From assembly GCA_963422645.2 (NCBI GenBank), contig CAXXVO010000009.1, positions 288,001 to 352,000 of the forward strand: DNA of 64,000 nt, written 5' to 3'. The DNA comes from Alphaproteobacteria bacterium (GTDB lineage Bacteria > Pseudomonadota > Alphaproteobacteria > UBA828). The notes under the pieces were generated by a model. The model was given only the letters and a program-made list of their open reading frames with translations. It was not told the origin of the DNA and made no database searches. Positions 1-64,000 of this stretch are shown here, in pieces. Each line of letters opens with the position of its first letter. The stretch's first letter is position 1. A program made the translations under genes and the position numbers.

Positions 1-90
1 CCCTATTACCGGGGTGAAGGAGTCGAGCACGACGTCATCAACCCGAGCGACACCGACGACGTGGTCTTTGTCGAGGTCGAGGTGAAGTAG
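1..90 (+). CDS. 3' end of a small cupin-domain protein (partial)
   Basis: Frame 1 reads PYYRGEGVEHDVINPSDTDDVVFVEVEVK*; the GVEHDV.N..FVEVE pattern resembles cupin motif 2. Confidence 0.6.
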   Translation, partial: PYYRGEGVEHDVINPSDTDDVVFVEVEVK

Positions 91-118
91 GGCCGGCCCC
101 GGCCATCGCGCCGGACCG

Positions 119-158
119 GAGTCAACGAACCGTCACAATTCCGTATTATTTCCATCTT
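119..158 (+). promoter_or_regulatory. Putative Pho box array
   Basis: CTGTCAT-like units at 11-bp spacing (gagtcaa 119, ccgtcac 130, ccgtatt 141, ccatctt 152) directly upstream of pstS. Confidence 0.55.
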
Positions 159-250
159 GGTGCGGCGTTAGCGTACGCCTGCCATCCCGGGAGGCCACGC
201 GTGGGCGTGGCCGTCGCCATCGGGATGCGAGCGAACCCGGAGGACACGCC

Positions 251-1297
251 TTGACCAAGTCAACCCTCGCCATCGCGGCAGCGGCAGCTCTCGCGCTGAC
301 CGCATCAGTGGCGCTGACCAATGCTGCGGAGGCCCGCGATCAGATCAGGATCGTGGGGTCTTCGACCGTGTTTCCCTTCGCCACCGCCGTCGCCGAAGAG
401 TTCGGCAAGACCACTGGGCACAAGACACCGGTGGTCGAGAGCACGGGCTCGGGCGGCGGGCTCAAGCTCTTCTGCGGCGGTGTAGGTGTCGACCATCCAG
501 ACGTCACCAACGCCTCGCGCCGGATCAAGACCTCGGAGGTGGAACGATGCGCCGGGAACGGCGTGACCGCCATCACCGAGGTCAAGATCGGTTATGACGG
601 GATCGTGCTCGCCAACTCCAGGGCGACCGAGCCCTTCTCGATCACCCTGCAGCAGCTCTTCCTCGCGCTGGCGAAGGATGTCCCCTCGGACGGCGGAATA
701 GTGCCCAATCCCAACCAGACCTGGAGTGAAGTCGACTCGTCGCTGCCTGCGGTCAAGATCGAGGTGCTCGGCCCGCCGCCGACCTCCGGCACGCGGGACG
801 CCTTCGTCGAGCTCGCGATGGAAGGCGGCTGCAAGACCTTCCCCGACATCAAGGCGCTAAAGAAGCAGGACAAGAATGCCTACAAGTCCATCTGCCACGC
901 AATCCGCGAGGACGGCGCCTTCGTCGAGGCGGGCGAGAACGACAATCTCATCGTCCAGAAGCTTGACGCCAATCCCAGCGCGCTCGGGATCTTCGGCTAC
1001 AGCTTCCTCGAGCAGAACCGTGACAAGGTTCAGGGCAGCACCATCAATGGCGTCGAGCCGGACTTCGACACCATCGCCGACGGCAGCTATCCGGTCTCCC
1101 GCTCCATGTACTTCTACGTGAAGAAGGCGCATGTGGGCGTGATCCCCGGCATCGACGAGTTCGTCGCGACCTTCACCGACGAAGACGCCTGGGGACCCTA
1201 CGGCTATCTGGCGGACAAGGGGCTTATCCCGCTCCCCGATGCGGAACGTGAGGCGATGCGCACCCAAGCTACCAGCATGGCTCACCTCTCGATGTAA
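251..1297 (+). CDS. pstS: Phosphate ABC transporter substrate-binding protein
   Basis: Signal peptide; IVGSSTVFPF, STGSGGG, SGTRDAF and YPVSR motifs. Confidence 0.93.
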   Translation: MTKSTLAIAAAAALALTASVALTNAAEARDQIRIVGSSTVFPFATAVAEEFGKTTGHKTPVVESTGSGGGLKLFCGGVGVDHPDVTNASRRIKTSEVERCAGNGVTAITEVKIGYDGIVLANSRATEPFSITLQQLFLALAKDVPSDGGIVPNPNQTWSEVDSSLPAVKIEVLGPPPTSGTRDAFVELAMEGGCKTFPDIKALKKQDKNAYKSICHAIREDGAFVEAGENDNLIVQKLDANPSALGIFGYSFLEQNRDKVQGSTINGVEPDFDTIADGSYPVSRSMYFYVKKAHVGVIPGIDEFVATFTDEDAWGPYGYLADKGLIPLPDAEREAMRTQATSMAHLSM

Positions 1298-1333
1298 CCG
1301 GGCTCGCCACAAGACCCTGGAGTCGTGCTACAG

Positions 1334-1365
1334 CGGCGCCCGTTCCTCACCGGGAGCGGGCGCCG
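1334..1365. terminator. GC-rich hairpin after pstS
   Basis: cggcgcccgttcc...ggagcgggcgccg inverted repeat. Confidence 0.4.
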
Positions 1366-1425
1366 TTCTCAACCAGTGCCGCAGGACAATAGCCAACCGC
1401 AGGGGGAGCGACAGGAGCATGCGCG

Positions 1426-2115
1426 ATGACGGATAGCCCGCTCATCCTCGTGATCGAAGACGAACCCTCGCTGACGACCCTGCTCCGTTACAATCTCGAG
1501 AGTCACCGGTTCCGCGTTGCCTCGATTGAGAACGGCGGCGACGCGATGAGCACGATCGCTTCGACCAAGCCCGATCTGGTGCTGCTCGACTGGATGCTGC
1601 CCGGAGTCTCCGGGATCGAGATTTGCCGCAAGATCCGGCGCGACCCCGAGACCCACAACCTGCCGGTCATCCTGCTCACCGCACGCGGCGAGGAAAGCGA
1701 CCGCGTCCGCGGCCTCGACTGTGGCGCCGACGATTATGTGGTCAAGCCCTTCGTGATTTCCGAACTCATCGCTCGCATTGGCGCGGTGCTGCGCCGGGCT
1801 GCGCCGACGAGCGCGGCCCAATCGCTCGCCAGCGGCGACATCACAATGGACCTCGCCAGCTATCGCGTCAGCCGCAGCGGGCGCTCGATCCACCTGGGGC
1901 CGACCGAGTACCGCCTGCTGCGCCATTTCATGGAGCATCCGGGCCGGGTGCTCTCTCGTGACCACCTGCTTGAGGCGGTGTGGGGGCGCGCGGTGCATAT
2001 CGAGCAACACACCGTGGACGTCCACGTTCGCCGTCTGCGCCAGGCGCTTAACGGTGACGGCGAGGTCGACGTGATCCGGACCGTGCGCTCGGCGGGCTAC
2101 GCCTTCTCCGCCTAA
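1426..2115 (+). CDS. phoB: Phosphate regulon response regulator PhoB
   Basis: Receiver domain (LLDWMLPG) plus OmpR wHTH (LGPTEYRLL, TVDVHVRRLR, IRTVRSAGY); adjacent to pstS. Confidence 0.9.
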   Translation: MTDSPLILVIEDEPSLTTLLRYNLESHRFRVASIENGGDAMSTIASTKPDLVLLDWMLPGVSGIEICRKIRRDPETHNLPVILLTARGEESDRVRGLDCGADDYVVKPFVISELIARIGAVLRRAAPTSAAQSLASGDITMDLASYRVSRSGRSIHLGPTEYRLLRHFMEHPGRVLSRDHLLEAVWGRAVHIEQHTVDVHVRRLRQALNGDGEVDVIRTVRSAGYAFSA

Positions 2116-2126
2116 CGCCGCCCCCC

Positions 2127-2739
2127 TCAGCCGAACTCTGGCACCGTCGCGACCGCGCTCTCGCGCTCGTCGATGGCAGCCTGCCAGCGGGCGATGTTGG
2201 TCCTCGGGGCCAGCAGCGTCTCGCCCTCCGGCGTCATCTTCAGATAGTGAAGGACGGGCAGCACCATATAGTCCGCGACCGATGCCTCGTCGCCGGCGAA
2301 GCAGGTCCGGCCATCCAGTGCTCCCTCGAGCGCGACAAGCGCCTTGTCGGACTTGGGCACGCTGCTCTCCACCAACGCCTCGTCGGGCTCACCGCCCTGC
2401 GCGGGCACGACCAGGCGCTGCAGCACGATGTCGATCGCCGGGCGGTAGAGATACTGGATGAAGACCGACGTCCATTGCCAGCAGAGGGCGTTGGCGAGCG
2501 GGTCGGCCGGCTGCAGGGGCGGCCCGTCGAACGCGTGGTCGATGTAATTGCAGATCGCCAGCGACTCGTACATGCGCACGTCGCCGTGGGTCATGGCCGG
2601 CACCGACCCCCAAGGCTGCATCGCCTTCTGCTCCGGTGACTGGGGTGCGAGCGGATCGAGCTCGTAAGGGACTCCCTTCTCCATACACGCCATGCGGCAG
2701 GTGCGGACATAGGTGCTCAGCGGTGTGCCATGGATAATC
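2127..2739 (-). pseudogene. Glutathione S-transferase, 3' part, interrupted by IS66
   Basis: GST motifs (PWGSVP, YESLAI..YI, SVADY); the true N-terminus lies beyond the IS at 5201-5219. Confidence 0.88.
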
Positions 2740-2841
2740 GTAACTGCCCAGGTCTGATTCTGCCGAGCACTCGGACGTGATGGATTGATGGTTCTGACCA
2801 GCCAGGGGTCAGGCGGCGCTTTCCCGGAGCAGCGCAGGATT

Positions 2842-4383
2842 TCAGAAGCGCAATACGGGGATCAGCTGGATTGGATCGGGGTGCGCCAGGGTTTCGAGGA
2901 CATTCCAGCGCTGTTTTCGAGCGGTGGCGATGACGGATCGCAGGTTTGCGAAGTCGCGGGCGCCTTGTATCGAGCGGAAGCCGCCTGAGATTTTCTGGCG
3001 CAGCTTGCCCATTCGGAGGTCGCGCTCGGCCTCGTTGTTGGAGAAGGGGGTTCGCGGATCGGTGAGGAAGCGCAGGCACCCCTCCTTGTACTTCTGGAGT
3101 CGGAGGGCGAGGTTGTGACCGATGCGGCGCTTTTGTCGTCCGCGCTTTCCGGTCTGGAGCGGTGGCATTTCTTCGTGAGAGGCGATGGCACGTTCGAGGA
3201 TGCGGTCCCAGGCTCGCGAGATGCGGGCCACCAGTGAGGCGGGCACGTCGCGGTCGTTCTTGTGGGCGAAGCGGGCGGCTCTGTTGGCACGGATGAGGAG
3301 CCGGTGCGTGCTCGTTGCCCAGTCTTCCTTCTCGATCTCGATGAGGGCTTGGAGCTCGCGCAGGTGATGGGCGTTGCAGGCCCCGTGGCGCACGCCCTCG
3401 AGAGCGAAGTAGGTGGCGTAGTCGTCATGGATGACGATGCCGTTGAGCTTCTCGTCGATGTGGCTGCGCCCGGTGGCGACGCGCAGGATGGTGAGCAACG
3501 GGGTGCACAGCACATGGAGCCAATGGGTCCGGGCGGCGATGCGGATGCCGGTCTCGTCGAGGTGTTTGACTGGGGCTGCGGTGCGGATGATCTCCGCGAG
3601 GCGATCGAGGAAGCCCTCGAAGCGCCGGGCGGTGCGCCTTCCCATGGCGACGATGGTGGCTGTTGAGAGCTTGACCGCGAAGAGGTCGCTCATGACCTCG
3701 GCGACCCGCTTCTCGGGAATGAACTGAGCGTGCAGCAGGTAGGTCACCCACGCGGTGATGCGCGGCCCGTATTGGACCGGTGCGCTCACGCCGTTCGGGA
3801 AGACGGCTGTCGTCACGGTGCCGCAGGCAGCGCAGAGGCAACGATGGCCGCGATGTTCGGTGACCTCGAGGGGCTGCGGCTCGGGCACATCGAAGACCTG
3901 CCGGCAGACGGGGGCTCCGTGACGGTCAGCGTCCGACAGCGGCGCGCCGCAGCCCTCACAGGCGGACGGATCATGATCGACGACATGGTCGGGCGTCGCG
4001 GTCCGCTCCAGGGTAGTTCCCTTGTGGCCCGGCTGGCCGCCACTGGGCCTGTCGGACTTGCCGCGCTGGCTCCGGGTGCGCTTCTCCCGGTCACCGCTCT
4101 TCTTCTTCAGACCGTCGCTGGCCGGCGGCTTGGAGCTGGTGGTGCTGTCGAGCGCGGCGCTGCGCTCGAGTTCGGCGATCCGCTCGCGCAAGCGGGCGTT
4201 CTCCCGCTCCAGCGCGTCGTTCTCCTTGACCAGGGCCGCGCTCAGGCGCAGCAACCCCTGGCCCCATTCCCGAATGGCTTTGACGGCGGTCATTGCGAAG
4301 GATTGTGGGGTGAAAAGGTCCTGCAGGCACGCGAAGGCCTCGTCGTGGGCAGCGAGGTCCTCGTGCCAGCGCGACACTGTCAC
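2842..4383 (-). CDS. tnpC: IS66 family DDE transposase
   Basis: Leucine zipper, SSKPPASD, Zn finger CEGC..CAAC, HLDETG, HDDY, CNAHHLREL, NNEAERDLR; GTG start inferred at 4383 overlapping the MTase stop. Confidence 0.93.
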   Translation of the reverse strand: MTVSRWHEDLAAHDEAFACLQDLFTPQSFAMTAVKAIREWGQGLLRLSAALVKENDALERENARLRERIAELERSAALDSTTSSKPPASDGLKKKSGDREKRTRSQRGKSDRPSGGQPGHKGTTLERTATPDHVVDHDPSACEGCGAPLSDADRHGAPVCRQVFDVPEPQPLEVTEHRGHRCLCAACGTVTTAVFPNGVSAPVQYGPRITAWVTYLLHAQFIPEKRVAEVMSDLFAVKLSTATIVAMGRRTARRFEGFLDRLAEIIRTAAPVKHLDETGIRIAARTHWLHVLCTPLLTILRVATGRSHIDEKLNGIVIHDDYATYFALEGVRHGACNAHHLRELQALIEIEKEDWATSTHRLLIRANRAARFAHKNDRDVPASLVARISRAWDRILERAIASHEEMPPLQTGKRGRQKRRIGHNLALRLQKYKEGCLRFLTDPRTPFSNNEAERDLRMGKLRQKISGGFRSIQGARDFANLRSVIATARKQRWNVLETLAHPDPIQLIPVLRF

Positions 4384-5048
4384 GAACCCTCGTCGGCCTC
4401 GACGGCCATGATCGCGGCCAGCACCGCCAGGCGTTCGCCCGCCGGCATGGCCTCGTAGCGCCGGCCCCAGTTGGCCGCCTTGCGCTTGATGCACTGGCGC
4501 TCGGTGAAGTTCCGGCCGGCGAAGCTCGCCCAGTGCACCCGGTCAGGCGCGAAGTTGAACCACACGACCTCGGTCCGCACCTGGGCCTGGGTCGTCACCT
4601 GCAGCGCCAGCCGGCGCCAGCCCGCCAGCAGCTCGTCATAGAGCGCAGACGGGTGGCCCGAGACCATCACCTGGCAGGGCAGACCCTTGAGCAGTTCGAG
4701 GAGCGCGACGTGGTCGGCCTCCTCGTACTCGAAGCGGTAGCGCTGCGACGAACGCCGGGTCGCGTGCAGATAGGGCGGATCGCTGTAGACCAGCTCCGGG
4801 CCCAGAAACGGGAACGAGGCCAGGAAGGAATGGGCGCAGCCGGGCACCAACTCCACCGGGTAGTCGCAGCCAAAGGCCTCAAGCGCCCGCTCGTCGCGGT
4901 CGATCCCGATCGAGCGCATGGCCGCAGGCTTGCGCTTCATCAGCGCCCCGCCCCCAAGATGGCTCTCGATATAGACAGAGTGCCGCGGCATCAGCGCAAT
5001 CAGCGCCTGGCTCAGACCGGTCGTCGCCTTCGACCCGAAATACCCCAC
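4380..5048 (-). CDS. Compact Dam/D12-class N6-adenine DNA methyltransferase
   Basis: YFGSK (motif X), ESHLGGGA (SAM motif I), GIDRD (motif II), catalytic DPPY, VMVSG, RTEVVWFN; GAGGAG RBS. Confidence 0.85.
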   Translation of the reverse strand: MGYFGSKATTGLSQALIALMPRHSVYIESHLGGGALMKRKPAAMRSIGIDRDERALEAFGCDYPVELVPGCAHSFLASFPFLGPELVYSDPPYLHATRRSSQRYRFEYEEADHVALLELLKGLPCQVMVSGHPSALYDELLAGWRRLALQVTTQAQVRTEVVWFNFAPDRVHWASFAGRNFTERQCIKRKAANWGRRYEAMPAGERLAVLAAIMAVEADEGS

Positions 5049-5076
5049 CGGCTGCTCCTCTCATGCGAGAGTGCAA

Positions 5077-5105
5077 CCCATAGGCGAGAGAACCTATACA
5101 GTCAA
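5077..5105 (-). promoter_or_regulatory. Putative sigma70 promoter for the MTase-tnpC operon
   Basis: TTGACT, 17-bp spacer, TATGGG on the minus strand inside the IS end. Confidence 0.45.
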
Positions 5106-5200
5106 GCGGGGATCAACGACGCGCCGACGGCGAAACGGCACCGACGGCAAGCAACATCAGCACGCACTCAGAACTGGCGGCGGGGTACCTGGGTAGTTAC

Positions 5201-5219
5201 GGATAATCAGTGTCGCCAT
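5201..5219 (-). pseudogene. GST 5' fragment (MATLII)
   Basis: Removing the IS and one TSD copy restores MATLIIHGTPLSTYVRTCRMACMEKG; GGGAGAG RBS upstream. Confidence 0.85.
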
Positions 5220-5401
5220 CGTTCGCTCTCCCACTCCGATCGGGTCGGCAGGGCCCTCCCCCGGCCGCGCGCGCCTATCTTGCATATCCCGCTCGGGGTT
5301 GCACCGGGTCCGCACCGTGAACGGGTCGTCGGTCGAGTTGTTCGCGCGCAGGCCGCTGACTATGCTCGCGGCAGCAGGATGGCCCAGCGCGGAGACGCGG
5401 C

Positions 5402-7648
5402 ATGCTGACGATTACCGGCTATCCCGACCGGATCAGCGTCCGGCCGGGCGAGACCATCAAGTTCATGGTCAACTGCGAGCATCCGACCTATCAGGCGGAC
5501 ATCGTGCGCCTGATCTGCGCGGACGACACGCCCGCCGGGCCCGGCTTCAAGGAACGACCGGTCCGCACGCCGGTGAGCAAGCGCCACAAGGGGCGCAGGC
5601 AGGCCATCCACGCGGGCTCCTACGCCCTGGTGGAGAGCCGGCCGCTGCTGGAAACGCTCGGCAGCTTTACGGTTCAGGCCATGATCTGGCCGACCACGCC
5701 CGGCAAGGGCGAGCAGGGCATCGTCAGCAAGTGGGACCCGCGCAGCCGGTCCGGCTTCGCGCTCGTCATCGACGAGGCGGGCTCGGTCGCGCTCCGCCTC
5801 GGCATGGCGGACGGCACCGTGGAGCCGGTCTCGGTCGGCAGGCCGCTGCTCGAGCGCCACTGGTACCTCGCTGCGGCGAGCTACGATGCCGAGTCCGGCC
5901 AGGTCACCGTCTATCAGGAAGCGCTCCTGCCCTACGCGCGGGCCAACGACGGCGGCACGGCAAAGCGCAAGCTCGGACCTGCGGCGGCGGGGAACGGCGC
6001 GCCGATCGTCATGGCGGGGACCTTCAAGCGGCGCCAGAAGGGTCGCACGCTGGTGGACTCTCTCTACAACGGCAAGATCGATTCGCCCCGTCTGGTCGGC
6101 CGCGCTCTAGATCGTCTGGAGATCGAGCGCATGCGGAACGAGGCGGTCCCGGCCGGGCTCGCGCCCGACATCCTCTGCGCCTGGGATTTCTCGCGCGACA
6201 TCACGTCGATCAGGATTTCCGACCGTTCTTCCAACCATTGCCACGGCGAAATCGTCAACCTGCCCGCGCGCGGCATGACCGGGTGGAATTTCTCGGGCGA
6301 GGAGATGTGCTGGCGCCACGCGCAGCATGAGTACGGCGCCATTCATTTCCACGACGACGATCTCTACGACGCGGGGTGGGGGGTGGACTTCGAATGGACC
6401 CTGCCTGCGCGCATGGCGAGCGGGGTCTACGCCGCGCGGCTCAAGGGGGCCGAGGAATACGTACCTTTCGTGGTGCTGCCGGCGCCGGGACGGGCTGCGC
6501 GCATCGCCTTCCTGCTGCCGACGGTCGAGTACATGGCCTATGCCAACGAGCATCTGGCCTTCGACGGCTCGCTCGGCGAGCTCCTCACTGGCCAGCTGCC
6601 GGCGCTCAACGCGCAGCAGCTCTTTCTCAACGAGCATCGCGAATACGGCGCGTCGCTCTATGACACCCATTCGGACGGCAGCGGTGTCTGCTATTCGTCC
6701 CGGCTGCGCCCCATCCTCAACATGCGGCCCAAGGCGGAGACGCCCTGGGCCTGCGCCGGCGAAGACTCGACCAACGCGCGCGAATTCATCCTCGACATGT
6801 ACGTGGAAGACTGGCTCACGCACCTCGGCTTCGAGCACGACGTCATCACCGACGAGGACGTCCACCGCGAGGGCATCGACCTCCTAAAGCCCTACAACGT
6901 GCTGATCACCGGCGGTCACCCGGAGTACTACTCGAAGGCCATGCGGGACGCCGTGCACGGCTTCACCCAGCAGGGCGGCCGGCTGATGTATCTCGGCGGC
7001 AACGGCTTCTACTGGCGTGTCGCCATGCACAAGGAGCTGCCAGGCGTGATTGAGGTGCGCCGCTGCGAGGCCGCGATCCGCACCTGGGAGGGCGACCCCG
7101 GCGAGTACTATCACAGCTTCACGGGCGAATACGGCGGGATCTGGCGCCATCAGGGGGACTTCGCACCGCAGCGGCTGGCCGGTGTCGGCTTTGTCGCCGA
7201 GGGCTTCGACAAGTCCTCCTACTACCGGCGCATGCCAGGGAGCTTCGACCCCCGCGCGCGCTTCGTTTTCGAGGGAATCGGCGAGGACGAGATACTCGGG
7301 GACTTCGGCTATCACGGCGAGGGCGCGGCCGGCAACGAGCTCGATGCCACCGATTCCCGCCTGGGCACGCCCCCGCACGCGCTGGTGCTCGCTCGCTCGG
7401 AGGACCACACCGACCTCTATCTGGTGGTGAACGAGGAGGTGCTCGTGAACCATGCCGGCCTCGGCGGCACGGAGCACGAGAAGGTCAAGGCCGACATGGT
7501 CTTCTACGAGACGCCGAACGGCGGCGCGGTGTTCTCCGTCGGCTCGATCTGCTATCCCGCGAGCCTGCCGTGGAACGGCTACGACAACAACATCGCGCGG
7601 CTCACGACCAACGTGCTCCGCCGCTTCGCCGACCCAACGCCTTTCTGA
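5402..7648 (+). CDS. N,N-dimethylformamidase large subunit family protein
   Basis: N-terminal GYPD..SV.PGE, LamG-like domain, AIHFHDDDL, YMAYANE, SLYDTH, GHPEY, GNELD. Confidence 0.85.
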   Translation: MLTITGYPDRISVRPGETIKFMVNCEHPTYQADIVRLICADDTPAGPGFKERPVRTPVSKRHKGRRQAIHAGSYALVESRPLLETLGSFTVQAMIWPTTPGKGEQGIVSKWDPRSRSGFALVIDEAGSVALRLGMADGTVEPVSVGRPLLERHWYLAAASYDAESGQVTVYQEALLPYARANDGGTAKRKLGPAAAGNGAPIVMAGTFKRRQKGRTLVDSLYNGKIDSPRLVGRALDRLEIERMRNEAVPAGLAPDILCAWDFSRDITSIRISDRSSNHCHGEIVNLPARGMTGWNFSGEEMCWRHAQHEYGAIHFHDDDLYDAGWGVDFEWTLPARMASGVYAARLKGAEEYVPFVVLPAPGRAARIAFLLPTVEYMAYANEHLAFDGSLGELLTGQLPALNAQQLFLNEHREYGASLYDTHSDGSGVCYSSRLRPILNMRPKAETPWACAGEDSTNAREFILDMYVEDWLTHLGFEHDVITDEDVHREGIDLLKPYNVLITGGHPEYYSKAMRDAVHGFTQQGGRLMYLGGNGFYWRVAMHKELPGVIEVRRCEAAIRTWEGDPGEYYHSFTGEYGGIWRHQGDFAPQRLAGVGFVAEGFDKSSYYRRMPGSFDPRARFVFEGIGEDEILGDFGYHGEGAAGNELDATDSRLGTPPHALVLARSEDHTDLYLVVNEEVLVNHAGLGGTEHEKVKADMVFYETPNGGAVFSVGSICYPASLPWNGYDNNIARLTTNVLRRFADPTPF

Positions 7649-7659
7649 GGACGCGCATC

Positions 7660-8202
7660 ATGCCGGGCTATGTGATCGCCGATGTGACGGTGACCGATCC
7701 GGAGACCTATGCCGACTACCGGGCGCTGACACCCGGCTCGATCGCGGCCTTCGACGGACGCTTCCTCGTCAGGGGCGGCGATCACAAGGTCATCGCCGGT
7801 GGCTGGCAGCCCGGTCGGCTGGTGTTGCTGCACTTCGACAGCCCCGCACGTGCCGCTGCCTGGTACGACTCACCGGCCTACGTGGAAGCACGCGCGATCC
7901 GCCAGCGTGCATCGACCGGCCACATGGTCCATCTAGAAGGCGATGGAGCTGCACAGGGTGGCGGCCATTACGTGATCCTGCGCGGAGCGACCGAAGATTC
8001 CGACATCGATCCTGCAGGCGTCGCAGCTTGCGGCGGGCGGCTGTTGTCTTGCGGCCATGCCCCTGCGGTCAAGGAAGGCTCCTGGCCCGACGGCCGCATG
8101 ACTGTCCTCGAATTCGACGACCGCGCTGCGGCGGAGTCCTGGCGCGAGTCGGCAGACGCCCGGCAGCTTGAGGGCGAGGCGCTTCTGGTCGAAGGCGCCT
8201 GA
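7660..8202 (+). CDS. DUF1330 domain protein (tandem, second domain degenerate)
   Basis: GYVIADV.V.DPE.Y..Y...GRFLVRGG...F.S...A.AWY.S..Y, followed by a second partial repeat. Confidence 0.75.
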   Translation: MPGYVIADVTVTDPETYADYRALTPGSIAAFDGRFLVRGGDHKVIAGGWQPGRLVLLHFDSPARAAAWYDSPAYVEARAIRQRASTGHMVHLEGDGAAQGGGHYVILRGATEDSDIDPAGVAACGGRLLSCGHAPAVKEGSWPDGRMTVLEFDDRAAAESWRESADARQLEGEALLVEGA

Positions 8203-8210
8203 ACCCAGCG

Positions 8211-9428
8211 TCAGGCAGGCGCGCCGACGATGCCGCGGTCATGCAGTGCGCCGATGGCGCCGTCGCTAAGGCCCAGCACCTCCGTCAGAATCTCGTCGGT
8301 ATGCTGGCCGAGCCGGGGCCCCGGTTTGACGGCACCGCGCGGAGCGGCGGCGAAGTCCAGCGGTGAGCCCGGCGTGAGCACAGGCCCGATCCCCGGCTGC
8401 TCGACCCGCTGAAACAGCGGATTCGCCGTCGAGCAGAAGGGGTCTTCCTCCACCATCTGGGTATGGGTGCGAAAGGGCCCCCAAAGCACGCCGGCCTCGG
8501 TGAGCCGGTCGCCGACTTCCTCCAGGCTCAGCGATGCAAACCAGGGCGCGAGCGCGGCGCGAAGCTGCTCCCGCGCCTTCCAGCGGTCGGCCTCGTCGGC
8601 GAGGTTGACGCTCTGCTCCGACTCGATCTGAGCGAAGGTCTCAGTGAGCCCGGCCGCCTGGCCCAGCGCCTTGACGTGGCGCGGAGTTACCACCACCAGC
8701 ATGACCCGGCGGCCGTCCTGGGTCGCGAAATCGCCGCCGAAGGTGCCGTACATGTCGTTGCCGATGCGCGGCCGCTCGGCGCCGTTGATCTCGACATCGC
8801 CGATGTAACCGAGCGAGCCGGTGATGTGATAGCCGACGTCGGCAAGGCTGAGGCGCACCTCCTGCCCCTCGCCGGTGCGGTTGCGGTGGCGCTCGGCGGC
8901 GAGCAGCCCGATGGTCGCGGTGAGGCCGCAGGTCAGGTCCCAGCCCGGCAGCACGTTGTTGACCGGCTCGTCCAGGTCCGCCGGCCCGGTCACGAAGGGC
9001 CAACCCATGCGGGCGTTCACGGTATAGTCGACCGCGACCGTGCCATCCGGGTTGCCGATGATACGGAGCATGATGAGGTCCGCGCGCCGGGCGCTCAGCG
9101 TCTCGTAAGAGAGCCAGTCCCCCACCTGCAGATTGGTGAGGAAAATGCCGGCCTCGGGCCCCGGCGCCGTGATCAGCGCGGCCACCAGCTCGCGCCCCTC
9201 CGCCTCGCGCAGATTGACCGCGAAGGAGCGCTTGCCCTTGTTCATGCCGGCCCAGTAGATGCTCTCGTTCTCCGGCGTAACCGGCCAGCGCCGGTAGTCG
9301 AGGCCACCGCCCAACGGATCGAAGCGGATCACGTCCGCTCCCATCTGGGCGAGCGTCATGCCGCCGAGCGGGGCTGCGACAAATGCCGAGCCCTCGACCA
9401 CACGCAGCCCCTTGAGAATGCCGTTCAC
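8211..9428 (-). CDS. mct: Family III CoA transferase, mesaconyl-CoA C1-C4 CoA transferase-like
   Basis: GILKGLRVVEGSAFVAAPLGGMTLAQ.GADVIRFDP.GGGLDY.RWP and VLPGWD closely match Chloroflexus Mct as recalled from memory. Confidence 0.78.
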   Translation of the reverse strand: MNGILKGLRVVEGSAFVAAPLGGMTLAQMGADVIRFDPLGGGLDYRRWPVTPENESIYWAGMNKGKRSFAVNLREAEGRELVAALITAPGPEAGIFLTNLQVGDWLSYETLSARRADLIMLRIIGNPDGTVAVDYTVNARMGWPFVTGPADLDEPVNNVLPGWDLTCGLTATIGLLAAERHRNRTGEGQEVRLSLADVGYHITGSLGYIGDVEINGAERPRIGNDMYGTFGGDFATQDGRRVMLVVVTPRHVKALGQAAGLTETFAQIESEQSVNLADEADRWKAREQLRAALAPWFASLSLEEVGDRLTEAGVLWGPFRTHTQMVEEDPFCSTANPLFQRVEQPGIGPVLTPGSPLDFAAAPRGAVKPGPRLGQHTDEILTEVLGLSDGAIGALHDRGIVGAPA

Positions 9429-9515
9429 GCCCACTCCTCCCCGCTCTCTCCGCTTCACCGGCCCTGAAAGCCGGGCTGCGGCTACGGCGCTGTGTAGTGG
9501 TCGCGTAAGCCGTGA

Positions 9516-12500
9516 TCAACCGTCGCTTTCGCGAAGCCTGAGACTTGGCGACGGATCGTCCTCGACGGCGCTCTCGCCGCCGGCAGGCGTTCGGCCGAAG
9601 AGAGCGGCAATGTCGCCCTGAATCGCGAGCAGGCACGGCACCAGAACCAGCACGATCAGGGTTACGCCGAGCAGTCCGAACACGATGGTGACCGCCATGG
9701 GCTTCAGGAACTGCGCCTGAAGGCTGGTCTCGAAAAGCAAGGGCGTGAGGCCGAAGATCGTCGTCACCGAGGTCAGGATGACGGCACGCAGGCGATCCCG
9801 CGCGCCGCCGACCAGGGCCTCCATCAGTGGTTCGCCGGCGTCAAGCCGGTCCTGGATTGCGCGGACGAGAATGATCGAATCATTGACCACGATGCCGCTG
9901 AGCCCGAGCAGCGCCATCATGCTCAGCACGGTGAGGTCGTAGCCCAGGACGAAATGGCCGAAGACGGCGCCGACCGCGCCGAAGGGAATCACGGCCATGA
10001 CGAAGATCGGCCGGCTGTAGCTTGAGAACACCCAGGCCAGGATGAGATAGATTGCAACCAGGGCGACTACGGCGCCGGTCATCATGTCGCCCATGGTCGT
10101 CGCCTGCTCCTCGGCCTTGCCGCGCAGCAGGACGCCGACACCGTACTTCTGCGCAACCTCCGACAGCCCCTCGGCCTGGAGCGCGCCCAGAACCTCGTCG
10201 GTGTTGGTGAGCGACTCGTCGATCTCCGCGGTGACGGCGATCATGCGCTGGCCGTCCTCGCGGCGGATGCTCGCGAACCCGGTTGCCTCGTCGAAGTCAA
10301 CCACTTCGGCGAGCGGCACTTCGACGCCGCCGGGGCTGCGCAAGTACAAGCGTCGGAGATCGCCTTCGGTGAGCGCGTCGTGCGGCAGGCGGACGCGGAT
10401 CGCGACCTCCTCGTCGCCCCGTGCGAAGCGCCTCGCGATCACGCCCTCGAAGGCGGCGCGCACCTGGCCCGCGGTACTCGCGGTCGTGAAACCGAGGGCA
10501 CGACCGCGGGAATTCACACTAAGGATTGTCTCCTGCTTGCCGTAGGGTGTGTTGTCCTCGATGTCGCTCACACCGGGGAAACGGCCGAGCAGCGCGCGCA
10601 CCTCGCCTGCCGCTAACTTGAGCGTCTGCACGTCGTCGCCTGCGATCCTAATGTCGATCTCGCGACCGGGTGGCCCGGCCGCGCGCTCGAGGATCGTTAT
10701 GGTCTCCAGCCCCGGCAACGGGCGCACTCGGCTGCGCCATTCCTCGATCAGGGCCTGCGTGCGTATGGTGCGCTGATCCGAGGGCTGCAGCTCGACCCGT
10801 ATGGCACCCACGTGGTCGCCAGTACCGAGGAAGAAATTGTTGGAACGGGATGCCGGCTTGCCGACTTGGCCGAGGCTCATGACCACGAGGCCACCGGCGC
10901 CACCTGTCAGCGCGAGCTCGGCCTCGTCCAGCGCCCGCCCGAGCTCGTCCACCATGGCGGTTGTCGTCTCCCGCTTGGTGCCCTCGACGAAGGTGACGTT
11001 GGCGAGAACCGAATCCGCTTCCGGCGAGGGGAAGAAAATGAACGAGATGCGCCCGCCCCCGATCAGGCCCATAGACAGCAGCAAGAGGCCAATCGCCATG
11101 GCGATGGTCAGGTATCGCCAGGCGACGCAACCCCGCACGATGCGGGCGAAGAGCCCGTCGCGGAAGGCCTCAAAGCGCGGGTTGAACCATCGCGCGAATC
11201 TGTTCTCCTTGCGCGGATCGGCCCTCAGACCGATGCGCAAATGGCCGGGCAACACCACGAAGCACTCGATCACGCTCGCAACGAGAACGGCCACGATCAC
11301 CAGGGGAATGGCGCCGATGATCTCGCCGATCTGGCCCGACACCATGAAGAGCGGCAGGAAGGCGGCGACGGAGGTCAGCGTCGCCGCCATCACCGGCGCG
11401 AACATCCGCCGCGCGCCGAGTTCCGCCGCGTCGGCCGGGCTGGCGCCCGCGGCGCGCTGGGTCACCGCATGCTCGCCGACCACGATGGCATCGTCCACAA
11501 TGATGCCGATAGCCATGATGAGCGCGAACAGGCTCACCATGTTGATCGTCTGGCCGGTCAACATCATCACGCCGAGGGTGGCGAGCAGCGAGACGGGAAT
11601 ACCGACCGAGACCCAGAAGGCGACCCGCGTGCTCAGGAAGATGAACAGCACGAGCACCACCAGAGCCAGCCCGCTCGCGCCGTTGCGGAGCAGCATGTTG
11701 ATGCGGTCGTCGATGAGCTCCGACGCATCGTCGTAGTGCTCGACGACCAGAGTCGGCGGCAGCGTCGGCTGCAACTCCTCGAGAAAGTCATCGAGTATGC
11801 CCGCCTGCTCCAGCGCATCGGACGTGCTCGCGCGTCGCACCTGCAGCTCGATGGCGGGATAGCCGGCCCTGAACGCGACCGTATCCCGCTCGTTGAAGCG
11901 TTCGCTGATGGTCGCGATATCGCGGAGGTGGACCTTGGCCCCATCCTGGCGCGCGATGATCTCGACCTGGCCGATCTCATCGGCCGATCTGGCGAGGCCC
12001 AGGCTTCGGATTTGCTTGTTGGTGCCGCCAGGGACGATGCCGGAAGGCAGGTCGGCCGAGCTCGTGCCAATCCGTGACGCGATATCGCCGAGTGTGAGAT
12101 CGAGCTGGCGCAGGCGCCCCTCGCCGACCTCGACCCAGATCTCCTCTCGTCGGCTGCCGAAGAGGTCGACTTTGTCGACGCCAGCGGAAAGCAGACGCTC
12201 CCGGATGTCCTTGGCGTGGGCACGCAGCGCCGCCTCGGAGAACGGGCCCGAGACGACAATATTTCCTATGTTCTCGTAGAAGTAGAGGCGGTTGACGACC
12301 GGCTTCTCGGAGTCCTCCGGCAGCGTCTCGACCCGGCCCACGGCGTTCTCGACGTTGGCCAGCGCCGTATCGAGATTCGTCCCGGGCTCGAACTCCACGA
12401 CGACCGAGCCGATGCCTTCCACGGACTGTGAGGAGACGCGCTTGACCCCGTCGAGGAAGCGGACTTCCGGCTCGATCGCCGCGACGATGTTGGTATCCAC

Positions 12501-12689
12501 GTCCTCGGCGCTGGCGCCCGGCCAGGTCACGCTGACCGAGATCCATTCGACGGCGAAGGTGGGGAAGAACTGGGTGTTCATGCGCGCAAGCCCGAGCACG
12601 CCGAACAGGATCATCAGCACCATCACCAGGTTGGCGGCCGTGCGGTGGCGCGTAAACAGCGCGATCAGACCGCTACCGGTCTGGCTCAT
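9516..12689 (-). CDS. RND efflux transporter permease (AcrB/AcrD/AcrF family)
   Basis: 1057 aa; GIIVDDAIV, GIVVNDSI, RLRAVILTSVTT. Confidence 0.92.
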   Translation of the reverse strand: MSQTGSGLIALFTRHRTAANLVMVLMILFGVLGLARMNTQFFPTFAVEWISVSVTWPGASAEDVDTNIVAAIEPEVRFLDGVKRVSSQSVEGIGSVVVEFEPGTNLDTALANVENAVGRVETLPEDSEKPVVNRLYFYENIGNIVVSGPFSEAALRAHAKDIRERLLSAGVDKVDLFGSRREEIWVEVGEGRLRQLDLTLGDIASRIGTSSADLPSGIVPGGTNKQIRSLGLARSADEIGQVEIIARQDGAKVHLRDIATISERFNERDTVAFRAGYPAIELQVRRASTSDALEQAGILDDFLEELQPTLPPTLVVEHYDDASELIDDRINMLLRNGASGLALVVLVLFIFLSTRVAFWVSVGIPVSLLATLGVMMLTGQTINMVSLFALIMAIGIIVDDAIVVGEHAVTQRAAGASPADAAELGARRMFAPVMAATLTSVAAFLPLFMVSGQIGEIIGAIPLVIVAVLVASVIECFVVLPGHLRIGLRADPRKENRFARWFNPRFEAFRDGLFARIVRGCVAWRYLTIAMAIGLLLLSMGLIGGGRISFIFFPSPEADSVLANVTFVEGTKRETTTAMVDELGRALDEAELALTGGAGGLVVMSLGQVGKPASRSNNFFLGTGDHVGAIRVELQPSDQRTIRTQALIEEWRSRVRPLPGLETITILERAAGPPGREIDIRIAGDDVQTLKLAAGEVRALLGRFPGVSDIEDNTPYGKQETILSVNSRGRALGFTTASTAGQVRAAFEGVIARRFARGDEEVAIRVRLPHDALTEGDLRRLYLRSPGGVEVPLAEVVDFDEATGFASIRREDGQRMIAVTAEIDESLTNTDEVLGALQAEGLSEVAQKYGVGVLLRGKAEEQATTMGDMMTGAVVALVAIYLILAWVFSSYSRPIFVMAVIPFGAVGAVFGHFVLGYDLTVLSMMALLGLSGIVVNDSIILVRAIQDRLDAGEPLMEALVGGARDRLRAVILTSVTTIFGLTPLLFETSLQAQFLKPMAVTIVFGLLGVTLIVLVLVPCLLAIQGDIAALFGRTPAGGESAVEDDPSPSLRLRESDG

Positions 12690-13939
12690 CGCACCTCAAC
12701 TTTGACGCCGGGTCCGATCTCGGGGAAGCGGGTGGTCGCGACACTCTCACCGTCCGCGATCCCGCCGGACACCACCACGTCGTTGCCGACGCGCGCAAGC
12801 AGTGCCACCGGCCGGGGTTCAAGACGGCCGCTGACGACCGCATAAACCGTGTCGCCGCCCACCAACGCCGTTTCCGGCAAGCGCGCAGCCTCTCGGTACA
12901 CGCGGTCCGGGATTCGAACTTCGACGAAGGCCCCCGGCCTGAGCGGAACCCGTGATGCCTCCTGCTCGATCCGAGCGTAGACCCTGACCCCGCCGCTCGA
13001 AGCATCAACCTCTCCATCCGCGCGCTGGACCACCGCGCTGAACGGGAAATTGCGGTCGCCTGCGCGCCACGTCACCTCGACAGGGCGCCCCCGTAAACCC
13101 GCCGCAGAGGATACGAGCCTCCCATAGTCCGCATCGCTCAGATGGATCAGGATATCCAGTCGTGTGTGGTCCAAGAGACGGACGACGCGGTCGTTCACCC
13201 CGAGACGCTTGCCCAGCGCCGCCGAAACGCCCGTGAGATACCCGTCGAAGGGCGCAACGAGCCGCGTCTTCGACAGGTTGCGCTCCGCTCGCTCCAACGC
13301 CACCGCGCTCCGCGCTATCACCGCCTCCTGCCGCGCAATGCGCGCGCGCAGGCCCGCAGTTCGACGCTCCGTCGCAGCCAGCGCCCGCGCCCGGTCGCTC
13401 CGCCGCACCAGGGCGTCGTCGACCGTTTTCTCCGAAGCCGTCCCCTTGGCGAGAAGCGCCTCGCGGCGGTCAAGCTCGCGTTCGGCCAACGCAAGCTGGG
13501 TGCGATCCTCCACCAGACCCGCTTCTTCCGCCCCAACCTCCGCCTTGGTCTCCGCAAGCTGCGCCCGGGCCTCGGCCAGCGCGGCCTCCGCCTCCGTCAC
13601 CGCCGCGCGATACTCGAAGGGGTCGATCTCCACCAGGAGCTCGCCCGCCCGCACCGTGCCGCCGTTCACGAAGTTCTCGCCCACTGCCACGACCGGCCCC
13701 GCCACCAGGGCACGCAGCTCCACATCCCGCTGCGCCACCACCTCGCCGAAAGCGTCGATGGAGGGCTGGATATCGGCGATTTGGACGGTGGATGTGGCAA
13801 TCGGCCTGGCCCGCTCCGCCGGCCCCGTGCGCTCGATCTCGGGCCGCGTCGCCTGCAGGTAGCCGACCGCCAGCACCGCACCCACCAACGTGAGCAGTGG
13901 CAGCACGATCTTCAGGAAGCGGTGGCGGCGACGGGCCAA
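12686..13939 (-). CDS. RND periplasmic adaptor (membrane fusion protein)
   Basis: N-terminal TM anchor, lipoyl halves, long coiled coil, LVAPFDG, LRPGAFV; overlaps the permease start. Confidence 0.9.
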   Translation of the reverse strand: MARRRHRFLKIVLPLLTLVGAVLAVGYLQATRPEIERTGPAERARPIATSTVQIADIQPSIDAFGEVVAQRDVELRALVAGPVVAVGENFVNGGTVRAGELLVEIDPFEYRAAVTEAEAALAEARAQLAETKAEVGAEEAGLVEDRTQLALAERELDRREALLAKGTASEKTVDDALVRRSDRARALAATERRTAGLRARIARQEAVIARSAVALERAERNLSKTRLVAPFDGYLTGVSAALGKRLGVNDRVVRLLDHTRLDILIHLSDADYGRLVSSAAGLRGRPVEVTWRAGDRNFPFSAVVQRADGEVDASSGGVRVYARIEQEASRVPLRPGAFVEVRIPDRVYREAARLPETALVGGDTVYAVVSGRLEPRPVALLARVGNDVVVSGGIADGESVATTRFPEIGPGVKVEVR

Positions 13940-14141
13940 GGGCGGCCTCTCGACTTCGTTAGAGCCGGGTCACAGGGGGAACGGTATCAACCCCGAGTTT
14001 CGTGACGTTGTCCATCCCGTAAAGAAATGTTAACCCGCGACGCTCGTCGGGACGGAGAGACCACCGGCGCGTGCGGCATCCGCTCGCGGGCGACCTTGTG
14101 CCGCGGCCAAGCCGCGGCAACAATCGCGCCCCGAAGAACGA

Positions 14142-15323
14142 ATGGTGATGCGAATGTCCGGCACCCATTACGGTCCCATCGAGATGATCGAGCGGTTGGT
14201 CTCTTTTGACACGACCAGTCGCGAGTCGAACCTCGCGCTGATTCACTTCGTGCGCGATTATCTCGCCTCGCTGGGCGTCGATTCTACACTTATTCACGAT
14301 GAAACGGGAAACAAGGCGAATCTTTACGCCACGGTTGGCCCCAGTGACGTGCCCGGAATTGCACTTTCGGGCCACACCGACGTAGTACCGGTGGACGGCC
14401 AAGCCTGGGACACTGACCCGTTCAGCGTCGTTGAAAAGGACGGTCGGCTTTACGGGCGCGGCACCTCCGACATGAAGAGCTTCAGCGCGATTGCGCTTGC
14501 CCTCGTGCCGGATTTTCTTGCACGCCCGCTCAAGACCCCGATCCATTTCGCGCTTTCCTTCGATGAGGAAGTCGGCTGCTTCGGGGCCCCGCTGATGATC
14601 GACCAGCTTGGCTCCGATCTCGGCGTCAAGCCGCATATCGTGATCGTGGGCGAGCCCACCAGCATGGCGGTCGTGAACGCCCACAAGGGGGTCTACAGCT
14701 TCAGGACCCACGTGCGCGGCCTCGAAGTTCACTCCAGCGCCACTCATCGCGGGGTGAACGCGGTGCAGTACGCGGCAACGCTCGTTCATTTCCTGACTGA
14801 AATCGCAGATGAAATGGCCGCGCGTGCCGAGCCCGAGAGCGGCTTCGACCCACCCTATACGACAGTCCACGTGGGCACGATTGGGGGTGGAACAGCGCAA
14901 AATATCGTGCCGCTCGACTGCAAGTTCACCTGGGAATACCGGTTGATGCCGGGGGCGGACCCCGACGAGATTCGTCGCCGTTTCGAGCGTTTCGCGGAGG
15001 AGACCGTGCTCCCCCGAATGCACGCGGTCGATCCCGGCACCGGGATCACCACTGAGTCCCGCGCCGTCGTGCCCGGCCTGGTGCCCGAGGACGGCTCGCC
15101 GGCGGAGGCGATCGTGATGGCGCTCGCGCGTACCAACCAGACCGAAGTGGTGGCCTACGGCACCGAGGCCGGGCAGTTCCAGGAAGCGGGGATCCCGACC
15201 GTGATTTGCGGCCCCGGCAGCATCCGCCAGGCGCATCAGCCCAACGAGTATATCGAGTTGAGCGAGGTCCGCGCCTGCGAGGCCTTCATGCGCCGCCTGC
15301 TCGATGAGGTGTGCGCGGCTTGA
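14142..15323 (+). CDS. argE: Acetylornithine deacetylase (M20)
   Basis: SGHTDVVP, GRGTSDMK, DEEVGC, GEPT, AHQPNEY; start may be ATG 14154. Confidence 0.88.
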   Translation: MVMRMSGTHYGPIEMIERLVSFDTTSRESNLALIHFVRDYLASLGVDSTLIHDETGNKANLYATVGPSDVPGIALSGHTDVVPVDGQAWDTDPFSVVEKDGRLYGRGTSDMKSFSAIALALVPDFLARPLKTPIHFALSFDEEVGCFGAPLMIDQLGSDLGVKPHIVIVGEPTSMAVVNAHKGVYSFRTHVRGLEVHSSATHRGVNAVQYAATLVHFLTEIADEMAARAEPESGFDPPYTTVHVGTIGGGTAQNIVPLDCKFTWEYRLMPGADPDEIRRRFERFAEETVLPRMHAVDPGTGITTESRAVVPGLVPEDGSPAEAIVMALARTNQTEVVAYGTEAGQFQEAGIPTVICGPGSIRQAHQPNEYIELSEVRACEAFMRRLLDEVCAA

Positions 15324-15339
15324 CGGCGCCTGCGGCACG

Positions 15340-15404
15340 TTTTCAACCGTATTTCCACAGGTTACCCGCAGCTTTTCCACCGACTTATCCACAACTTTTC
15401 CACT
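15340..15404 (+). promoter_or_regulatory. Array of six DnaA-box-like 9-mers
   Basis: ttttcaacc, atttccaca, ttacccgca, ttttccacc, TTATCCACA (perfect, 15385-15393), ttttccact at 11-12 bp spacing. Confidence 0.65.
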
Positions 15405-15426
15405 GAGCAGCAGAAGGACTCGAGGA

Positions 15427-17526
15427 ATGGGCGGCGCGAGCCTGGAGCGCGAGGGCGCGGTCGGCGTCATCACCATCGACAACCCGCCGGTGAACGCCAT
15501 GAGCCCCGGTGTGCCGGGCGCGATTCTTGAGCGGCTGGCGGAAGCCCAGGCCGACAATGCGGTCGAGGCCGTGGTGCTGCGCTGCGCGGGCAAAGGCGGG
15601 CTCGCCGGCGCCGACATTCGCTCGTTCGGCACGCCGTGGCCCGAGGGGGAGCCCACTCTGCGCGACGTGATCCCGGCGATCGAGCGCTCTGCCAAGCCGG
15701 TGATCGTCGCCCTCAACGGCTATTGTCTGGGCGGCGGACTCGAATTGGCGCTTTCCTGCCACTACCGGGTCGCGAGCCGAAAGACCGAAGTCGGCCAGCC
15801 GGAGGTGTTGCTCGGCTTCCCGCCGGGCGCGGGCGGGACCCAACGCCTGCCCCGGCTCGCCGGCGTGGAGACGGCGCTCGCGATGATCGTCGACGGCACG
15901 CACGTCGCTGCTGAAGAGGCGGCCAAGAGCGGCATCATCGACCGGGTGATCGACGGCGACTTGCTCGAAGGCGCGCTCGCCTTCGCGTCGGAACGCATTG
16001 CTGCCGGGCCGCCGCATTCTCTCGCCCGTGAGCGGACGCCGGTGTTGAAGGACCCAGACATCTTCGCTGCAACGCGTAAGCGTCTCGAAGGGCGGGCACG
16101 CGGCCAGCGAGCCCCGATTGCATGCCTGGAGTGCGTCGAGATGGCGCTGACGCTCCCCTTCGACGAGGGGATCCGCAAGGAGCGGGAGATCTTCCAGGAA
16201 TGCATGGTTTCGCCCGAATCGGCAGCGCTCCGCCACGTGTTCTTCGCCGAACGGGCTGTGCGCAAGGTGCCGGGTATCGACAAGGACACGCCGACCCGGC
16301 CCATCGAGCGTGCCGCCATCATCGGCGCCGGCACCATGGGCAGAGGCATCGCGACCTGCTTCGCCAATGCCGGGATCCCGGTGCGGCTCATGGATTCCGA
16401 CTCCGGTGCACTCGAACGCGCGTTCGCCGCGATCCGTAGCGATTACGAGCGCCGCGTGCAGCGCGGCCGGATTGGCGCAGCCGATGCCGAGGCCCGCATC
16501 GGGTTGATCGAGCCAGTCGAGACCATGGACGGCGTTGCCGGTGCCGACCTCGTCATCGAAGCAGTGTTCGAGGAGATGCCGTTGAAGGAGGAGGTGTTCC
16601 AGACCCTCGATTCGGTGTGCGACGAGGGCGCAATCATCGCCTCCAACACCTCCTATCTCGATGTCAACCACTTGGCCGACTTGGTTCCCGGCCGCCAGGG
16701 CAACGTCCTCGGCATGCACTTCTTCAGCCCGGCGCAGGTGATGCGGCTCCTGGAGGTGGTGCGTACCGAATCGGCCTCGCCCGAGACGTTGGCCTCCTCG
16801 CTAGCCCTTGCGCGGCGGCTCGGAAAGATTGCGGTCGTGGCCGGCGTTTGTCACGGCTTCATCGGCAATCGCATGCTGGAAGGCTACACTTGGCAGGTGC
16901 GCTTCCTGCTGGAGGAAGGCGCGAGTCCCTGCGAGATCGACGCCGCGCTCACCGGGTTCGGGATGGCGATGGGGCCCTGCGCCGTCGCCGACCTCGCCGG
17001 CCTCGACGTGAGCTGGCGCAAGCGGAAGGCCGACGCGCACCTCCGCGATCCCTCCAAGCGTTACTCGGCGGTGGCCGACCGGCTGTGCGAGCGGGGCCGC
17101 TTTGGCCAGAAGACCGGCGCCGGTTACTACCGCTACGAACCCGGCAGCCGCACGCCGATACCCGACCCGGAGGTCGACGCGCTCATCGCTGAGGTGGCGG
17201 CGGAAAGCGGCATCGAGCGCCGCACCATCGGTCCGGACGAGATCGTCCAGCGCTGCCTCTACCATCTGGTGAACGAGGGAGCGCGGGTCCTGGAAGACGG
17301 CATCGCACTGCGCGCGAGCGACATCGACATCGTGTGGATCAACGGCTACGGCTTTCCCCGTTGGCGGGGTGGCGTGATGCACTGGGCCAACCACGTTGGG
17401 CTCGATGCCATTCACGACACCATCGCCGGCTTCGATGAGAGCCAGGACTATTGGGAACCGGCGCCGCTGCTGAGCCGGCTTGCGGCGGAAGGCAAGAGCT
17501 TCGCCGACTTCGACCGGGCCGCGTGA
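15427..17526 (+). CDS. Enoyl-CoA hydratase / 3-hydroxyacyl-CoA dehydrogenase (FadB/FadJ-like)
   Basis: NPPVNA, GGGLELAL, PGAGGTQRLPR, GAGTMG, SNTS, GMHFFSP, GFIGNR. Confidence 0.9.
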   Translation: MGGASLEREGAVGVITIDNPPVNAMSPGVPGAILERLAEAQADNAVEAVVLRCAGKGGLAGADIRSFGTPWPEGEPTLRDVIPAIERSAKPVIVALNGYCLGGGLELALSCHYRVASRKTEVGQPEVLLGFPPGAGGTQRLPRLAGVETALAMIVDGTHVAAEEAAKSGIIDRVIDGDLLEGALAFASERIAAGPPHSLARERTPVLKDPDIFAATRKRLEGRARGQRAPIACLECVEMALTLPFDEGIRKEREIFQECMVSPESAALRHVFFAERAVRKVPGIDKDTPTRPIERAAIIGAGTMGRGIATCFANAGIPVRLMDSDSGALERAFAAIRSDYERRVQRGRIGAADAEARIGLIEPVETMDGVAGADLVIEAVFEEMPLKEEVFQTLDSVCDEGAIIASNTSYLDVNHLADLVPGRQGNVLGMHFFSPAQVMRLLEVVRTESASPETLASSLALARRLGKIAVVAGVCHGFIGNRMLEGYTWQVRFLLEEGASPCEIDAALTGFGMAMGPCAVADLAGLDVSWRKRKADAHLRDPSKRYSAVADRLCERGRFGQKTGAGYYRYEPGSRTPIPDPEVDALIAEVAAESGIERRTIGPDEIVQRCLYHLVNEGARVLEDGIALRASDIDIVWINGYGFPRWRGGVMHWANHVGLDAIHDTIAGFDESQDYWEPAPLLSRLAAEGKSFADFDRAA

Positions 17527-17547
17527 GGCCCACAGCAGAGGCCAGCG

Positions 17548-18744
17548 TCAGACCGCCGGCGCGCTCACCGTTTGGGCGAGAGTCCCGCGCCGCCGAGGTC
17601 GCGGCACACTCGCCGACTTGAGCTGCCCGCAGGCAGCCTGAATGTCGCGGCCGCGCGGCGCGCGCACCGGCGCCGCATAGCCGGCCCGGTTGACGATCGT
17701 GGCGAACTCCTCGATGGCCTCCGGCGACGAGCACGCGTAGGGCGCGCCCGGCCAGGGGTTGAAGGGGATCAGGTTCAGCTTGGCGGGGATGCCGGCGATC
17801 AAGCGCACCAGCTCGCGGGCGTCGGCCGGCGAATCGTTCACGCCCCTCAACATCACGTACTCGAAGGTGATGCGCCGTGCGTTGCTGGCACCGGGATAGC
17901 GGCGGCAGGAGTCGAGCAGGGTTGCGATCGGGTACTTGCGGTTGATCGGAACGAGCTCATCGCGCAAGTCGTCGCGAACAGCATGGAGCGAGACTGCGAG
18001 CCCGACGGCGAGCTCGGCGCCACAGCGCTCGATCATCGGCACCACGCCTGCGGTGGACAGCGTGATCCGCCGGCGCGAAAGCGCAATCCCCTCGGGGTCC
18101 ATGACGATTCGCAGCGCCTTGGCGACATTGTCGTAGTTAAACAGGGGCTCGCCCATGCCCATCATCACGATGTTGGAGAGCAGGCGTGGGCCGCGCGGCG
18201 AGGGCCACTCGCCGTAAGCGTCGCGCGCGGTCAGAAACTGCGCGACGATCTCACCGGCGCTAAGATTTCGCACCATCCGCTGAGTGCCGGTGTGGCAGAA
18301 GGTGCAGGAGAGCGTGCACCCCACCTGGGAAGAGATGCAGAGCGCGCCGCGGTCCTCCTCCGGGATGTAGACGGTCTCCACATCGCGGCCGTCGACGAAG
18401 CGCAACAGCCACTTCCGCGTGCCGTCTGACGCGCGCTGCTCCGTCGCCACCTCGGGGCGCGCCAGGGTATGGCGCTCGGCGAGCTCAGCGCGGAGTGTGC
18501 CGCTGATGGTCGTCATCGCGCCGAACTCGACGGCGCCACGGTGGTAAATCCAGTGCCAGAGCTGCTTGGCCCGCATGCGCAGGCGGTCTTCCGGCACACC
18601 GACAACCTGCAGACGCTCGACGAGCTCGTCCCGCGAGAGCCCGATCAGGCTCTCGCGCGCATTCTCCGAGGCGTTCGCTTCGTTTGCTGAGTGGCCGTCC
18701 GTGACGGGCCTGGAGCCCGCAGCGGAGCGTGGGGCTACCGGCAC
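17548..18744 (-). CDS. rlmN: 23S rRNA m2A2503 / tRNA m2A37 methyltransferase
   Basis: [30 protein letters not shown]. Confidence 0.95.
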
Positions 18745-19271
18745 GCCCTGATGATGGCGTCGTGGATCTTGGTAAAGCCGATGAGGGAGTAGCTGTCCTC
18801 GGAATACGTATTCTTGAGCGAGACACCGCGCACATTCATCTCGCGGCCGCGGACCATGGCCTTGACGACGTTAGCATCCGCTGCTTCGTCACTGACCCAC
18901 GCATGCTCCCCGTGGGTGAGGTCGAAGTTGAACTGACGCCCGTCGATGGTCACCTTTACGGCCTTCCCTTCGGGATAGGGATAGCCCGAGGTCACGCTCA
19001 CCTCCTCGGTCGTTCTGCTGCCCTGACGTCGAGTGACCATGACGTTGGGCGCACCGCGTCGCTTGTAGTTGCCCTTGGACTTCACCGGCTTCGAGTGCAT
19101 GTAGCAGACCTTGGTACCGTCTCTCATGTAGCTGTGGGCTCTCCAATTCGCATTCTCGGCCAAGGGCTCGGGCTTCACCTGCGCGTTCGCCCCCTGGGGG
19201 CCCGCGAGCAGTGAAACACAAAGAAGGGCGGAGAACAGGAACGCCGGCGTCGCGGCGATGCGTCGGATCAT
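18735..19271 (-). CDS. Invasion-associated locus B family exported protein
   Basis: Signal peptide; W..H....G.KVCYM, D.YSL.GFT...C; typical neighbour of rlmN in Alphaproteobacteria. Confidence 0.7.
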
Positions 19272-19464
19272 GGCCTCTGAAAACCTATGAGAGACGGCGG
19301 CGCAGCATAACCAAATTGATGCTCGGCCGCCAGTACCTCTGCTCGGCAGTTCTCTTCACGATTTCGGATACGGGCGTCTGCCTGCCTCGGCTGCCTTTCC
19401 CTCCAACTGAATGCGCCGCCGCGAAGCGGTTTACGGCAGGCCCGACGCAGGCCATATAGAGAGC

Positions 19465-20031
19465 ATGGCAATACTCAAAATCGCGCGCATGGGCCATCCC
19501 GTGCTGAGCCGCCCTGCATTGCCGGTCGCCAACCCGGCCGCGCCCGCGATCGCGCGCTTGATTGAGGACATGGTCGACACGCTGGTCGACGCCAACGGAG
19601 CCGGCCTCGCCGCGCCACAGGTGCACGTGCCGCTGCGACTCGTGCTCTTCCGCGTGCCGCCAGGCCGCGAGGCGGCCGAGGACGAGGAGGGCGGGGATAA
19701 CGAGTTGGTATCCGAATCGGAACTCGAGTCGCCGACGGTCCTCATAAACCCCGTGATCGAGCCGATCGGTGAGAGCATGGTGGAGGACATGGAGGCGTGC
19801 CTCTCCCTCCCCGGCCTCGCAGGCATGGTGCCGCGACACGATCACATCCGCTATCGTTGGACGGATACTGAAGGCCGGAAGCACGATTGCGAGGCGCAGG
19901 GCTTCCACGCCCGAGTCGTGCAGCACGAGTGCGACCACCTGGACGGAATCCTCTACCCGATGCGGATGACCGACCTCTCGACCCTCACCTTCACCAGTGA
20001 ACTGGGCCGCGCGGCGGCTGGGGAGGTCTAA
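19465..20031 (+). CDS. def: Peptide deformylase
   Basis: GAGLAAPQ, EACLS, QHECDHLDG. Confidence 0.93.
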   Translation: MAILKIARMGHPVLSRPALPVANPAAPAIARLIEDMVDTLVDANGAGLAAPQVHVPLRLVLFRVPPGREAAEDEEGGDNELVSESELESPTVLINPVIEPIGESMVEDMEACLSLPGLAGMVPRHDHIRYRWTDTEGRKHDCEAQGFHARVVQHECDHLDGILYPMRMTDLSTLTFTSELGRAAAGEV

Positions 20032-20034
20032 GCC

Positions 20035-20724
20035 GTGTGGCGGGCGCTGCCTCTGGACGAGACCCGCGACCGGCTGCTGGGCGCGGCACTCCCTCACGTG
20101 CCCTTCGACGGCTGGTCCGAAAAGGCGCTTGCGGCAGCAGCGGCGGAGCTCGACATCGATCCAGACGAAGCGCGCCACGCCTTCCCCGGTGGGCCGGTCG
20201 CGCTCGTTGCCTATCACGCGGCTTACGCCGACCGCCGCATGGAGGACGCACTCGAAGAGGCCGACCTGACGGCAATGCGGGTGCGGGAGCGCATCGTGCA
20301 CGCTGTGCGTCTTCGGCTCGAACAGAACGCAGCACACCGGGAAGCGATCCGCGCGGCGCTCCCCATCCTGGCGCAGCCCGCCAACGGACCGCACGCGCTT
20401 TCTTCCCTCTACCGCACCGTTGATGCGATCTGGTTCGCGGTCGGCGACAAGACGACTGACTTCGGCTTCTACACCAAGCGGGCCCTGCTTGCCGGCGTTT
20501 ACCTGTCCACCCTGCTTTATTGGCTGAACGACGGGTCCGAGGGAGGAGAGGCCACCTGGGCCTTTCTCGACCGCCGCATCGCCGACGTCATGCGTATCCA
20601 GACTGCGCGCGCGCGATTCGGCGGCTTTCGCCCGCCCGGCTTCGGACTATTGCAGCGCCTACGCGAAGCCGCCCGCGCCGCAGCGGATCCCATGCAAGGG
20701 CATGGCCCGCAGAGGCCGTCGTAG
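20035..20724 (+). CDS. COQ9 family protein
   Basis: HVPFDGWS, FPGG, DAIW..GD..TDF.FYTKRA.L, TWAFLDRRI. Confidence 0.88.
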   Translation: MWRALPLDETRDRLLGAALPHVPFDGWSEKALAAAAAELDIDPDEARHAFPGGPVALVAYHAAYADRRMEDALEEADLTAMRVRERIVHAVRLRLEQNAAHREAIRAALPILAQPANGPHALSSLYRTVDAIWFAVGDKTTDFGFYTKRALLAGVYLSTLLYWLNDGSEGGEATWAFLDRRIADVMRIQTARARFGGFRPPGFGLLQRLREAARAAADPMQGHGPQRPS

Positions 20725-20752
20725 AGAGCAGCCCCGGCACGGTCGCCGGCTC

Positions 20753-21946
20753 TTACACCAGAAGTTCGACCAGCAGGCCGTTGAGCAGCGGGCGACCGAC
20801 GGCGGTTGCCCTCAGCCGCCCGTCGCGCCGCTCCAGGTAACCGGCCTCGACGAGGCGGGCGAGGCCAGCACGGTCGATCACCCGGTCCGGGTCGCAGCCG
20901 GTGCGCTGCCTCAAGTGCGCTTCGGACACCCCTTCCGCGAGTCGAAGACCCATCATCAGCATCTCGCGCGCCTGCTCCTGCGGGTCGAGGGCGCGAGTCT
21001 CGGCAGTGCCGTGGCCGGCACGCTCGACGGCAGCGAGCCAGGATTCGGGGCCGGCGTGCTGGCGAGTCGCCTGCCGGCCGCCCTCAGCAAACTGGATGCG
21101 ACCATGGGCACCCGGCCCGACGCCCACATAGTCGTCATAGCGCCAATAGGCGAGATTGTGGCGGCTGGCATCGCCGCCGCGCGCATGGTTCGAGACCTCG
21201 TAGGCCGCAAAGCCGGCCGCCTCCATGACCTCTTGGGTCAGGTCGTACAGAGCGCGGCCGGTATCGTCGTCGGGCAGCGCGATCGTACCGTCGCGCTCCT
21301 GCCGCCAGAATGGCGTGCCTTTCTCGATGGTGAGCTGATAGAGCGAGAGGTGGTGGCCGGCGAAGGACAACGCCTCGGTCAGCTCGTCGCGCCAGGCCTC
21401 GGCGGTCTGGCCGGGCCTCGCGTATATCAGGTCGAAGGAGCTGCGCGGCATGATGCGCTGCGCCAGTGCCACCGCGTGCCGCGCCTCCGCCGCGTCGTGC
21501 CCGCGTCCGAGAAAATGAAGGGCGTCGTCGTCCAGCGCCTGCACCCCGAGCGAGACCCGGTTGATGCCGGCCGCGCGAAAATCCTCGAGGCGCGCCGCCT
21601 CGGTCGAGGTCGGATTGGCTTCGAGGGTGATCTCCGCGTCCTCTGCGAGGGTCCAGCACAGCCTCGCCCGGTCGATGACGGCAGCCGCGGTCTCGGGTGG
21701 CATCAGCGAAGGCGTGCCTCCACCGAAAAAGATGCTGGTTATCGTCGCCCCCGGCAGCAGCCCTGCGAAATGGGCGAGCTCGCGGAGCAGCGCACCCCGC
21801 CACCTGGCCTGATCGACACTTTCCCGGACATGGCTGTTGAAGTCGCAGTAGGGGCACTTGGAAAGGCAAAAGGGCCAGTGGACGTAAAGGGCGAGTGCCG
21901 GGACAGGCGACGCTTCGATAAGGTCCGATTCGGCGTCGTCGGTCAC
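20753..21946 (-). CDS. hemW: Radical SAM heme chaperone HemW
   Basis: [35 protein letters not shown]; GTG start overlaps the rdgB stop. Confidence 0.9.
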
Positions 21947-22560
21947 GGCCGGGACGGCAGGCAGGCTGCCTCCAATTGCTCGAAGGCGCGCGCCCGATGG
22001 GTCAGCGGCTGTTTCTCCTCCGGCAGCATCTCGCCGAAAGTGCGTCCGTGGCCGTCGGGGACGAAGATCGGGTCGTAACCGAACCCATGTTGGCCGCGCG
22101 GCGGAAACGTGAGGGTCCCGTCCACGCGGCCTTCGACGTTCTCGCAGTGACCATCCGGCCAACCGAGGGAGAGCGCGCAGACGAAATACGTCGCGGTGCC
22201 GCCGGTCTCGCGTCCGCGTGACGCAAGCTCCGCCTCGATGCGCGCCATCGCCACGCGAAAATCCTTCCCCGGGCCCGCCCAACGGGCGGAATAGATGCCG
22301 GGGGCATCGTCGAGCGCGGGCACCACGAGGCCGGAATCGTCGGCGAGCGCGGGCTCGCCGCTCGCCTCCGCCGCAGCGCGGGCCTTGAGCGCCGCGTTTG
22401 CGATGAATGTATCGCCGGTCTCCTCCGGCTCCGGGAGGCCCAGCGTCGAAGCGCCCACTGCCTCGATGCCGAGGGAGGCCAGCAGCGCCGCAATCTCGCG
22501 GACCTTGCCGGCGTTATGGCTCGCCACGATCAGGCGCGCCGCCACGAGACGACGGGCCAT
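21943..22560 (-). CDS. rdgB: dITP/XTP pyrophosphatase
   Basis: [29 protein letters not shown]. Confidence 0.93.
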
Positions 22561-22565
22561 GGCGC

Positions 22566-23288
<723 letters not shown>

Positions 23289-23454
23289 GGCAGGTCCCTC
23301 CCCCCCTTGGCGGCGCGACACTATCGCGGGGCCCGGAGAGCGTCCACCCCAACCCAGCGCCGCGCAGACCATGACCGTGGCAAGAAGTTCGGTCTGGCAG
23401 TCTGTCGGACTTTGGGTCATCGATTGAGGATGGTCTTGTCGACGGTGGATTTGG

Positions 23455-23740
23455 CGTCGGTCCGAGCTATCGCCCGTCAGATACGCCGCCCATTGATCCA
23501 TCAACAGGCGACGGCTCCCCGCGCCAGGCGGCGGTTCTCGAAGGCCTTGTCGCGGGCCTCGGCCAGACTGACGAGCGGGAATCCGCCCAGGCCGATGTCG
23601 CGGCGTTTTCCCTAAATCGCGATTCGCTGGATCCAGCTCTTGGAGCCCCCCGGTGCCACGTTCAGATAGAGCGTCGGGTCGGCCCGGTACATGCCGGGCT
23701 TCTTGAGCGCCTGCGCCTTCGCGGCCGTGAGCCGATTCAT
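23455..23740 (-). pseudogene. P4-like tyrosine integrase relic (Arm domain plus extreme C-terminus, core deleted)
   Basis: [39 protein letters not shown], then [12 protein letters not shown] in another frame; lies just 3' of tRNA-Leu. Confidence 0.8.
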
Positions 23741-23875
23741 GCTTTCCCCACGTTTCCCCGCGGTTCGATTGGGGTGCTGTAGGGAATCGAACGGAAGAGA
23801 CAAGCCAATTATTGGTGTTATAACAGTGAGTTATGGAACTTCCGGGAATGCCCCGGAATGCGCAAGAAGGGATCG

Positions 23876-23963
23876 TGGTGCCCGCGCCCGGACTCGAACC
23901 GGGACTCCCTGTCGGGAAACGGATTTTAAGTCCGTTGCGTCTACCAAATTCCGCCACGCGGGC
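23876..23963 (-). tRNA. tRNA-Leu(TAA)
   Basis: GCCCGCG acceptor stem, ACGGA-CT-TAA-AA-TCCGT anticodon arm, long variable arm, GGTTCGAGTCC, CCA end. Confidence 0.95.
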
Positions 23964-24205
23964 CGGGGGACGCTGCGCCACACGATAGGAAGCGCGGCGG
24001 ATGGCGGCAAGCGGCGTCGCGCAGCCAACCCGTTCATTTCCCTCAATCGGCGGATGCCGGTCTTTTTGATTTCCCTCAAGCGCCGCGCGCTCACTCCGTT
24101 CGCTGGGCTACGCGCCTTATTCGAGACATTCTGATGCATCACACTAAGCCTCTGAACAATGGCACTATTTCACAGTTCCAGTGATCCTTACTCAGCATTC
24201 TTTAT

Positions 24206-25094
24206 CCTGCTTATCCGTGACACTCCGCCTGCGGGGATGTATGTTCTCAATATGTTCCGTATGGGGGGGGTCACGGTCATGAGGTTCAAGGTTGCATCGC
24301 GCGTGCGCGGTCTGAGCGACGAGGCGTTTCGCGAGGCCTTCGGCACCGAGGAGCAGTGCCGCGCGGCGCTGCTCCGGCTGCGCTGGCCGGAGGGCTTTGT
24401 CTGCCCCTGCTGCGGCAATCGGGAGCATTGCGTGCTGGCGGGTCGGGGTCTCTATCAATGCAACCGGTGCAAGAAGCAGACATCGCCCACGGCGGGCACG
24501 ATCTTCCACGCGACCAAGCTGCCGCTGACACTCTGGTTCGCCGCCATCCACCTGATCGTGACGGCGAAGAAGGGCATCTCGTCGGTGGAACTCGGCCGCC
24601 GTCTCGGGGTCAAGCAGCCGACGGCCTGGGCCGTGAAGCACAAGATCATGGCGGTGATGGCGCGGCGCGAGGGGGAGACGGCGCTTGCGGGGCGGGTGGA
24701 GATGGACGACGCCTATCTCGGCGGGGTGCGCTCCGGCGGCAAGCGGGGCCGCGGCGCGGCGGTTGTGACGGACGGACTGGGCTGCTGGAGCGCACTCGAC
24801 GAGATCGCCTGCAGCCATCAGGCGATCCGTACCGGGTCGGGCCGACAGGCGGCCCGCATGGCGCCGTTCAAATGGGTGAACACGACGCTCGGCAACATCA
24901 AGAGCGCGATCACCGGGACCTATCGCAAGCTCGGCCCCGACCATGCCGGACGCTATCTCGCCAGCTTCGCCTGGCGCTACAACCGGCGCTATCAACTCCA
25001 GACAATGATCCCGCGTTTCGTCCATAGCGCCGCACGAACACAGCCCATGCCCTATCGCCTCCTCATCGCCGGATGACTTTCAGGGATAAGCAGG
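24206..25094 (+). mobile_element. IS1595-family element, probably internally deleted
   Basis: IRs CCTGCTTATCC.TGA and TCA.GGATAAGCAGG; 8-bp TSD TTCTTTAT at 24198-24205 and 25095-25102. Confidence 0.88.
24279..25076 (+). pseudogene. IS1595 transposase, likely in-frame deletion
   Basis: Zn ribbon CPCC..CNRC, HTH, EMDDAYLGG; GKRGRGA abuts VVTDG with the usual intervening segment apparently absent. Confidence 0.75.
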
Positions 25095-25182
25095 TTCTTT
25101 ATTGTACTGTGATCACCGAGTCAGCACAGATTGTTGTTAAGCGCGCGATGTTGACCCCTATGAGTCAAAAGAAAACAACTAG

Positions 25183-25594
25183 TTAGCGCGCCGATCGGCG
25201 TCCAATCCGCGCGCCGACCAACAACGGGGGAAGGCGTGCTGCCGCAGGACCTGCACATACTCCCGCCGTCGCGCTACGTCGGCTTGTGAATGTCGATGAC
25301 CGTCCGGGCGGCGTCCTCGAATGTCGGAATGTCCGGCCGCCGCTTGAGCGCCAACGGATCGCCGCCAGCACGGGCCAGTTTGCGGTTGTCGAACGCCGCC
25401 GCGCGCGCTTCGGCCAGGGAGACCAGGGGATAGCCGCCGAGCCCGATGTCGCACCGCCGCCCTTGCACGACGGTCCGCAGGACCCAGGATTTCGCGCCGC
25501 TCGGCTTGACCAACAGATAGAGGCCGTTGCCGTCGCCATGCCGCCCCGCTTTCGTGACCGTCGCGGCGAACCTCGCATTCAGTCTACCCGCCAC
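25183..25594 (-). pseudogene. Second P4-like integrase relic (Arm DNA-binding domain)
   Basis: [42 protein letters not shown], then stop and degenerate sequence. Confidence 0.8.
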
Positions 25595-25841
25595 CGCCGT
25601 TCCCTCATTCGTTCCCACCTACGACATGAGGACAAGGTAGCGTTTGGTAGATATATCAAGCCGTCATTGGCACCGTAACCCTTGAGTGCTCATAGCTCTT
25701 CTGGCATTGCCTAGAATGCGGTGGCAGTGGGGATGCGGTCACTCCCTCCGCCACGCATCGCTGCCCGCATTTGCCCTGCCCTGCGACCGGGCGGGCTTCT
25801 TGCCGCCCCGCACGCCGCTGACAGCTTGAGAGGACGAATCG

Positions 25842-26510
25842 ATGGAACTGTACGAGGCCATGCGCACGACCTTCGCCTGCCGCGACTTCACCGACGATCA
25901 CCTGCCCGACGAGGTGATCCACGAGATGATCGAGAACGCCCGCTTCTCGCCGAGCGGTGGCAACCGGCAGGGCAACCGGGTCATCATCGTGCGCGACATG
26001 GCGACCCGGCAGCGGCTCTCCGACCTGACGGTGCCGGTCGCCAAGCGCTACCGCGCCCAGATGGACGCGGGCGAAAGCCCTTGGAGCGCTTACGTTCCGA
26101 CCAAGCTTACGCCTGAGCAGATCGAGGCGACCTCGGCGCCGGCCATGCTGACCGAGCCGTTGATCAAGTCCTCCGTCGTGCTCGTGATCTGCGTCGACCT
26201 TAAGGTCGTCGCCGCGACCGATCAGTATCTGGACCGCGTCGGCGTGATCGGCGGGGCCTCCATCTATCCCTTCGCCTGGAGCCTGCTGCTGGCGGCGCGG
26301 CAGAACGGGTTCGGCGGCACGATCACGACCCTCCCCATCGCCCACGAGCCCGAGATAAAGACGCTGCTCAACATCCCCGACGATCACGCGGTCTGCGCGG
26401 TCATGCCCTTCGGGCGCCCGCTCAAGCAGCTCACCAAGCTGAGGCGCCGCCCGGTGGAGGAGATCGCCACCCGCGAGCGCTTCGACGGCGAGGCGTTCAC
26501 GCAGAATTGA
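25842..26510 (+). CDS. Nitroreductase family protein
   Basis: MELYEAMRT..ACRDF, FSPSGGNRQ, LLLAAR..GFGG. Confidence 0.88.
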   Translation: MELYEAMRTTFACRDFTDDHLPDEVIHEMIENARFSPSGGNRQGNRVIIVRDMATRQRLSDLTVPVAKRYRAQMDAGESPWSAYVPTKLTPEQIEATSAPAMLTEPLIKSSVVLVICVDLKVVAATDQYLDRVGVIGGASIYPFAWSLLLAARQNGFGGTITTLPIAHEPEIKTLLNIPDDHAVCAVMPFGRPLKQLTKLRRRPVEEIATRERFDGEAFTQN

Positions 26511-26548
26511 TGCGTGCCTGCTGCATCGAATAGGGCGGCACAGACGAC

Positions 26549-26581
26549 GAGACCCCGCAGGGACATACCCTGCGGGGTCTC
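26549..26581. terminator. Perfect 14-bp hairpin between convergent nitroreductase and tRNA-Asn
   Basis: gagaccccgcaggg-acata-ccctgcggggtctc. Confidence 0.65.
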
Positions 26582-26621
26582 ATGCCTGCCGGCGGACCGC
26601 CTGCACCGGCGGCCCCGAAGA

Positions 26622-26697
26622 TGGCTCCCCGGGCCGGACTCGAACCAGCGACCCAGCGGTTAACAGCCGCTTGCTCTACCAACTGAGCTACCGGGGA
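26622..26697 (-). tRNA. tRNA-Asn(GTT)
   Basis: TCCCCGG acceptor stem, GCGG-CT-GTT-AA-CCGC anticodon arm, T arm, CCA end. Confidence 0.95.
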
Positions 26698-26859
26698 TTA
26701 TTGATCGCTCTTTGGCCGCTCACCTCCCGGCTGAACGTCCAATTGCACGCCCTATATAGCATCAAGCCGGCCGCCATTCCAGATACCGCCGCCTTGGCGG
26801 CGCCGGCGGCGGGGCCGGTTGCGCCGCGGTCTGAATCGTGGCAAATCTCGGCCGCTTGT

Positions 26860-26935
<76 letters not shown>

Positions 26936-26963
26936 CCAAAACCTCAATAAAATCAGTCGATTA

Positions 26964-26986
26964 GGCGGCCCCGGAGAGGGGCCGCC
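26964..26986 (+). terminator. Hairpin after tRNA-Lys
   Basis: ggcggcccc-ggaga-ggggccgcc. Confidence 0.5.
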
Positions 26987-27105
26987 AATACGCCGATGGG
27001 CAGCGTGTCACAAGGATGTCATGAAAAACAAAACTTTGGGGGCACCCCTTTCCATATGCTCTAGCCGTCACCACATATGCACGGCGGCGCATTACGACGC
27101 CGAGT

Positions 27106-27417
27106 GTGGCCAATCTGATAGGAGACCTCATCGTGACCCAAGAGTACGTGCTCAAGCCAGAAAATGAGAAATTCACCGTAAGTGAGCCCAAGAACTGTGT
27201 GATGCATGTGACCCGGGGCGAGTTCACCGCGGTCATCAACATTCACGAGAAGACCAACCAATACCGCGAGGCATTGGATGGTTGGGGTCTCGACCACAAT
27301 ACTCTTCAGGCCGCAATCGACTCGGCTTGTCGCCGCATTCTGAACAAGGCCGCCCAACCATCACAGAAAGAGCTGTGCGCAGGGATGGACGAGTTCTACA
27401 AGGGCCTCAACAAGTAG
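27106..27417 (+). CDS. Hypothetical protein, 103 aa, lower GC
   Basis: Protein-like composition, codon usage unlike the host genes; no family recognised. Confidence 0.6.
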   Translation: MANLIGDLIVTQEYVLKPENEKFTVSEPKNCVMHVTRGEFTAVINIHEKTNQYREALDGWGLDHNTLQAAIDSACRRILNKAAQPSQKELCAGMDEFYKGLNK

Positions 27418-27420
27418 TTT

Positions 27421-27447
27421 CGGGTTCGAATCCTGCCGCCGGCACCA
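27421..27447 (+). other. tRNA 3'-end fragment (att-like scar)
   Basis: cgggttcgaatcctgccgccggcacca = T arm, acceptor 3' strand and CCA, with no 5' half. Confidence 0.7.
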
Positions 27448-27555
27448 ATCAAATCAACGAGTTATCGTGTAGTCTGGGAAGCTGCGGGACGCCCATGTCG
27501 CCGGATGGCGCCCTTGTCACCGCTCGCGCAGGTGGTCAAATCCGGGCGCGTGGCG

Positions 27556-27846
27556 TTATTCGGCCGCCGCCTGCCGGTCCAGCAGCCGCCGCCGACGGGT
27601 GGACAAGGACTGCACGGGGCGCCCGAACATGATGGCCAGTTCCCCCAGGGCACCGTACTTCACCCGGCCGGACCTTGGCTCGGTAGGCAGGGCCAACAGG
27701 TGCTCATCCTCCCGTTTCGTGTAGAAGCGCCATTGCAGCGGCGCCCTTGCGTCGCCGTACTGGTACTGCCGATTGACGTGCTTTGCGCACAATCCCCGCG
27801 CACGGTGCGGCCGGCCGCAGCCCGTGACCTCGCAGCGGCGCGTCAT
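27556..27846 (-). CDS. Small Zn-finger plus HTH/Myb-like protein
   Basis: CEVTGC..H.ARGLCAKH, then YTKREDEHLL...ELAIMFGR; ATG overlaps the portal stop. Confidence 0.55.
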   Translation of the reverse strand: MTRRCEVTGCGRPHRARGLCAKHVNRQYQYGDARAPLQWRFYTKREDEHLLALPTEPRSGRVKYGALGELAIMFGRPVQSLSTRRRRLLDRQAAAE

Positions 27847-28901
27847 TCCATGAGAATCCCGCTGGCCGCCGCAGCGGCGGTCATGTCCATGCCGGCGCCG
27901 ACCAAACTTTGAAACGCCCGCGCACGTCCCGCGATATCGCCCGCCCGTAGCTCTGCCCAGGACAGGGACACGTTGCCTTCCAGCTTGGCGGTAAGCTCGG
28001 TCTCGACCATGCGGCCTATCGGCGCGATGCAGCTGTGCATGGCCTGCCTGTACGCCTCGCGTGCGGCGGTCTCGCCTTCGGACGTGAACAGCGCCGGGTT
28101 CAATCCGCAAGCGCTGTAGACCTCTAGCGTGGCCCGCTGCATGAGCATAATCAGCCCGTCCGGGGGGGAGGCCCCGAACCTTTGCTGTTGCCACGTGGCC
28201 GCGCCGCTCCCGGCGCTGTCCCAATCGCCAAGCTCGGCAAGCAGGACCGCGCCCCCGGCGCCCTTGATGTCACCCTTGAGGCTGGCCACGGTCGGGTCAT
28301 TGCCGCCGACCGGAATCGGCATGAAGCTGCCGCGCGGGCCGGATGCCTCATCGGCCAGGGCAGCCGCGACCTCAGCCGACAGCTTGCCCGCCAGCACGGC
28401 CACGCCAATCGGGCCATAGCCCTGCCACGCCCGCCCCGGATCGAAGGCATAGCGGAAATGCAGCACGCCTTCCGCCGGCACGGTGTCGGTCGTCTCGATC
28501 TTGTCGGGGCCGGCAACCGTCACCTGGTAACGCCAGGTCATCGGGTCGGCGCCCCCGCGCACGTCCCAATTCTGCGCAGGGAGCAAGCGCAGCCCGTCGC
28601 CCGACGTGTCGATTAGCAGCACAAGGTCGCCGGTGCGCATGAGGGTGCGGCCGATCAGGGACATGCAGCCCGGCGTGAGCGCGCCCTTGATGGTGTCGGG
28701 TGCCTCGACCTCGGCAACCGCGAAGCTGCGGCCGATGAAGCCCGCGCACGCCTCCAGGGCCGCCGTGGCGTGCGGGACGGCGGTCGCCGTGTTCGATTGC
28801 GCGTTCACGATCAGCGTGGTGAGCGCGTCGCTGTAGGACTGTGCGCGCGCCTCCAGGTCTGCAATGCGCGCCTCTAGCTTCCCCTGTCCCGGCCAGCGCA
28901 T
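27843..28901 (-). CDS. Phage portal-like protein
   Basis: A..AC...I...FA, L...GD, VPAEGVLHFRY, GYGPI, IAPIG..VE.ELT.KL resemble HK97-type portals. Confidence 0.65.
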   Translation of the reverse strand: MRWPGQGKLEARIADLEARAQSYSDALTTLIVNAQSNTATAVPHATAALEACAGFIGRSFAVAEVEAPDTIKGALTPGCMSLIGRTLMRTGDLVLLIDTSGDGLRLLPAQNWDVRGGADPMTWRYQVTVAGPDKIETTDTVPAEGVLHFRYAFDPGRAWQGYGPIGVAVLAGKLSAEVAAALADEASGPRGSFMPIPVGGNDPTVASLKGDIKGAGGAVLLAELGDWDSAGSGAATWQQQRFGASPPDGLIMLMQRATLEVYSACGLNPALFTSEGETAAREAYRQAMHSCIAPIGRMVETELTAKLEGNVSLSWAELRAGDIAGRARAFQSLVGAGMDMTAAAAASGILME

Positions 28902-28902
28902 G

Positions 28903-29271
28903 TCAGACTCCTACCTCCCGGCGGTACTCGGCACGGATCATCGCGATAATCGCCGCGCGGTTGCTCGCAATGATGTCCATGGCCAATTCCGCGATGGTGT
29001 CCCGGCTGGGGCCGATGCGCAGGAAGCGGCCATAGAAGATGCCCCGCAATTCGATGGCCGGGCCGCGTTGCACGATCTTGAGAGAACGGGACAGCTTGCC
29101 CGTTCTACGCGGCACGCGGGATTTCAGGGCAGGGATCAGGAAACGCCGCAGCACCTTGGCGACGATCCGGCCAAGCACTTCCGGGTCGCGCGCACGCTCG
29201 ATGAACCTTTGCAGCTTGCGCCCGCCCCGGATCGTGACGTGCACCCTGCCGGCGCTTGCGGAGAGGGGCAT
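28903..29271 (-). CDS. HK97 gp10-like neck protein
   Basis: Basic protein with K.RVPRRTGKL.RS, resembling the P..TG.L..S motif. Confidence 0.55.
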   Translation of the reverse strand: MPLSASAGRVHVTIRGGRKLQRFIERARDPEVLGRIVAKVLRRFLIPALKSRVPRRTGKLSRSLKIVQRGPAIELRGIFYGRFLRIGPSRDTIAELAMDIIASNRAAIIAMIRAEYRREVGV

Positions 29272-29600
29272 TACGTCACCTCCCGCACCACTTCGATTCC
29301 GATGTAGCGGCGCCGCGCGTCCGACTCACCTATGCCGGTCGCCTCCCACGTAAAGCCGAACTCATCAATGACGGATATCTCGGCAATTGACGCGCGGGCA
29401 AGCGCCTCAAACCATCGCACCGTGTACGAGCGGGCGGCCGTGACTAGCAGCCCGCCTTCCGTCTCCGCGTCCGACGATCCGGCGCCGCGCTGTTCGGCCC
29501 AAAGTTGATAGTCGGTTATAGGGCCGGGTGCAGGTTCCCCGAACTCGTTGACGGTAGAGGGCGCGCTGTGGCGCACCGTTATCCTGCGGTCGAGCGGCAC
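29271..29600 (-). CDS. Phage head-closure / head-tail adaptor
   Basis: LDRRITV....NEFGEP....WAE, YTVRW; 109 aa. Confidence 0.7.
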   Translation of the reverse strand: MPLDRRITVRHSAPSTVNEFGEPAPGPITDYQLWAEQRGAGSSDAETEGGLLVTAARSYTVRWFEALARASIAEISVIDEFGFTWEATGIGESDARRRYIGIEVVREVT

Positions 29601-29603
29601 GGC

Positions 29604-31115
29604 TTAGACCTTCACCACCAGGGTGCCGGATAGACGGCTGTTCGCCGCCGCCGACGGGAAGCCGATTAGCAGCTGCCGCGCGCTGTCCATTATCAGCTGC
29701 ACGTCGAAGTTGCCGAGCCTGAAAACCGCGCCGCGATGATCGTCTGTCGCTGCCTCGGGATTCGTCACCGCGTCGTCTCCCGTCGCGCGCGCCGTGGCGG
29801 TCTCAAGCTCAGGAATATCAACGGTCGCCGACGCGGTCCGCTCATAGGTCCGGTCGATGGCTTGCGTGTCGTGGTCCCACTCGAAGTCGCGGGCAGAGAC
29901 GTACATGAGCGGCTTGCCGGTGGGCACCGTTATGCCCGTGGCGACGAACGTCGGCGACGTCGTGTCGAAAGCGTAGGTATGTGTCGTACCCGGCGTGCCG
30001 CCACCCAGGCCGGCCAGGTCGTCTTCGGTAAGGATGCGCGCCCCGCCCGTCACGACGCGAATGGTCGCGCCCACCACAGACTGCGGCAGCCGCAGAGTCG
30101 ACGTGCGGAAATGCCCGGCCACGCCGTTGACCGTCAGGGCCGTTTTGCCCGTGAAAGCGACGCCGCCGGCAATGTCTTCAACGAGCGGATCGCCCGCAAG
30201 CCATAGCCCGAGATAGAGCGTCGCGTCGGTATCGAGCGCCGGCGGAAATGGCGGGACCGTCATACCGCTTGTCGTGCCGAGCGCCGCGCCGTCTATGGGG
30301 TGCAGGCTCGCGCGCGTGAAAACCGCCGCGCTCATTGTGCGAGATTGATTCCAGCCGAGCCGCATGGCGACGGGCGGGCCGGGCAGCCGACCGTCTCGCA
30401 CGTTGACCACCGCGCCATGACTGTCGATGACGCCCGCCACCTTGGCCAGCGGAACCGGAGTCGTGGCGTCGCGCGCCCATTGCGGAACGGCGGCTTCAAC
30501 GAGCACGCGGATCAGCTGTGCCGACCAACCCCGAATCGCCGTAGCCGCGCCGTTCTGCGCTTCCGCCGGTGACGGCGGCATGAGCGCGTCCTGCTTTTCG
30601 TCCGCCGTCGCCTGCGCAGCATCGGCCGCCGCCTGCGCTTCCTGCGCGGCCGTGCGCGCCGATTCGTCGATACCGTCGCCGCCGGTCGGCAGGTCTTCGC
30701 GCGTCACACTGCCATCGGCCAGCGTCACGACAAGCGCGCCCGCATCGACCGCGACGCCGACAACCGGGTTCTCAACACTGCCGAGCGCTTCCTGCGCAGC
30801 GGCCACGGCGTCGCCAGTGCTGCCGAGGCGATGCACCCTGTAGCCCAACAGCATCCGACCGGCGCCGGAATTTCTGACCGCATTAGCGAACGCCGCACCC
30901 CGGCTCGCGTGCGGGCTGTCGTAGATGTAGCCGACGATGGCACGGGCCGCCTCGTTCACCACGGCTTCCGAGGTCAAGGCGTAGGCCGCGCCTAGATACC
31001 GCTCAATCTCGGTCGTGGCGTAGGTCAGCAGCCTCCCGACCTCGGCCAGTTCCTCCGTCGTCGTGCCGATCCTGTTGGCAGCCGCAACCTGCGCAGGGGT
31101 GATTGTGACCGGCAT
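29604..31115 (-). CDS. Head-tail connector-like N-terminus fused to a fibre-like extension
   Basis: First ~95 aa: RLL..A...IERY...EA....VGYIYD...LLGYR; then an Ala/Gln coiled coil and a Thr/Gly-rich beta region. Confidence 0.55.
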   Translation of the reverse strand: MPVTITPAQVAAANRIGTTTEELAEVGRLLTYATTEIERYLGAAYALTSEAVVNEAARAIVGYIYDSPHASRGAAFANAVRNSGAGRMLLGYRVHRLGSTGDAVAAAQEALGSVENPVVGVAVDAGALVVTLADGSVTREDLPTGGDGIDESARTAAQEAQAAADAAQATADEKQDALMPPSPAEAQNGAATAIRGWSAQLIRVLVEAAVPQWARDATTPVPLAKVAGVIDSHGAVVNVRDGRLPGPPVAMRLGWNQSRTMSAAVFTRASLHPIDGAALGTTSGMTVPPFPPALDTDATLYLGLWLAGDPLVEDIAGGVAFTGKTALTVNGVAGHFRTSTLRLPQSVVGATIRVVTGGARILTEDDLAGLGGGTPGTTHTYAFDTTSPTFVATGITVPTGKPLMYVSARDFEWDHDTQAIDRTYERTASATVDIPELETATARATGDDAVTNPEAATDDHRGAVFRLGNFDVQLIMDSARQLLIGFPSAAANSRLSGTLVVKV

Positions 31116-31517
31116 TAGAGTAGGACCGTTCGGGCGCTGGGCAGGGCGGGCGCCTCGGCCTTGTCGCGGACCTCCACGCCGTTGCCATAGGCCGCGTCGT
31201 CCACCAGGGCCGCCGCGTGGAGGCTGGCACGGCGCACAAGGCGCATCCCGTCGCGCTGCCCTTCCTCCAGCGCCCGAAATTCGACGCTCAGGCCCCGCAG
31301 GGTGGCGTTGCGCACCATGACCGCCGCGTCCCTGCCCCGGCTTGTGTCAGGCAACGCCACGTCGATCATGACGGCATTGCCGCGCTGTTCTGGCGTGAAG
31401 CGCACCACGGGTTGGCGTCGGTCGTGCGAGAGATTCAGAATCACGCCGTCGGCGGGCCACGTCAGCGCGCCGGCCGCGAACATTTCGGGCCGGTCCTTGG
31501 CCCGCGTCTCATACTCG
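31115..31517 (-). pseudogene. HK97-family prohead protease, 5' truncated by IS66
   Basis: E.F..GA, LNLSHD, LPDT..GRD, GLSVEF, LVD..AY; the frame runs into the IS66 IR at 31518. Confidence 0.8.
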
Positions 31518-33387
31518 GTAACTGCCCAGGTTCTTGCTGTGAAAATTCTCTGGGATTCGGCACAACGCTACCCACGCGACGCCCGTGTGCTCCTCTGGGG
31601 TCGCCGGGTTTCACAGCTCACGATGCCCCTCTTGCGGACTGCGACCGGTAAGCTACCCCGATGTGGCCCGAAGTCCGCCCGCGCGACGGGCACCGATTTT
31701 CATTCTATGGGGTGGTCCAGCACGGCGTCGACCATGATCGTTTATGAGAATGGCTCCGCTGTTGGAGAACCCGTGCCAGGTGAGCTTACGCGCACTTGAC
31801 GGTGGCGATGAGCCGATCCGATGGGCTGGTCAGGGCTTCGATGATATTCCAGCCCTGCTTTCTGGCGGTGGTGATGACGCTGCGCAGGATGGCGAAGTTC
31901 TCGGCCCCCTGCGCGGACCGGAAGCCCCCGGAGATCTTCTGGCGCAGCTTCATCATCCGAAGGTCGCGCTCGGCCTCGTTGTTCGTGAACCCGACCTCGA
32001 GGTCGATCAGGAACCGGAGCACCGCGCATTTGTGGTCGCGCAGCCTCAAGGCCAGATTGTGACCGATCCTTCGCTTCCGGCGCTTCTTCCTCTTGCCAGG
32101 CGAGAACGGTGGTTGGCTCTCGTGAAAGGCCAGCGCATCGGCGATGATCTCGTCGTATCGGCGCTCGATCAGCGCCACAAGCCTCGCCGGAACGGCGATA
32201 TCCTTGTCCAGCGCGATGCGGGCGGCGCGATTGGCTCGGCGCAGGAGCTGCTGCATCCGCCGGGCCCAAGCCTCCCCTTCGATGTCCACCAGCGCCTGCA
32301 ACTCCCGCAGGTGATGGGCGTTGCACAGGCCGTGCTCCACCCCTTCCATCGCGAAGTACGGCTTCCAGTGATCGTGCACGACGATGCCGGAGACACCCGA
32401 GAGCAGGGCGCCGCGCTTGCCGCTGACCCGGTACGCCGCCAGCAGCGGCGTGCAGATCACATGAAGCCACTGCGTCTGACCGCCGATCCGCAAGCCGGTC
32501 TCGTCCATGTGTTTCACCCGCGCCGTGCCCGCCGCCAGGTCCTGTATGTGCAAGGCCGCGTCCCGCAAGCCGCTCGGCCGCCCTCTCGCTCATCGTCGCC
32601 AACGTCGCAGCCGTCACCGGCGCGCCGAAGAGCTCGGCCATCACCTGCGACAGCCGATCCTCCGGCAGGAAGTGAGCGTGCTGAAGGTAGACCGCCACCC
32701 CGGCAATGCGCGGGCCGTACTGCACCGGCGCCGACACCCCGTCGGGGAACGCCGCCCGGGTCACCGTCCCGCAATGCCCGCAGCACTTGGCATGCGCCCG
32801 GTGCTCGGTCACCTCCAGGGGGCTCGGCTCGGGCAGATCGAACACCTGGCGGGCGACGGGCGTTCCCGCCCTGGCCGCGTCCGAAAGCGGCGAACCGCAT
32901 CCCTTGCAGGAAGCCGGGACGTGATCCTTCACCCGATCCGGGTGATCGGCGCGGCGCAGCGTCTTGCCCTTGTGGCCGGGCTGGCCACCGGGCTTGCGGC
33001 CCGATTTGCCGCGCAGGCTTCGGGTTCGCCGCTTCGAATTCGGCTTCCTCAGCCCATCGCTCGAAGGCGGCTTGCCGCTGTTGCCGCTGTTGAGGCCGAG
33101 ACGGCGCTCCAACTCCTCGATGCGCTCGACGAGACGCGCGACTTGCTCTTCCAGCCGCGCGTTCTGCTGCCGAAGCCAGGCATTTTCCTCCCGAAGCCGG
33201 GCGTTCTCCTCCTCCAGGCGGGCGATCTTCTGCGCGGGCGTTTCGGGCGCTGCTCCCGTCGAAGGGCCGCGCGGCGACTCGGGATTGCTCATGTCGTTGT
33301 TGAGTCATTTCCCGAAATTCCCGTCAAGCCCTTTCCACCAACTCCGAACGAGAAACGCCTCAATCCACTGGCCCAAAATGACAAATC
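31518..33387 (-). mobile_element. IS66 copy 2 (far end interrupted)
   Basis: IR GTAACTGCCCAGG at 31518; a second IR in the same orientation at 33388 marks a nested insertion. Confidence 0.85.
31786..33292 (-). pseudogene. tnpC: IS66 transposase with +1 frameshift near 32568
   Basis: N-half has SGKPPSSD and a Zn finger; C-half has MDETG, HDH, CNAHHLREL and NNEAERDLR in another frame. Confidence 0.88.
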
Positions 33388-33800
33388 GTAACTGCCCAGG
33401 TACCCCCTCTCTCTTATGGAACAAGCCAGTTCCTTTTGCGTCAACGCCCCCACGCCGCGGGGGTGCCTACTCTCTTGAGCGCGAGAGGATGATGAACGCC
33501 GCGTCGCGAACAAGATGAGAGGACAGCGATACTCAGGATGAGCCGGAGAAGTTCAGGAGCGCAGTATAGGGATCAGCTGCATCGGTTCCGGGTGCGCCAG
33601 GATTTGCAGGATGTTCCAGCCTTGCTTTCGAGCGGTGACGATGACGCTGCGCATTCCGGCGAAGTTGCAGGCGCCTTGCAGGGAGCGGAAGCCGCCTGAG
33701 ATCTTCTCATGCACTTTGTTCATACGGATGTCACGCTCCGCCTCGTTATTCGTGAACGGCGTGCGCAGGTCGGTGAGGAAGCGCAGGCAGCCCTCCTTGA
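33388..33800 (-). mobile_element. IS66 copy 3 fragment (IR plus transposase C-terminus)
   Basis: GTAACTGCCCAGGTACCCC at 33388; 33553-33800 encodes KEGCLRFLTD..NNEAERDIR..KISGGFRS, paralogous to copy 1. Confidence 0.85.
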
Positions 33801-33809
33801 GCGCGCGCG

Positions 33810-35507
33810 GTGCCCTGCCGCGACGAGTGGATCGGGTGGCCGGCGGAAGGCTTCCGCAAGCACCTCGATCTGGTCGTGGGTCACACGCGTTTCCTGATCT
33901 TTCCCTGGGTCCGGGTCGACAACCTGGCGTCGAAAGCGCTGTCGATGGCGCTGCGCCAGCTGCCCGGCGACTGGGAGGCGCGCTTCGGAGCGCGCCCGGT
34001 TCTGGTGGAGACCTTCGTGGACCCCAGCCTCTTCGACGGCGCCTGCTACCGCGCGGCCAACTGGCGCTGTCTCGGCGAGACCGGGGGCGGCAAGGGCAAG
34101 ACCCGCAAAAGCGTCTACGTCTACCCGCTGACGCCGGACTTCCGCTCGATCCTGCTCGAAGGCCCGCGGCCGGCGCGGCGCGGGAACAGGACACGGCCGG
34201 CAGCGCTGGCGCCGGACGATCCCTTCGTGGCGCTGTGGCAGGACCTGATCGGCGCACTGGCGGCGGTGGCCGCCGATCACGACCGGGTGTGGCAGAGCCG
34301 CCGGCGGGTCCTCGACACCCTTCTCGTCATGCTCTTCATCTTCCGGCTGGCGTTCTCGAACGGCCGCGCGGGCTACGCCACGACGCTGGCCGGGCTGTGG
34401 GAGCAGTGCCGGGTCCTGGGCGTCGCACTGCCGCAGCCGGCGCCGGTCTCGGCCTCGGCGATGTGCATGGCGCGGGCCAAGGTCGACGAGGCGGTGTTCA
34501 AGACGCTGCACGCCGAGATCCTCAAGCGCGCCGACGGCCCGGCCTGGAAGGGCCACCGCGTGTTCGCGGTCGACGGCTCCAAGCTCAACCTGCCGCGGCC
34601 GCTGCTCAAGGCCGGCTACCGCACGCCCTCCGAGGCGGCCCACTACCCGCAGGGCCTGCTGAGTTGCCTCTACCGGCTGCACGCGAACATCCCGGTGGAC
34701 TTCGACCTGGTCGCGCACGGCGACGAAAGAAGGGCCGCCCTCGCCCACCTCAAGGCGCTCTCGGCCAACGACATCGTGGTCTATGACCGCGGCTACTACT
34801 CTTGGGAGATGCTGCACGCCCATGTCGCCCGCGGCCTGCACCCCGTGTTCCGGATCAAGAAGAAGGCAGGCGCCGCCCTCGACGCCTTCATCGCCGACGG
34901 CCGCACGGACGCGCCGATCACCGTCGCTCCCGGAAAGGACACCCTGAGAAAGCTGCGCCGCAAGACGCCGCACGTCGACGCCACCCCGCTGCGCCTGCGA
35001 CTGGTCCGCTACCGCACCGGCAGCACGGTCTTCATCCTCGCCACCACCCTCCTCGACCCCAAGGCCTGGAGCGTCGCGGAACTGGCCGAGCTCTATCACG
35101 CGCGCTGGGGAATCGAGGAACTCTACAAGACCTCGAAACAGGCCATGGCCGTCGAGGCCTTCCACAGCCAGACCGAGCGCGGCGTCCGCCAGGAGCTCTT
35201 CGCCCACTTCAACCTCATCGCCATGACCCGGCTCTTCACCAACCGCAGCAACGCAAGCCTCGACGCCGAGCGCCCTGCCGACGGCAAGCCGGCGATGAAA
35301 GCCAACTTCAGCAACGGCCTCGCCACCGTCGCGCGCAACCTCGAAGCGCTGCTGCTGCGCCATACGGCGATGGTCGCCGAAACCCTCAGCCATGTCCTCT
35401 CCTGCATCAACCAGGCGCGTCAGCGCCCGCGCCCCGGCCGGTCCTGCGAACGCAGGTCGCGCAAACCCCGCGGCAAGTGGGCACGCGCAAAGCGGGCCGT
35501 CGCCTGA
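33810..35507 (+). CDS. IS4-family transposase with N-terminal DUF4338 (DruA-like) domain, 5' truncated
   Basis: RDEWIGW..RFLIFPWV.V.NLAS..ETFVD..G.CYRAANW; DDE core AVDGS, YDRGY, YHARWGIEE.YK. Confidence 0.8.
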   Translation: MPCRDEWIGWPAEGFRKHLDLVVGHTRFLIFPWVRVDNLASKALSMALRQLPGDWEARFGARPVLVETFVDPSLFDGACYRAANWRCLGETGGGKGKTRKSVYVYPLTPDFRSILLEGPRPARRGNRTRPAALAPDDPFVALWQDLIGALAAVAADHDRVWQSRRRVLDTLLVMLFIFRLAFSNGRAGYATTLAGLWEQCRVLGVALPQPAPVSASAMCMARAKVDEAVFKTLHAEILKRADGPAWKGHRVFAVDGSKLNLPRPLLKAGYRTPSEAAHYPQGLLSCLYRLHANIPVDFDLVAHGDERRAALAHLKALSANDIVVYDRGYYSWEMLHAHVARGLHPVFRIKKKAGAALDAFIADGRTDAPITVAPGKDTLRKLRRKTPHVDATPLRLRLVRYRTGSTVFILATTLLDPKAWSVAELAELYHARWGIEELYKTSKQAMAVEAFHSQTERGVRQELFAHFNLIAMTRLFTNRSNASLDAERPADGKPAMKANFSNGLATVARNLEALLLRHTAMVAETLSHVLSCINQARQRPRPGRSCERRSRKPRGKWARAKRAVA

Positions 35508-35579
35508 ACACCTGAACGATAGAAACGCACGCAACCGACAGCGCAAGAACACGACTCCTTAAGTGAACAGTCGAAAACC

Positions 35580-35597
35580 GCTAAGTGAATGCCATTG
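35580..35597 (+). repeat. Probable IS4 right terminal IR
   Basis: TAAGTGAATGCCATTG downstream of the transposase, with a partial TAAGTGAA copy at ~35560. Confidence 0.55.
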
Positions 35598-35729
35598 CGC
35601 AGGCGCCGGGTCGCGCCAACAGGCGCGCGGAACCAAAGAATTGCCGGCTGCCGTGAGCGAAGATGCGCCGGCTGGCGCGATGCGGCACACTGTCGCCCAA
35701 TCTGGATTTGCGAACCGGGGAGACCACTG

Positions 35730-36672
35730 ATGGCACGGGTCACGGAAGCGACGCCCGACGGCGTCGTGAGATTGGAGAACCGCTTTGCCGACGGCGCCGC
35801 CTTCGTCGAGGGCGCCTATGTGCCGATCGGCGAGGCGCGGATACCGATCCTCGATTGGGGCTTCACCCGCTCCGACGTCACCTACGACGTGGTCCCCGTC
35901 TGGGGCGGCAAGTTCTTCCGTCTCGACCACCATCTCGACCGCTTCGAGAAGAGCCTCGCCAGCGTCCGCATGTCCGTTCCTCACGAGCGCGACGAGGTGG
36001 TCGACATCCTGATGCGGCTCATGCGCCTCAGCCAGCTGCGCGACGCCTACGTAGAGGTGCTCTGCACCCGCGGGATGCCGCCCAAGGGCACCCGCGACCC
36101 CAGAGCCTGCGAGAACCGCTTCATCGCTCGCCGTCCCCTTCGTCTGGATTGCGGACGAGGAGATGCGTGCGCGCGGCATCAACCTGCACCTGAGCTCCTA
36201 CCTGCGGATCCCGCCGGGCTCGGTGGACCCCACTGCAAAGAATTTCCACTGGGGCGACATGATCCGCGCGCTCTTCGAAAGCTACGAGCGAGGCTGCGAC
36301 ATGCCGGTGGTGGTGGACCTCGACGGCAACATTGCCGAGGGGCCGGGCTTCAACGTCTTCGCCGTGAAGGGCGGCACCGCGACCACGCCGGGCGGCACCT
36401 GCCTGGAAGGCATCACGCGGCGGACCGCGCTCGACCTGCTCGGTGAGCTGAACGTGAAGGGCGAGGTCGGTACCGTCTCGCCGGACGACCTGCGCGGCGC
36501 CGATGAGGTCTTCGCTACCAGCACGGCAGGGGGCATCCTGCCGGTCACCAGGATTGACCATGAGCCCGTAGGCGACGGCACCACCGGCCCGCTGACCGAA
36601 AGGCTGCGCGACCTCTACTGGGTGCGGCACGAGGACGACCGCGACGCCACCCCCATCGACTACGAGGGCTGA
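35730..36672 (+). pseudogene. Fold type IV PLP aminotransferase, (R)-amine transaminase-like, frameshifted near 36128
   Basis: DWGFTRSDVTYDV, DAYVE, KNFHWGD, EGPGFN, LEGITR, STAGG spread over two frames. Confidence 0.82.
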
Positions 36673-36735
36673 GCCGCAGAGCGCACGCACCTCAAGCGAT
36701 TTCGCTAGCGGCTGTCGGCGGCGAGCTCGCGCGCC

Positions 36736-38406
<1,671 letters not shown>

Positions 38407-38454
38407 CCCCGACCTTGGTGCGGTGCACAGCACGCCGGGCCTCTGCCCTGCCCC

Positions 38455-39294
38455 TCAACTCCCCGAAGCAAGCGCGCGTGCCGGGTGCGCTGCGCCGCGA
38501 TAAAGCACCTCTGCCTGCACCTCGACCTTGCGCTGCCACGCCGTGCGCGCCGCCGGGCTCATCTCCTCGACCGGGCGCGGGTCGACATCGAAATTGTGGA
38601 AGCGATCGACGCCCCGCACCAGCGTCGCGGATTCGCGCGGCTCGTGCTGCCAGGCATGCGTGGGCACGTATTCGATGAGGAAGACGATGCGCCGGTCGTC
38701 GCTTCGGTTGGGTCCGGAGGAATGGCAGATCGCGTTGTTGAAGAAGACCGCCTCGCCCGCCGCCAGCGGCAGCGAGACCGCGGCCGGCTCGTCGACGGGA
38801 GCGTCGATCTGCTGCTCGCGGGTGAGCATGCTGTCGGTGCCGAAGTGCTCGCGGTGCGGCAGCAGCGCCCCGCGATGGGACCCGGGGATCACGCGGAGGC
38901 ACCCGGCGCCCTCGCCACAGTCGGAGAGCGCGAGGGCTGCGATCACCACGATCGGCTTGATGTCGCAGTAGGCGGTGTCCTGATGCCAGCCGGCGAAGGT
39001 CCTGCCGTCCGCCTCCTTGAGCCTGAGCGAGACGCCCCAGGCCAGGAGGTTGGGGCCGAGCAGGTCTTCCATCGGATCGAGCAGGCCGGGATGGCGGATG
39101 AATTCGTCGGTCCAGGGGCAGAGCAGCGAGGCGCCCTGGTCGAGCATGTGGCGGTCTTCCGGCCAGCGCCGCTCGAAGCGCTCCAGCTCGGCGCGGTAGT
39201 GCTGCGCCTCGCCCGCGCTCAGGGCGCGGAGCGGCCCGCAATAGCCCGTCTCGAAGAAGCTACGCCGCTCGGCCTCGCCCAACCGCTTCGGCAT
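38455..39294 (-). CDS. Phytanoyl-CoA dioxygenase (PhyH) family Fe/2OG enzyme
   Basis: WHQD, GCLRVIPGSH, HSSGPN.S..RR. Confidence 0.88.
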   Translation of the reverse strand: MPKRLGEAERRSFFETGYCGPLRALSAGEAQHYRAELERFERRWPEDRHMLDQGASLLCPWTDEFIRHPGLLDPMEDLLGPNLLAWGVSLRLKEADGRTFAGWHQDTAYCDIKPIVVIAALALSDCGEGAGCLRVIPGSHRGALLPHREHFGTDSMLTREQQIDAPVDEPAAVSLPLAAGEAVFFNNAICHSSGPNRSDDRRIVFLIEYVPTHAWQHEPRESATLVRGVDRFHNFDVDPRPVEEMSPAARTAWQRKVEVQAEVLYRGAAHPARALASGS

Positions 39295-39399
39295 TCGCCC
39301 GCCAGCCTCACCGTGCCCTGCGCGCACTCATAGCAGGTTTCGCCCCGGCGGGTGAGGCGCGCGGCAGTTATTGTGGCGTCTTGAGGTGTAGCCGGCCCG

Positions 39400-40173
39400 C
39401 TAATTGAAGCCGCAGTCTTCCACGGTCGCGATCAGGGCGGACCAGATGCCGTCCCGCTCTCCGTAGCAGCCCTTGCGCCATTCACCTTGGTGGACATCGC
39501 CATCGGCGAAGCTCGCGGTGCCGAATCCGTGCGGCCTGTCGTCGTACCACGCGCCCTCGTAGCGGTGGCCGGCAGCCCATTTGTAGGTCCCCCTTCCGTG
39601 TCTCTTGCCGTCGCGCCATTCGCCTTCGTAGCGGGCGCCGTCGCTCCGTTTCAAGATCCCGTGCCCGTGCAGCTTGCCGGCTTCCGTGTGGCCTTCGTAA
39701 ACGTACTTGCCGTAGCGGGTGCGCCAGACGAGCCTGCCCTCCCCCGAGACCTTGCCGTCCACGCAGGCGCCCGACCACGTGAAGGACTTACGGTCACTTT
39801 GGCCGTCATTCCACACTTGGCAGGGTCGGTTCTCGGTTACGGACCAGCGGGAATCGGACGATATCGTACGCGCCGAAGCCGAAGCCTCCCTCAAGAGGGG
39901 TGCGTAGATGAAGGCCTCGTCGCCGTCCCCGCGCAGGTCGATCCGCAGCCAGTCGCGGCCCTGAACGGCGCCGGTCACACGTACCTTGGCGCCCGCCTTC
40001 AGGACGTAGCGCACGTCATAGCTGGTGCCGGGGCCGGCTCGGACATTCGCCGTCTCCGCCACCTCCATCACGTGGTTGAGCGGATCGATCGTGTCGGCCT
40101 TCGCCGCGCGCGCGCCGATTACCCAGATCATGGCCGCGGCAAGCACCGCAGCCAGAATCGCGTGCGTTCTCAT
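39400..40173 (-). CDS. Exported SH3b plus MORN-repeat protein
   Basis: Signal peptide, ANVRAGPGTSY, WSGACVDG, four YEG.W..G..HG.G-type repeats. Confidence 0.82.
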   Translation of the reverse strand: MRTHAILAAVLAAAMIWVIGARAAKADTIDPLNHVMEVAETANVRAGPGTSYDVRYVLKAGAKVRVTGAVQGRDWLRIDLRGDGDEAFIYAPLLREASASARTISSDSRWSVTENRPCQVWNDGQSDRKSFTWSGACVDGKVSGEGRLVWRTRYGKYVYEGHTEAGKLHGHGILKRSDGARYEGEWRDGKRHGRGTYKWAAGHRYEGAWYDDRPHGFGTASFADGDVHQGEWRKGCYGERDGIWSALIATVEDCGFN

Positions 40174-40387
40174 GGATCCCCCGTGAGCGCCTTGTTGGAT
40201 CGGCGCTCTTACACCCTCGCCGGTAACGGCCATGAGCCGCTATGTCCGGCGGAGAATAGTACATGTTGCGCGCTGCCCCTACTCTCGCGCAGACGCCCGA
40301 AGCGGCAGATGGCGCGGGCCTTGCGCCGCCGGTGCGCCCGTTGCGAGGATGCGCACGCGGGTGACGAGGGCGCGGGGGACCGGGCGG

Positions 40388-42454
40388 TTGAGCCAGTATC
40401 AGGTCTCGATTGACATCGGCGGGACCTTTACCGACTGCGTGGTCTCGGACGGCGCGCGGCGCGCGGTGGTCAAGGCGCCGTCGACGCCGCCCGCGTTCGA
40501 GCGGGGCTTCATGGACGCGCTGGCGCTCGCCGCCCGCGCCTTCGACAGCGATCTCAAGGTCTTCCTCTCCCAGACCCAGCGCATCGTGCACGGCACCACC
40601 GTCGCCACCAACGCGCTGGTGGAGGGGCGCACCGGCACGGTCGGGCTGATCTGCACCGCCGGCCACCCGGACGTGCTGACCCTGCGCGAGGCGCCGCGCA
40701 AGCGCGCCTTCGACTGGCGCCTCGACTATCCCCGGCCCTTCGTCCCCCGCAGCCGCACCTTCGAGGTGCGCGGCCGGATCGACGCGCGCGGCAACGAGAT
40801 CGCGCCGCTGGTTGAAGAGGACGTGCACGCCGCCCTAAAGCACTTCAAGCGCTGCCCGGTGGATGCCATCGCCGTCGGTCTGCTCTGGTCCGTGGTCGAG
40901 CCTGCGCACGAGCGCCGGGTGGGCGAGATCGTGGCCGAACTCTGGCCCGAGGTGCCGGTGACGCTCAGCCACGCGCTCAACCCGATCCCGCGCGAATACC
41001 GCCGCACCATCGCGACCGCCATCGACGCCTCGCTGCACGCCATCGTGCCCGCCTATCTCGGCCGGTTGGAGGGCGCGGTGCGCGAGGCGGGATTTGGCGG
41101 CACTCTGCTGGTCGCCAACGGCCAGGGCGGCATGATGACGGTGGGCGAGATCGCCGCGCGCCCGATCCACGCGGTGATGAGCGGGCCGACACTCGCCCCC
41201 ATCGCCGCGCTGGCGCTTACGGACGAGTCCGACATCGTCGTCATCGACATGGGCGGCACGACCTTCGACGTGTCCGCCATCCGCGCCCGCGCGCTGATCC
41301 GCACCACCGAGGCGCCGATCATGGACGACCTGCTGGGGCTGCCCAAGATCGACGTGCGCTCGGTGGGCGCGGGCGGCGGCAGCATCGCCTGGGTCGATTC
41401 CGGCGGCTTGCTGCGCGTGGGGCCGGTGAGCGCCGGCGCCGATCCGGGCCCTGCGGCCTACGGGCGGGGTGGCGTGCGGCCCACCGTGACCGACGCCAAC
41501 CTGGTGCTGGGGCTGCTCGACCCCGATTACTTCCTGGGCGGCCGGTTGCCCCTCGACGCGCAGGCTGCGCACCGCGCCGTCGGCAGGGTGGCGGACGCGC
41601 TCGGGCTGGCGGAGGCGGAGGCGGCCTATGCGATCCACGTCACCAGCAACGAGAACATGATCGCCGCGATCGAGGACATTACCGTCAACGAGGGCATCGA
41701 CCCGCGCGAGAGTTTCCTGGTGGCGGGCGGGGGCGCGACCGCGTGCCACATCGGCGAGATGGCACAGGCCCTGGGCATCGAGCGCTTCATGGTGCCGGGG
41801 GTTGCTGCGGGGCTGAGCGCCTTCGGCGGGCTGGTCACGGACATCAGAGGCGAGGAGGCCGCGACGCTCCACACCAGCAACCGAAACTTCGCGCTCGATG
41901 CGGTCAACCGCACGCTCGCGGCGCTCTACGAACGCGCGCGGCGCTTCCTCGAGCGCGCCGGGGTGCCGGCGGCGGAACGCCGTTACGAATACGCCTTCCA
42001 AGCCCGCTACAAGTATCAGTCCTGGGAGATCGAGGCGCCCTTCGAGCCGGCGGATGGTGCGCTCGGCGCAGACGACGTGCCGGCGCTCTCGGACGCGTTC
42101 CACGCCATGCACGAGCGCATCCACACCATCCGCGAAGACGACGGCGAGGTCGAGTTCACCACCTGGACCGTGCGCGCCATCGGCACCGGGAGCGGCACCG
42201 CCACGGCAGCGGGACGGGCTGCCGCGCACCCCAGCGGGCGACTGCCGGAGCGAGGCACGCGCAGCGTCTTCCTCGGCGAGGAGCGGGCCTTCCGTGTGCT
42301 TCCGGTCTATGACGGCAACCTGCCGCCTGCGGGCGCCGAGGTTGCGGGCCCCGCCCTGATCGACAGCGATACGACCACCATTCTGCTGCTCGCCGGCCAG
42401 CGGGCGCGCACCGACGCAGGCAGCAACTTCCATATCGACACCGGCGGCGCTTGA
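40388..42454 (+). CDS. Hydantoinase A / 5-oxoprolinase family subunit
   Basis: IDIGGTFTD, HGTTVATN, DMGGTTFD, GAGGGS, GP.SAGADPGP. Confidence 0.9.
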   Translation: MSQYQVSIDIGGTFTDCVVSDGARRAVVKAPSTPPAFERGFMDALALAARAFDSDLKVFLSQTQRIVHGTTVATNALVEGRTGTVGLICTAGHPDVLTLREAPRKRAFDWRLDYPRPFVPRSRTFEVRGRIDARGNEIAPLVEEDVHAALKHFKRCPVDAIAVGLLWSVVEPAHERRVGEIVAELWPEVPVTLSHALNPIPREYRRTIATAIDASLHAIVPAYLGRLEGAVREAGFGGTLLVANGQGGMMTVGEIAARPIHAVMSGPTLAPIAALALTDESDIVVIDMGGTTFDVSAIRARALIRTTEAPIMDDLLGLPKIDVRSVGAGGGSIAWVDSGGLLRVGPVSAGADPGPAAYGRGGVRPTVTDANLVLGLLDPDYFLGGRLPLDAQAAHRAVGRVADALGLAEAEAAYAIHVTSNENMIAAIEDITVNEGIDPRESFLVAGGGATACHIGEMAQALGIERFMVPGVAAGLSAFGGLVTDIRGEEAATLHTSNRNFALDAVNRTLAALYERARRFLERAGVPAAERRYEYAFQARYKYQSWEIEAPFEPADGALGADDVPALSDAFHAMHERIHTIREDDGEVEFTTWTVRAIGTGSGTATAAGRAAAHPSGRLPERGTRSVFLGEERAFRVLPVYDGNLPPAGAEVAGPALIDSDTTTILLLAGQRARTDAGSNFHIDTGGA

Positions 42455-42464
42455 GGGCACCGGC

Positions 42465-44243
42465 ATGACAGAAACGCCCGAACGCTTCGACCCGCTGCTG
42501 ATGGCGGTGCTCTCGCGCCGGCTGGAAGCGATCATCCGCGAGATGAGCAACACGGTGATGCGCGCATCGCGCTCGGCCGTCATCACCAACGCGCGCGATA
42601 TGTCCTGCGGCATCCTCACCTACGACCACCGGCTGATCTGCGTCGAGGAGGCGATGCCGATCCACGTCAGCGCGCTGGAGCTCACGACCCGGCCGATCAC
42701 CGAGCTCTTCGACGACGTGAAGGAGGGCGACGCCTTCTTCAACAACAGCCCCTATCACGGGGTCACGCACCACGCCGACATGACCCTCTGCGTGCCGGTC
42801 TTCGCCGACGGCGAGCCGCTCTTCTGGGTGCTCTCGCGCTCGCATCACGCCGATGTCGGCGCGCCGGAGCCCACCACCTACCTGCCCTATGCCGCAACGC
42901 TCTATCAGGAGGGCGTGCACTTCCCCTGCGTGCGGATTCAGGAGGGGCGCGAGGACAAGGCGGACATCGTGCGCATCGGGCTGCAGAAGATCCGCGCCCC
43001 CCACGTCTGGTACGGCGACTACCGCGCGCAAGTAGGCGCCTGCCGGATCGGCGAGCGCAGACTCGAGGCTCTGGTCGAGCACTACGGCATCGAGACCGTG
43101 CGCGCCTTCGTCGAGGCGTGGATGGACTATGGCGCGCGCCGGGCGGCGGCGGCGATCCGCGCGCTTCCCGCCGGCACCTGGCGCTACACCTGCAGCCACG
43201 ACCCGATCCCCGGCGTCGCGGAAGAGGGCATCCCGGTCACGGCCAAGGTCACGGTCGAGCCCGAGGAAGGCTTCATCACCGTGGACCTCCGCGACAACCC
43301 GGACTGCGTGCCGGGCGGGGTGAATCTCTCGGAGGCCTGCGCCGCGGGCTCATGCCGGATCGGCGTCTTCTACAACCTCGACCCGACGATCCCGCACAAC
43401 GAGGGCAGCGCGAGCCGCATCAGGGTGCTGCTGCGGGACGGCTGCGTGGTGGGGCGGCCGACCTTCCCGGCGGGCACTTCGGTCGCCACCACCAACGTCA
43501 ACGACCGGCTCATCAACGCCGTGCAGTGCTGCTTCGCGCAGATCGGCGCGCCTCACGGGCTTGCGGAAGGGGGCGGCAACATGTCCGCCGGCCTCGGCGT
43601 GGTTTCAGGAATCGACGACCGGGACGGCAAGGCAGTGCCCTACGTCAACCAGTTCTGCGTCGGGCTCTCGGGCGGCCCCGGCACCTACGGGCACGACGGC
43701 TGGCTCACCTACGAGGCGCCGGACGGCGGCGGCGTGCTGGTGATCGATTCGATCGAGATCGACGAGGCGCAGTATCCGATCCTGATGGAGGAGCGCCGCA
43801 TCGCTCCGGACACCATGGGCGCAGGGTGCTGGAACGGCGCGCCGGCAACCCAGGGCGCCTACCGCTCCCTCGCCGGCCCGGTCTCGGTCTTCTATTGCAG
43901 CGACGGCGATCTCAACCCGGCGCAGGGAGTCCTCGGCGGCGCGGCGGGCGCGCCCTCGCTCAACCGCAAGCGGGAAACGGACGGCACCTTCCGCACTCTC
44001 CCCTCCTTCCACGAAGAAGGGCTGAGCCCCGACGAGGCAATCCACTACCGCACCGTCGCCGGCGGCGGCTACGGCGACCCGGCCGAACGAGACCCCGCTG
44101 CGGTCGCCGAGGATGTCGCACGCGGCTGGCTCAGCATCGAGAGTGCTTTGAGCGTCTACAAGGTTGCGCTGGTCCGCGCCGAGAACGGCATCGATATCGT
44201 CGTCGACGAGGAGAGGACCCGCCTGCTCCGCGCCTGGGCCTGA
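42465..44243 (+). CDS. Hydantoinase B / oxoprolinase family subunit
   Basis: EM...RASRS, NNSPYHG.TH..D, HHADVG, GGGYGDP. Confidence 0.9.
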   Translation: MTETPERFDPLLMAVLSRRLEAIIREMSNTVMRASRSAVITNARDMSCGILTYDHRLICVEEAMPIHVSALELTTRPITELFDDVKEGDAFFNNSPYHGVTHHADMTLCVPVFADGEPLFWVLSRSHHADVGAPEPTTYLPYAATLYQEGVHFPCVRIQEGREDKADIVRIGLQKIRAPHVWYGDYRAQVGACRIGERRLEALVEHYGIETVRAFVEAWMDYGARRAAAAIRALPAGTWRYTCSHDPIPGVAEEGIPVTAKVTVEPEEGFITVDLRDNPDCVPGGVNLSEACAAGSCRIGVFYNLDPTIPHNEGSASRIRVLLRDGCVVGRPTFPAGTSVATTNVNDRLINAVQCCFAQIGAPHGLAEGGGNMSAGLGVVSGIDDRDGKAVPYVNQFCVGLSGGPGTYGHDGWLTYEAPDGGGVLVIDSIEIDEAQYPILMEERRIAPDTMGAGCWNGAPATQGAYRSLAGPVSVFYCSDGDLNPAQGVLGGAAGAPSLNRKRETDGTFRTLPSFHEEGLSPDEAIHYRTVAGGGYGDPAERDPAAVAEDVARGWLSIESALSVYKVALVRAENGIDIVVDEERTRLLRAWA

Positions 44244-44343
44244 AAACGGCGGGGCGGGGTGCCGGCCGGCGCGCTTTCTGCCAAGATGCGCGCCCGCGCG
44301 GCTCCGGCCGCAGCGGGCGGCTTCCCAGCAACGGACAAGTAAC

Positions 44344-46008
44344 ATGCACGGGCGCGACGTCTTCATGGAGAGCCTGCTGGCGCACGGGGTCCAGCACCTC
44401 TTCGGCAACCCCGGTACCACCGAGAGCCCGCTGATCGACAGCCTGGCGCGCTATCCGGGGATCGACTACGTGCTCACGCTGCACGAGGGCGTCGCCATCG
44501 GCGCCGCGAGCTACTATGCCCAGGCCTGTGGCCGTGCCGGGGTGGTGAACCTGCACGTCGCACCCGGCCTCGGCAACGCCATCGGCATGATCTTCGGCGC
44601 GCTCCGCACCAACTCGCCCATGGTGGTGACGGCCGGGCAGCAGGACACGCGGCTTCGCCTGCGCGATCCCATCCTGGGCCACGACCTGGTGGCCATGGCG
44701 GCGCCGGTGGTGAAATGGAGCGCGCAGGCCGAGAGCGCCGACGAGATTGCGCCCATCATGCGGCGCGCCTTCAAGATCGCCCACGATGCGCCCTCGGGCC
44801 CGGTCTTCGTCGCGCTGCCCATCAACGTGATGGAGCAGCAGACCGAGGTCGCCGCGCGTGCCGCCGGCCCGCTCTACCGCGCGCCGCCGCCGGATCCGGC
44901 GGGCGTCGCCGCCATGGCCCGGCACCTGCTGGCCGCGAACGAGCCCGCGATCATGATCGGCGACGATGTCGCGCGCACAGGCGCCGGCGAGGCCCTGGTC
45001 GCGCTGGCCGAGGCGACCGGCGCCGGCATCTGGACCGAGTTGATCCACCAGCACCAGCCGGTGCCCAACATGCACCCCAACTACCGGGGCCGCATCCCCG
45101 CCGACCCCGCCAACATCGCGAAGACCTTCGGCGGGGCGGACGCGGTGCTCATGGTGGGCGGCCCCTTCTTCGAGGAGGTCTGGTACGCGCCGGAGGGGCC
45201 CTTCCCGCCCGGTGCGACGGTGCTGCAGATCGAGGAATCGACGGTGCGGCTCGCCCGCAACCACGGCCTCGATGCGGGCCTGATCGCGGGCCTCACGCCC
45301 GCGCTGGAGGCGCTCTGCGCGCAGGTGGAGGAGGAGCGCTCGGACACCTACGCCGCAGCAGCAGCCGAGCGGAACGAGCGCTTGGCGGCGCTGCACGAGG
45401 AGGAGCGGGCCGACCGGCGCGCCCGCCTTGACGCCATCTCCGAGCGGCGGCCCATGCCGGTGCCGATCATGCTGGAAGCGCTGGCGGCGGCGGTGCCCGA
45501 CGACGTGGTGATCGTGGAAGAAGCCATCACGGGCAGCCCCGAGATTCCCAAGGCCTTCAGCTTCGGCGGGCACGGGGACTACTTCTGCGGCCGCGGCGGC
45601 GGCATCGGCCAGGGGATCGCCGGCGCCCTCGGCGTCAAGCTCGCGATGCCGGAGCGCCCGATGGTGTGCCTCTCCGGCGACGGCTCGGCGATGTACAGCA
45701 TCCAGGCGCTCTGGACCGCGGCGCACCACCGGCTGCCGATCGTCTTCGTGATCCTCGCCAATGCCGAGTACCGCATCCTCAAGCACAACCTCGACATCTA
45801 CCGGCGGCGCTTCGACGTCGCCACGAACCATCCCTACGTGCAAATGGACCTGGTCGATCCCCCACTGGGCTTCGTCGAGATGGCGGCCGGGATGGGCGTC
45901 GCCGGCACCCGCGTCACCGAGCCGGACGAGCTGGCTGCGGCGGTGCAGAGTGCCCTCGCCGCAGGCGAGCCCTACCTGATCGAGGCCGCGGTCGAGGGCA
46001 AGATTTAG
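44344..46008 (+). CDS. TPP-dependent enzyme, benzoylformate decarboxylase-like
   Basis: FGNPGTTE, NLHVAPGLGN, GDGSAMYSIQALW..N. Confidence 0.85.
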   Translation: MHGRDVFMESLLAHGVQHLFGNPGTTESPLIDSLARYPGIDYVLTLHEGVAIGAASYYAQACGRAGVVNLHVAPGLGNAIGMIFGALRTNSPMVVTAGQQDTRLRLRDPILGHDLVAMAAPVVKWSAQAESADEIAPIMRRAFKIAHDAPSGPVFVALPINVMEQQTEVAARAAGPLYRAPPPDPAGVAAMARHLLAANEPAIMIGDDVARTGAGEALVALAEATGAGIWTELIHQHQPVPNMHPNYRGRIPADPANIAKTFGGADAVLMVGGPFFEEVWYAPEGPFPPGATVLQIEESTVRLARNHGLDAGLIAGLTPALEALCAQVEEERSDTYAAAAAERNERLAALHEEERADRRARLDAISERRPMPVPIMLEALAAAVPDDVVIVEEAITGSPEIPKAFSFGGHGDYFCGRGGGIGQGIAGALGVKLAMPERPMVCLSGDGSAMYSIQALWTAAHHRLPIVFVILANAEYRILKHNLDIYRRRFDVATNHPYVQMDLVDPPLGFVEMAAGMGVAGTRVTEPDELAAAVQSALAAGEPYLIEAAVEGKI

Positions 46009-46053
46009 CCCCCCTTACCAAGGCCTTTATCCAGCCGCGCGCCACCCCCTTCA

Positions 46054-46148
46054 CGTCATGGCCGGGCTTGTCCCGGCCATCCACGTGTTTGCCCGGGGTC
46101 CGGTGTGCCTGGCTGAGGGAGATGCCCGGAACGAGTCCGGGCATGACG
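46054..46148. repeat. Alphaproteobacterial REP-like palindromic element
   Basis: CGTCATGGCCGGGCTTGTCCCGGCCATCCAC...GATGCCCGGAACGAGTCCGGGCATGACG. Confidence 0.8.
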
Positions 46149-46299
46149 AGAGGAATTGGCGGGTCGGGTCTTGCGGAGCGCGCTGCCGGCCGCTCCTTGC
46201 TTGGCCCGCGGGCGATGACGCATACTCGCCAGCCGTGAGCCGGCGCCGGCGTGGCAAGGGTGCCGCACGGCGCTCCACAAGCCACTCAGGGAGATAACC

Positions 46300-47868
46300 A
46301 TGCATCCGAGAGCTGTTCTGGCAGCCGGCGTGCTCGGCGCGTTCGGTGTGGCCACGACGATGCCCGCCTTCGCGGAGACGGACTACGTCGCGAAGTACGG
46401 TATCAAGGAAGACATTCCGGGCCTCTGTTCCTACGCCTCGATCGACGCGAAGGACTATAGCGGCCACGAGATCACCATTCTGACCCACGCCGTGCCGGTG
46501 ATGGGAGAGCCGGTGGCGCTGCACTCCAAGCAGTTCGAGGAGCTGACCGGCGGCACGGTCAACGTGGTGCACGCCCCCTTCGGCGAGCTCTACCAGAAGG
46601 TGATGATCCCCTTCCAGACCGGCCAGCACGTCTACGACATCGTCTACGGCGGCTCCTACTGGATCGGCGACTGGGCGCCGCACCTGGCGCCGGTGCCCCA
46701 GAAATATCTCGATACCGACGAGATGAAGGACATCACGCCGTCCTATCAGGGTGTCGCCAGCTGGAACGGCCAGCGCCTGCAGTACACCTTCGACGGCGAC
46801 CGGAACTATTTTAAGTACATCCTGCCGCCCTTCGAGGACGCGGAGAACCAGGCCAAGTTCAAGGCCGAGTACGGCCGCGACCTCGCAGTGCCGACGACCT
46901 GGGAAGAGTACGCCGAGGTCGCCACCTTCTTCAGCGGCTGGGACTGGGACGGCGACGGCGAGCTGGAGTACGGCTCGACCGAGATCGTCAAGCGCGACGA
47001 CGTGGCCTTCGCCAACTTCATCACCCGCGTCGCGTCCTACGCCAAGAACCCCAACGTCACCGGCGGCTTCTGGTTCGATCTCGAGACCATGACCCCGCAA
47101 ATCAACAACCCGGGCTTCGTCAAGGGGCTCGAGATGTGGATGGACGCGCTGCGCTATATGCCGCCCGGCGGGATCAACTTCGGCATCGGCGACGAGATCT
47201 TCTCATGGGGCGGCGGCGAGTCGCTGATGAGCGTCACCTGGGACGATGCCTTCATCCAGGCGATGCAGCCGGATTCGCCGATCCGCAACAAGATCCGCGT
47301 CGGCACCCAGTACGGCCCCTCCATGGGCTCGCACAAGGTGTGGAACCGCGACAGCGGCCAGTGGGACGAGTTCGAGACCCCGTCCGTCGCGCCCTACGTG
47401 ACCTGGGGCTGGGGCGCCGGCGTCTCCAAGTACAGCGAAGAGCAGGAAATGGCGTTCGACTGGTTCTGCTTCTTCTCGAACTACGCCAACACCAACCACG
47501 ACCTGCTGATCGGCCGCTTCGGCGTCAACCCCTTCCGCACCAGCCACATGGACCCCAACTACTGGGAACAGGAAGCCGGCTGGGATCGCGCGGTGGCGGT
47601 GAGCTTCACCGACATGCTGCAGGGCATGGACACGAGCACCAACCGGGTCTTCGACCTGCGCGTGCCCGGCGTCAACCAGTTCTACATCGCCATGATGGCG
47701 AGCGTCGCCAAGGCGATGGCCGGCGAGATGACGGCCCAAGCCGCGCTCGACGAGGTCGCGGAGGAATGGACCCGCATCGCCGACCGGATCGGTGTCGACG
47801 CGATCCGCGATGCCTACAAGAACGTCGTCGCGCTCGAGGACAACGTTTCGCTGGATCAGGTCAAGTAG
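46300..47868 (+). CDS. CUT1 ABC transporter substrate-binding protein
   Basis: Signal peptide, FEELTG..V, PTTWEEY; first gene of an ABC operon. Confidence 0.85.
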   Translation: MHPRAVLAAGVLGAFGVATTMPAFAETDYVAKYGIKEDIPGLCSYASIDAKDYSGHEITILTHAVPVMGEPVALHSKQFEELTGGTVNVVHAPFGELYQKVMIPFQTGQHVYDIVYGGSYWIGDWAPHLAPVPQKYLDTDEMKDITPSYQGVASWNGQRLQYTFDGDRNYFKYILPPFEDAENQAKFKAEYGRDLAVPTTWEEYAEVATFFSGWDWDGDGELEYGSTEIVKRDDVAFANFITRVASYAKNPNVTGGFWFDLETMTPQINNPGFVKGLEMWMDALRYMPPGGINFGIGDEIFSWGGGESLMSVTWDDAFIQAMQPDSPIRNKIRVGTQYGPSMGSHKVWNRDSGQWDEFETPSVAPYVTWGWGAGVSKYSEEQEMAFDWFCFFSNYANTNHDLLIGRFGVNPFRTSHMDPNYWEQEAGWDRAVAVSFTDMLQGMDTSTNRVFDLRVPGVNQFYIAMMASVAKAMAGEMTAQAALDEVAEEWTRIADRIGVDAIRDAYKNVVALEDNVSLDQVK

Positions 47869-47910
47869 GACCGGCGAACATCGAGACCGACGGCAGGTTA
47901 CGCATGAGGA

Positions 47911-47936
47911 GACCGGCGGGCTGAGGCCCGCCGGTC
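47911..47936. terminator. Intercistronic hairpin after the SBP gene
   Basis: gaccggcgggc-tgag-gcccgccggtc. Confidence 0.5.
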
Positions 47937-47951
47937 GTTCTTCGCCCGGCC

Positions 47952-48836
47952 ATGCTGGACTCTCGCTACAAGTATATCTTTCTGCTCCCGGCGCTGTTCG
48001 CGCTGCTTGCGATCATCATCTTTCCGCTCATCTACACGGTGCGCCTCAGCTTCTCCGGCTGGGACGTGAACTTCCCCGAACTCGATTCCGTGGGCTGGGA
48101 CAACTACGCCCGCGCCATCGCCGACGGCCGCTTCTGGGATTCCATGGGCACCCTCTATCTGATGGTGCTCTTCTGCATCGTCTTCGAATACCTGCTGGGC
48201 TTCGCGCTCGCGCTCATGCTGTGGAAGGACGTGCGCGCCGGGCGCTTCTTCCGTGTGCTCTTCATCGTGCCGATGTGCGTGACGCCGGTGGTGATGGCGG
48301 TGGTCTGGCGCACCATCTTTCACGAGACCCTGGGGCCCCTGAACGACGTGCTGAGCTGGTTCGGCATCCCGGGCGTGCCATGGCTGAGCAAGTCCGGCCC
48401 CGCCTTCGCCGCGGTCATCATCATCGACGTCTGGCAGTGGACCTCCTTCATGTTCATCCTGCTGCTCGCAGGGCTCATGTCGCTGCCGCGCGAGCCCTAC
48501 GAGGCTGCCCAGATCGACGGCGCAGGGCCGATCCGCACCTTCGTCCACGTGACCTTCCCGCTGATGGCGCCGATCACGCTGGGCGCGCTGATCATCCGCC
48601 TGATCGAATCGTCCAAGCTGATGGAGACCATCTACGCGCTGACCTCCGGCGGCCCTGGCTCGTCGACCGAAACCACGAGCTATCTGCTCTACATCCGGGG
48701 GCTGCGGGAGTTTCAGATCGGCTACACCGCCTCGCTCTCGATCATCTATCTGGTGATCATGATCGTCGCGCTGACCATCTTCGCCCGCCTGTTGAGCCGC
48801 CTCATGATCGGCCGTCAGGGGCCGGTGCGCGCATGA
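47952..48836 (+). CDS. Carbohydrate ABC permease (MalF-like)
   Basis: DVWQWT, EAAQIDGA loop. Confidence 0.9.
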   Translation: MLDSRYKYIFLLPALFALLAIIIFPLIYTVRLSFSGWDVNFPELDSVGWDNYARAIADGRFWDSMGTLYLMVLFCIVFEYLLGFALALMLWKDVRAGRFFRVLFIVPMCVTPVVMAVVWRTIFHETLGPLNDVLSWFGIPGVPWLSKSGPAFAAVIIIDVWQWTSFMFILLLAGLMSLPREPYEAAQIDGAGPIRTFVHVTFPLMAPITLGALIIRLIESSKLMETIYALTSGGPGSSTETTSYLLYIRGLREFQIGYTASLSIIYLVIMIVALTIFARLLSRLMIGRQGPVRA

Positions 48837-48855
48837 ACCCGCGTCCGGAGGCATC

Positions 48856-49719
48856 ATGACCGGGCGCAGGGCCGACCTCTACCGGGTGCTCAAGTACGCC
48901 GCGCTCATCGCCTGGGCGGTCTTCGTGGTCGCGCCCTTCCTGTGGGCGCTGTCCACCTCGTTCAAGAGCGACCCCGGCGTGGTCGGCGGCGCGACCTACA
49001 TCCCCTTCCTCGAATACGAGCCCTCGGTCGAGGGTTGGACATCGCTCTTCCGCGATACCAGCTCGGGCGGCATCAGCATGCAGGGGCCCTACCTTTCCAG
49101 CCTGGTGGTGAGCCTGATCTCGACCGGGATCGCGCTCTTCCTCGGCACCCTCGCGGCCTACGGACTCTCGCGCTTCACCTTCCGCGCCGGTCCGCTCGGC
49201 AACAACGACATCACCTTCTTCTTCATCTCCCAGCGCATCATGCCGCCGGCGGTGCTCGCGATCCCCTACTTCCTGCTGCTGCGCTTCACCGGCCTGCTCG
49301 ATACCCACCTCGGGCTGATCCTGGTCTACGTCGCCATGCTGCTGCCCATCGTGGTCTGGGTGATGGTGGATTTCTTCAACACCGTGCCCATCGAGCTCGA
49401 CGAGGCGGCGCTGATCGACGGCTGCAACCCGATCCAGGCGTTCTACCGGATCATCCTGCCCAACTGCGCGCCGGGCATGGTGGTGGCGACGCTGCTCTGC
49501 ATCATCTTCTCGTGGAGCGACTTCTTCTTCGCGCTGACTCTCACCTTCGCCAAGGTGCAGCTGCTGCCGCCCACCATCGTGATCCTGAATTCGAACAAGG
49601 TGCCGTGGTGGAGTCTGAGCGCGTCCGCGCTGGTCTCGGTGCTGCCGCTGGTCATCATCGCGTTCGTACTGGAGCGCTACCTCGCGCGCGGCACGCTCGC
49701 CGGCGTGATCCGGGAGTAG
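48856..49719 (+). CDS. Carbohydrate ABC permease (MalG-like)
   Basis: AAYGLSRF, ELDEAALIDG. Confidence 0.9.
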   Translation: MTGRRADLYRVLKYAALIAWAVFVVAPFLWALSTSFKSDPGVVGGATYIPFLEYEPSVEGWTSLFRDTSSGGISMQGPYLSSLVVSLISTGIALFLGTLAAYGLSRFTFRAGPLGNNDITFFFISQRIMPPAVLAIPYFLLLRFTGLLDTHLGLILVYVAMLLPIVVWVMVDFFNTVPIELDEAALIDGCNPIQAFYRIILPNCAPGMVVATLLCIIFSWSDFFFALTLTFAKVQLLPPTIVILNSNKVPWWSLSASALVSVLPLVIIAFVLERYLARGTLAGVIRE

Positions 49720-49723
49720 GCCC

Positions 49724-50805
<1,082 letters not shown>

Positions 50806-50809
<4 letters not shown>

Positions 50810-51849
50810 AGGCAGCGACGCTCCACGGTTACGACGAATCCCTCACCCAGTCCGAATTCGTGACTTTCGAGGATGTGGACGATCCGAAGATCACGAAGCC
50901 CACGGACGTGATCGTCCGCATCGGCGGCGCGGGCGTCTGCCGCACCGATCTCCACATCATCGAGGGCGTATGGAAGGGCCACGTGGATGTCGCCTTCCCC
51001 CACATCATGGGGCATGAGAACGCGGGCTGGGTGGAGGAGGTCGGCTCGGGCGTCGAAAGCGTCAAGGTCGGCGATCCGGTGATCTGCCATCCGCTGGTGA
51101 CCAGCGGCCACTGCCTCGCCTGCCGGCGCGGCAACGACATGCACGCGGGCGAGAGCAGCTTCCCCGGCATCAACGCGCCCGGCGGCTACGCCGACCTCCT
51201 GCACACCGGCGAGCGTGCACTGATCAAGCTGCCCCAGAGCCTCGCGCCCAAGGATGTGGCGCCCTACACCGACGCAGGCCTCACCGCCTACCGCGTCGCC
51301 AAGAAAGCCGCACGCCATCTGGTGCCGGGCGAGTACGCCGTGGTCATCGGCGCCGGCGGTCTCGGCCATATCGGCATCCAGTCGCTCGCAGCGCTCTGCG
51401 CGGCCGAGATCATCGTGCTCGACCGCTCCGACCTCGCGCTGGGCCTCGCCAAGGAGTGCGGCGCCCACCACGTGGTGCGGGCCGACGACGGCGCGGTCGA
51501 CGAGGTGCTCTCGCTCACCGGCGGGCACGGCGCGGAGGCGGTGATCGACTTCGTCGGCGAGGGCGATGCCATCGACAAGGGCCTCGCCATGACCCGCAAC
51601 GACGGCTTCTACTACATCGTCGGCTACGGCGGGCGCGTCCAGATCCCGGCGATCGACATGATCGTCTCGGAGAAGACCATCGTCGGCAATCTGGTCGGCA
51701 CCTATGCCGAGCTGGTGGAGCTCATGGCGCTCGCCGACCGGGGGCTGGTGACGCTCGCCACCCGCGAATACGCGCTCGCCGACGCCAACCAGGCGCTGCA
51801 CGACCTCCATGCCGGAACGGTCAAGGGTCGCGCGGTGCTGATCCCCTGA
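50806..51849 (+). CDS. Zn-dependent NAD(P) alcohol dehydrogenase
   Basis: GVCRTDLH, GHENAG, S.HCLACRRG, DAGLTAY, GAGGLG. Confidence 0.9.
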
Positions 51850-51883
51850 GGGCACGCCCCAGGGGATATCGGCGGCGGATGGC

Positions 51884-53509
51884 ATGACCGGGACCCTTGC
51901 GCAGGGCCTTGCGGCGGCGTGCCGGGAGCGCGGCGTGCGCCGCGCCTTCGGCGTGCCGGGCGGGGCCAGCAGCCTCGACGTCATCGACGCATTCGCCGCC
52001 GAGGGCATCGACTTCGTGCTGACCCACGGCGAGACCTCCGCCACCCTGATGGCGGCCGTCACCGCCGAGCTCGGCGGCGCGCCCGGCGTGGTGGTGACGG
52101 GCGTGGGTCCCGGCGCGGCCAGCGCCGTCAACGGCATCGCTTACGCCGCGCTGGAGCGCGCGCCCGTGCTGCTCGTCACCGATGCGCTGGCGGAGGCGGC
52201 GCCGGGCCACCACGCGCTGCATCAGCGCTTCGATCAGCGCGCCCTCTTCGCGCCGCTGGTCAAGGGCTATGACAGGCCCGAGCCGGGCGACGGGCCGAAG
52301 GGGATCGACAGACTGCTCGACACGGCCATGGCCCACCCGGCGGGGCCGGTGCAGCTCGACCTCACGACAGCGGCCGCCACCGCGCCCGCCGCGGGCACCG
52401 CCGCACCCGCGGCCAAGAGCCGGAGGACGGCGAAGAAAGCGCCCAAGGACTTCGACCTGGTCGCGCTGGCCGAGGCGCGCGCGCTGCTCGCCAAGGCTCA
52501 GCGCCCGCTGATCGTCGCCGGCATGGAGGCGCGCGGCCGCGCGGCGAGCGCGGCACTCAGGGTGCTGGTGCGCTCGCTCGGCTGCCCGGTGATGACCACC
52601 TACAAGGCCAAGGGCGCCGTCGCGGACGCCGACCCGCTGGTGGTCGGGTGCTTCACCGGGGCCTCGGCCGACGCGCGCTGCCTCGACCGCGCCGACCTGC
52701 TGATCTTCTTCGGCCTCGATCCGATCGAGCTTCTCCCCGGCCGCTGGCGCTTCGAGGGGCCGATCCTCGCGCTGGCGGCCCACGACGGCTACGACTATCC
52801 GGCGACGCCGGCAGCGGCGCTGACCGGCCCCCTCGACCGTTCCGCCGTGGCGCTCATCGAAGACCCGCAGCCGGCGGGCTGGTCGGAGCTTGAGATCGCC
52901 GCGCTCCGCAGCCGCCTTCGCGCGGGCTTCGCGATGACCGGCCTGGGCCGGCGCACGGCTGAGGACGTGGTGAGCGCGGTGCGCCATGCAGCGCCTGCGC
53001 GGGCGCGGCTTACCGTCGATTCGGGCGCGCACATGTTCTCGGCCATGGGCCTCTGGCAAGCCGACGAGCCCAACGACGTGCTGAAGTCGAACGGGCTTTC
53101 CACCATGGGCTTTGCGCTGCCTGCGGCCGTTGCCGCAGCGCTGGAGGAGCCGACGCGCCCGGTGATCGCCATGACCGGCGACGGCGGCCTGCACATGTGC
53201 CTGGCCGAGCTTGCAACCGCCGCGCGACTCGGCTGCCGGATCGCGGTCGTGGTGTTCAACGATTCCGCGCTTTCGCTCATCGACATCAAGCAGCAACGGC
53301 AGCAGCGGGAGAGCCGAGGCGTGCGCTTCGGCACGATGGACCATGCCAAGGTTGCGGCGGGCCTGGGATGCTGGGGTTGGAGCGTGGGCGCCACCGATGC
53401 CCCGGCGCCGGTGCTGACGGAGGCGTTCGCGCACGACGGGCCGGTATTGGTCGACGTGACGGTCGATCCCGAGGCCTATAGCGCACAATATGAGGCGCTG
53501 CGCGGCTGA
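51884..53509 (+). CDS. TPP-binding protein (acetolactate synthase-like)
   Basis: FGVPGG, HGE, GPG, MGFALPAA, GDGG..N. Confidence 0.85.
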   Translation: MTGTLAQGLAAACRERGVRRAFGVPGGASSLDVIDAFAAEGIDFVLTHGETSATLMAAVTAELGGAPGVVVTGVGPGAASAVNGIAYAALERAPVLLVTDALAEAAPGHHALHQRFDQRALFAPLVKGYDRPEPGDGPKGIDRLLDTAMAHPAGPVQLDLTTAAATAPAAGTAAPAAKSRRTAKKAPKDFDLVALAEARALLAKAQRPLIVAGMEARGRAASAALRVLVRSLGCPVMTTYKAKGAVADADPLVVGCFTGASADARCLDRADLLIFFGLDPIELLPGRWRFEGPILALAAHDGYDYPATPAAALTGPLDRSAVALIEDPQPAGWSELEIAALRSRLRAGFAMTGLGRRTAEDVVSAVRHAAPARARLTVDSGAHMFSAMGLWQADEPNDVLKSNGLSTMGFALPAAVAAALEEPTRPVIAMTGDGGLHMCLAELATAARLGCRIAVVVFNDSALSLIDIKQQRQQRESRGVRFGTMDHAKVAAGLGCWGWSVGATDAPAPVLTEAFAHDGPVLVDVTVDPEAYSAQYEALRG

Positions 53510-53530
53510 GCGGCGCGTGAGGGAGCGGCC

Positions 53531-53956
53531 ATGCCGGAACAGGCGATGTCGGACGCAGACGCGGTGCTCGCCGCCAACCAGGAGTTCTACCGGGCCTTCT
53601 CCGCCCGCGACCTCGCGGCCATGGATACGCTCTGGGCCAGGGAGACGCAGGTCGCCTGCATCCATCCGGGCTGGGAGGCGCTGGTCGGGCGCGACATGGT
53701 GATGGAGAGCTGGGCCGCGATCCTCGGCGGCCCGGGCGCGCCGCAGATCCGCTGCGAGGCCCCGCGGGCGTTCGTCCTCGGCCCGAGCGCCTTCGTGATC
53801 TGTCGCGAGGTGCTGGAGCAGGGCCAGCTCATCGCCACCAATGTCTTCGCCCGCGAGCAGGACGGCTGGCGCATGGTCCACCACCAGGCCGGACCCGGCG
53901 GCCAACGCCAGCCCGCGCCGCCCCCGAGCGAGCGCCCGCCGGGCCCGCTGCACTGA
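53531..53956 (+). CDS. NTF2/SnoaL-like protein
   Basis: AN..FY.AF...D..AM..LW, CIHPGW, ATNVF, WRMVHH. Confidence 0.85.
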   Translation: MPEQAMSDADAVLAANQEFYRAFSARDLAAMDTLWARETQVACIHPGWEALVGRDMVMESWAAILGGPGAPQIRCEAPRAFVLGPSAFVICREVLEQGQLIATNVFAREQDGWRMVHHQAGPGGQRQPAPPPSERPPGPLH

Positions 53957-54023
53957 CCGGACTGCATCGGACGATGCCGCCCGCTATCCCTGCCTGCCGA
54001 ACCGAGACACGGAGAGCCCTGAG

Positions 54024-55085
54024 ATGAAATCACGATCCGCCATCATGACTGCCCCCGGCGAGCCGCTGACAATCGACGAAATCGACGTGCCGGACCCCGG
54101 TCCCAATCAGGTCATCGTCAAGCAGACGGCCAGCGGCATCTGCGCCTCGCAGATCCACGAGCTGACTCTGATTCCGGAGGAGGGCTGCCCCTGCGTGCTC
54201 GGCCACGAGGGCGTCGGCGTGGTTACCCATGTGGGCAAGGATGTCACCCACCTGAAGGAAGGCGACTGGGCGATCACGACCTGGGTCCCCCGAGGGGGCT
54301 TCCCGGGCCGGGAATTCATCGAAGGCCTTGCACCGATCGGGACGTCCTTTCGGGACAAGGCGATAGACGGGCCGATCGGCACCTTTACCGAGCATTGCCT
54401 GGCCAGCGACCAGCTGGCGGTCAAGGTTGCGCCCGAACTCGCCACCCCGGAGAGCAGCATCGTCGGCTGCGCCGTGCTCACCGGCGGCGGCGCGGTGCTA
54501 CACACCGCCAAGGTGCGGACCGAGGAATCCGTGGTCGTGGTCGGCGCCGGCGGTATCGGCCTCTGCGCCCTCAAGATGGCGTCACTGCTGCAGGCCTACC
54601 CCGTCATCGCCGTGGACCTGGACGATGAAAAGCTGGAGTTCGCCAAGCAATGGGGGGCGACCCACACGGTGAACGCCAGCAAGGTCGATCCGATCGCAGC
54701 GGTGTGGGACATCACCGGCAAGGGCGCCGACTACGCCTTCGACGCGGTGGGGACGGTGCCCACCCACGAGCAGATTCTCGACATGGTGCGGGGCGGCGGC
54801 CCGGGCGCCGACAACCTGGGCGGCATGGCGGTCATGATCGGCTGGCCACAGAAGGAGTTCAAGCTCAACGGCGAGCACTTCGTCTTTCACCAGCGCCAGT
54901 ACCGGGGCAGCCACGGCTCGTCCATACCGGACGAGGACTTTCCCATGTACCTGCGTCTCTCCAGCGAGGGCAAGTTTCCGATGGACAAGCTGGTGACGCG
55001 CAGCTACGGCCTCGAGCAGATGAACGACGCCCTCGACGATCTCAGGGAGGGCCGCATTATCGGGCGCTCCATCGTCCGCTTCTAG
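54024..55085 (+). CDS. Zn-binding dehydrogenase (MDR family)
   Basis: GICASQ, GHEG.G.V..VG, GCAVLTG, GAGGIG. Confidence 0.85.
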   Translation: MKSRSAIMTAPGEPLTIDEIDVPDPGPNQVIVKQTASGICASQIHELTLIPEEGCPCVLGHEGVGVVTHVGKDVTHLKEGDWAITTWVPRGGFPGREFIEGLAPIGTSFRDKAIDGPIGTFTEHCLASDQLAVKVAPELATPESSIVGCAVLTGGGAVLHTAKVRTEESVVVVGAGGIGLCALKMASLLQAYPVIAVDLDDEKLEFAKQWGATHTVNASKVDPIAAVWDITGKGADYAFDAVGTVPTHEQILDMVRGGGPGADNLGGMAVMIGWPQKEFKLNGEHFVFHQRQYRGSHGSSIPDEDFPMYLRLSSEGKFPMDKLVTRSYGLEQMNDALDDLREGRIIGRSIVRF

Positions 55086-55156
55086 CCGGCACTTCCCATA
55101 AGGGTGAAGGTCTCAGCGGCGTTCTGGCCGGCGCCGGTCTGGTGTATCGTGCCGCC

Positions 55157-56473
55157 ATGAGCCTGAACACGCCGAGCCCGACCTTCCCCGCCATCGCGCT
55201 GCCGCAGTTTGAGAACGAGCCGCTGCCGCAGGTAGTGCCGGTGGCGCTGCGCCACCCGGTCGTGCCGGCGCTTCCCGATGTCGCCGCCGCCACGCGCGCC
55301 GCGCTCGATGCCTCGCGGCAGCTCACCACGCTCGCGGCCGGCGCCCGCGTGGCGATCACCTGCGGCAGCCGGGGCATCAAGAGCAAACCGGCGGTGGTCA
55401 AGGCGGCGGTCGCCTGGCTCAAGGGGCGCGGGCTCGACCCCTTCATCGTGCCCACGATGGGCAGCCACGCCGGTGCGGTCGCCTCGGGCCAGGTGTCGCT
55501 GCTGGCCGAGCTCGGCTTCACCGAAGAGGCCATGGGCTGCCCCATCGAGGCCAGCATGGAAGTGGTCAGGCTGAGCGAGACGAGCGCGGGCATCGCGGTT
55601 CATTTCGACCGCCGCGCCTTCGAAGCCGACGCGGTGCTCGTGGTGGGCCGGGTCAAGTCCCACACCTCCTTCGACCGCGAGGTCGAGAGCGGGCTCACCA
55701 AGATGGTCGCCATCGGCCTCGGCAAGGCGGAAGGCGCGCGCTTCGTGCATCGCCTCGGCGTGCGCGGCTACATGGAGGTGCTGCCCGAATGGGCTGCAAT
55801 CGCCATCCGCGAGGCCCCGGTCGCCTACGGCATCGCCATCGTCGAGAACGCCGAGCGCGAGGCGGCGGTGATCGAAGGCGCCGAGCCGGAGGACTTCTAC
55901 GAGACCGACGCCCGCCTGCTGAAGACCGCCAAGGGCTGCATCCCCAGGCTGCCCTTCGAGCAGATCGACGTGCTCGCGGTGGAGCGGATGGGCAAGAACA
56001 TCTCCGGCACCGGCATGGACCCGGCGGTCACCGCGCGCTTCGACATCCGCGGGCGCCCGAACCCGCCGGCGCCGATGATCAGCAAGCTGGTGGCGCTGGG
56101 GCTGACGCCGGAGACCCACGGCAACGGCCTCGGCGTCGGCAACGCCGACTACACGACCAAGGAGGTCGCCGACAGCCTCGACCTCTACGCCATGTACATG
56201 AACGCCTGCACGGCGACCTTCACCGAGCGGGTGCGGATCCCCGCCGTGCTCGCGACCGACAAGGCGGCGCTGCAGGCCGCGGTCGGCACAAGCTGGCATC
56301 TCGACGGCGCAGACGCGCGGCTCTGCCTGATCCGCTCCACCCTGCACCTGGAGACGGTCCTGGTCTCGCCGCCGCTCGCGGCCGAGCTCAACGGGGCGGG
56401 CGAGGTGCTGGGCGAGGCCGAGGCGCTCCGCTTCGACGATGCGGGCCGCCTGCTGACCCGCTGCCCGGTGTGA
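55157..56473 (+). CDS. Lactate racemase (LarA)-domain / DUF362-like protein
   Basis: GSRGI, PTMGSHAG, RVKSHT, GL.KM..IGLGK, GKNISGTGMD. Confidence 0.72.
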   Translation: MSLNTPSPTFPAIALPQFENEPLPQVVPVALRHPVVPALPDVAAATRAALDASRQLTTLAAGARVAITCGSRGIKSKPAVVKAAVAWLKGRGLDPFIVPTMGSHAGAVASGQVSLLAELGFTEEAMGCPIEASMEVVRLSETSAGIAVHFDRRAFEADAVLVVGRVKSHTSFDREVESGLTKMVAIGLGKAEGARFVHRLGVRGYMEVLPEWAAIAIREAPVAYGIAIVENAEREAAVIEGAEPEDFYETDARLLKTAKGCIPRLPFEQIDVLAVERMGKNISGTGMDPAVTARFDIRGRPNPPAPMISKLVALGLTPETHGNGLGVGNADYTTKEVADSLDLYAMYMNACTATFTERVRIPAVLATDKAALQAAVGTSWHLDGADARLCLIRSTLHLETVLVSPPLAAELNGAGEVLGEAEALRFDDAGRLLTRCPV

Positions 56474-56488
56474 GGGCGTGAGGGCGTC

Positions 56489-57052
56489 GTGCGCGGCGGC
56501 ATAGTTATCGCGCTGGCCATAGCCGGGGTGCTGGCCGCCTGCATACCGAGAGGCACGCCGCTGACCCCTGAAGAGGCCCGGGTGGTGCAGGCGAGCCTGG
56601 TCCAGATGGAAGCGCAGGTGACCCAGCAGCTGCGGGACACCCTGGAGGCGCGCGGCATCCGCCCAGCAACGGCCGAGGAGGTCGTCGCCCGGCTTAGGGG
56701 CAACACCACCTCCATGTCGGGCGGGGGCGGCACCTTCGTGACCCACTATCTCGCCGATGGAACGATCAAGACCCAGCTCACGACCCTGAAGGGAGAATAC
56801 CGCTCGGACGGCACGTGGACCGTGGACGAGGATGGCGTCCGCTGCGTCACCGTCGACGAGCTGCGCAAGCGCCGCGGGTACGACCACTATGACGGCCCGC
56901 GCTATTCGGGCAGATGGGCCACGGTGCACGAGACCAACTGCTACCAGGTCTACTTCGGGGGCGCGATCGAGTACTGGTTTCGGGTGAGCGGGCCGCACCA
57001 CCTCGACAGCGGGGAATCCGACATCGTCCAGGGGCGCGCGTTCTACCTGTAG
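56489..57052 (+). CDS. Hypothetical lipoprotein
   Basis: Lipobox LAAC after a hydrophobic stretch. Confidence 0.6.
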   Translation: MRGGIVIALAIAGVLAACIPRGTPLTPEEARVVQASLVQMEAQVTQQLRDTLEARGIRPATAEEVVARLRGNTTSMSGGGGTFVTHYLADGTIKTQLTTLKGEYRSDGTWTVDEDGVRCVTVDELRKRRGYDHYDGPRYSGRWATVHETNCYQVYFGGAIEYWFRVSGPHHLDSGESDIVQGRAFYL

Positions 57053-57150
57053 AGGGCCCCGGCGGAGCAAGGAGAGGCCGGCGCCTGCGGACTCGCCGGC
57101 GGGCGGCCGCTATACTGCCGGCTTCGAATGACAAGGGGGGACGTTGGGCG

Positions 57151-58419
57151 ATGCAGCAGCGGAGCATCCCACTCGACGAGAGCATTCTCGAAGAGATCAG
57201 GAAGACACGCCGGGCCCTCGGCCAGGCGCGGCATCTGCCGGGCTTTCTCTACACATCGCCCGAGATCTTCGACTACGAGGTCGACACCATCTTCATGAAG
57301 GAGTGGCTCTGCATCGGCCGCGTGGAGGAGTTCGAGAGCGAAGGCGACTACCGGGCCATGCGGATCGCGGGCGAGCCCCTGCTGGTCTGCCGCGATGCGT
57401 CGGGCGCCCTCAACGCCTTCAACAACGTTTGCCAGCATCGGGGCGTCGAGGTGGCGACCGGCGAAGGCAACCTCAAGAGCTTCCGCTGCCCCTATCACTC
57501 CTGGGTCTACGACCTGGAGGGCAAGCTGCTCGGCGCGCCGCACACGAAGGAGGTCGAGGGCTTCGACTTCTCGACCTGCGCGCTGCAGCGGGTCAACCTC
57601 GACACCTGGGGCGGCTACATCTTCGTCAACTTCGACCCGGACTGCCCGAGCCTCGCCGACTATCTGGACGAGGACGGGATCAGGGAGTTCGCCGCGTTTC
57701 TCCAGCCCGAGAACACGCGGATGTCGGACAAGTACGTCTTCGACGTGCCCTGCAACTGGAAGTTCATCCCCGAGAACCTGATGGACATGTACCACGTGGG
57801 CGTGATCCACAAGGAAACCTTCGGCGGGCACTTCCCGGTCAACGACTTCCGCTTCAACCTCAAGAAGAAGGGCTACAACGCGGCCTACGAGAGCTTCACC
57901 ATGGCGCCGAAGGGGGTCACGCTCTTCGACACCATGCCGTGGCTCAGGGGCAAGGTGACGGACAAGTTCGCGTGCACCACCTGGATCCGGCCGACCATGA
58001 ACGTTTTCGGGCGGCACGATCTGATCCAGCCCTGGGTGGCGCTGCCGATCGACCACGCCACCACCCGGATTTTCATCTACACCCAGCTGCCCGACGCCTA
58101 CTTCGACGAGCCCGCCTTCGAAGAGAAGAACAAGATCTACGCCGACTTCATCCGCCTGGTCGCGAACGAGGACCGGGCGATGCTGGAATCGCTCCAGAAT
58201 GGGGTGGGCTCGCGCGCCTTCCGGCCGGGGCCGACGGTCAAGCTGGAGCGCGCGATTCACCACCTTCTCAACTACTATCTCGACAAGCTGTTGAGCGATG
58301 ACGACGAGGCCCGCGCCAGGCGCCACCAGGACGGCGAGGACGCCCTGCGCGAGAGCGCCTCGCGCAACAGGGAGCCGCGCGACGGCGGCTACACCGCGCT
58401 GGTGAGCGCGGCGGAATAG
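57151..58419 (+). CDS. Rieske non-heme iron oxygenase alpha subunit
   Basis: CQHRG, CPYHSW, NWK...EN..D.YH....H, NED. Confidence 0.92.
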   Translation: MQQRSIPLDESILEEIRKTRRALGQARHLPGFLYTSPEIFDYEVDTIFMKEWLCIGRVEEFESEGDYRAMRIAGEPLLVCRDASGALNAFNNVCQHRGVEVATGEGNLKSFRCPYHSWVYDLEGKLLGAPHTKEVEGFDFSTCALQRVNLDTWGGYIFVNFDPDCPSLADYLDEDGIREFAAFLQPENTRMSDKYVFDVPCNWKFIPENLMDMYHVGVIHKETFGGHFPVNDFRFNLKKKGYNAAYESFTMAPKGVTLFDTMPWLRGKVTDKFACTTWIRPTMNVFGRHDLIQPWVALPIDHATTRIFIYTQLPDAYFDEPAFEEKNKIYADFIRLVANEDRAMLESLQNGVGSRAFRPGPTVKLERAIHHLLNYYLDKLLSDDDEARARRHQDGEDALRESASRNREPRDGGYTALVSAAE

Positions 58420-58430
58420 GAGCCGGACTC

Positions 58431-59471
58431 ATGGGCACACAGCAGGATCAGACACGACTGACGGAGTTGTTCCGCAAGAATCTCGAGCTCTGCGAGGTGG
58501 GGCCGGGCGAGACGGTCGCCGTCCTCTCGGAAGGCGACCAGCTCGGGAACTACAGGGAGGCGTCGCTCGCGGCCGCGCGCGACCTCGGCGCCGACGTGGC
58601 CGACGTGCACCTCCCCTCGGAGGGTGCGGAGGACCCGGCGGTCAGGATCGCCAACATCGGGCAGAACGCGCTGAGCAAGCACCCGGAGGCGATGCAGACC
58701 TGCAAGGACGCCGACATGGTGCTGGACCACATGCTCCTGCTTTTCTCCCATGAGCAGATCGCGATGCAGGAGGCGGGCTCGCGCATCCTGCTCATCGTCG
58801 AGCCCGTGGAGATTCTGGAGCGCCTGTTCCCGACCGCCGAGATGCGCGCACGCGTCGAGGCCGGGGAGCGGCGGATGCGGGCGGCGCAGAACCTGCGCTT
58901 CACCAACGACGCCGGCACCGACGTCACCTACACGCTCGGCGACAAGTTCATCCTGACGGAATACGGCTTCACCACCGAGCCCGGCCGTTGGGACCATTGG
59001 CCGGGGGGCTTCCTCGCGACGCTCGCGGCCGAGCGCGGCGTGAACGGGCGAGTGGTGATGGAGGCGGACGATATCGTCTTCCCGCTGCGCGAGTTCACCG
59101 GCGAGCGCATCGCCTTCGATATCGAGGGCGGCATGGTGACGGGGATCTCGGGCGGCGCCCGCGCCGACAACCTGCGCGGCTTCATCGAGGGCTACAACGA
59201 CCCGCGAGCCTACGCGGTCTCGCACATCGGCTGGGGGCTGAACCATCACTGCATCTGGCGGCCCGACCTGCCGGGCATCGGCATGGACGGCCGCGCGCAC
59301 TACGGCAACGTGCTCTTCTCGCTCGGCCCCGACACCGAGTTCGGCGGCGAGAACGACACTCCCTGCCACCTCGACCTGCCGATGCAGGGCTGCTCGCTCT
59401 GGCTCGACGACGAGCTGATCGTGGAGAAGGGCGCGGTGGTGCCGGAGGACATGCGGGCACCCGCTCACTGA
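58431..59471 (+). CDS. 2,5-dihydroxypyridine 5,6-dioxygenase (NicX)-like protein
   Basis: GRWDHWPGGF, SHIGWGLN, GN.LFSLGP, CHLD. Confidence 0.75.
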   Translation: MGTQQDQTRLTELFRKNLELCEVGPGETVAVLSEGDQLGNYREASLAAARDLGADVADVHLPSEGAEDPAVRIANIGQNALSKHPEAMQTCKDADMVLDHMLLLFSHEQIAMQEAGSRILLIVEPVEILERLFPTAEMRARVEAGERRMRAAQNLRFTNDAGTDVTYTLGDKFILTEYGFTTEPGRWDHWPGGFLATLAAERGVNGRVVMEADDIVFPLREFTGERIAFDIEGGMVTGISGGARADNLRGFIEGYNDPRAYAVSHIGWGLNHHCIWRPDLPGIGMDGRAHYGNVLFSLGPDTEFGGENDTPCHLDLPMQGCSLWLDDELIVEKGAVVPEDMRAPAH

Positions 59472-59616
59472 TCGCTCGAAGGGGGGGTAAAGGGCATTTG
59501 CGCTTTCGTCGCTGGCCCGTAATATGCCCGCCACACGGAGACGTGGTGGCATGGGCGCCGGTGAATTTACCGGCGCCCTCGCCGATATGGGTCCATGATC
59601 AGAGGGAGAAACGACC

Positions 59617-60795
59617 ATGTGGAAACTGACTCTAGGCGCCGCCGTTGCGGCAGGCATGGCCATGACCGGCTTTGCCGCGTCCGACGCGCAGGCCCAGGAC
59701 GACGGCGTCTGGTGGCCGGCCAAAGTTGAGATTTACAACCCGGCCTGCACCGACGGCGACCCGGCGTGCTGGACCGATCCCGCCAACCAGAGCCTCGAGG
59801 TCGTGGACTACGTGCCGCTGATGCCGGATGAGGTGGACGCGAAGCACCATATCTGCGTGTCCTTCCCCCACCTCGTGGACTCCTACTGGGTCGGCGCGGC
59901 CTACGGGATCATCGAGGAAGGCAAGCGCCTCGGCCAGAAGATCTCCCTGATCGAAGCCGGCGGCTACGACAGGCTGGAGAAGCAGCTCTCGCAGGTCGAG
60001 GACTGTATCGCGAACGGCGCCGAGATCCTCGTGCTCTCCGCGATTTCCGGCGAGGGCAACATCAAGCAGGTCAACGAGCTGCGCGCCAGGGGCATCAAGA
60101 TTGTCGACCTGATCAACGGGATCAACACCGAGGTCGATGCCAAGTCGCTCGAGAGCTACTACAGTATGGGCCGCATCGCCTGTAAGTGGATCGCCGATCA
60201 ACACCCCGCTGGCAGTGGCGTGGTCAAGCTGGCCTGGTTCCCGGGCCCGCCCGGAGCCAGCTGGTCAGTGGCCGGCAATCAGGGCTGCCACGACGCGGTC
60301 GTCGGCTCCGACGCCGAGATCATCTCGACCAAGTGGGCCCAGACCAGCAAGGAGGCCCAGCTCAGCCTCGTCGAGAACGTGATCCAGGCGCAGACCTCGG
60401 GCAGCGATGTCGATCTCGACTACATCGTTGGCGTGGCGCCGGCGGTGGAGAGCGGCATGGCCGCGCTCCGCGACCTGGGCCTGCAGGACGAGATCAAGCT
60501 CGTCTCCTACTACTACACGCCCGGCATGCATCAGTTCGTCGGCCGCGGCAGCGTCGCCATGGCACCGACCGACCAGATGATCATCCAGGCGCGGATCTCC
60601 ATCGACCAGGCGGTCCGCCTGCTCGAGGGCAAGCCGTCGGCGACCGGCGGACGGCCCGAGTTCAACGACACCGGCCGGATGATCGAGCATGTGCAGCCGG
60701 TTGCGGCGATGGTGACGCCGGAGAACCACGCGGACTTCGACACCACCACGACGCTCGCGCCGCAGGGCTGGACGCCCGTGTTCAGCACCGACTAA
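59617..60795 (+). CDS. TorT-like periplasmic binding protein
   Basis: ICVSFPHL.DSYW....YG..EE.KRLG, EAGGY, WFPGP. Confidence 0.75.
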   Translation: MWKLTLGAAVAAGMAMTGFAASDAQAQDDGVWWPAKVEIYNPACTDGDPACWTDPANQSLEVVDYVPLMPDEVDAKHHICVSFPHLVDSYWVGAAYGIIEEGKRLGQKISLIEAGGYDRLEKQLSQVEDCIANGAEILVLSAISGEGNIKQVNELRARGIKIVDLINGINTEVDAKSLESYYSMGRIACKWIADQHPAGSGVVKLAWFPGPPGASWSVAGNQGCHDAVVGSDAEIISTKWAQTSKEAQLSLVENVIQAQTSGSDVDLDYIVGVAPAVESGMAALRDLGLQDEIKLVSYYYTPGMHQFVGRGSVAMAPTDQMIIQARISIDQAVRLLEGKPSATGGRPEFNDTGRMIEHVQPVAAMVTPENHADFDTTTTLAPQGWTPVFSTD

Positions 60796-60843
60796 GCCGT
60801 GCGTGCGTCCGACAAAGTACGAGACTGATGGAGGCCCATAGCA

Positions 60844-62421
60844 GTGGCAGAACCATCAGCCGCAGTATTTGAAGAGTCCCCGGAGCCTCTGAGCTCCGGG
60901 GACACCCTTCTCAGATTAGAAAATCTCTCGAAGCAGTTCCCCGGCACGCTGGCGCTGGACCGCGTCAATTTCGACGTGCAAGCGGGCGAGGTGCACGTTC
61001 TCTTCGGTGAGAACGGCGCGGGCAAGTCCACCCTGATCCAGATCGTCGCCGGCGTCCACCGTCCCTCCGGCGGAACCATCCACCTGCGCGGCAAGCCGAC
61101 CGTCATTCACTCGGTGCACCACGCGCGCCAGCTCGGCGTGAGCGCCGTGTTTCAGGAATTCTCGCTGGTGCCGCAGCTCACGGTCGAGGAGAACCTGTTC
61201 CTCGGCGACGAGCTGACGCGCGGGCCGCTGCTCAACAAGAGGGCGCTCGCCCGCCAGGCGCGCGAGACGCTGGACCGTCTGGGCTTCCCGCTCAGGCCGC
61301 GCGACGAGGTGATGTACCTCTCCCGCGCCGAGCAGCAGATGGTGGAGATCGCCAAGGCCTTCCGCACCCGGCCGAACATCATGATCTTCGACGAGCCGAC
61401 CGCCTCGCTCACGGAACGCGAGACCGACCGCCTCTTCGACCTGATCGAGCAGATCAAGGCCGACGGCATCGGCGTCATCTACATCACGCACCGGATGAAC
61501 GAGATCAAGCGGATCGGCGACCGCATTACCGTGCTGCGCGACGGGGTGCATATCGACACGATCCCCGTCGAGGAGGCGTCCGATCAGAAGCTCGTCGAGC
61601 TGATGACCGGGCGCGTCATCGAGCAGATCTTCCCGGATATCAAGTGCAACCCGGCCGAGACCTTGCTTGAGGTCGAGGGCCTCGTCACCGCCAAGCACTT
61701 CGTGAACGACGTCTCGATCAACGTGCGGCGCGGCGAGGTGGTCGGCCTCGCCGGCCTGGTGGGATCGGGCAAGTCCGACCTGGGCCGCGCCTGCTTCGGG
61801 CTCGAGCGGATCATGGCGGGCAAGATCACCTTCGACGGCGACGTCGTCTACGACCGGGCCAAGCACGTGAACAAGCTCGGGCCGCGCCGGATGCTCGACC
61901 GCGGCATTTACTACCTGCCCTCGGACCGTCGGCAAGAGGGCCTGATCATGATGCAGAACGTGCGGGAGAACGTGGCGCTGCCCTCGCTCGGGCTTAATAC
62001 CTTCTCGAACCTCCTCTTCCTGCGCCGGGCCAACGAGCGCAGGGTTGTGCGCGACATCGCGCAGAAGCTGGACCTGATGCCGCTCAACATCGAGCGCGAC
62101 CTCGAGCACTTCTCGGGCGGCAACCAGCAGAAGGTGCTGGTGGGCAAGTCGCTGGTGCGCGACGTCAAGCTCTTCGTCTTCGACGAGCCGACGGTGGGCG
62201 TCGACGTCGGCGCGCGCGTCGCGATCTACGAGTTCATTCGCGATCTCTGCGAGGCGGGTGCCGGTGTCCTCCTGATCTCCTCGGACCTGCCGGAAATTCT
62301 ACACCTGGTGCACCGCACCTACGTGATGTACCGCGGCGAACTGCGCGCCGAACTCGACCAGTCCGAAATCTCCGAAGAGACGGTGCTGCACCACTTCTTC
62401 GAGAAGGAGGATGAGGCGTGA
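60844..62421 (+). CDS. CUT2 sugar ABC ATPase (RbsA-like)
   Basis: GENGAGKST, DEPT, SGGNQQK; two NBDs. Confidence 0.92.
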   Translation: MAEPSAAVFEESPEPLSSGDTLLRLENLSKQFPGTLALDRVNFDVQAGEVHVLFGENGAGKSTLIQIVAGVHRPSGGTIHLRGKPTVIHSVHHARQLGVSAVFQEFSLVPQLTVEENLFLGDELTRGPLLNKRALARQARETLDRLGFPLRPRDEVMYLSRAEQQMVEIAKAFRTRPNIMIFDEPTASLTERETDRLFDLIEQIKADGIGVIYITHRMNEIKRIGDRITVLRDGVHIDTIPVEEASDQKLVELMTGRVIEQIFPDIKCNPAETLLEVEGLVTAKHFVNDVSINVRRGEVVGLAGLVGSGKSDLGRACFGLERIMAGKITFDGDVVYDRAKHVNKLGPRRMLDRGIYYLPSDRRQEGLIMMQNVRENVALPSLGLNTFSNLLFLRRANERRVVRDIAQKLDLMPLNIERDLEHFSGGNQQKVLVGKSLVRDVKLFVFDEPTVGVDVGARVAIYEFIRDLCEAGAGVLLISSDLPEILHLVHRTYVMYRGELRAELDQSEISEETVLHHFFEKEDEA

Positions 62422-62437
62422 TCCGGAGGGAGAATTA

Positions 62438-63463
62438 ATGGCCGATACCGCCCAGCAGCGCCCGACGCCGTTGGAGAGGGCGGAGTATTTCGCAACGCTC
62501 ATTTTCGTCCGCGCGGGCGTGCTCCCCTGGTTCCTCCTCATCGCGATCGTCGTCTTCGCGGTCACCACCGACAACTTCTTCAGCAGCCGCAACCTGATGC
62601 AGGTCGCGCGCCAGGCGACCTATCTGACCATGGTGTCGATGGGCCAGATGGTCGTGCTGCTGACCGCGGGCCTCGACCTCTCGGTCGGCGTCATGTTCGC
62701 CTTGGTCTCGGTCATCACGGCGATGGCCATGGTCGGCGCGTGGGACGGCGGCACCGCGACCACGGGCGCGATCCTCATCGGCTGCCTTGCGGGCTTCGGC
62801 GCCGGCACCGCCATCGGCGTGGTCAACGGCATCGGCGTTGCGGTCTTCCGCGTGCCGCCCTTCATGATGACGCTTGCCATGTCGTCCATCGTCTTCGGCA
62901 TCGCGCTCATGATCACCGGCGGCACGCCGATCTACGGCATGCCGGACGACTTCGCTAACGTCCTCGGCTACGGCAGGGGTCTCGGGGTTCCGATCCCGAT
63001 CTGGATCACCATCGGGTTCATCATCCTGATGTACGTGTTCCTCAACTGGACCCGGATGGGGCGCTATCTCTATGCGCTGGGCGGCAACCTCAAGGCGTCG
63101 CAGCTCTCGGGCATCAGCACGCGCTTCTACCTCTTCATGGCCTACGTCGTGACCGCCGGGATCACGACCATCGGCGCCATCATGCTGACCGCGCGGCTGG
63201 AAAGCGGCGAGGGGAACATCGGCAAGGAGTATCCGCTGCTCTCGATCGCGGCCTGCGTGATCGGCGGGGTCAGCCTCTTCGGCGGCACCGGGCGCCTGCC
63301 CAACGTGGTGCTCGGCGCCATCTTCATCATCCTCGTGCAGAACGGCATGAACCTGCTGCGTATCAGCTCCTACATGCAGTTGGTGGTGATCGGCATCCTG
63401 CTCATCCTCGCGGTGATCGCCGACAACTACCGGCAGAAGCTGCTGCTCATGCTCAGGGACTAG
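62438..63463 (+). CDS. CUT2 ABC permease (RbsC-like)
   Basis: GLDLSVG, GRYLYALGGN, IAACVIGG.SL.GG. Confidence 0.9.
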   Translation: MADTAQQRPTPLERAEYFATLIFVRAGVLPWFLLIAIVVFAVTTDNFFSSRNLMQVARQATYLTMVSMGQMVVLLTAGLDLSVGVMFALVSVITAMAMVGAWDGGTATTGAILIGCLAGFGAGTAIGVVNGIGVAVFRVPPFMMTLAMSSIVFGIALMITGGTPIYGMPDDFANVLGYGRGLGVPIPIWITIGFIILMYVFLNWTRMGRYLYALGGNLKASQLSGISTRFYLFMAYVVTAGITTIGAIMLTARLESGEGNIGKEYPLLSIAACVIGGVSLFGGTGRLPNVVLGAIFIILVQNGMNLLRISSYMQLVVIGILLILAVIADNYRQKLLLMLRD

Positions 63464-63493
63464 TTCCCAAGAACCAGGGCTCAGAGTTTGGCG

Positions 63494-64000
63494 ATGGCGA
63501 CGACCGGACAGCTGCCCGTTATCTCAGGCGATTCCCACGTTATCGAGCCGGCGGACCTCTGGACCAAGCCGCTCGGCGCGCGCTACGGCGATGCCGTGCC
63601 GCACATGGTGTCCGAACACGCCGGCACCGAGGCCGATCACTTCTTCACGGGCTTCGAGTACGTTCGCGTGGACGAGATCGTGGAGGGCGACGAGGAGCTT
63701 CAGCGGAAGCTCGTGGGCTCGGGCACCGACCCGGCGATCCGTCTCGTCTGCATGGACGAGGACAACGTCGTCGGCGAGATCGTGAACTCGACCTGGATGC
63801 TCTACGCGATGCGTGCGCGGGACGACCGGCTGGTCGAGGACCTGTGCAGCGTGTTCAACGACTGGCTCGCCGAATACTGCAGCCATGCGCCGAAGCGCCT
63901 CTACGGCACCTCGATGATCCACATGGCGGACATCGGCTGGGCCTGCAAGGAGCTGGAGCGCAGCGCGAAGCGCGGGCTGAAGAGCGTCATCATCAACTGC
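63494..64000 (+). CDS. Amidohydrolase 2 family protein (partial, runs off window)
   Basis: MATTGQLPVISGDSHVIEP, FNDWLAEYC...PKRL. Confidence 0.8.
   Translation, partial: MATTGQLPVISGDSHVIEPADLWTKPLGARYGDAVPHMVSEHAGTEADHFFTGFEYVRVDEIVEGDEELQRKLVGSGTDPAIRLVCMDEDNVVGEIVNSTWMLYAMRARDDRLVEDLCSVFNDWLAEYCSHAPKRLYGTSMIHMADIGWACKELERSAKRGLKSVIINC

Follow-up and report, generated by a model that had tools for sequence, protein, structure and literature searches.

An insertion sequence (IS) of the IS66 family, found in the window (the whole 64,000-nt stretch of alphaproteobacterial DNA that was analyzed), carries a gene for a small, predicted Dam-like adenine methylase directly ahead of its transposase gene, and related methylases with the same type of promoter precede transposases of other IS families. 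The element is 2461 bp long (window positions 2740 to 5200, minus strand) and consists of two genes within 14-nt inverted repeats, flanked by an 8-bp duplication. The usual picture of an IS is a transposase flanked by two ends and controlled by host factors, Dam among them, and to our knowledge the only epigenetic control of transposition described to date is imposed by the host. Should the methylase mark DNA and act back on its own promoter, the element would bring its own epigenetic control of transposition and possibly a shield against restriction as well.

The compact methylase and its promoter now make up a standard front module of IS66-type elements that was passed to IS701 and ISKra4 elements, and this module is abundant, with dozens of copies per genome and hundreds of metagenome contigs. 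The protein itself is predicted to be a natural minimal enzyme of the Dam type that has no recognition domain. Both for methylase biology and for use as a tool, its specificity would be of interest.

The element, its insertion site, and its copies

The features of the element and its flanks, in window coordinates, are as follows.

2127-2731, minus strand: 3' part of the interrupted glutathione S-transferase (GST) gene (Pfam GST_N_3 and GST_C; frame restored by in-silico excision)
2732-2739, no strand: target-site duplication, copy 1, GGATAATC, identical to 5201-5208
2740-2753, minus strand: right inverted repeat (transposase end), GTAACTGCCCAGGT, paired with 5187-5200
2842-4383, minus strand: tnpC, IS66-family DDE transposase, 513 aa, GTG start (NF033517, 1.5e-84; PF03050, 3e-38; DUF6444 at the N-terminus)
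4380-4383, minus strand: overlap of methylase stop and tnpC start, GTGA (plus strand reads tcac)
4380-5048, minus strand: predicted small Dam-like N6-adenine DNA methyltransferase, 222 aa, GTG start, DPPY at residues 90-93 (profile, PDB-profile, AlphaFold2, Foldseek, and alignment evidence)
5058-5071, minus strand: 5'-UTR hairpin CTCTC-GCAT-GAGAG overlapping the GGAG ribosome-binding site (read from the sequence; equivalent region conserved in the upstream alignment; putative function)
5077-5105, minus strand: predicted cassette promoter, with -35 TTGACT at 5100-5105, ATAG at 5094-5097, a 10-nt gap, CTAT at 5080-5083, and -10 TATGGG at 5077-5082 (conserved across 16 lineages)
5187-5200, minus strand: left inverted repeat (methylase end), GTAACTACCCAGGT as the reverse complement, paired with 2740-2753
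5201-5208, no strand: target-site duplication, copy 2, GGATAATC, identical to 2732-2739
5209-5219, minus strand: 5' end of the interrupted GST gene (start and first codons, MATL...), running on into the duplicated 8 bp (sequence, in-silico excision)

The boundaries are those that the earlier note had described, with two inverted repeats and a perfect duplication around exactly two genes. The GGATAATC duplication is perfect over all 8 bp, the repeats differ at 1 of their 14 nt, and the interior holds exactly two long open reading frames (ORFs) in the same orientation, as determined from the ORF listing within the ends. The proposed overlap of the methylase TGA with the transposase GTG is present as well; the minus strand reads GTGA, so the two genes share 4 nt. 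The host gene hit by the insertion encodes a GST, and in-silico removal of the element along with one copy of the duplication yields an open GST frame (beginning MATLIIHGTPLSTY).

TnpC scores well above the cut-offs of its family models (NF033517, 284.3 bits against 180; PF03050, 132.3 bits against 23.1), and its relatives align from residue 1, at the assigned start. Terminal inverted repeats beginning with GTAA are typical of the IS66 family, and both ends of the element begin in this way. Canonical tnpA and tnpB genes are absent inside the ends, where the first ORF matches methylase models only and no IS66 accessory model. Thus, the element is an IS66 member without tnpA or tnpB and with a Dam-like methylase gene ahead of tnpC, as the earlier note had it, and tnpC is the sole transposition gene, as in the ISBst12-type group, the name and definition of which reportedly come from Gourbeyre et al. 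in 2010. The nearest named relatives of TnpC are transposases annotated as "IS66-like element ISGst1 / ISGka4 family" (34-37% identity over residues 16-508), and the nearest transposase in the plasmid database PLSDB is only 47.5% identical. The element resembles the ISBst12-type group (e.g., ISGst1 and ISGka4 of Geobacillus) in its IS66 DDE transposase, 8-bp duplications, GTAA ends, and lack of tnpA and tnpB. However, it differs from that group in having a promoter-plus-methylase cassette ahead of tnpC and in a TnpC with an N-terminal extension of ~47 aa, which begins in the methylase stop codon.

The genome contains 14 full-length copies of the element with >95% identity. A perfect 8-bp duplication of its own flanks 11 of these copies, and both ORFs are open in 12. 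The methylase gene is present in all 14, which settles the earlier note's question of whether other genomic copies carry it. Overall, the element belongs to a large IS66 lineage with a single transposase (ISBst12-like) and is itself intact and recently mobile. A second IS family in this genome bears the methylase at 86% identity, and the genome has ~88 methylase matches in all. The 14-mer end GTAACTGCCCAGGT is common to families A, B, and C of the genome and to relatives elsewhere. Sibling family C (1895 bp, with a single ORF, the same 14-nt ends, a TnpC that is 58% identical, and 68 TnpC matches) has no methylase in this genome. Its amplification indicates that the cassette is needed for neither transposition nor expansion.

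The copy numbers bear on one alternative, in which the methylase spread by the IS alters host expression or immunizes the host against invading restriction-modification systems and thereby favors its carriers. Orphan methylases are known regulators, so an effect of this kind has precedent, and the very many copies in this genome and the expansions in MAG-type genomes would fit it. We give the idea little credence, however, since the methylase is patchy among congeners (0 to 16 matches each, with any at all in 3 of 18), which looks selfish and not like a host trait, and since insertions break host genes, here a GST. Furthermore, a benefit to the host would leave the fixed position of the gene ahead of the transposase unexplained.

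The predicted methylase

The assignment to the Dam/D12 class made in the earlier note stands in part. The DPPY motif, the S-adenosylmethionine (SAM)-binding motif, and the Dam fold are there, but the protein falls below the Pfam and TIGRFAM cut-offs (PF02086, 15.6 against 22 bits; TIGR00571, 27 against 114.85 bits, E 3.2e-6), and it has no target-recognition domain. A PDB profile search matches DpnM at 1.3e-10. The AlphaFold2 model has a mean pLDDT of 91.9, and a Foldseek search with it places EcoDam (4rtj, E 1.4e-7) at the top, along with DpnM (2dpm), at query-normalized TM-scores of 0.50-0.54. A predicted homodimer scored 0.28 against a mark of 0.42, a value that speaks neither for nor against a dimer.

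Conservation among 48 homologues (38-87% identity) includes the catalytic and SAM-binding motifs. D90, P91, and P92 of catalytic motif IV are invariant and Y93 is nearly so, while in SAM-binding motif I, which aligns with that of DpnM, G32 is invariant and E28 and G34 are nearly invariant. H23, H113, G178, and R184 are invariant as well. By both the profile alignment and the predicted model, the target-recognition domain between motifs III and IV is absent: query profile positions 2-61 and 80-159 align to DpnM residues 16-73 and 183-267, skipping ~110 DpnM residues, and in this region the model shows Rossmann elements alone, with a two-helix hairpin at the C-terminus besides. The protein thus appears, on the strength of profile and model, to be a methylase with a Dam-type fold and with SAM and DPPY motifs from which the Dam target-recognition domain is missing. 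It shares DPPY, the SAM-binding motif, and the Rossmann core with EcoDam, DpnM, and T4 Dam, whereas its scores below the family cut-offs, its lack of the ~100-aa recognition domain, and its TM-score of only ~0.5 set it apart from the Dam/D12 class.

Recurrence among IS families and relatives on plasmids

Methylases of the clade, which share 66-98% identity with the window protein, precede divergent IS66 transposases as well as transposases of IS701 and ISKra4, both in genomes and in metagenomes. Linkage to IS66 elsewhere, on which the reading in the earlier note depends, is found at 72 of 80 genome loci (L087 counted in) and at 58 of the 66 metagenome loci that have at least 600 nt downstream; among the latter, the partner is IS701 at two loci and ISKra4 at one. 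All of the transposase partners at these metagenome loci are downstream of the methylase and co-oriented with it. Furthermore, 510 of 596 metagenome pattern matches were confirmed as methylase relatives. The IS-borne clade extends over several phyla at 86-94% identity, with long-contig examples from Binatia (on a 6-Mb chromosome) and Dehalococcoidia.

Three elements (L085, L086, and L089) have methylases that are 68-69% identical to that of the window element and TnpC proteins that are only 27-31% identical, with their own inverted repeats around both genes. An IS701 carrier (L082), present in three copies in one genome, is bounded by perfect 18-bp inverted repeats and 3-bp duplications; at the nucleotide level it resembles the window element only over element positions 118-839. 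At another locus (L154), the methylase is followed by an ISKra4 transposase (NF033572, 1.8e-81). By these sequence comparisons, the cassette has passed from one IS66 lineage to another and has also entered IS701 and ISKra4 elements. Its presence in unrelated IS families makes it look like a working part and not like chance cargo.

The methylase could in principle be a functionless, one-off capture that was amplified with the IS, since passenger-gene ISs ("transporter IS") exist and, in the accessible part of one account, methyltransferases are among the passengers (PMC11891212). This reading is already contradicted by conservation and recurrence, and we regard it as barely credible. The methylase is under purifying selection (dN/dS 0.14-0.31 in eight comparisons, the IS701-borne copy included), both ORFs are open in nearly all full-length copies, the cassette recurs in divergent IS66 lineages, IS701, and ISKra4, and most of the metagenome pattern matches proved to be relatives.

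The element does have the makeup of a transporter IS (tIS), as defined in the portions of PMC9330008 and PMC7986276 that were available, in that a passenger gene lies inside the inverted repeats and is present in every full-length copy. The available text of PMC11891212 names methyltransferases as passengers (IS220, IS1380 family), and on that description the likeness is that a gene with no part in transposition is enclosed by the inverted repeats and travels along with the IS. In contrast, a single methylase clade recurs here with its promoter, in many copies and across no fewer than three IS families, and this methylase is always upstream of the transposase and under purifying selection. A literature search found no description of an IS66 element, or of any IS lineage, with this methylase; ISfinder, REBASE, and supplementary IS tables were outside its scope.

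Full-length relatives of the methylase with 43-53% identity belong to the backbone of conjugative plasmids, among them Upf31.0 of IncP-1, which the accessible text of PMC4245530 places under "unknown functions." The Upf31.0-like gene of pBP136 is 42.9% identical over residues 1-220 (99% of the length, E 1e-48), and a Xanthomonas plasmid gene reaches 53% identity to the window methylase. PLSDB holds 198 records that match the methylase, of which 134 are conjugative; none of the 198 exceeds 60% identity, and no copy of the IS clade is found on a PLSDB plasmid. In the four plasmid contexts examined, the methylase gene has relaxase, primase, or zincin-like and SprT-like genes in its neighborhood and no transposase beside it. 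The plasmid methylases belong to the same protein family, have ~220-235 aa, and likewise have no recognition domain, and the closest of them shares the ATAG-N10-CTATGCT promoter unit with the IS cassette; they differ in being single-copy backbone genes without an adjoining transposase.

These relatives suggest an alternative in which the methylase is ordinary cargo that acts against restriction, pre-methylating the DNA of the cell, including any plasmid or phage that bears the IS, so that this DNA withstands matching restriction enzymes in the next host, and exerting no control over transposition. The conjugative-plasmid setting of the relatives and their relaxase and primase neighbors favor it, as does the spread of the IS-borne clade over several phyla at high identity. 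A methylase without a recognition domain could also have a short, frequent target, and such a cassette would work with any transposase. However, cargo could sit anywhere, yet in three IS families the methylase invariably precedes the transposase and shares its orientation, and here it overlaps tnpC. In addition, one methylase covers one specificity only, the IS clade was not found among the PLSDB plasmids, and 88 chromosomal copies far exceed what protection would need. We therefore consider this alternative unlikely as a full account.

Several candidate partners were rejected. The IS630 gene at L077 is the neighbor of a truncated IS66 remnant, since all that L077 has in common with L078 is 828 nt (the left end of IS66, the methylase, and a handful of tnpC codons). 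IS91 was rejected as the carrier at L087, where a truncated IS66 tnpC with 82% identity to that of L085 comes next after the methylase. A 447-aa ORF at L133 is probably not a gene, with no family match and a low-complexity look. A 451-aa ORF at L152 has an Atlas position near DUF6399 clusters, which is a lead only.

The promoter and a possible regulatory circuit

The single promoter predicted in the earlier note comes with one caveat: a sigma-70 and terminator consensus scan of positions 2700-5260 returned 0 promoters and 0 terminators, whereas comparison with relatives reveals the conserved TTGACT and TATGGG. As the simple scan gave no site, the cassette promoter is noticeable only through this comparison. 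In the window, the two hexamers are 17 nt apart, and the CTAT half-site overlaps the -10. The consensus for the methylase clade is TTGACA-N3-ATAG-N10-CTAT. Of 93 distinct upstream sequences, 84 match the pattern TTGAC-N3-NTAG-N10-CTA, and across the set the ATAG half-site is conserved to the same degree as the -35. The closest plasmid relative (L091) also has an ATAG-N10-CTATGCT unit upstream of its methylase, with no transposase there, which suggests that the regulation belongs to the methylase.

The earlier note had also pointed to a GATC beside the -35, by analogy with Dam. This site does exist at 5111-5114, but GATC is not rare (465 in the window, for which shuffling gives a mean of 409, and 15 in the element), and the upstream alignment shows no conservation of GATC at that place in relatives. 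It was thus dropped as a regulatory site, and the analogy with Dam and GATC, for which it is the sole basis, is unsupported.

Tentatively, and with confidence a little short of even, we propose that the methylase cassette is autoregulated and both drives and limits expression of the transposase and that it may also protect DNA from restriction. The cassette is a self-contained unit of four parts, namely, a sigma-70-type promoter with the conserved inverted repeat (c)ATAG-N10-CTAT(g) in its spacer and -10, the 5'-UTR hairpin, the methylase, and, immediately after it, the transposase gene. It would serve as the expression module of the element, with a promoterless transposase gene expressed from the methylase transcript and, in the sub-lineage of the window, translated by termination-reinitiation at the GTGA. 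The methylase would shut its own promoter by methylating or occupying the palindrome. In the unmodified state, upon arrival in a naive cell or just after replication, a burst of methylase and transposase may follow, after which the level of both would be kept down in trans for every copy. Methylation of cellular DNA may in addition shield carrier DNA from matching restriction enzymes, a role that has been proposed for the plasmid-borne relatives. Such logic does not depend on the type of transposase, which would explain the portability of the cassette. We count in favor of the proposal the many copies with duplications of their own, the purifying selection, the predicted Dam fold, the portability, the fixed gene order and orientation, the palindromic promoter, and the preserved overlap with tnpC.

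Some of the data speak against parts of this proposal. The palindrome could bind a host factor or be a mere promoter feature, and family C prospers in this genome without the methylase. In five copies of family A, another element interrupts the cassette promoter precisely between -35 and -10, so a broken promoter is evidently tolerated in this genome. The 4-nt stop/start overlap is preserved in 39 of 45 methylase/TnpC ORF pairs from other genomes, but in other IS66 lineages the genes are separated by gaps of 31-132 nt with no overlap, and thus translational coupling is not general. The restriction-shield part has against it the finding that 0 of 198 PLSDB matches are above 60% identity.

The same palindrome would suit a variant in which the protein retains the Dam fold but exerts its effect chiefly through binding to the promoter palindrome or the IS ends, as a regulator or cofactor independent of methylation. 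Some methylases repress their own promoters by binding, which gives this variant a precedent, and it would account for the operator-like palindrome and for the conserved, basic C-terminal two-helix hairpin (G178, R184, and an IKRKA motif) that stands in place of a recognition domain. However, the conservation of DPPY and of the SAM-binding glycines in the 48 homologues argues for catalysis, and the cassette serves three unrelated transposase families with different ends, so a specific cofactor role is unlikely. We regard this variant as improbable.

The autoregulated cassette may be extended into a more general idea, namely, that it is a portable "arrival switch," a self-encoded epigenetic circuit that gives unrelated ISs the same control of copy number and timing. 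We see this as possible, though on the unlikely side. The palindromic promoter would fire on unmethylated or hemimethylated DNA, giving a burst of methylase and of whichever transposase follows it, and the accumulating methylase would then silence every copy in trans. Control of IS10, IS50, and IS903 by host Dam, with adenine methylation gating the transposase promoter, is established according to the part of PMC9296519 that was accessible and gives the autoregulated cassette a precedent; relative to that account, the window methylase differs in being encoded by the element and not by the host. If true, the switch would be a prokaryotic counterpart of the prokaryote-like adenine methyltransferases that eukaryotic retrotransposons encode, as described in the accessible part of bioRxiv 10.64898/2026.05.21.726589, in which the terms "insertion sequence" and "transposase" do not occur. 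As far as that description goes, Dam-like methylases are alike in having repeatedly entered transposable elements of different classes, whereas those carriers are eukaryotic LTR and DIRS elements in a chromatin context, and the likeness is one of description.

We also found contigs in RNA libraries, which may hold DNA, that are 88-99% alike and cover most of both genes (X15 and X16); as such, they demonstrate neither a transcript nor where one begins or ends. One contig from X16, a library to which the same proviso about DNA applies, crosses the methylase/tnpC junction.

Structure, insertion site and copies of the element

The earlier note described an IS66 element with a DNA methylase gene ahead of the transposase gene, and its architecture was recovered in full, including both inverted repeats, a perfect 8-bp duplication, two genes, and a GTGA overlap.

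Features of the insertion sequence (window positions)
5200 to 2740, minus strand: insertion sequence, 2461 bp, bounded by inverted ends and duplication
2732-2739 and 5201-5208: perfect 8-bp duplication GGATAATC flanking the element
4380-5048, minus strand: methylase ORF, 222 aa, GTG start, DPPY at residues 90-93
2842-4383, minus strand: IS66-family transposase (TnpC), 513 aa, DUF6444 N terminus (NF033517, 1.5e-84; PF03050, 3e-38)
4380-4383, minus strand: GTGA, methylase TGA overlapping transposase GTG

The element terminates in 14-nt inverted repeats (GTAACTACCCAGGT and GTAACTGCCCAGGT) that differ at one position (pair I14), and the two genes that they enclose share one orientation. The element splits a glutathione S-transferase gene, the 3' part of which carries the GST_N and GST_C domains, and excision in silico of the element plus one duplication copy regains a single open frame. 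Its neighbors, an OmpR-type response regulator (1426-2115, plus strand) and an N,N-dimethylformamidase beta-subunit-like protein (5402-7648, plus strand; PF20254, 2e-95), are ordinary and unconnected with the element.

The transposase model, 8-bp duplication, and GTAA ends agree with the IS66 family, and the element belongs to the kind that lacks tnpA and tnpB, with ISGst1 and ISGka4 as the nearest named relatives (34-37% identity). It also falls within transporter IS, a category already in print, for which methyltransferase passengers are mentioned in part of one account (IS220, IS1380 family; PMC11891212). In the literature searched, we found no description of this lineage; the element or its methylase may already have a name in ISfinder or REBASE.

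The genome (5.9 Mb, 23 contigs) contains 14 full-length copies of this family (family A) at >95% identity. Eleven of these are flanked by a perfect 8-bp duplication of their own, and in 12 both ORFs are open. The element is thus active and multicopy and is not a one-off capture. Methylase matches in the genome number 91 by tblastn and 88 by genome search. Family B has a methylase 86% identical and a TnpC 76% identical to those of family A, and 49 long TnpC matches in the 65-79% identity bins are directly preceded by a methylase. Family C shares its 14-nt ends with the methylase-carrying families and has a single ORF (1895 bp, e.g., contig C10 of this genome, G000:C10:83090-84984); it has no methylase, and its TnpC, 58% identical to that of family A, has 68 long matches. 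Family C might exploit methylase provided in trans, or it might indicate that the methylase is dispensable. Degraded family C fragments are found at window positions 31822-33801. The TnpC of families A and B has an N-terminal extension of ~47 residues (window 4243-4383), which begins within the methylase stop codon and is missing in family C and in plasmid-borne IS66 relatives, whose alignments begin at residue 48-97. Only 3 of 18 genomes of the same genus encode the methylase (1, 2, and 16 matches), a patchiness that is the pattern of a horizontally moving element.

The methylase and its control region

The window methylase scored below the cutoffs of PF02086 (15.6 bits versus 22) and TIGR00571 (27 bits versus 114.85). 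A profile built on 48 homologues matched DpnM (1.3e-10) and EcoDam (6e-6) in the PDB, with the DpnM alignment spanning motif I and motifs IV-VIII and leaving out the Dam target recognition domain (~110 residues). The AlphaFold2 model (mean pLDDT, 91.9) consists of a Rossmann core and, after it, a two-helix hairpin (residues 181-221), and EcoDam and DpnM rank at the top in Foldseek, with TM-scores near 0.5. Among homologues 38-87% identical, D90, P91, P92, G32, H23, H113, G178, and R184 are invariant and Y93, E28, and G34 nearly so. PHROGs and PADLOC likewise assign it as a DNA or type II methyltransferase, and selection is evident in a dN/dS of 0.14-0.31 against eight relatives. The protein is probably an active, minimal Dam-type adenine methylase.

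Alignment of the upstream regions of 16 lineages revealed a common TTGAC, N3, ATAG, N10, and CTAT, the last overlapping the -10 box.

Control region of the window element (minus strand)
5100-5105, minus strand: -35 box
5094-5097, minus strand: ATAG half-site
5080-5083, minus strand: CTAT half-site
5077-5082, minus strand: -10 box
5058-5071, minus strand: hairpin CTCTC-GCAT-GAGAG over the ribosome-binding site

The consensus of 93 distinct upstream sequences is cTTGACAaCATAG-N10-CTATgCT, and 84 of them contain TTGAC-N3-NTAG-N10-CTA. ATAG, which forms an inverted repeat with CTAT, is as conserved as the -35 box. The closest plasmid relative has ATAG-N10-CTATGCT twice and no transposase, which suggests that this control element goes with the methylase. 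Of 45 methylase/tnpC pairs of the A/B type, 39 conserve the 4-nt stop/start overlap; in divergent lineages the spacer is 31-132 nt.

Five family A copies hold another element between ATAG and the -10 box, at the identical base each time (after TATAG, element position 105/106; e.g., G000:C9:125980-126127, C10:125343-127860, and upstream of C8:779634 and C13:104604). The inserts measure 148 nt (two 74-nt units), ~1 kb, ~2.4 kb, and 2518 bp, the last with inverted ends and a 436-aa ORF. All end in GAGGTCAGGAAGTCTGAG, a tail motif that occurs 246 times in the genome. They are a second abundant IS/MITE family that has repeatedly hit the methylase promoter.

Portability of the cassette among transposase families

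Of 131 stretches encoding a methylase relative in the genome collection, 80 loci in 24 assemblies were retained. The linkage to IS66 that the earlier note described recurs in 72 of these: tnpC lies directly downstream in 71, and a truncated tnpC follows the methylase in L087. Two more (L077 and L078) are a truncated IS66 remnant. In the divergent IS66 elements L085, L086, and L089, which have their own inverted repeats enclosing both genes, the methylase is 68-69% identical versus just 27-31% for TnpC.

In six loci, from three Paracoccaceae/Rhodobacteraceae assemblies, an IS701-family transposase (NF049999, 4.5e-92) takes the place of tnpC. The carrier, present in three copies within one genome, is a clean element of 2.78 kb; its inverted repeats are perfect over 18 bp, and its duplications are 3 bp long. 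Nucleotide similarity to the window element is limited to element positions 118-839, to which alignment of the upstream regions adds the promoter; the cassette was therefore transferred between families. In the literature searched, we found no account of one promoter-methylase cassette recurring across IS families. The IS701 carrier also has a 96-aa ORF, located between its left end and the cassette and encoded on the other strand (L082:3472-3762, minus strand), with a weak, below-cutoff DUF3024 match (E, 3e-4).

Among 596 pattern matches in metagenomes, 510 encode a methylase relative; 80 were kept, and partners were counted in the 66 that extend 600 nt or more past the methylase.

Downstream partners in 66 metagenome loci
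IS66 tnpC (one truncated): 58
IS701: 2
ISKra4 (L154; NF033572, 1.8e-81): 1
ORFs without a family: 3
Solute-binding protein gene: 1
Nothing: 1

Every transposase partner found is co-oriented with the methylase and on its downstream side. On one metagenome contig (L152:1293-2648), a 451-aa ORF without a Pfam or NCBIfam match follows the methylase; it lies near DUF6399 clusters in the protein Atlas (score, 0.97), some of which contain Mutator-type transposase domains, and may represent a further transposase family using the cassette. Several carriers attributed to unusual phyla are on short contigs that were binned into MAGs, which makes their taxonomic assignment weak; the cases from Binatia (6-Mb chromosome) and Planctomycetota (25.8-kb contig) rest on long contigs.

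Possible roles of the methylase

The earlier note's methylase-carrying IS66 element is confirmed, as a recurrent one, and the note's interpretation of it is supported in part. Beyond the demonstrated architecture, mobility, selection, and portability, the cassette would be the expression module of the element: tnpC would be read off the methylase transcript, its translation in the window element would be coupled to that of the methylase, and the methylase would feed back on its own palindromic promoter. Unmodified DNA would elicit a burst of methylase and transposase, and all copies would then be silenced in trans. Such a scheme could work with any transposase, and the fixed upstream, co-oriented place in three families therefore fits it better than it fits pure cargo.

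We hold this autoregulated switch only tentatively, at somewhat less than even chances. Against it count the expansion of family C, with its 68 transposase matches and the same ends but no methylase, and the five family A copies with interrupted promoters. A purely anti-restriction role appears less likely still, and the remaining explanations have small odds. A restriction shield like that suspected for the plasmid relatives may operate alongside the switch or in its place. Searches of PLSDB found no plasmid-borne methylase of the IS clade, which also counts against the proposed mechanism.

Relatives, each <60% identical, occur on 198 PLSDB plasmids, 134 of them conjugative, and no transposase adjoins the gene in the four plasmid contexts inspected. 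They include the IncP-1 backbone gene upf31.0, 43% identical to the window methylase and placed under “unknown functions” in part of a published account (PMC4245530). Dam-like methylases are also described in eukaryotic retrotransposons in a 2026 preprint (bioRxiv 10.64898/2026.05.21.726589), which makes no mention of prokaryotic insertion sequences. In a representative library, matching clusters number 5931 at E ≤1e-3 and 465 at E ≤1e-30.
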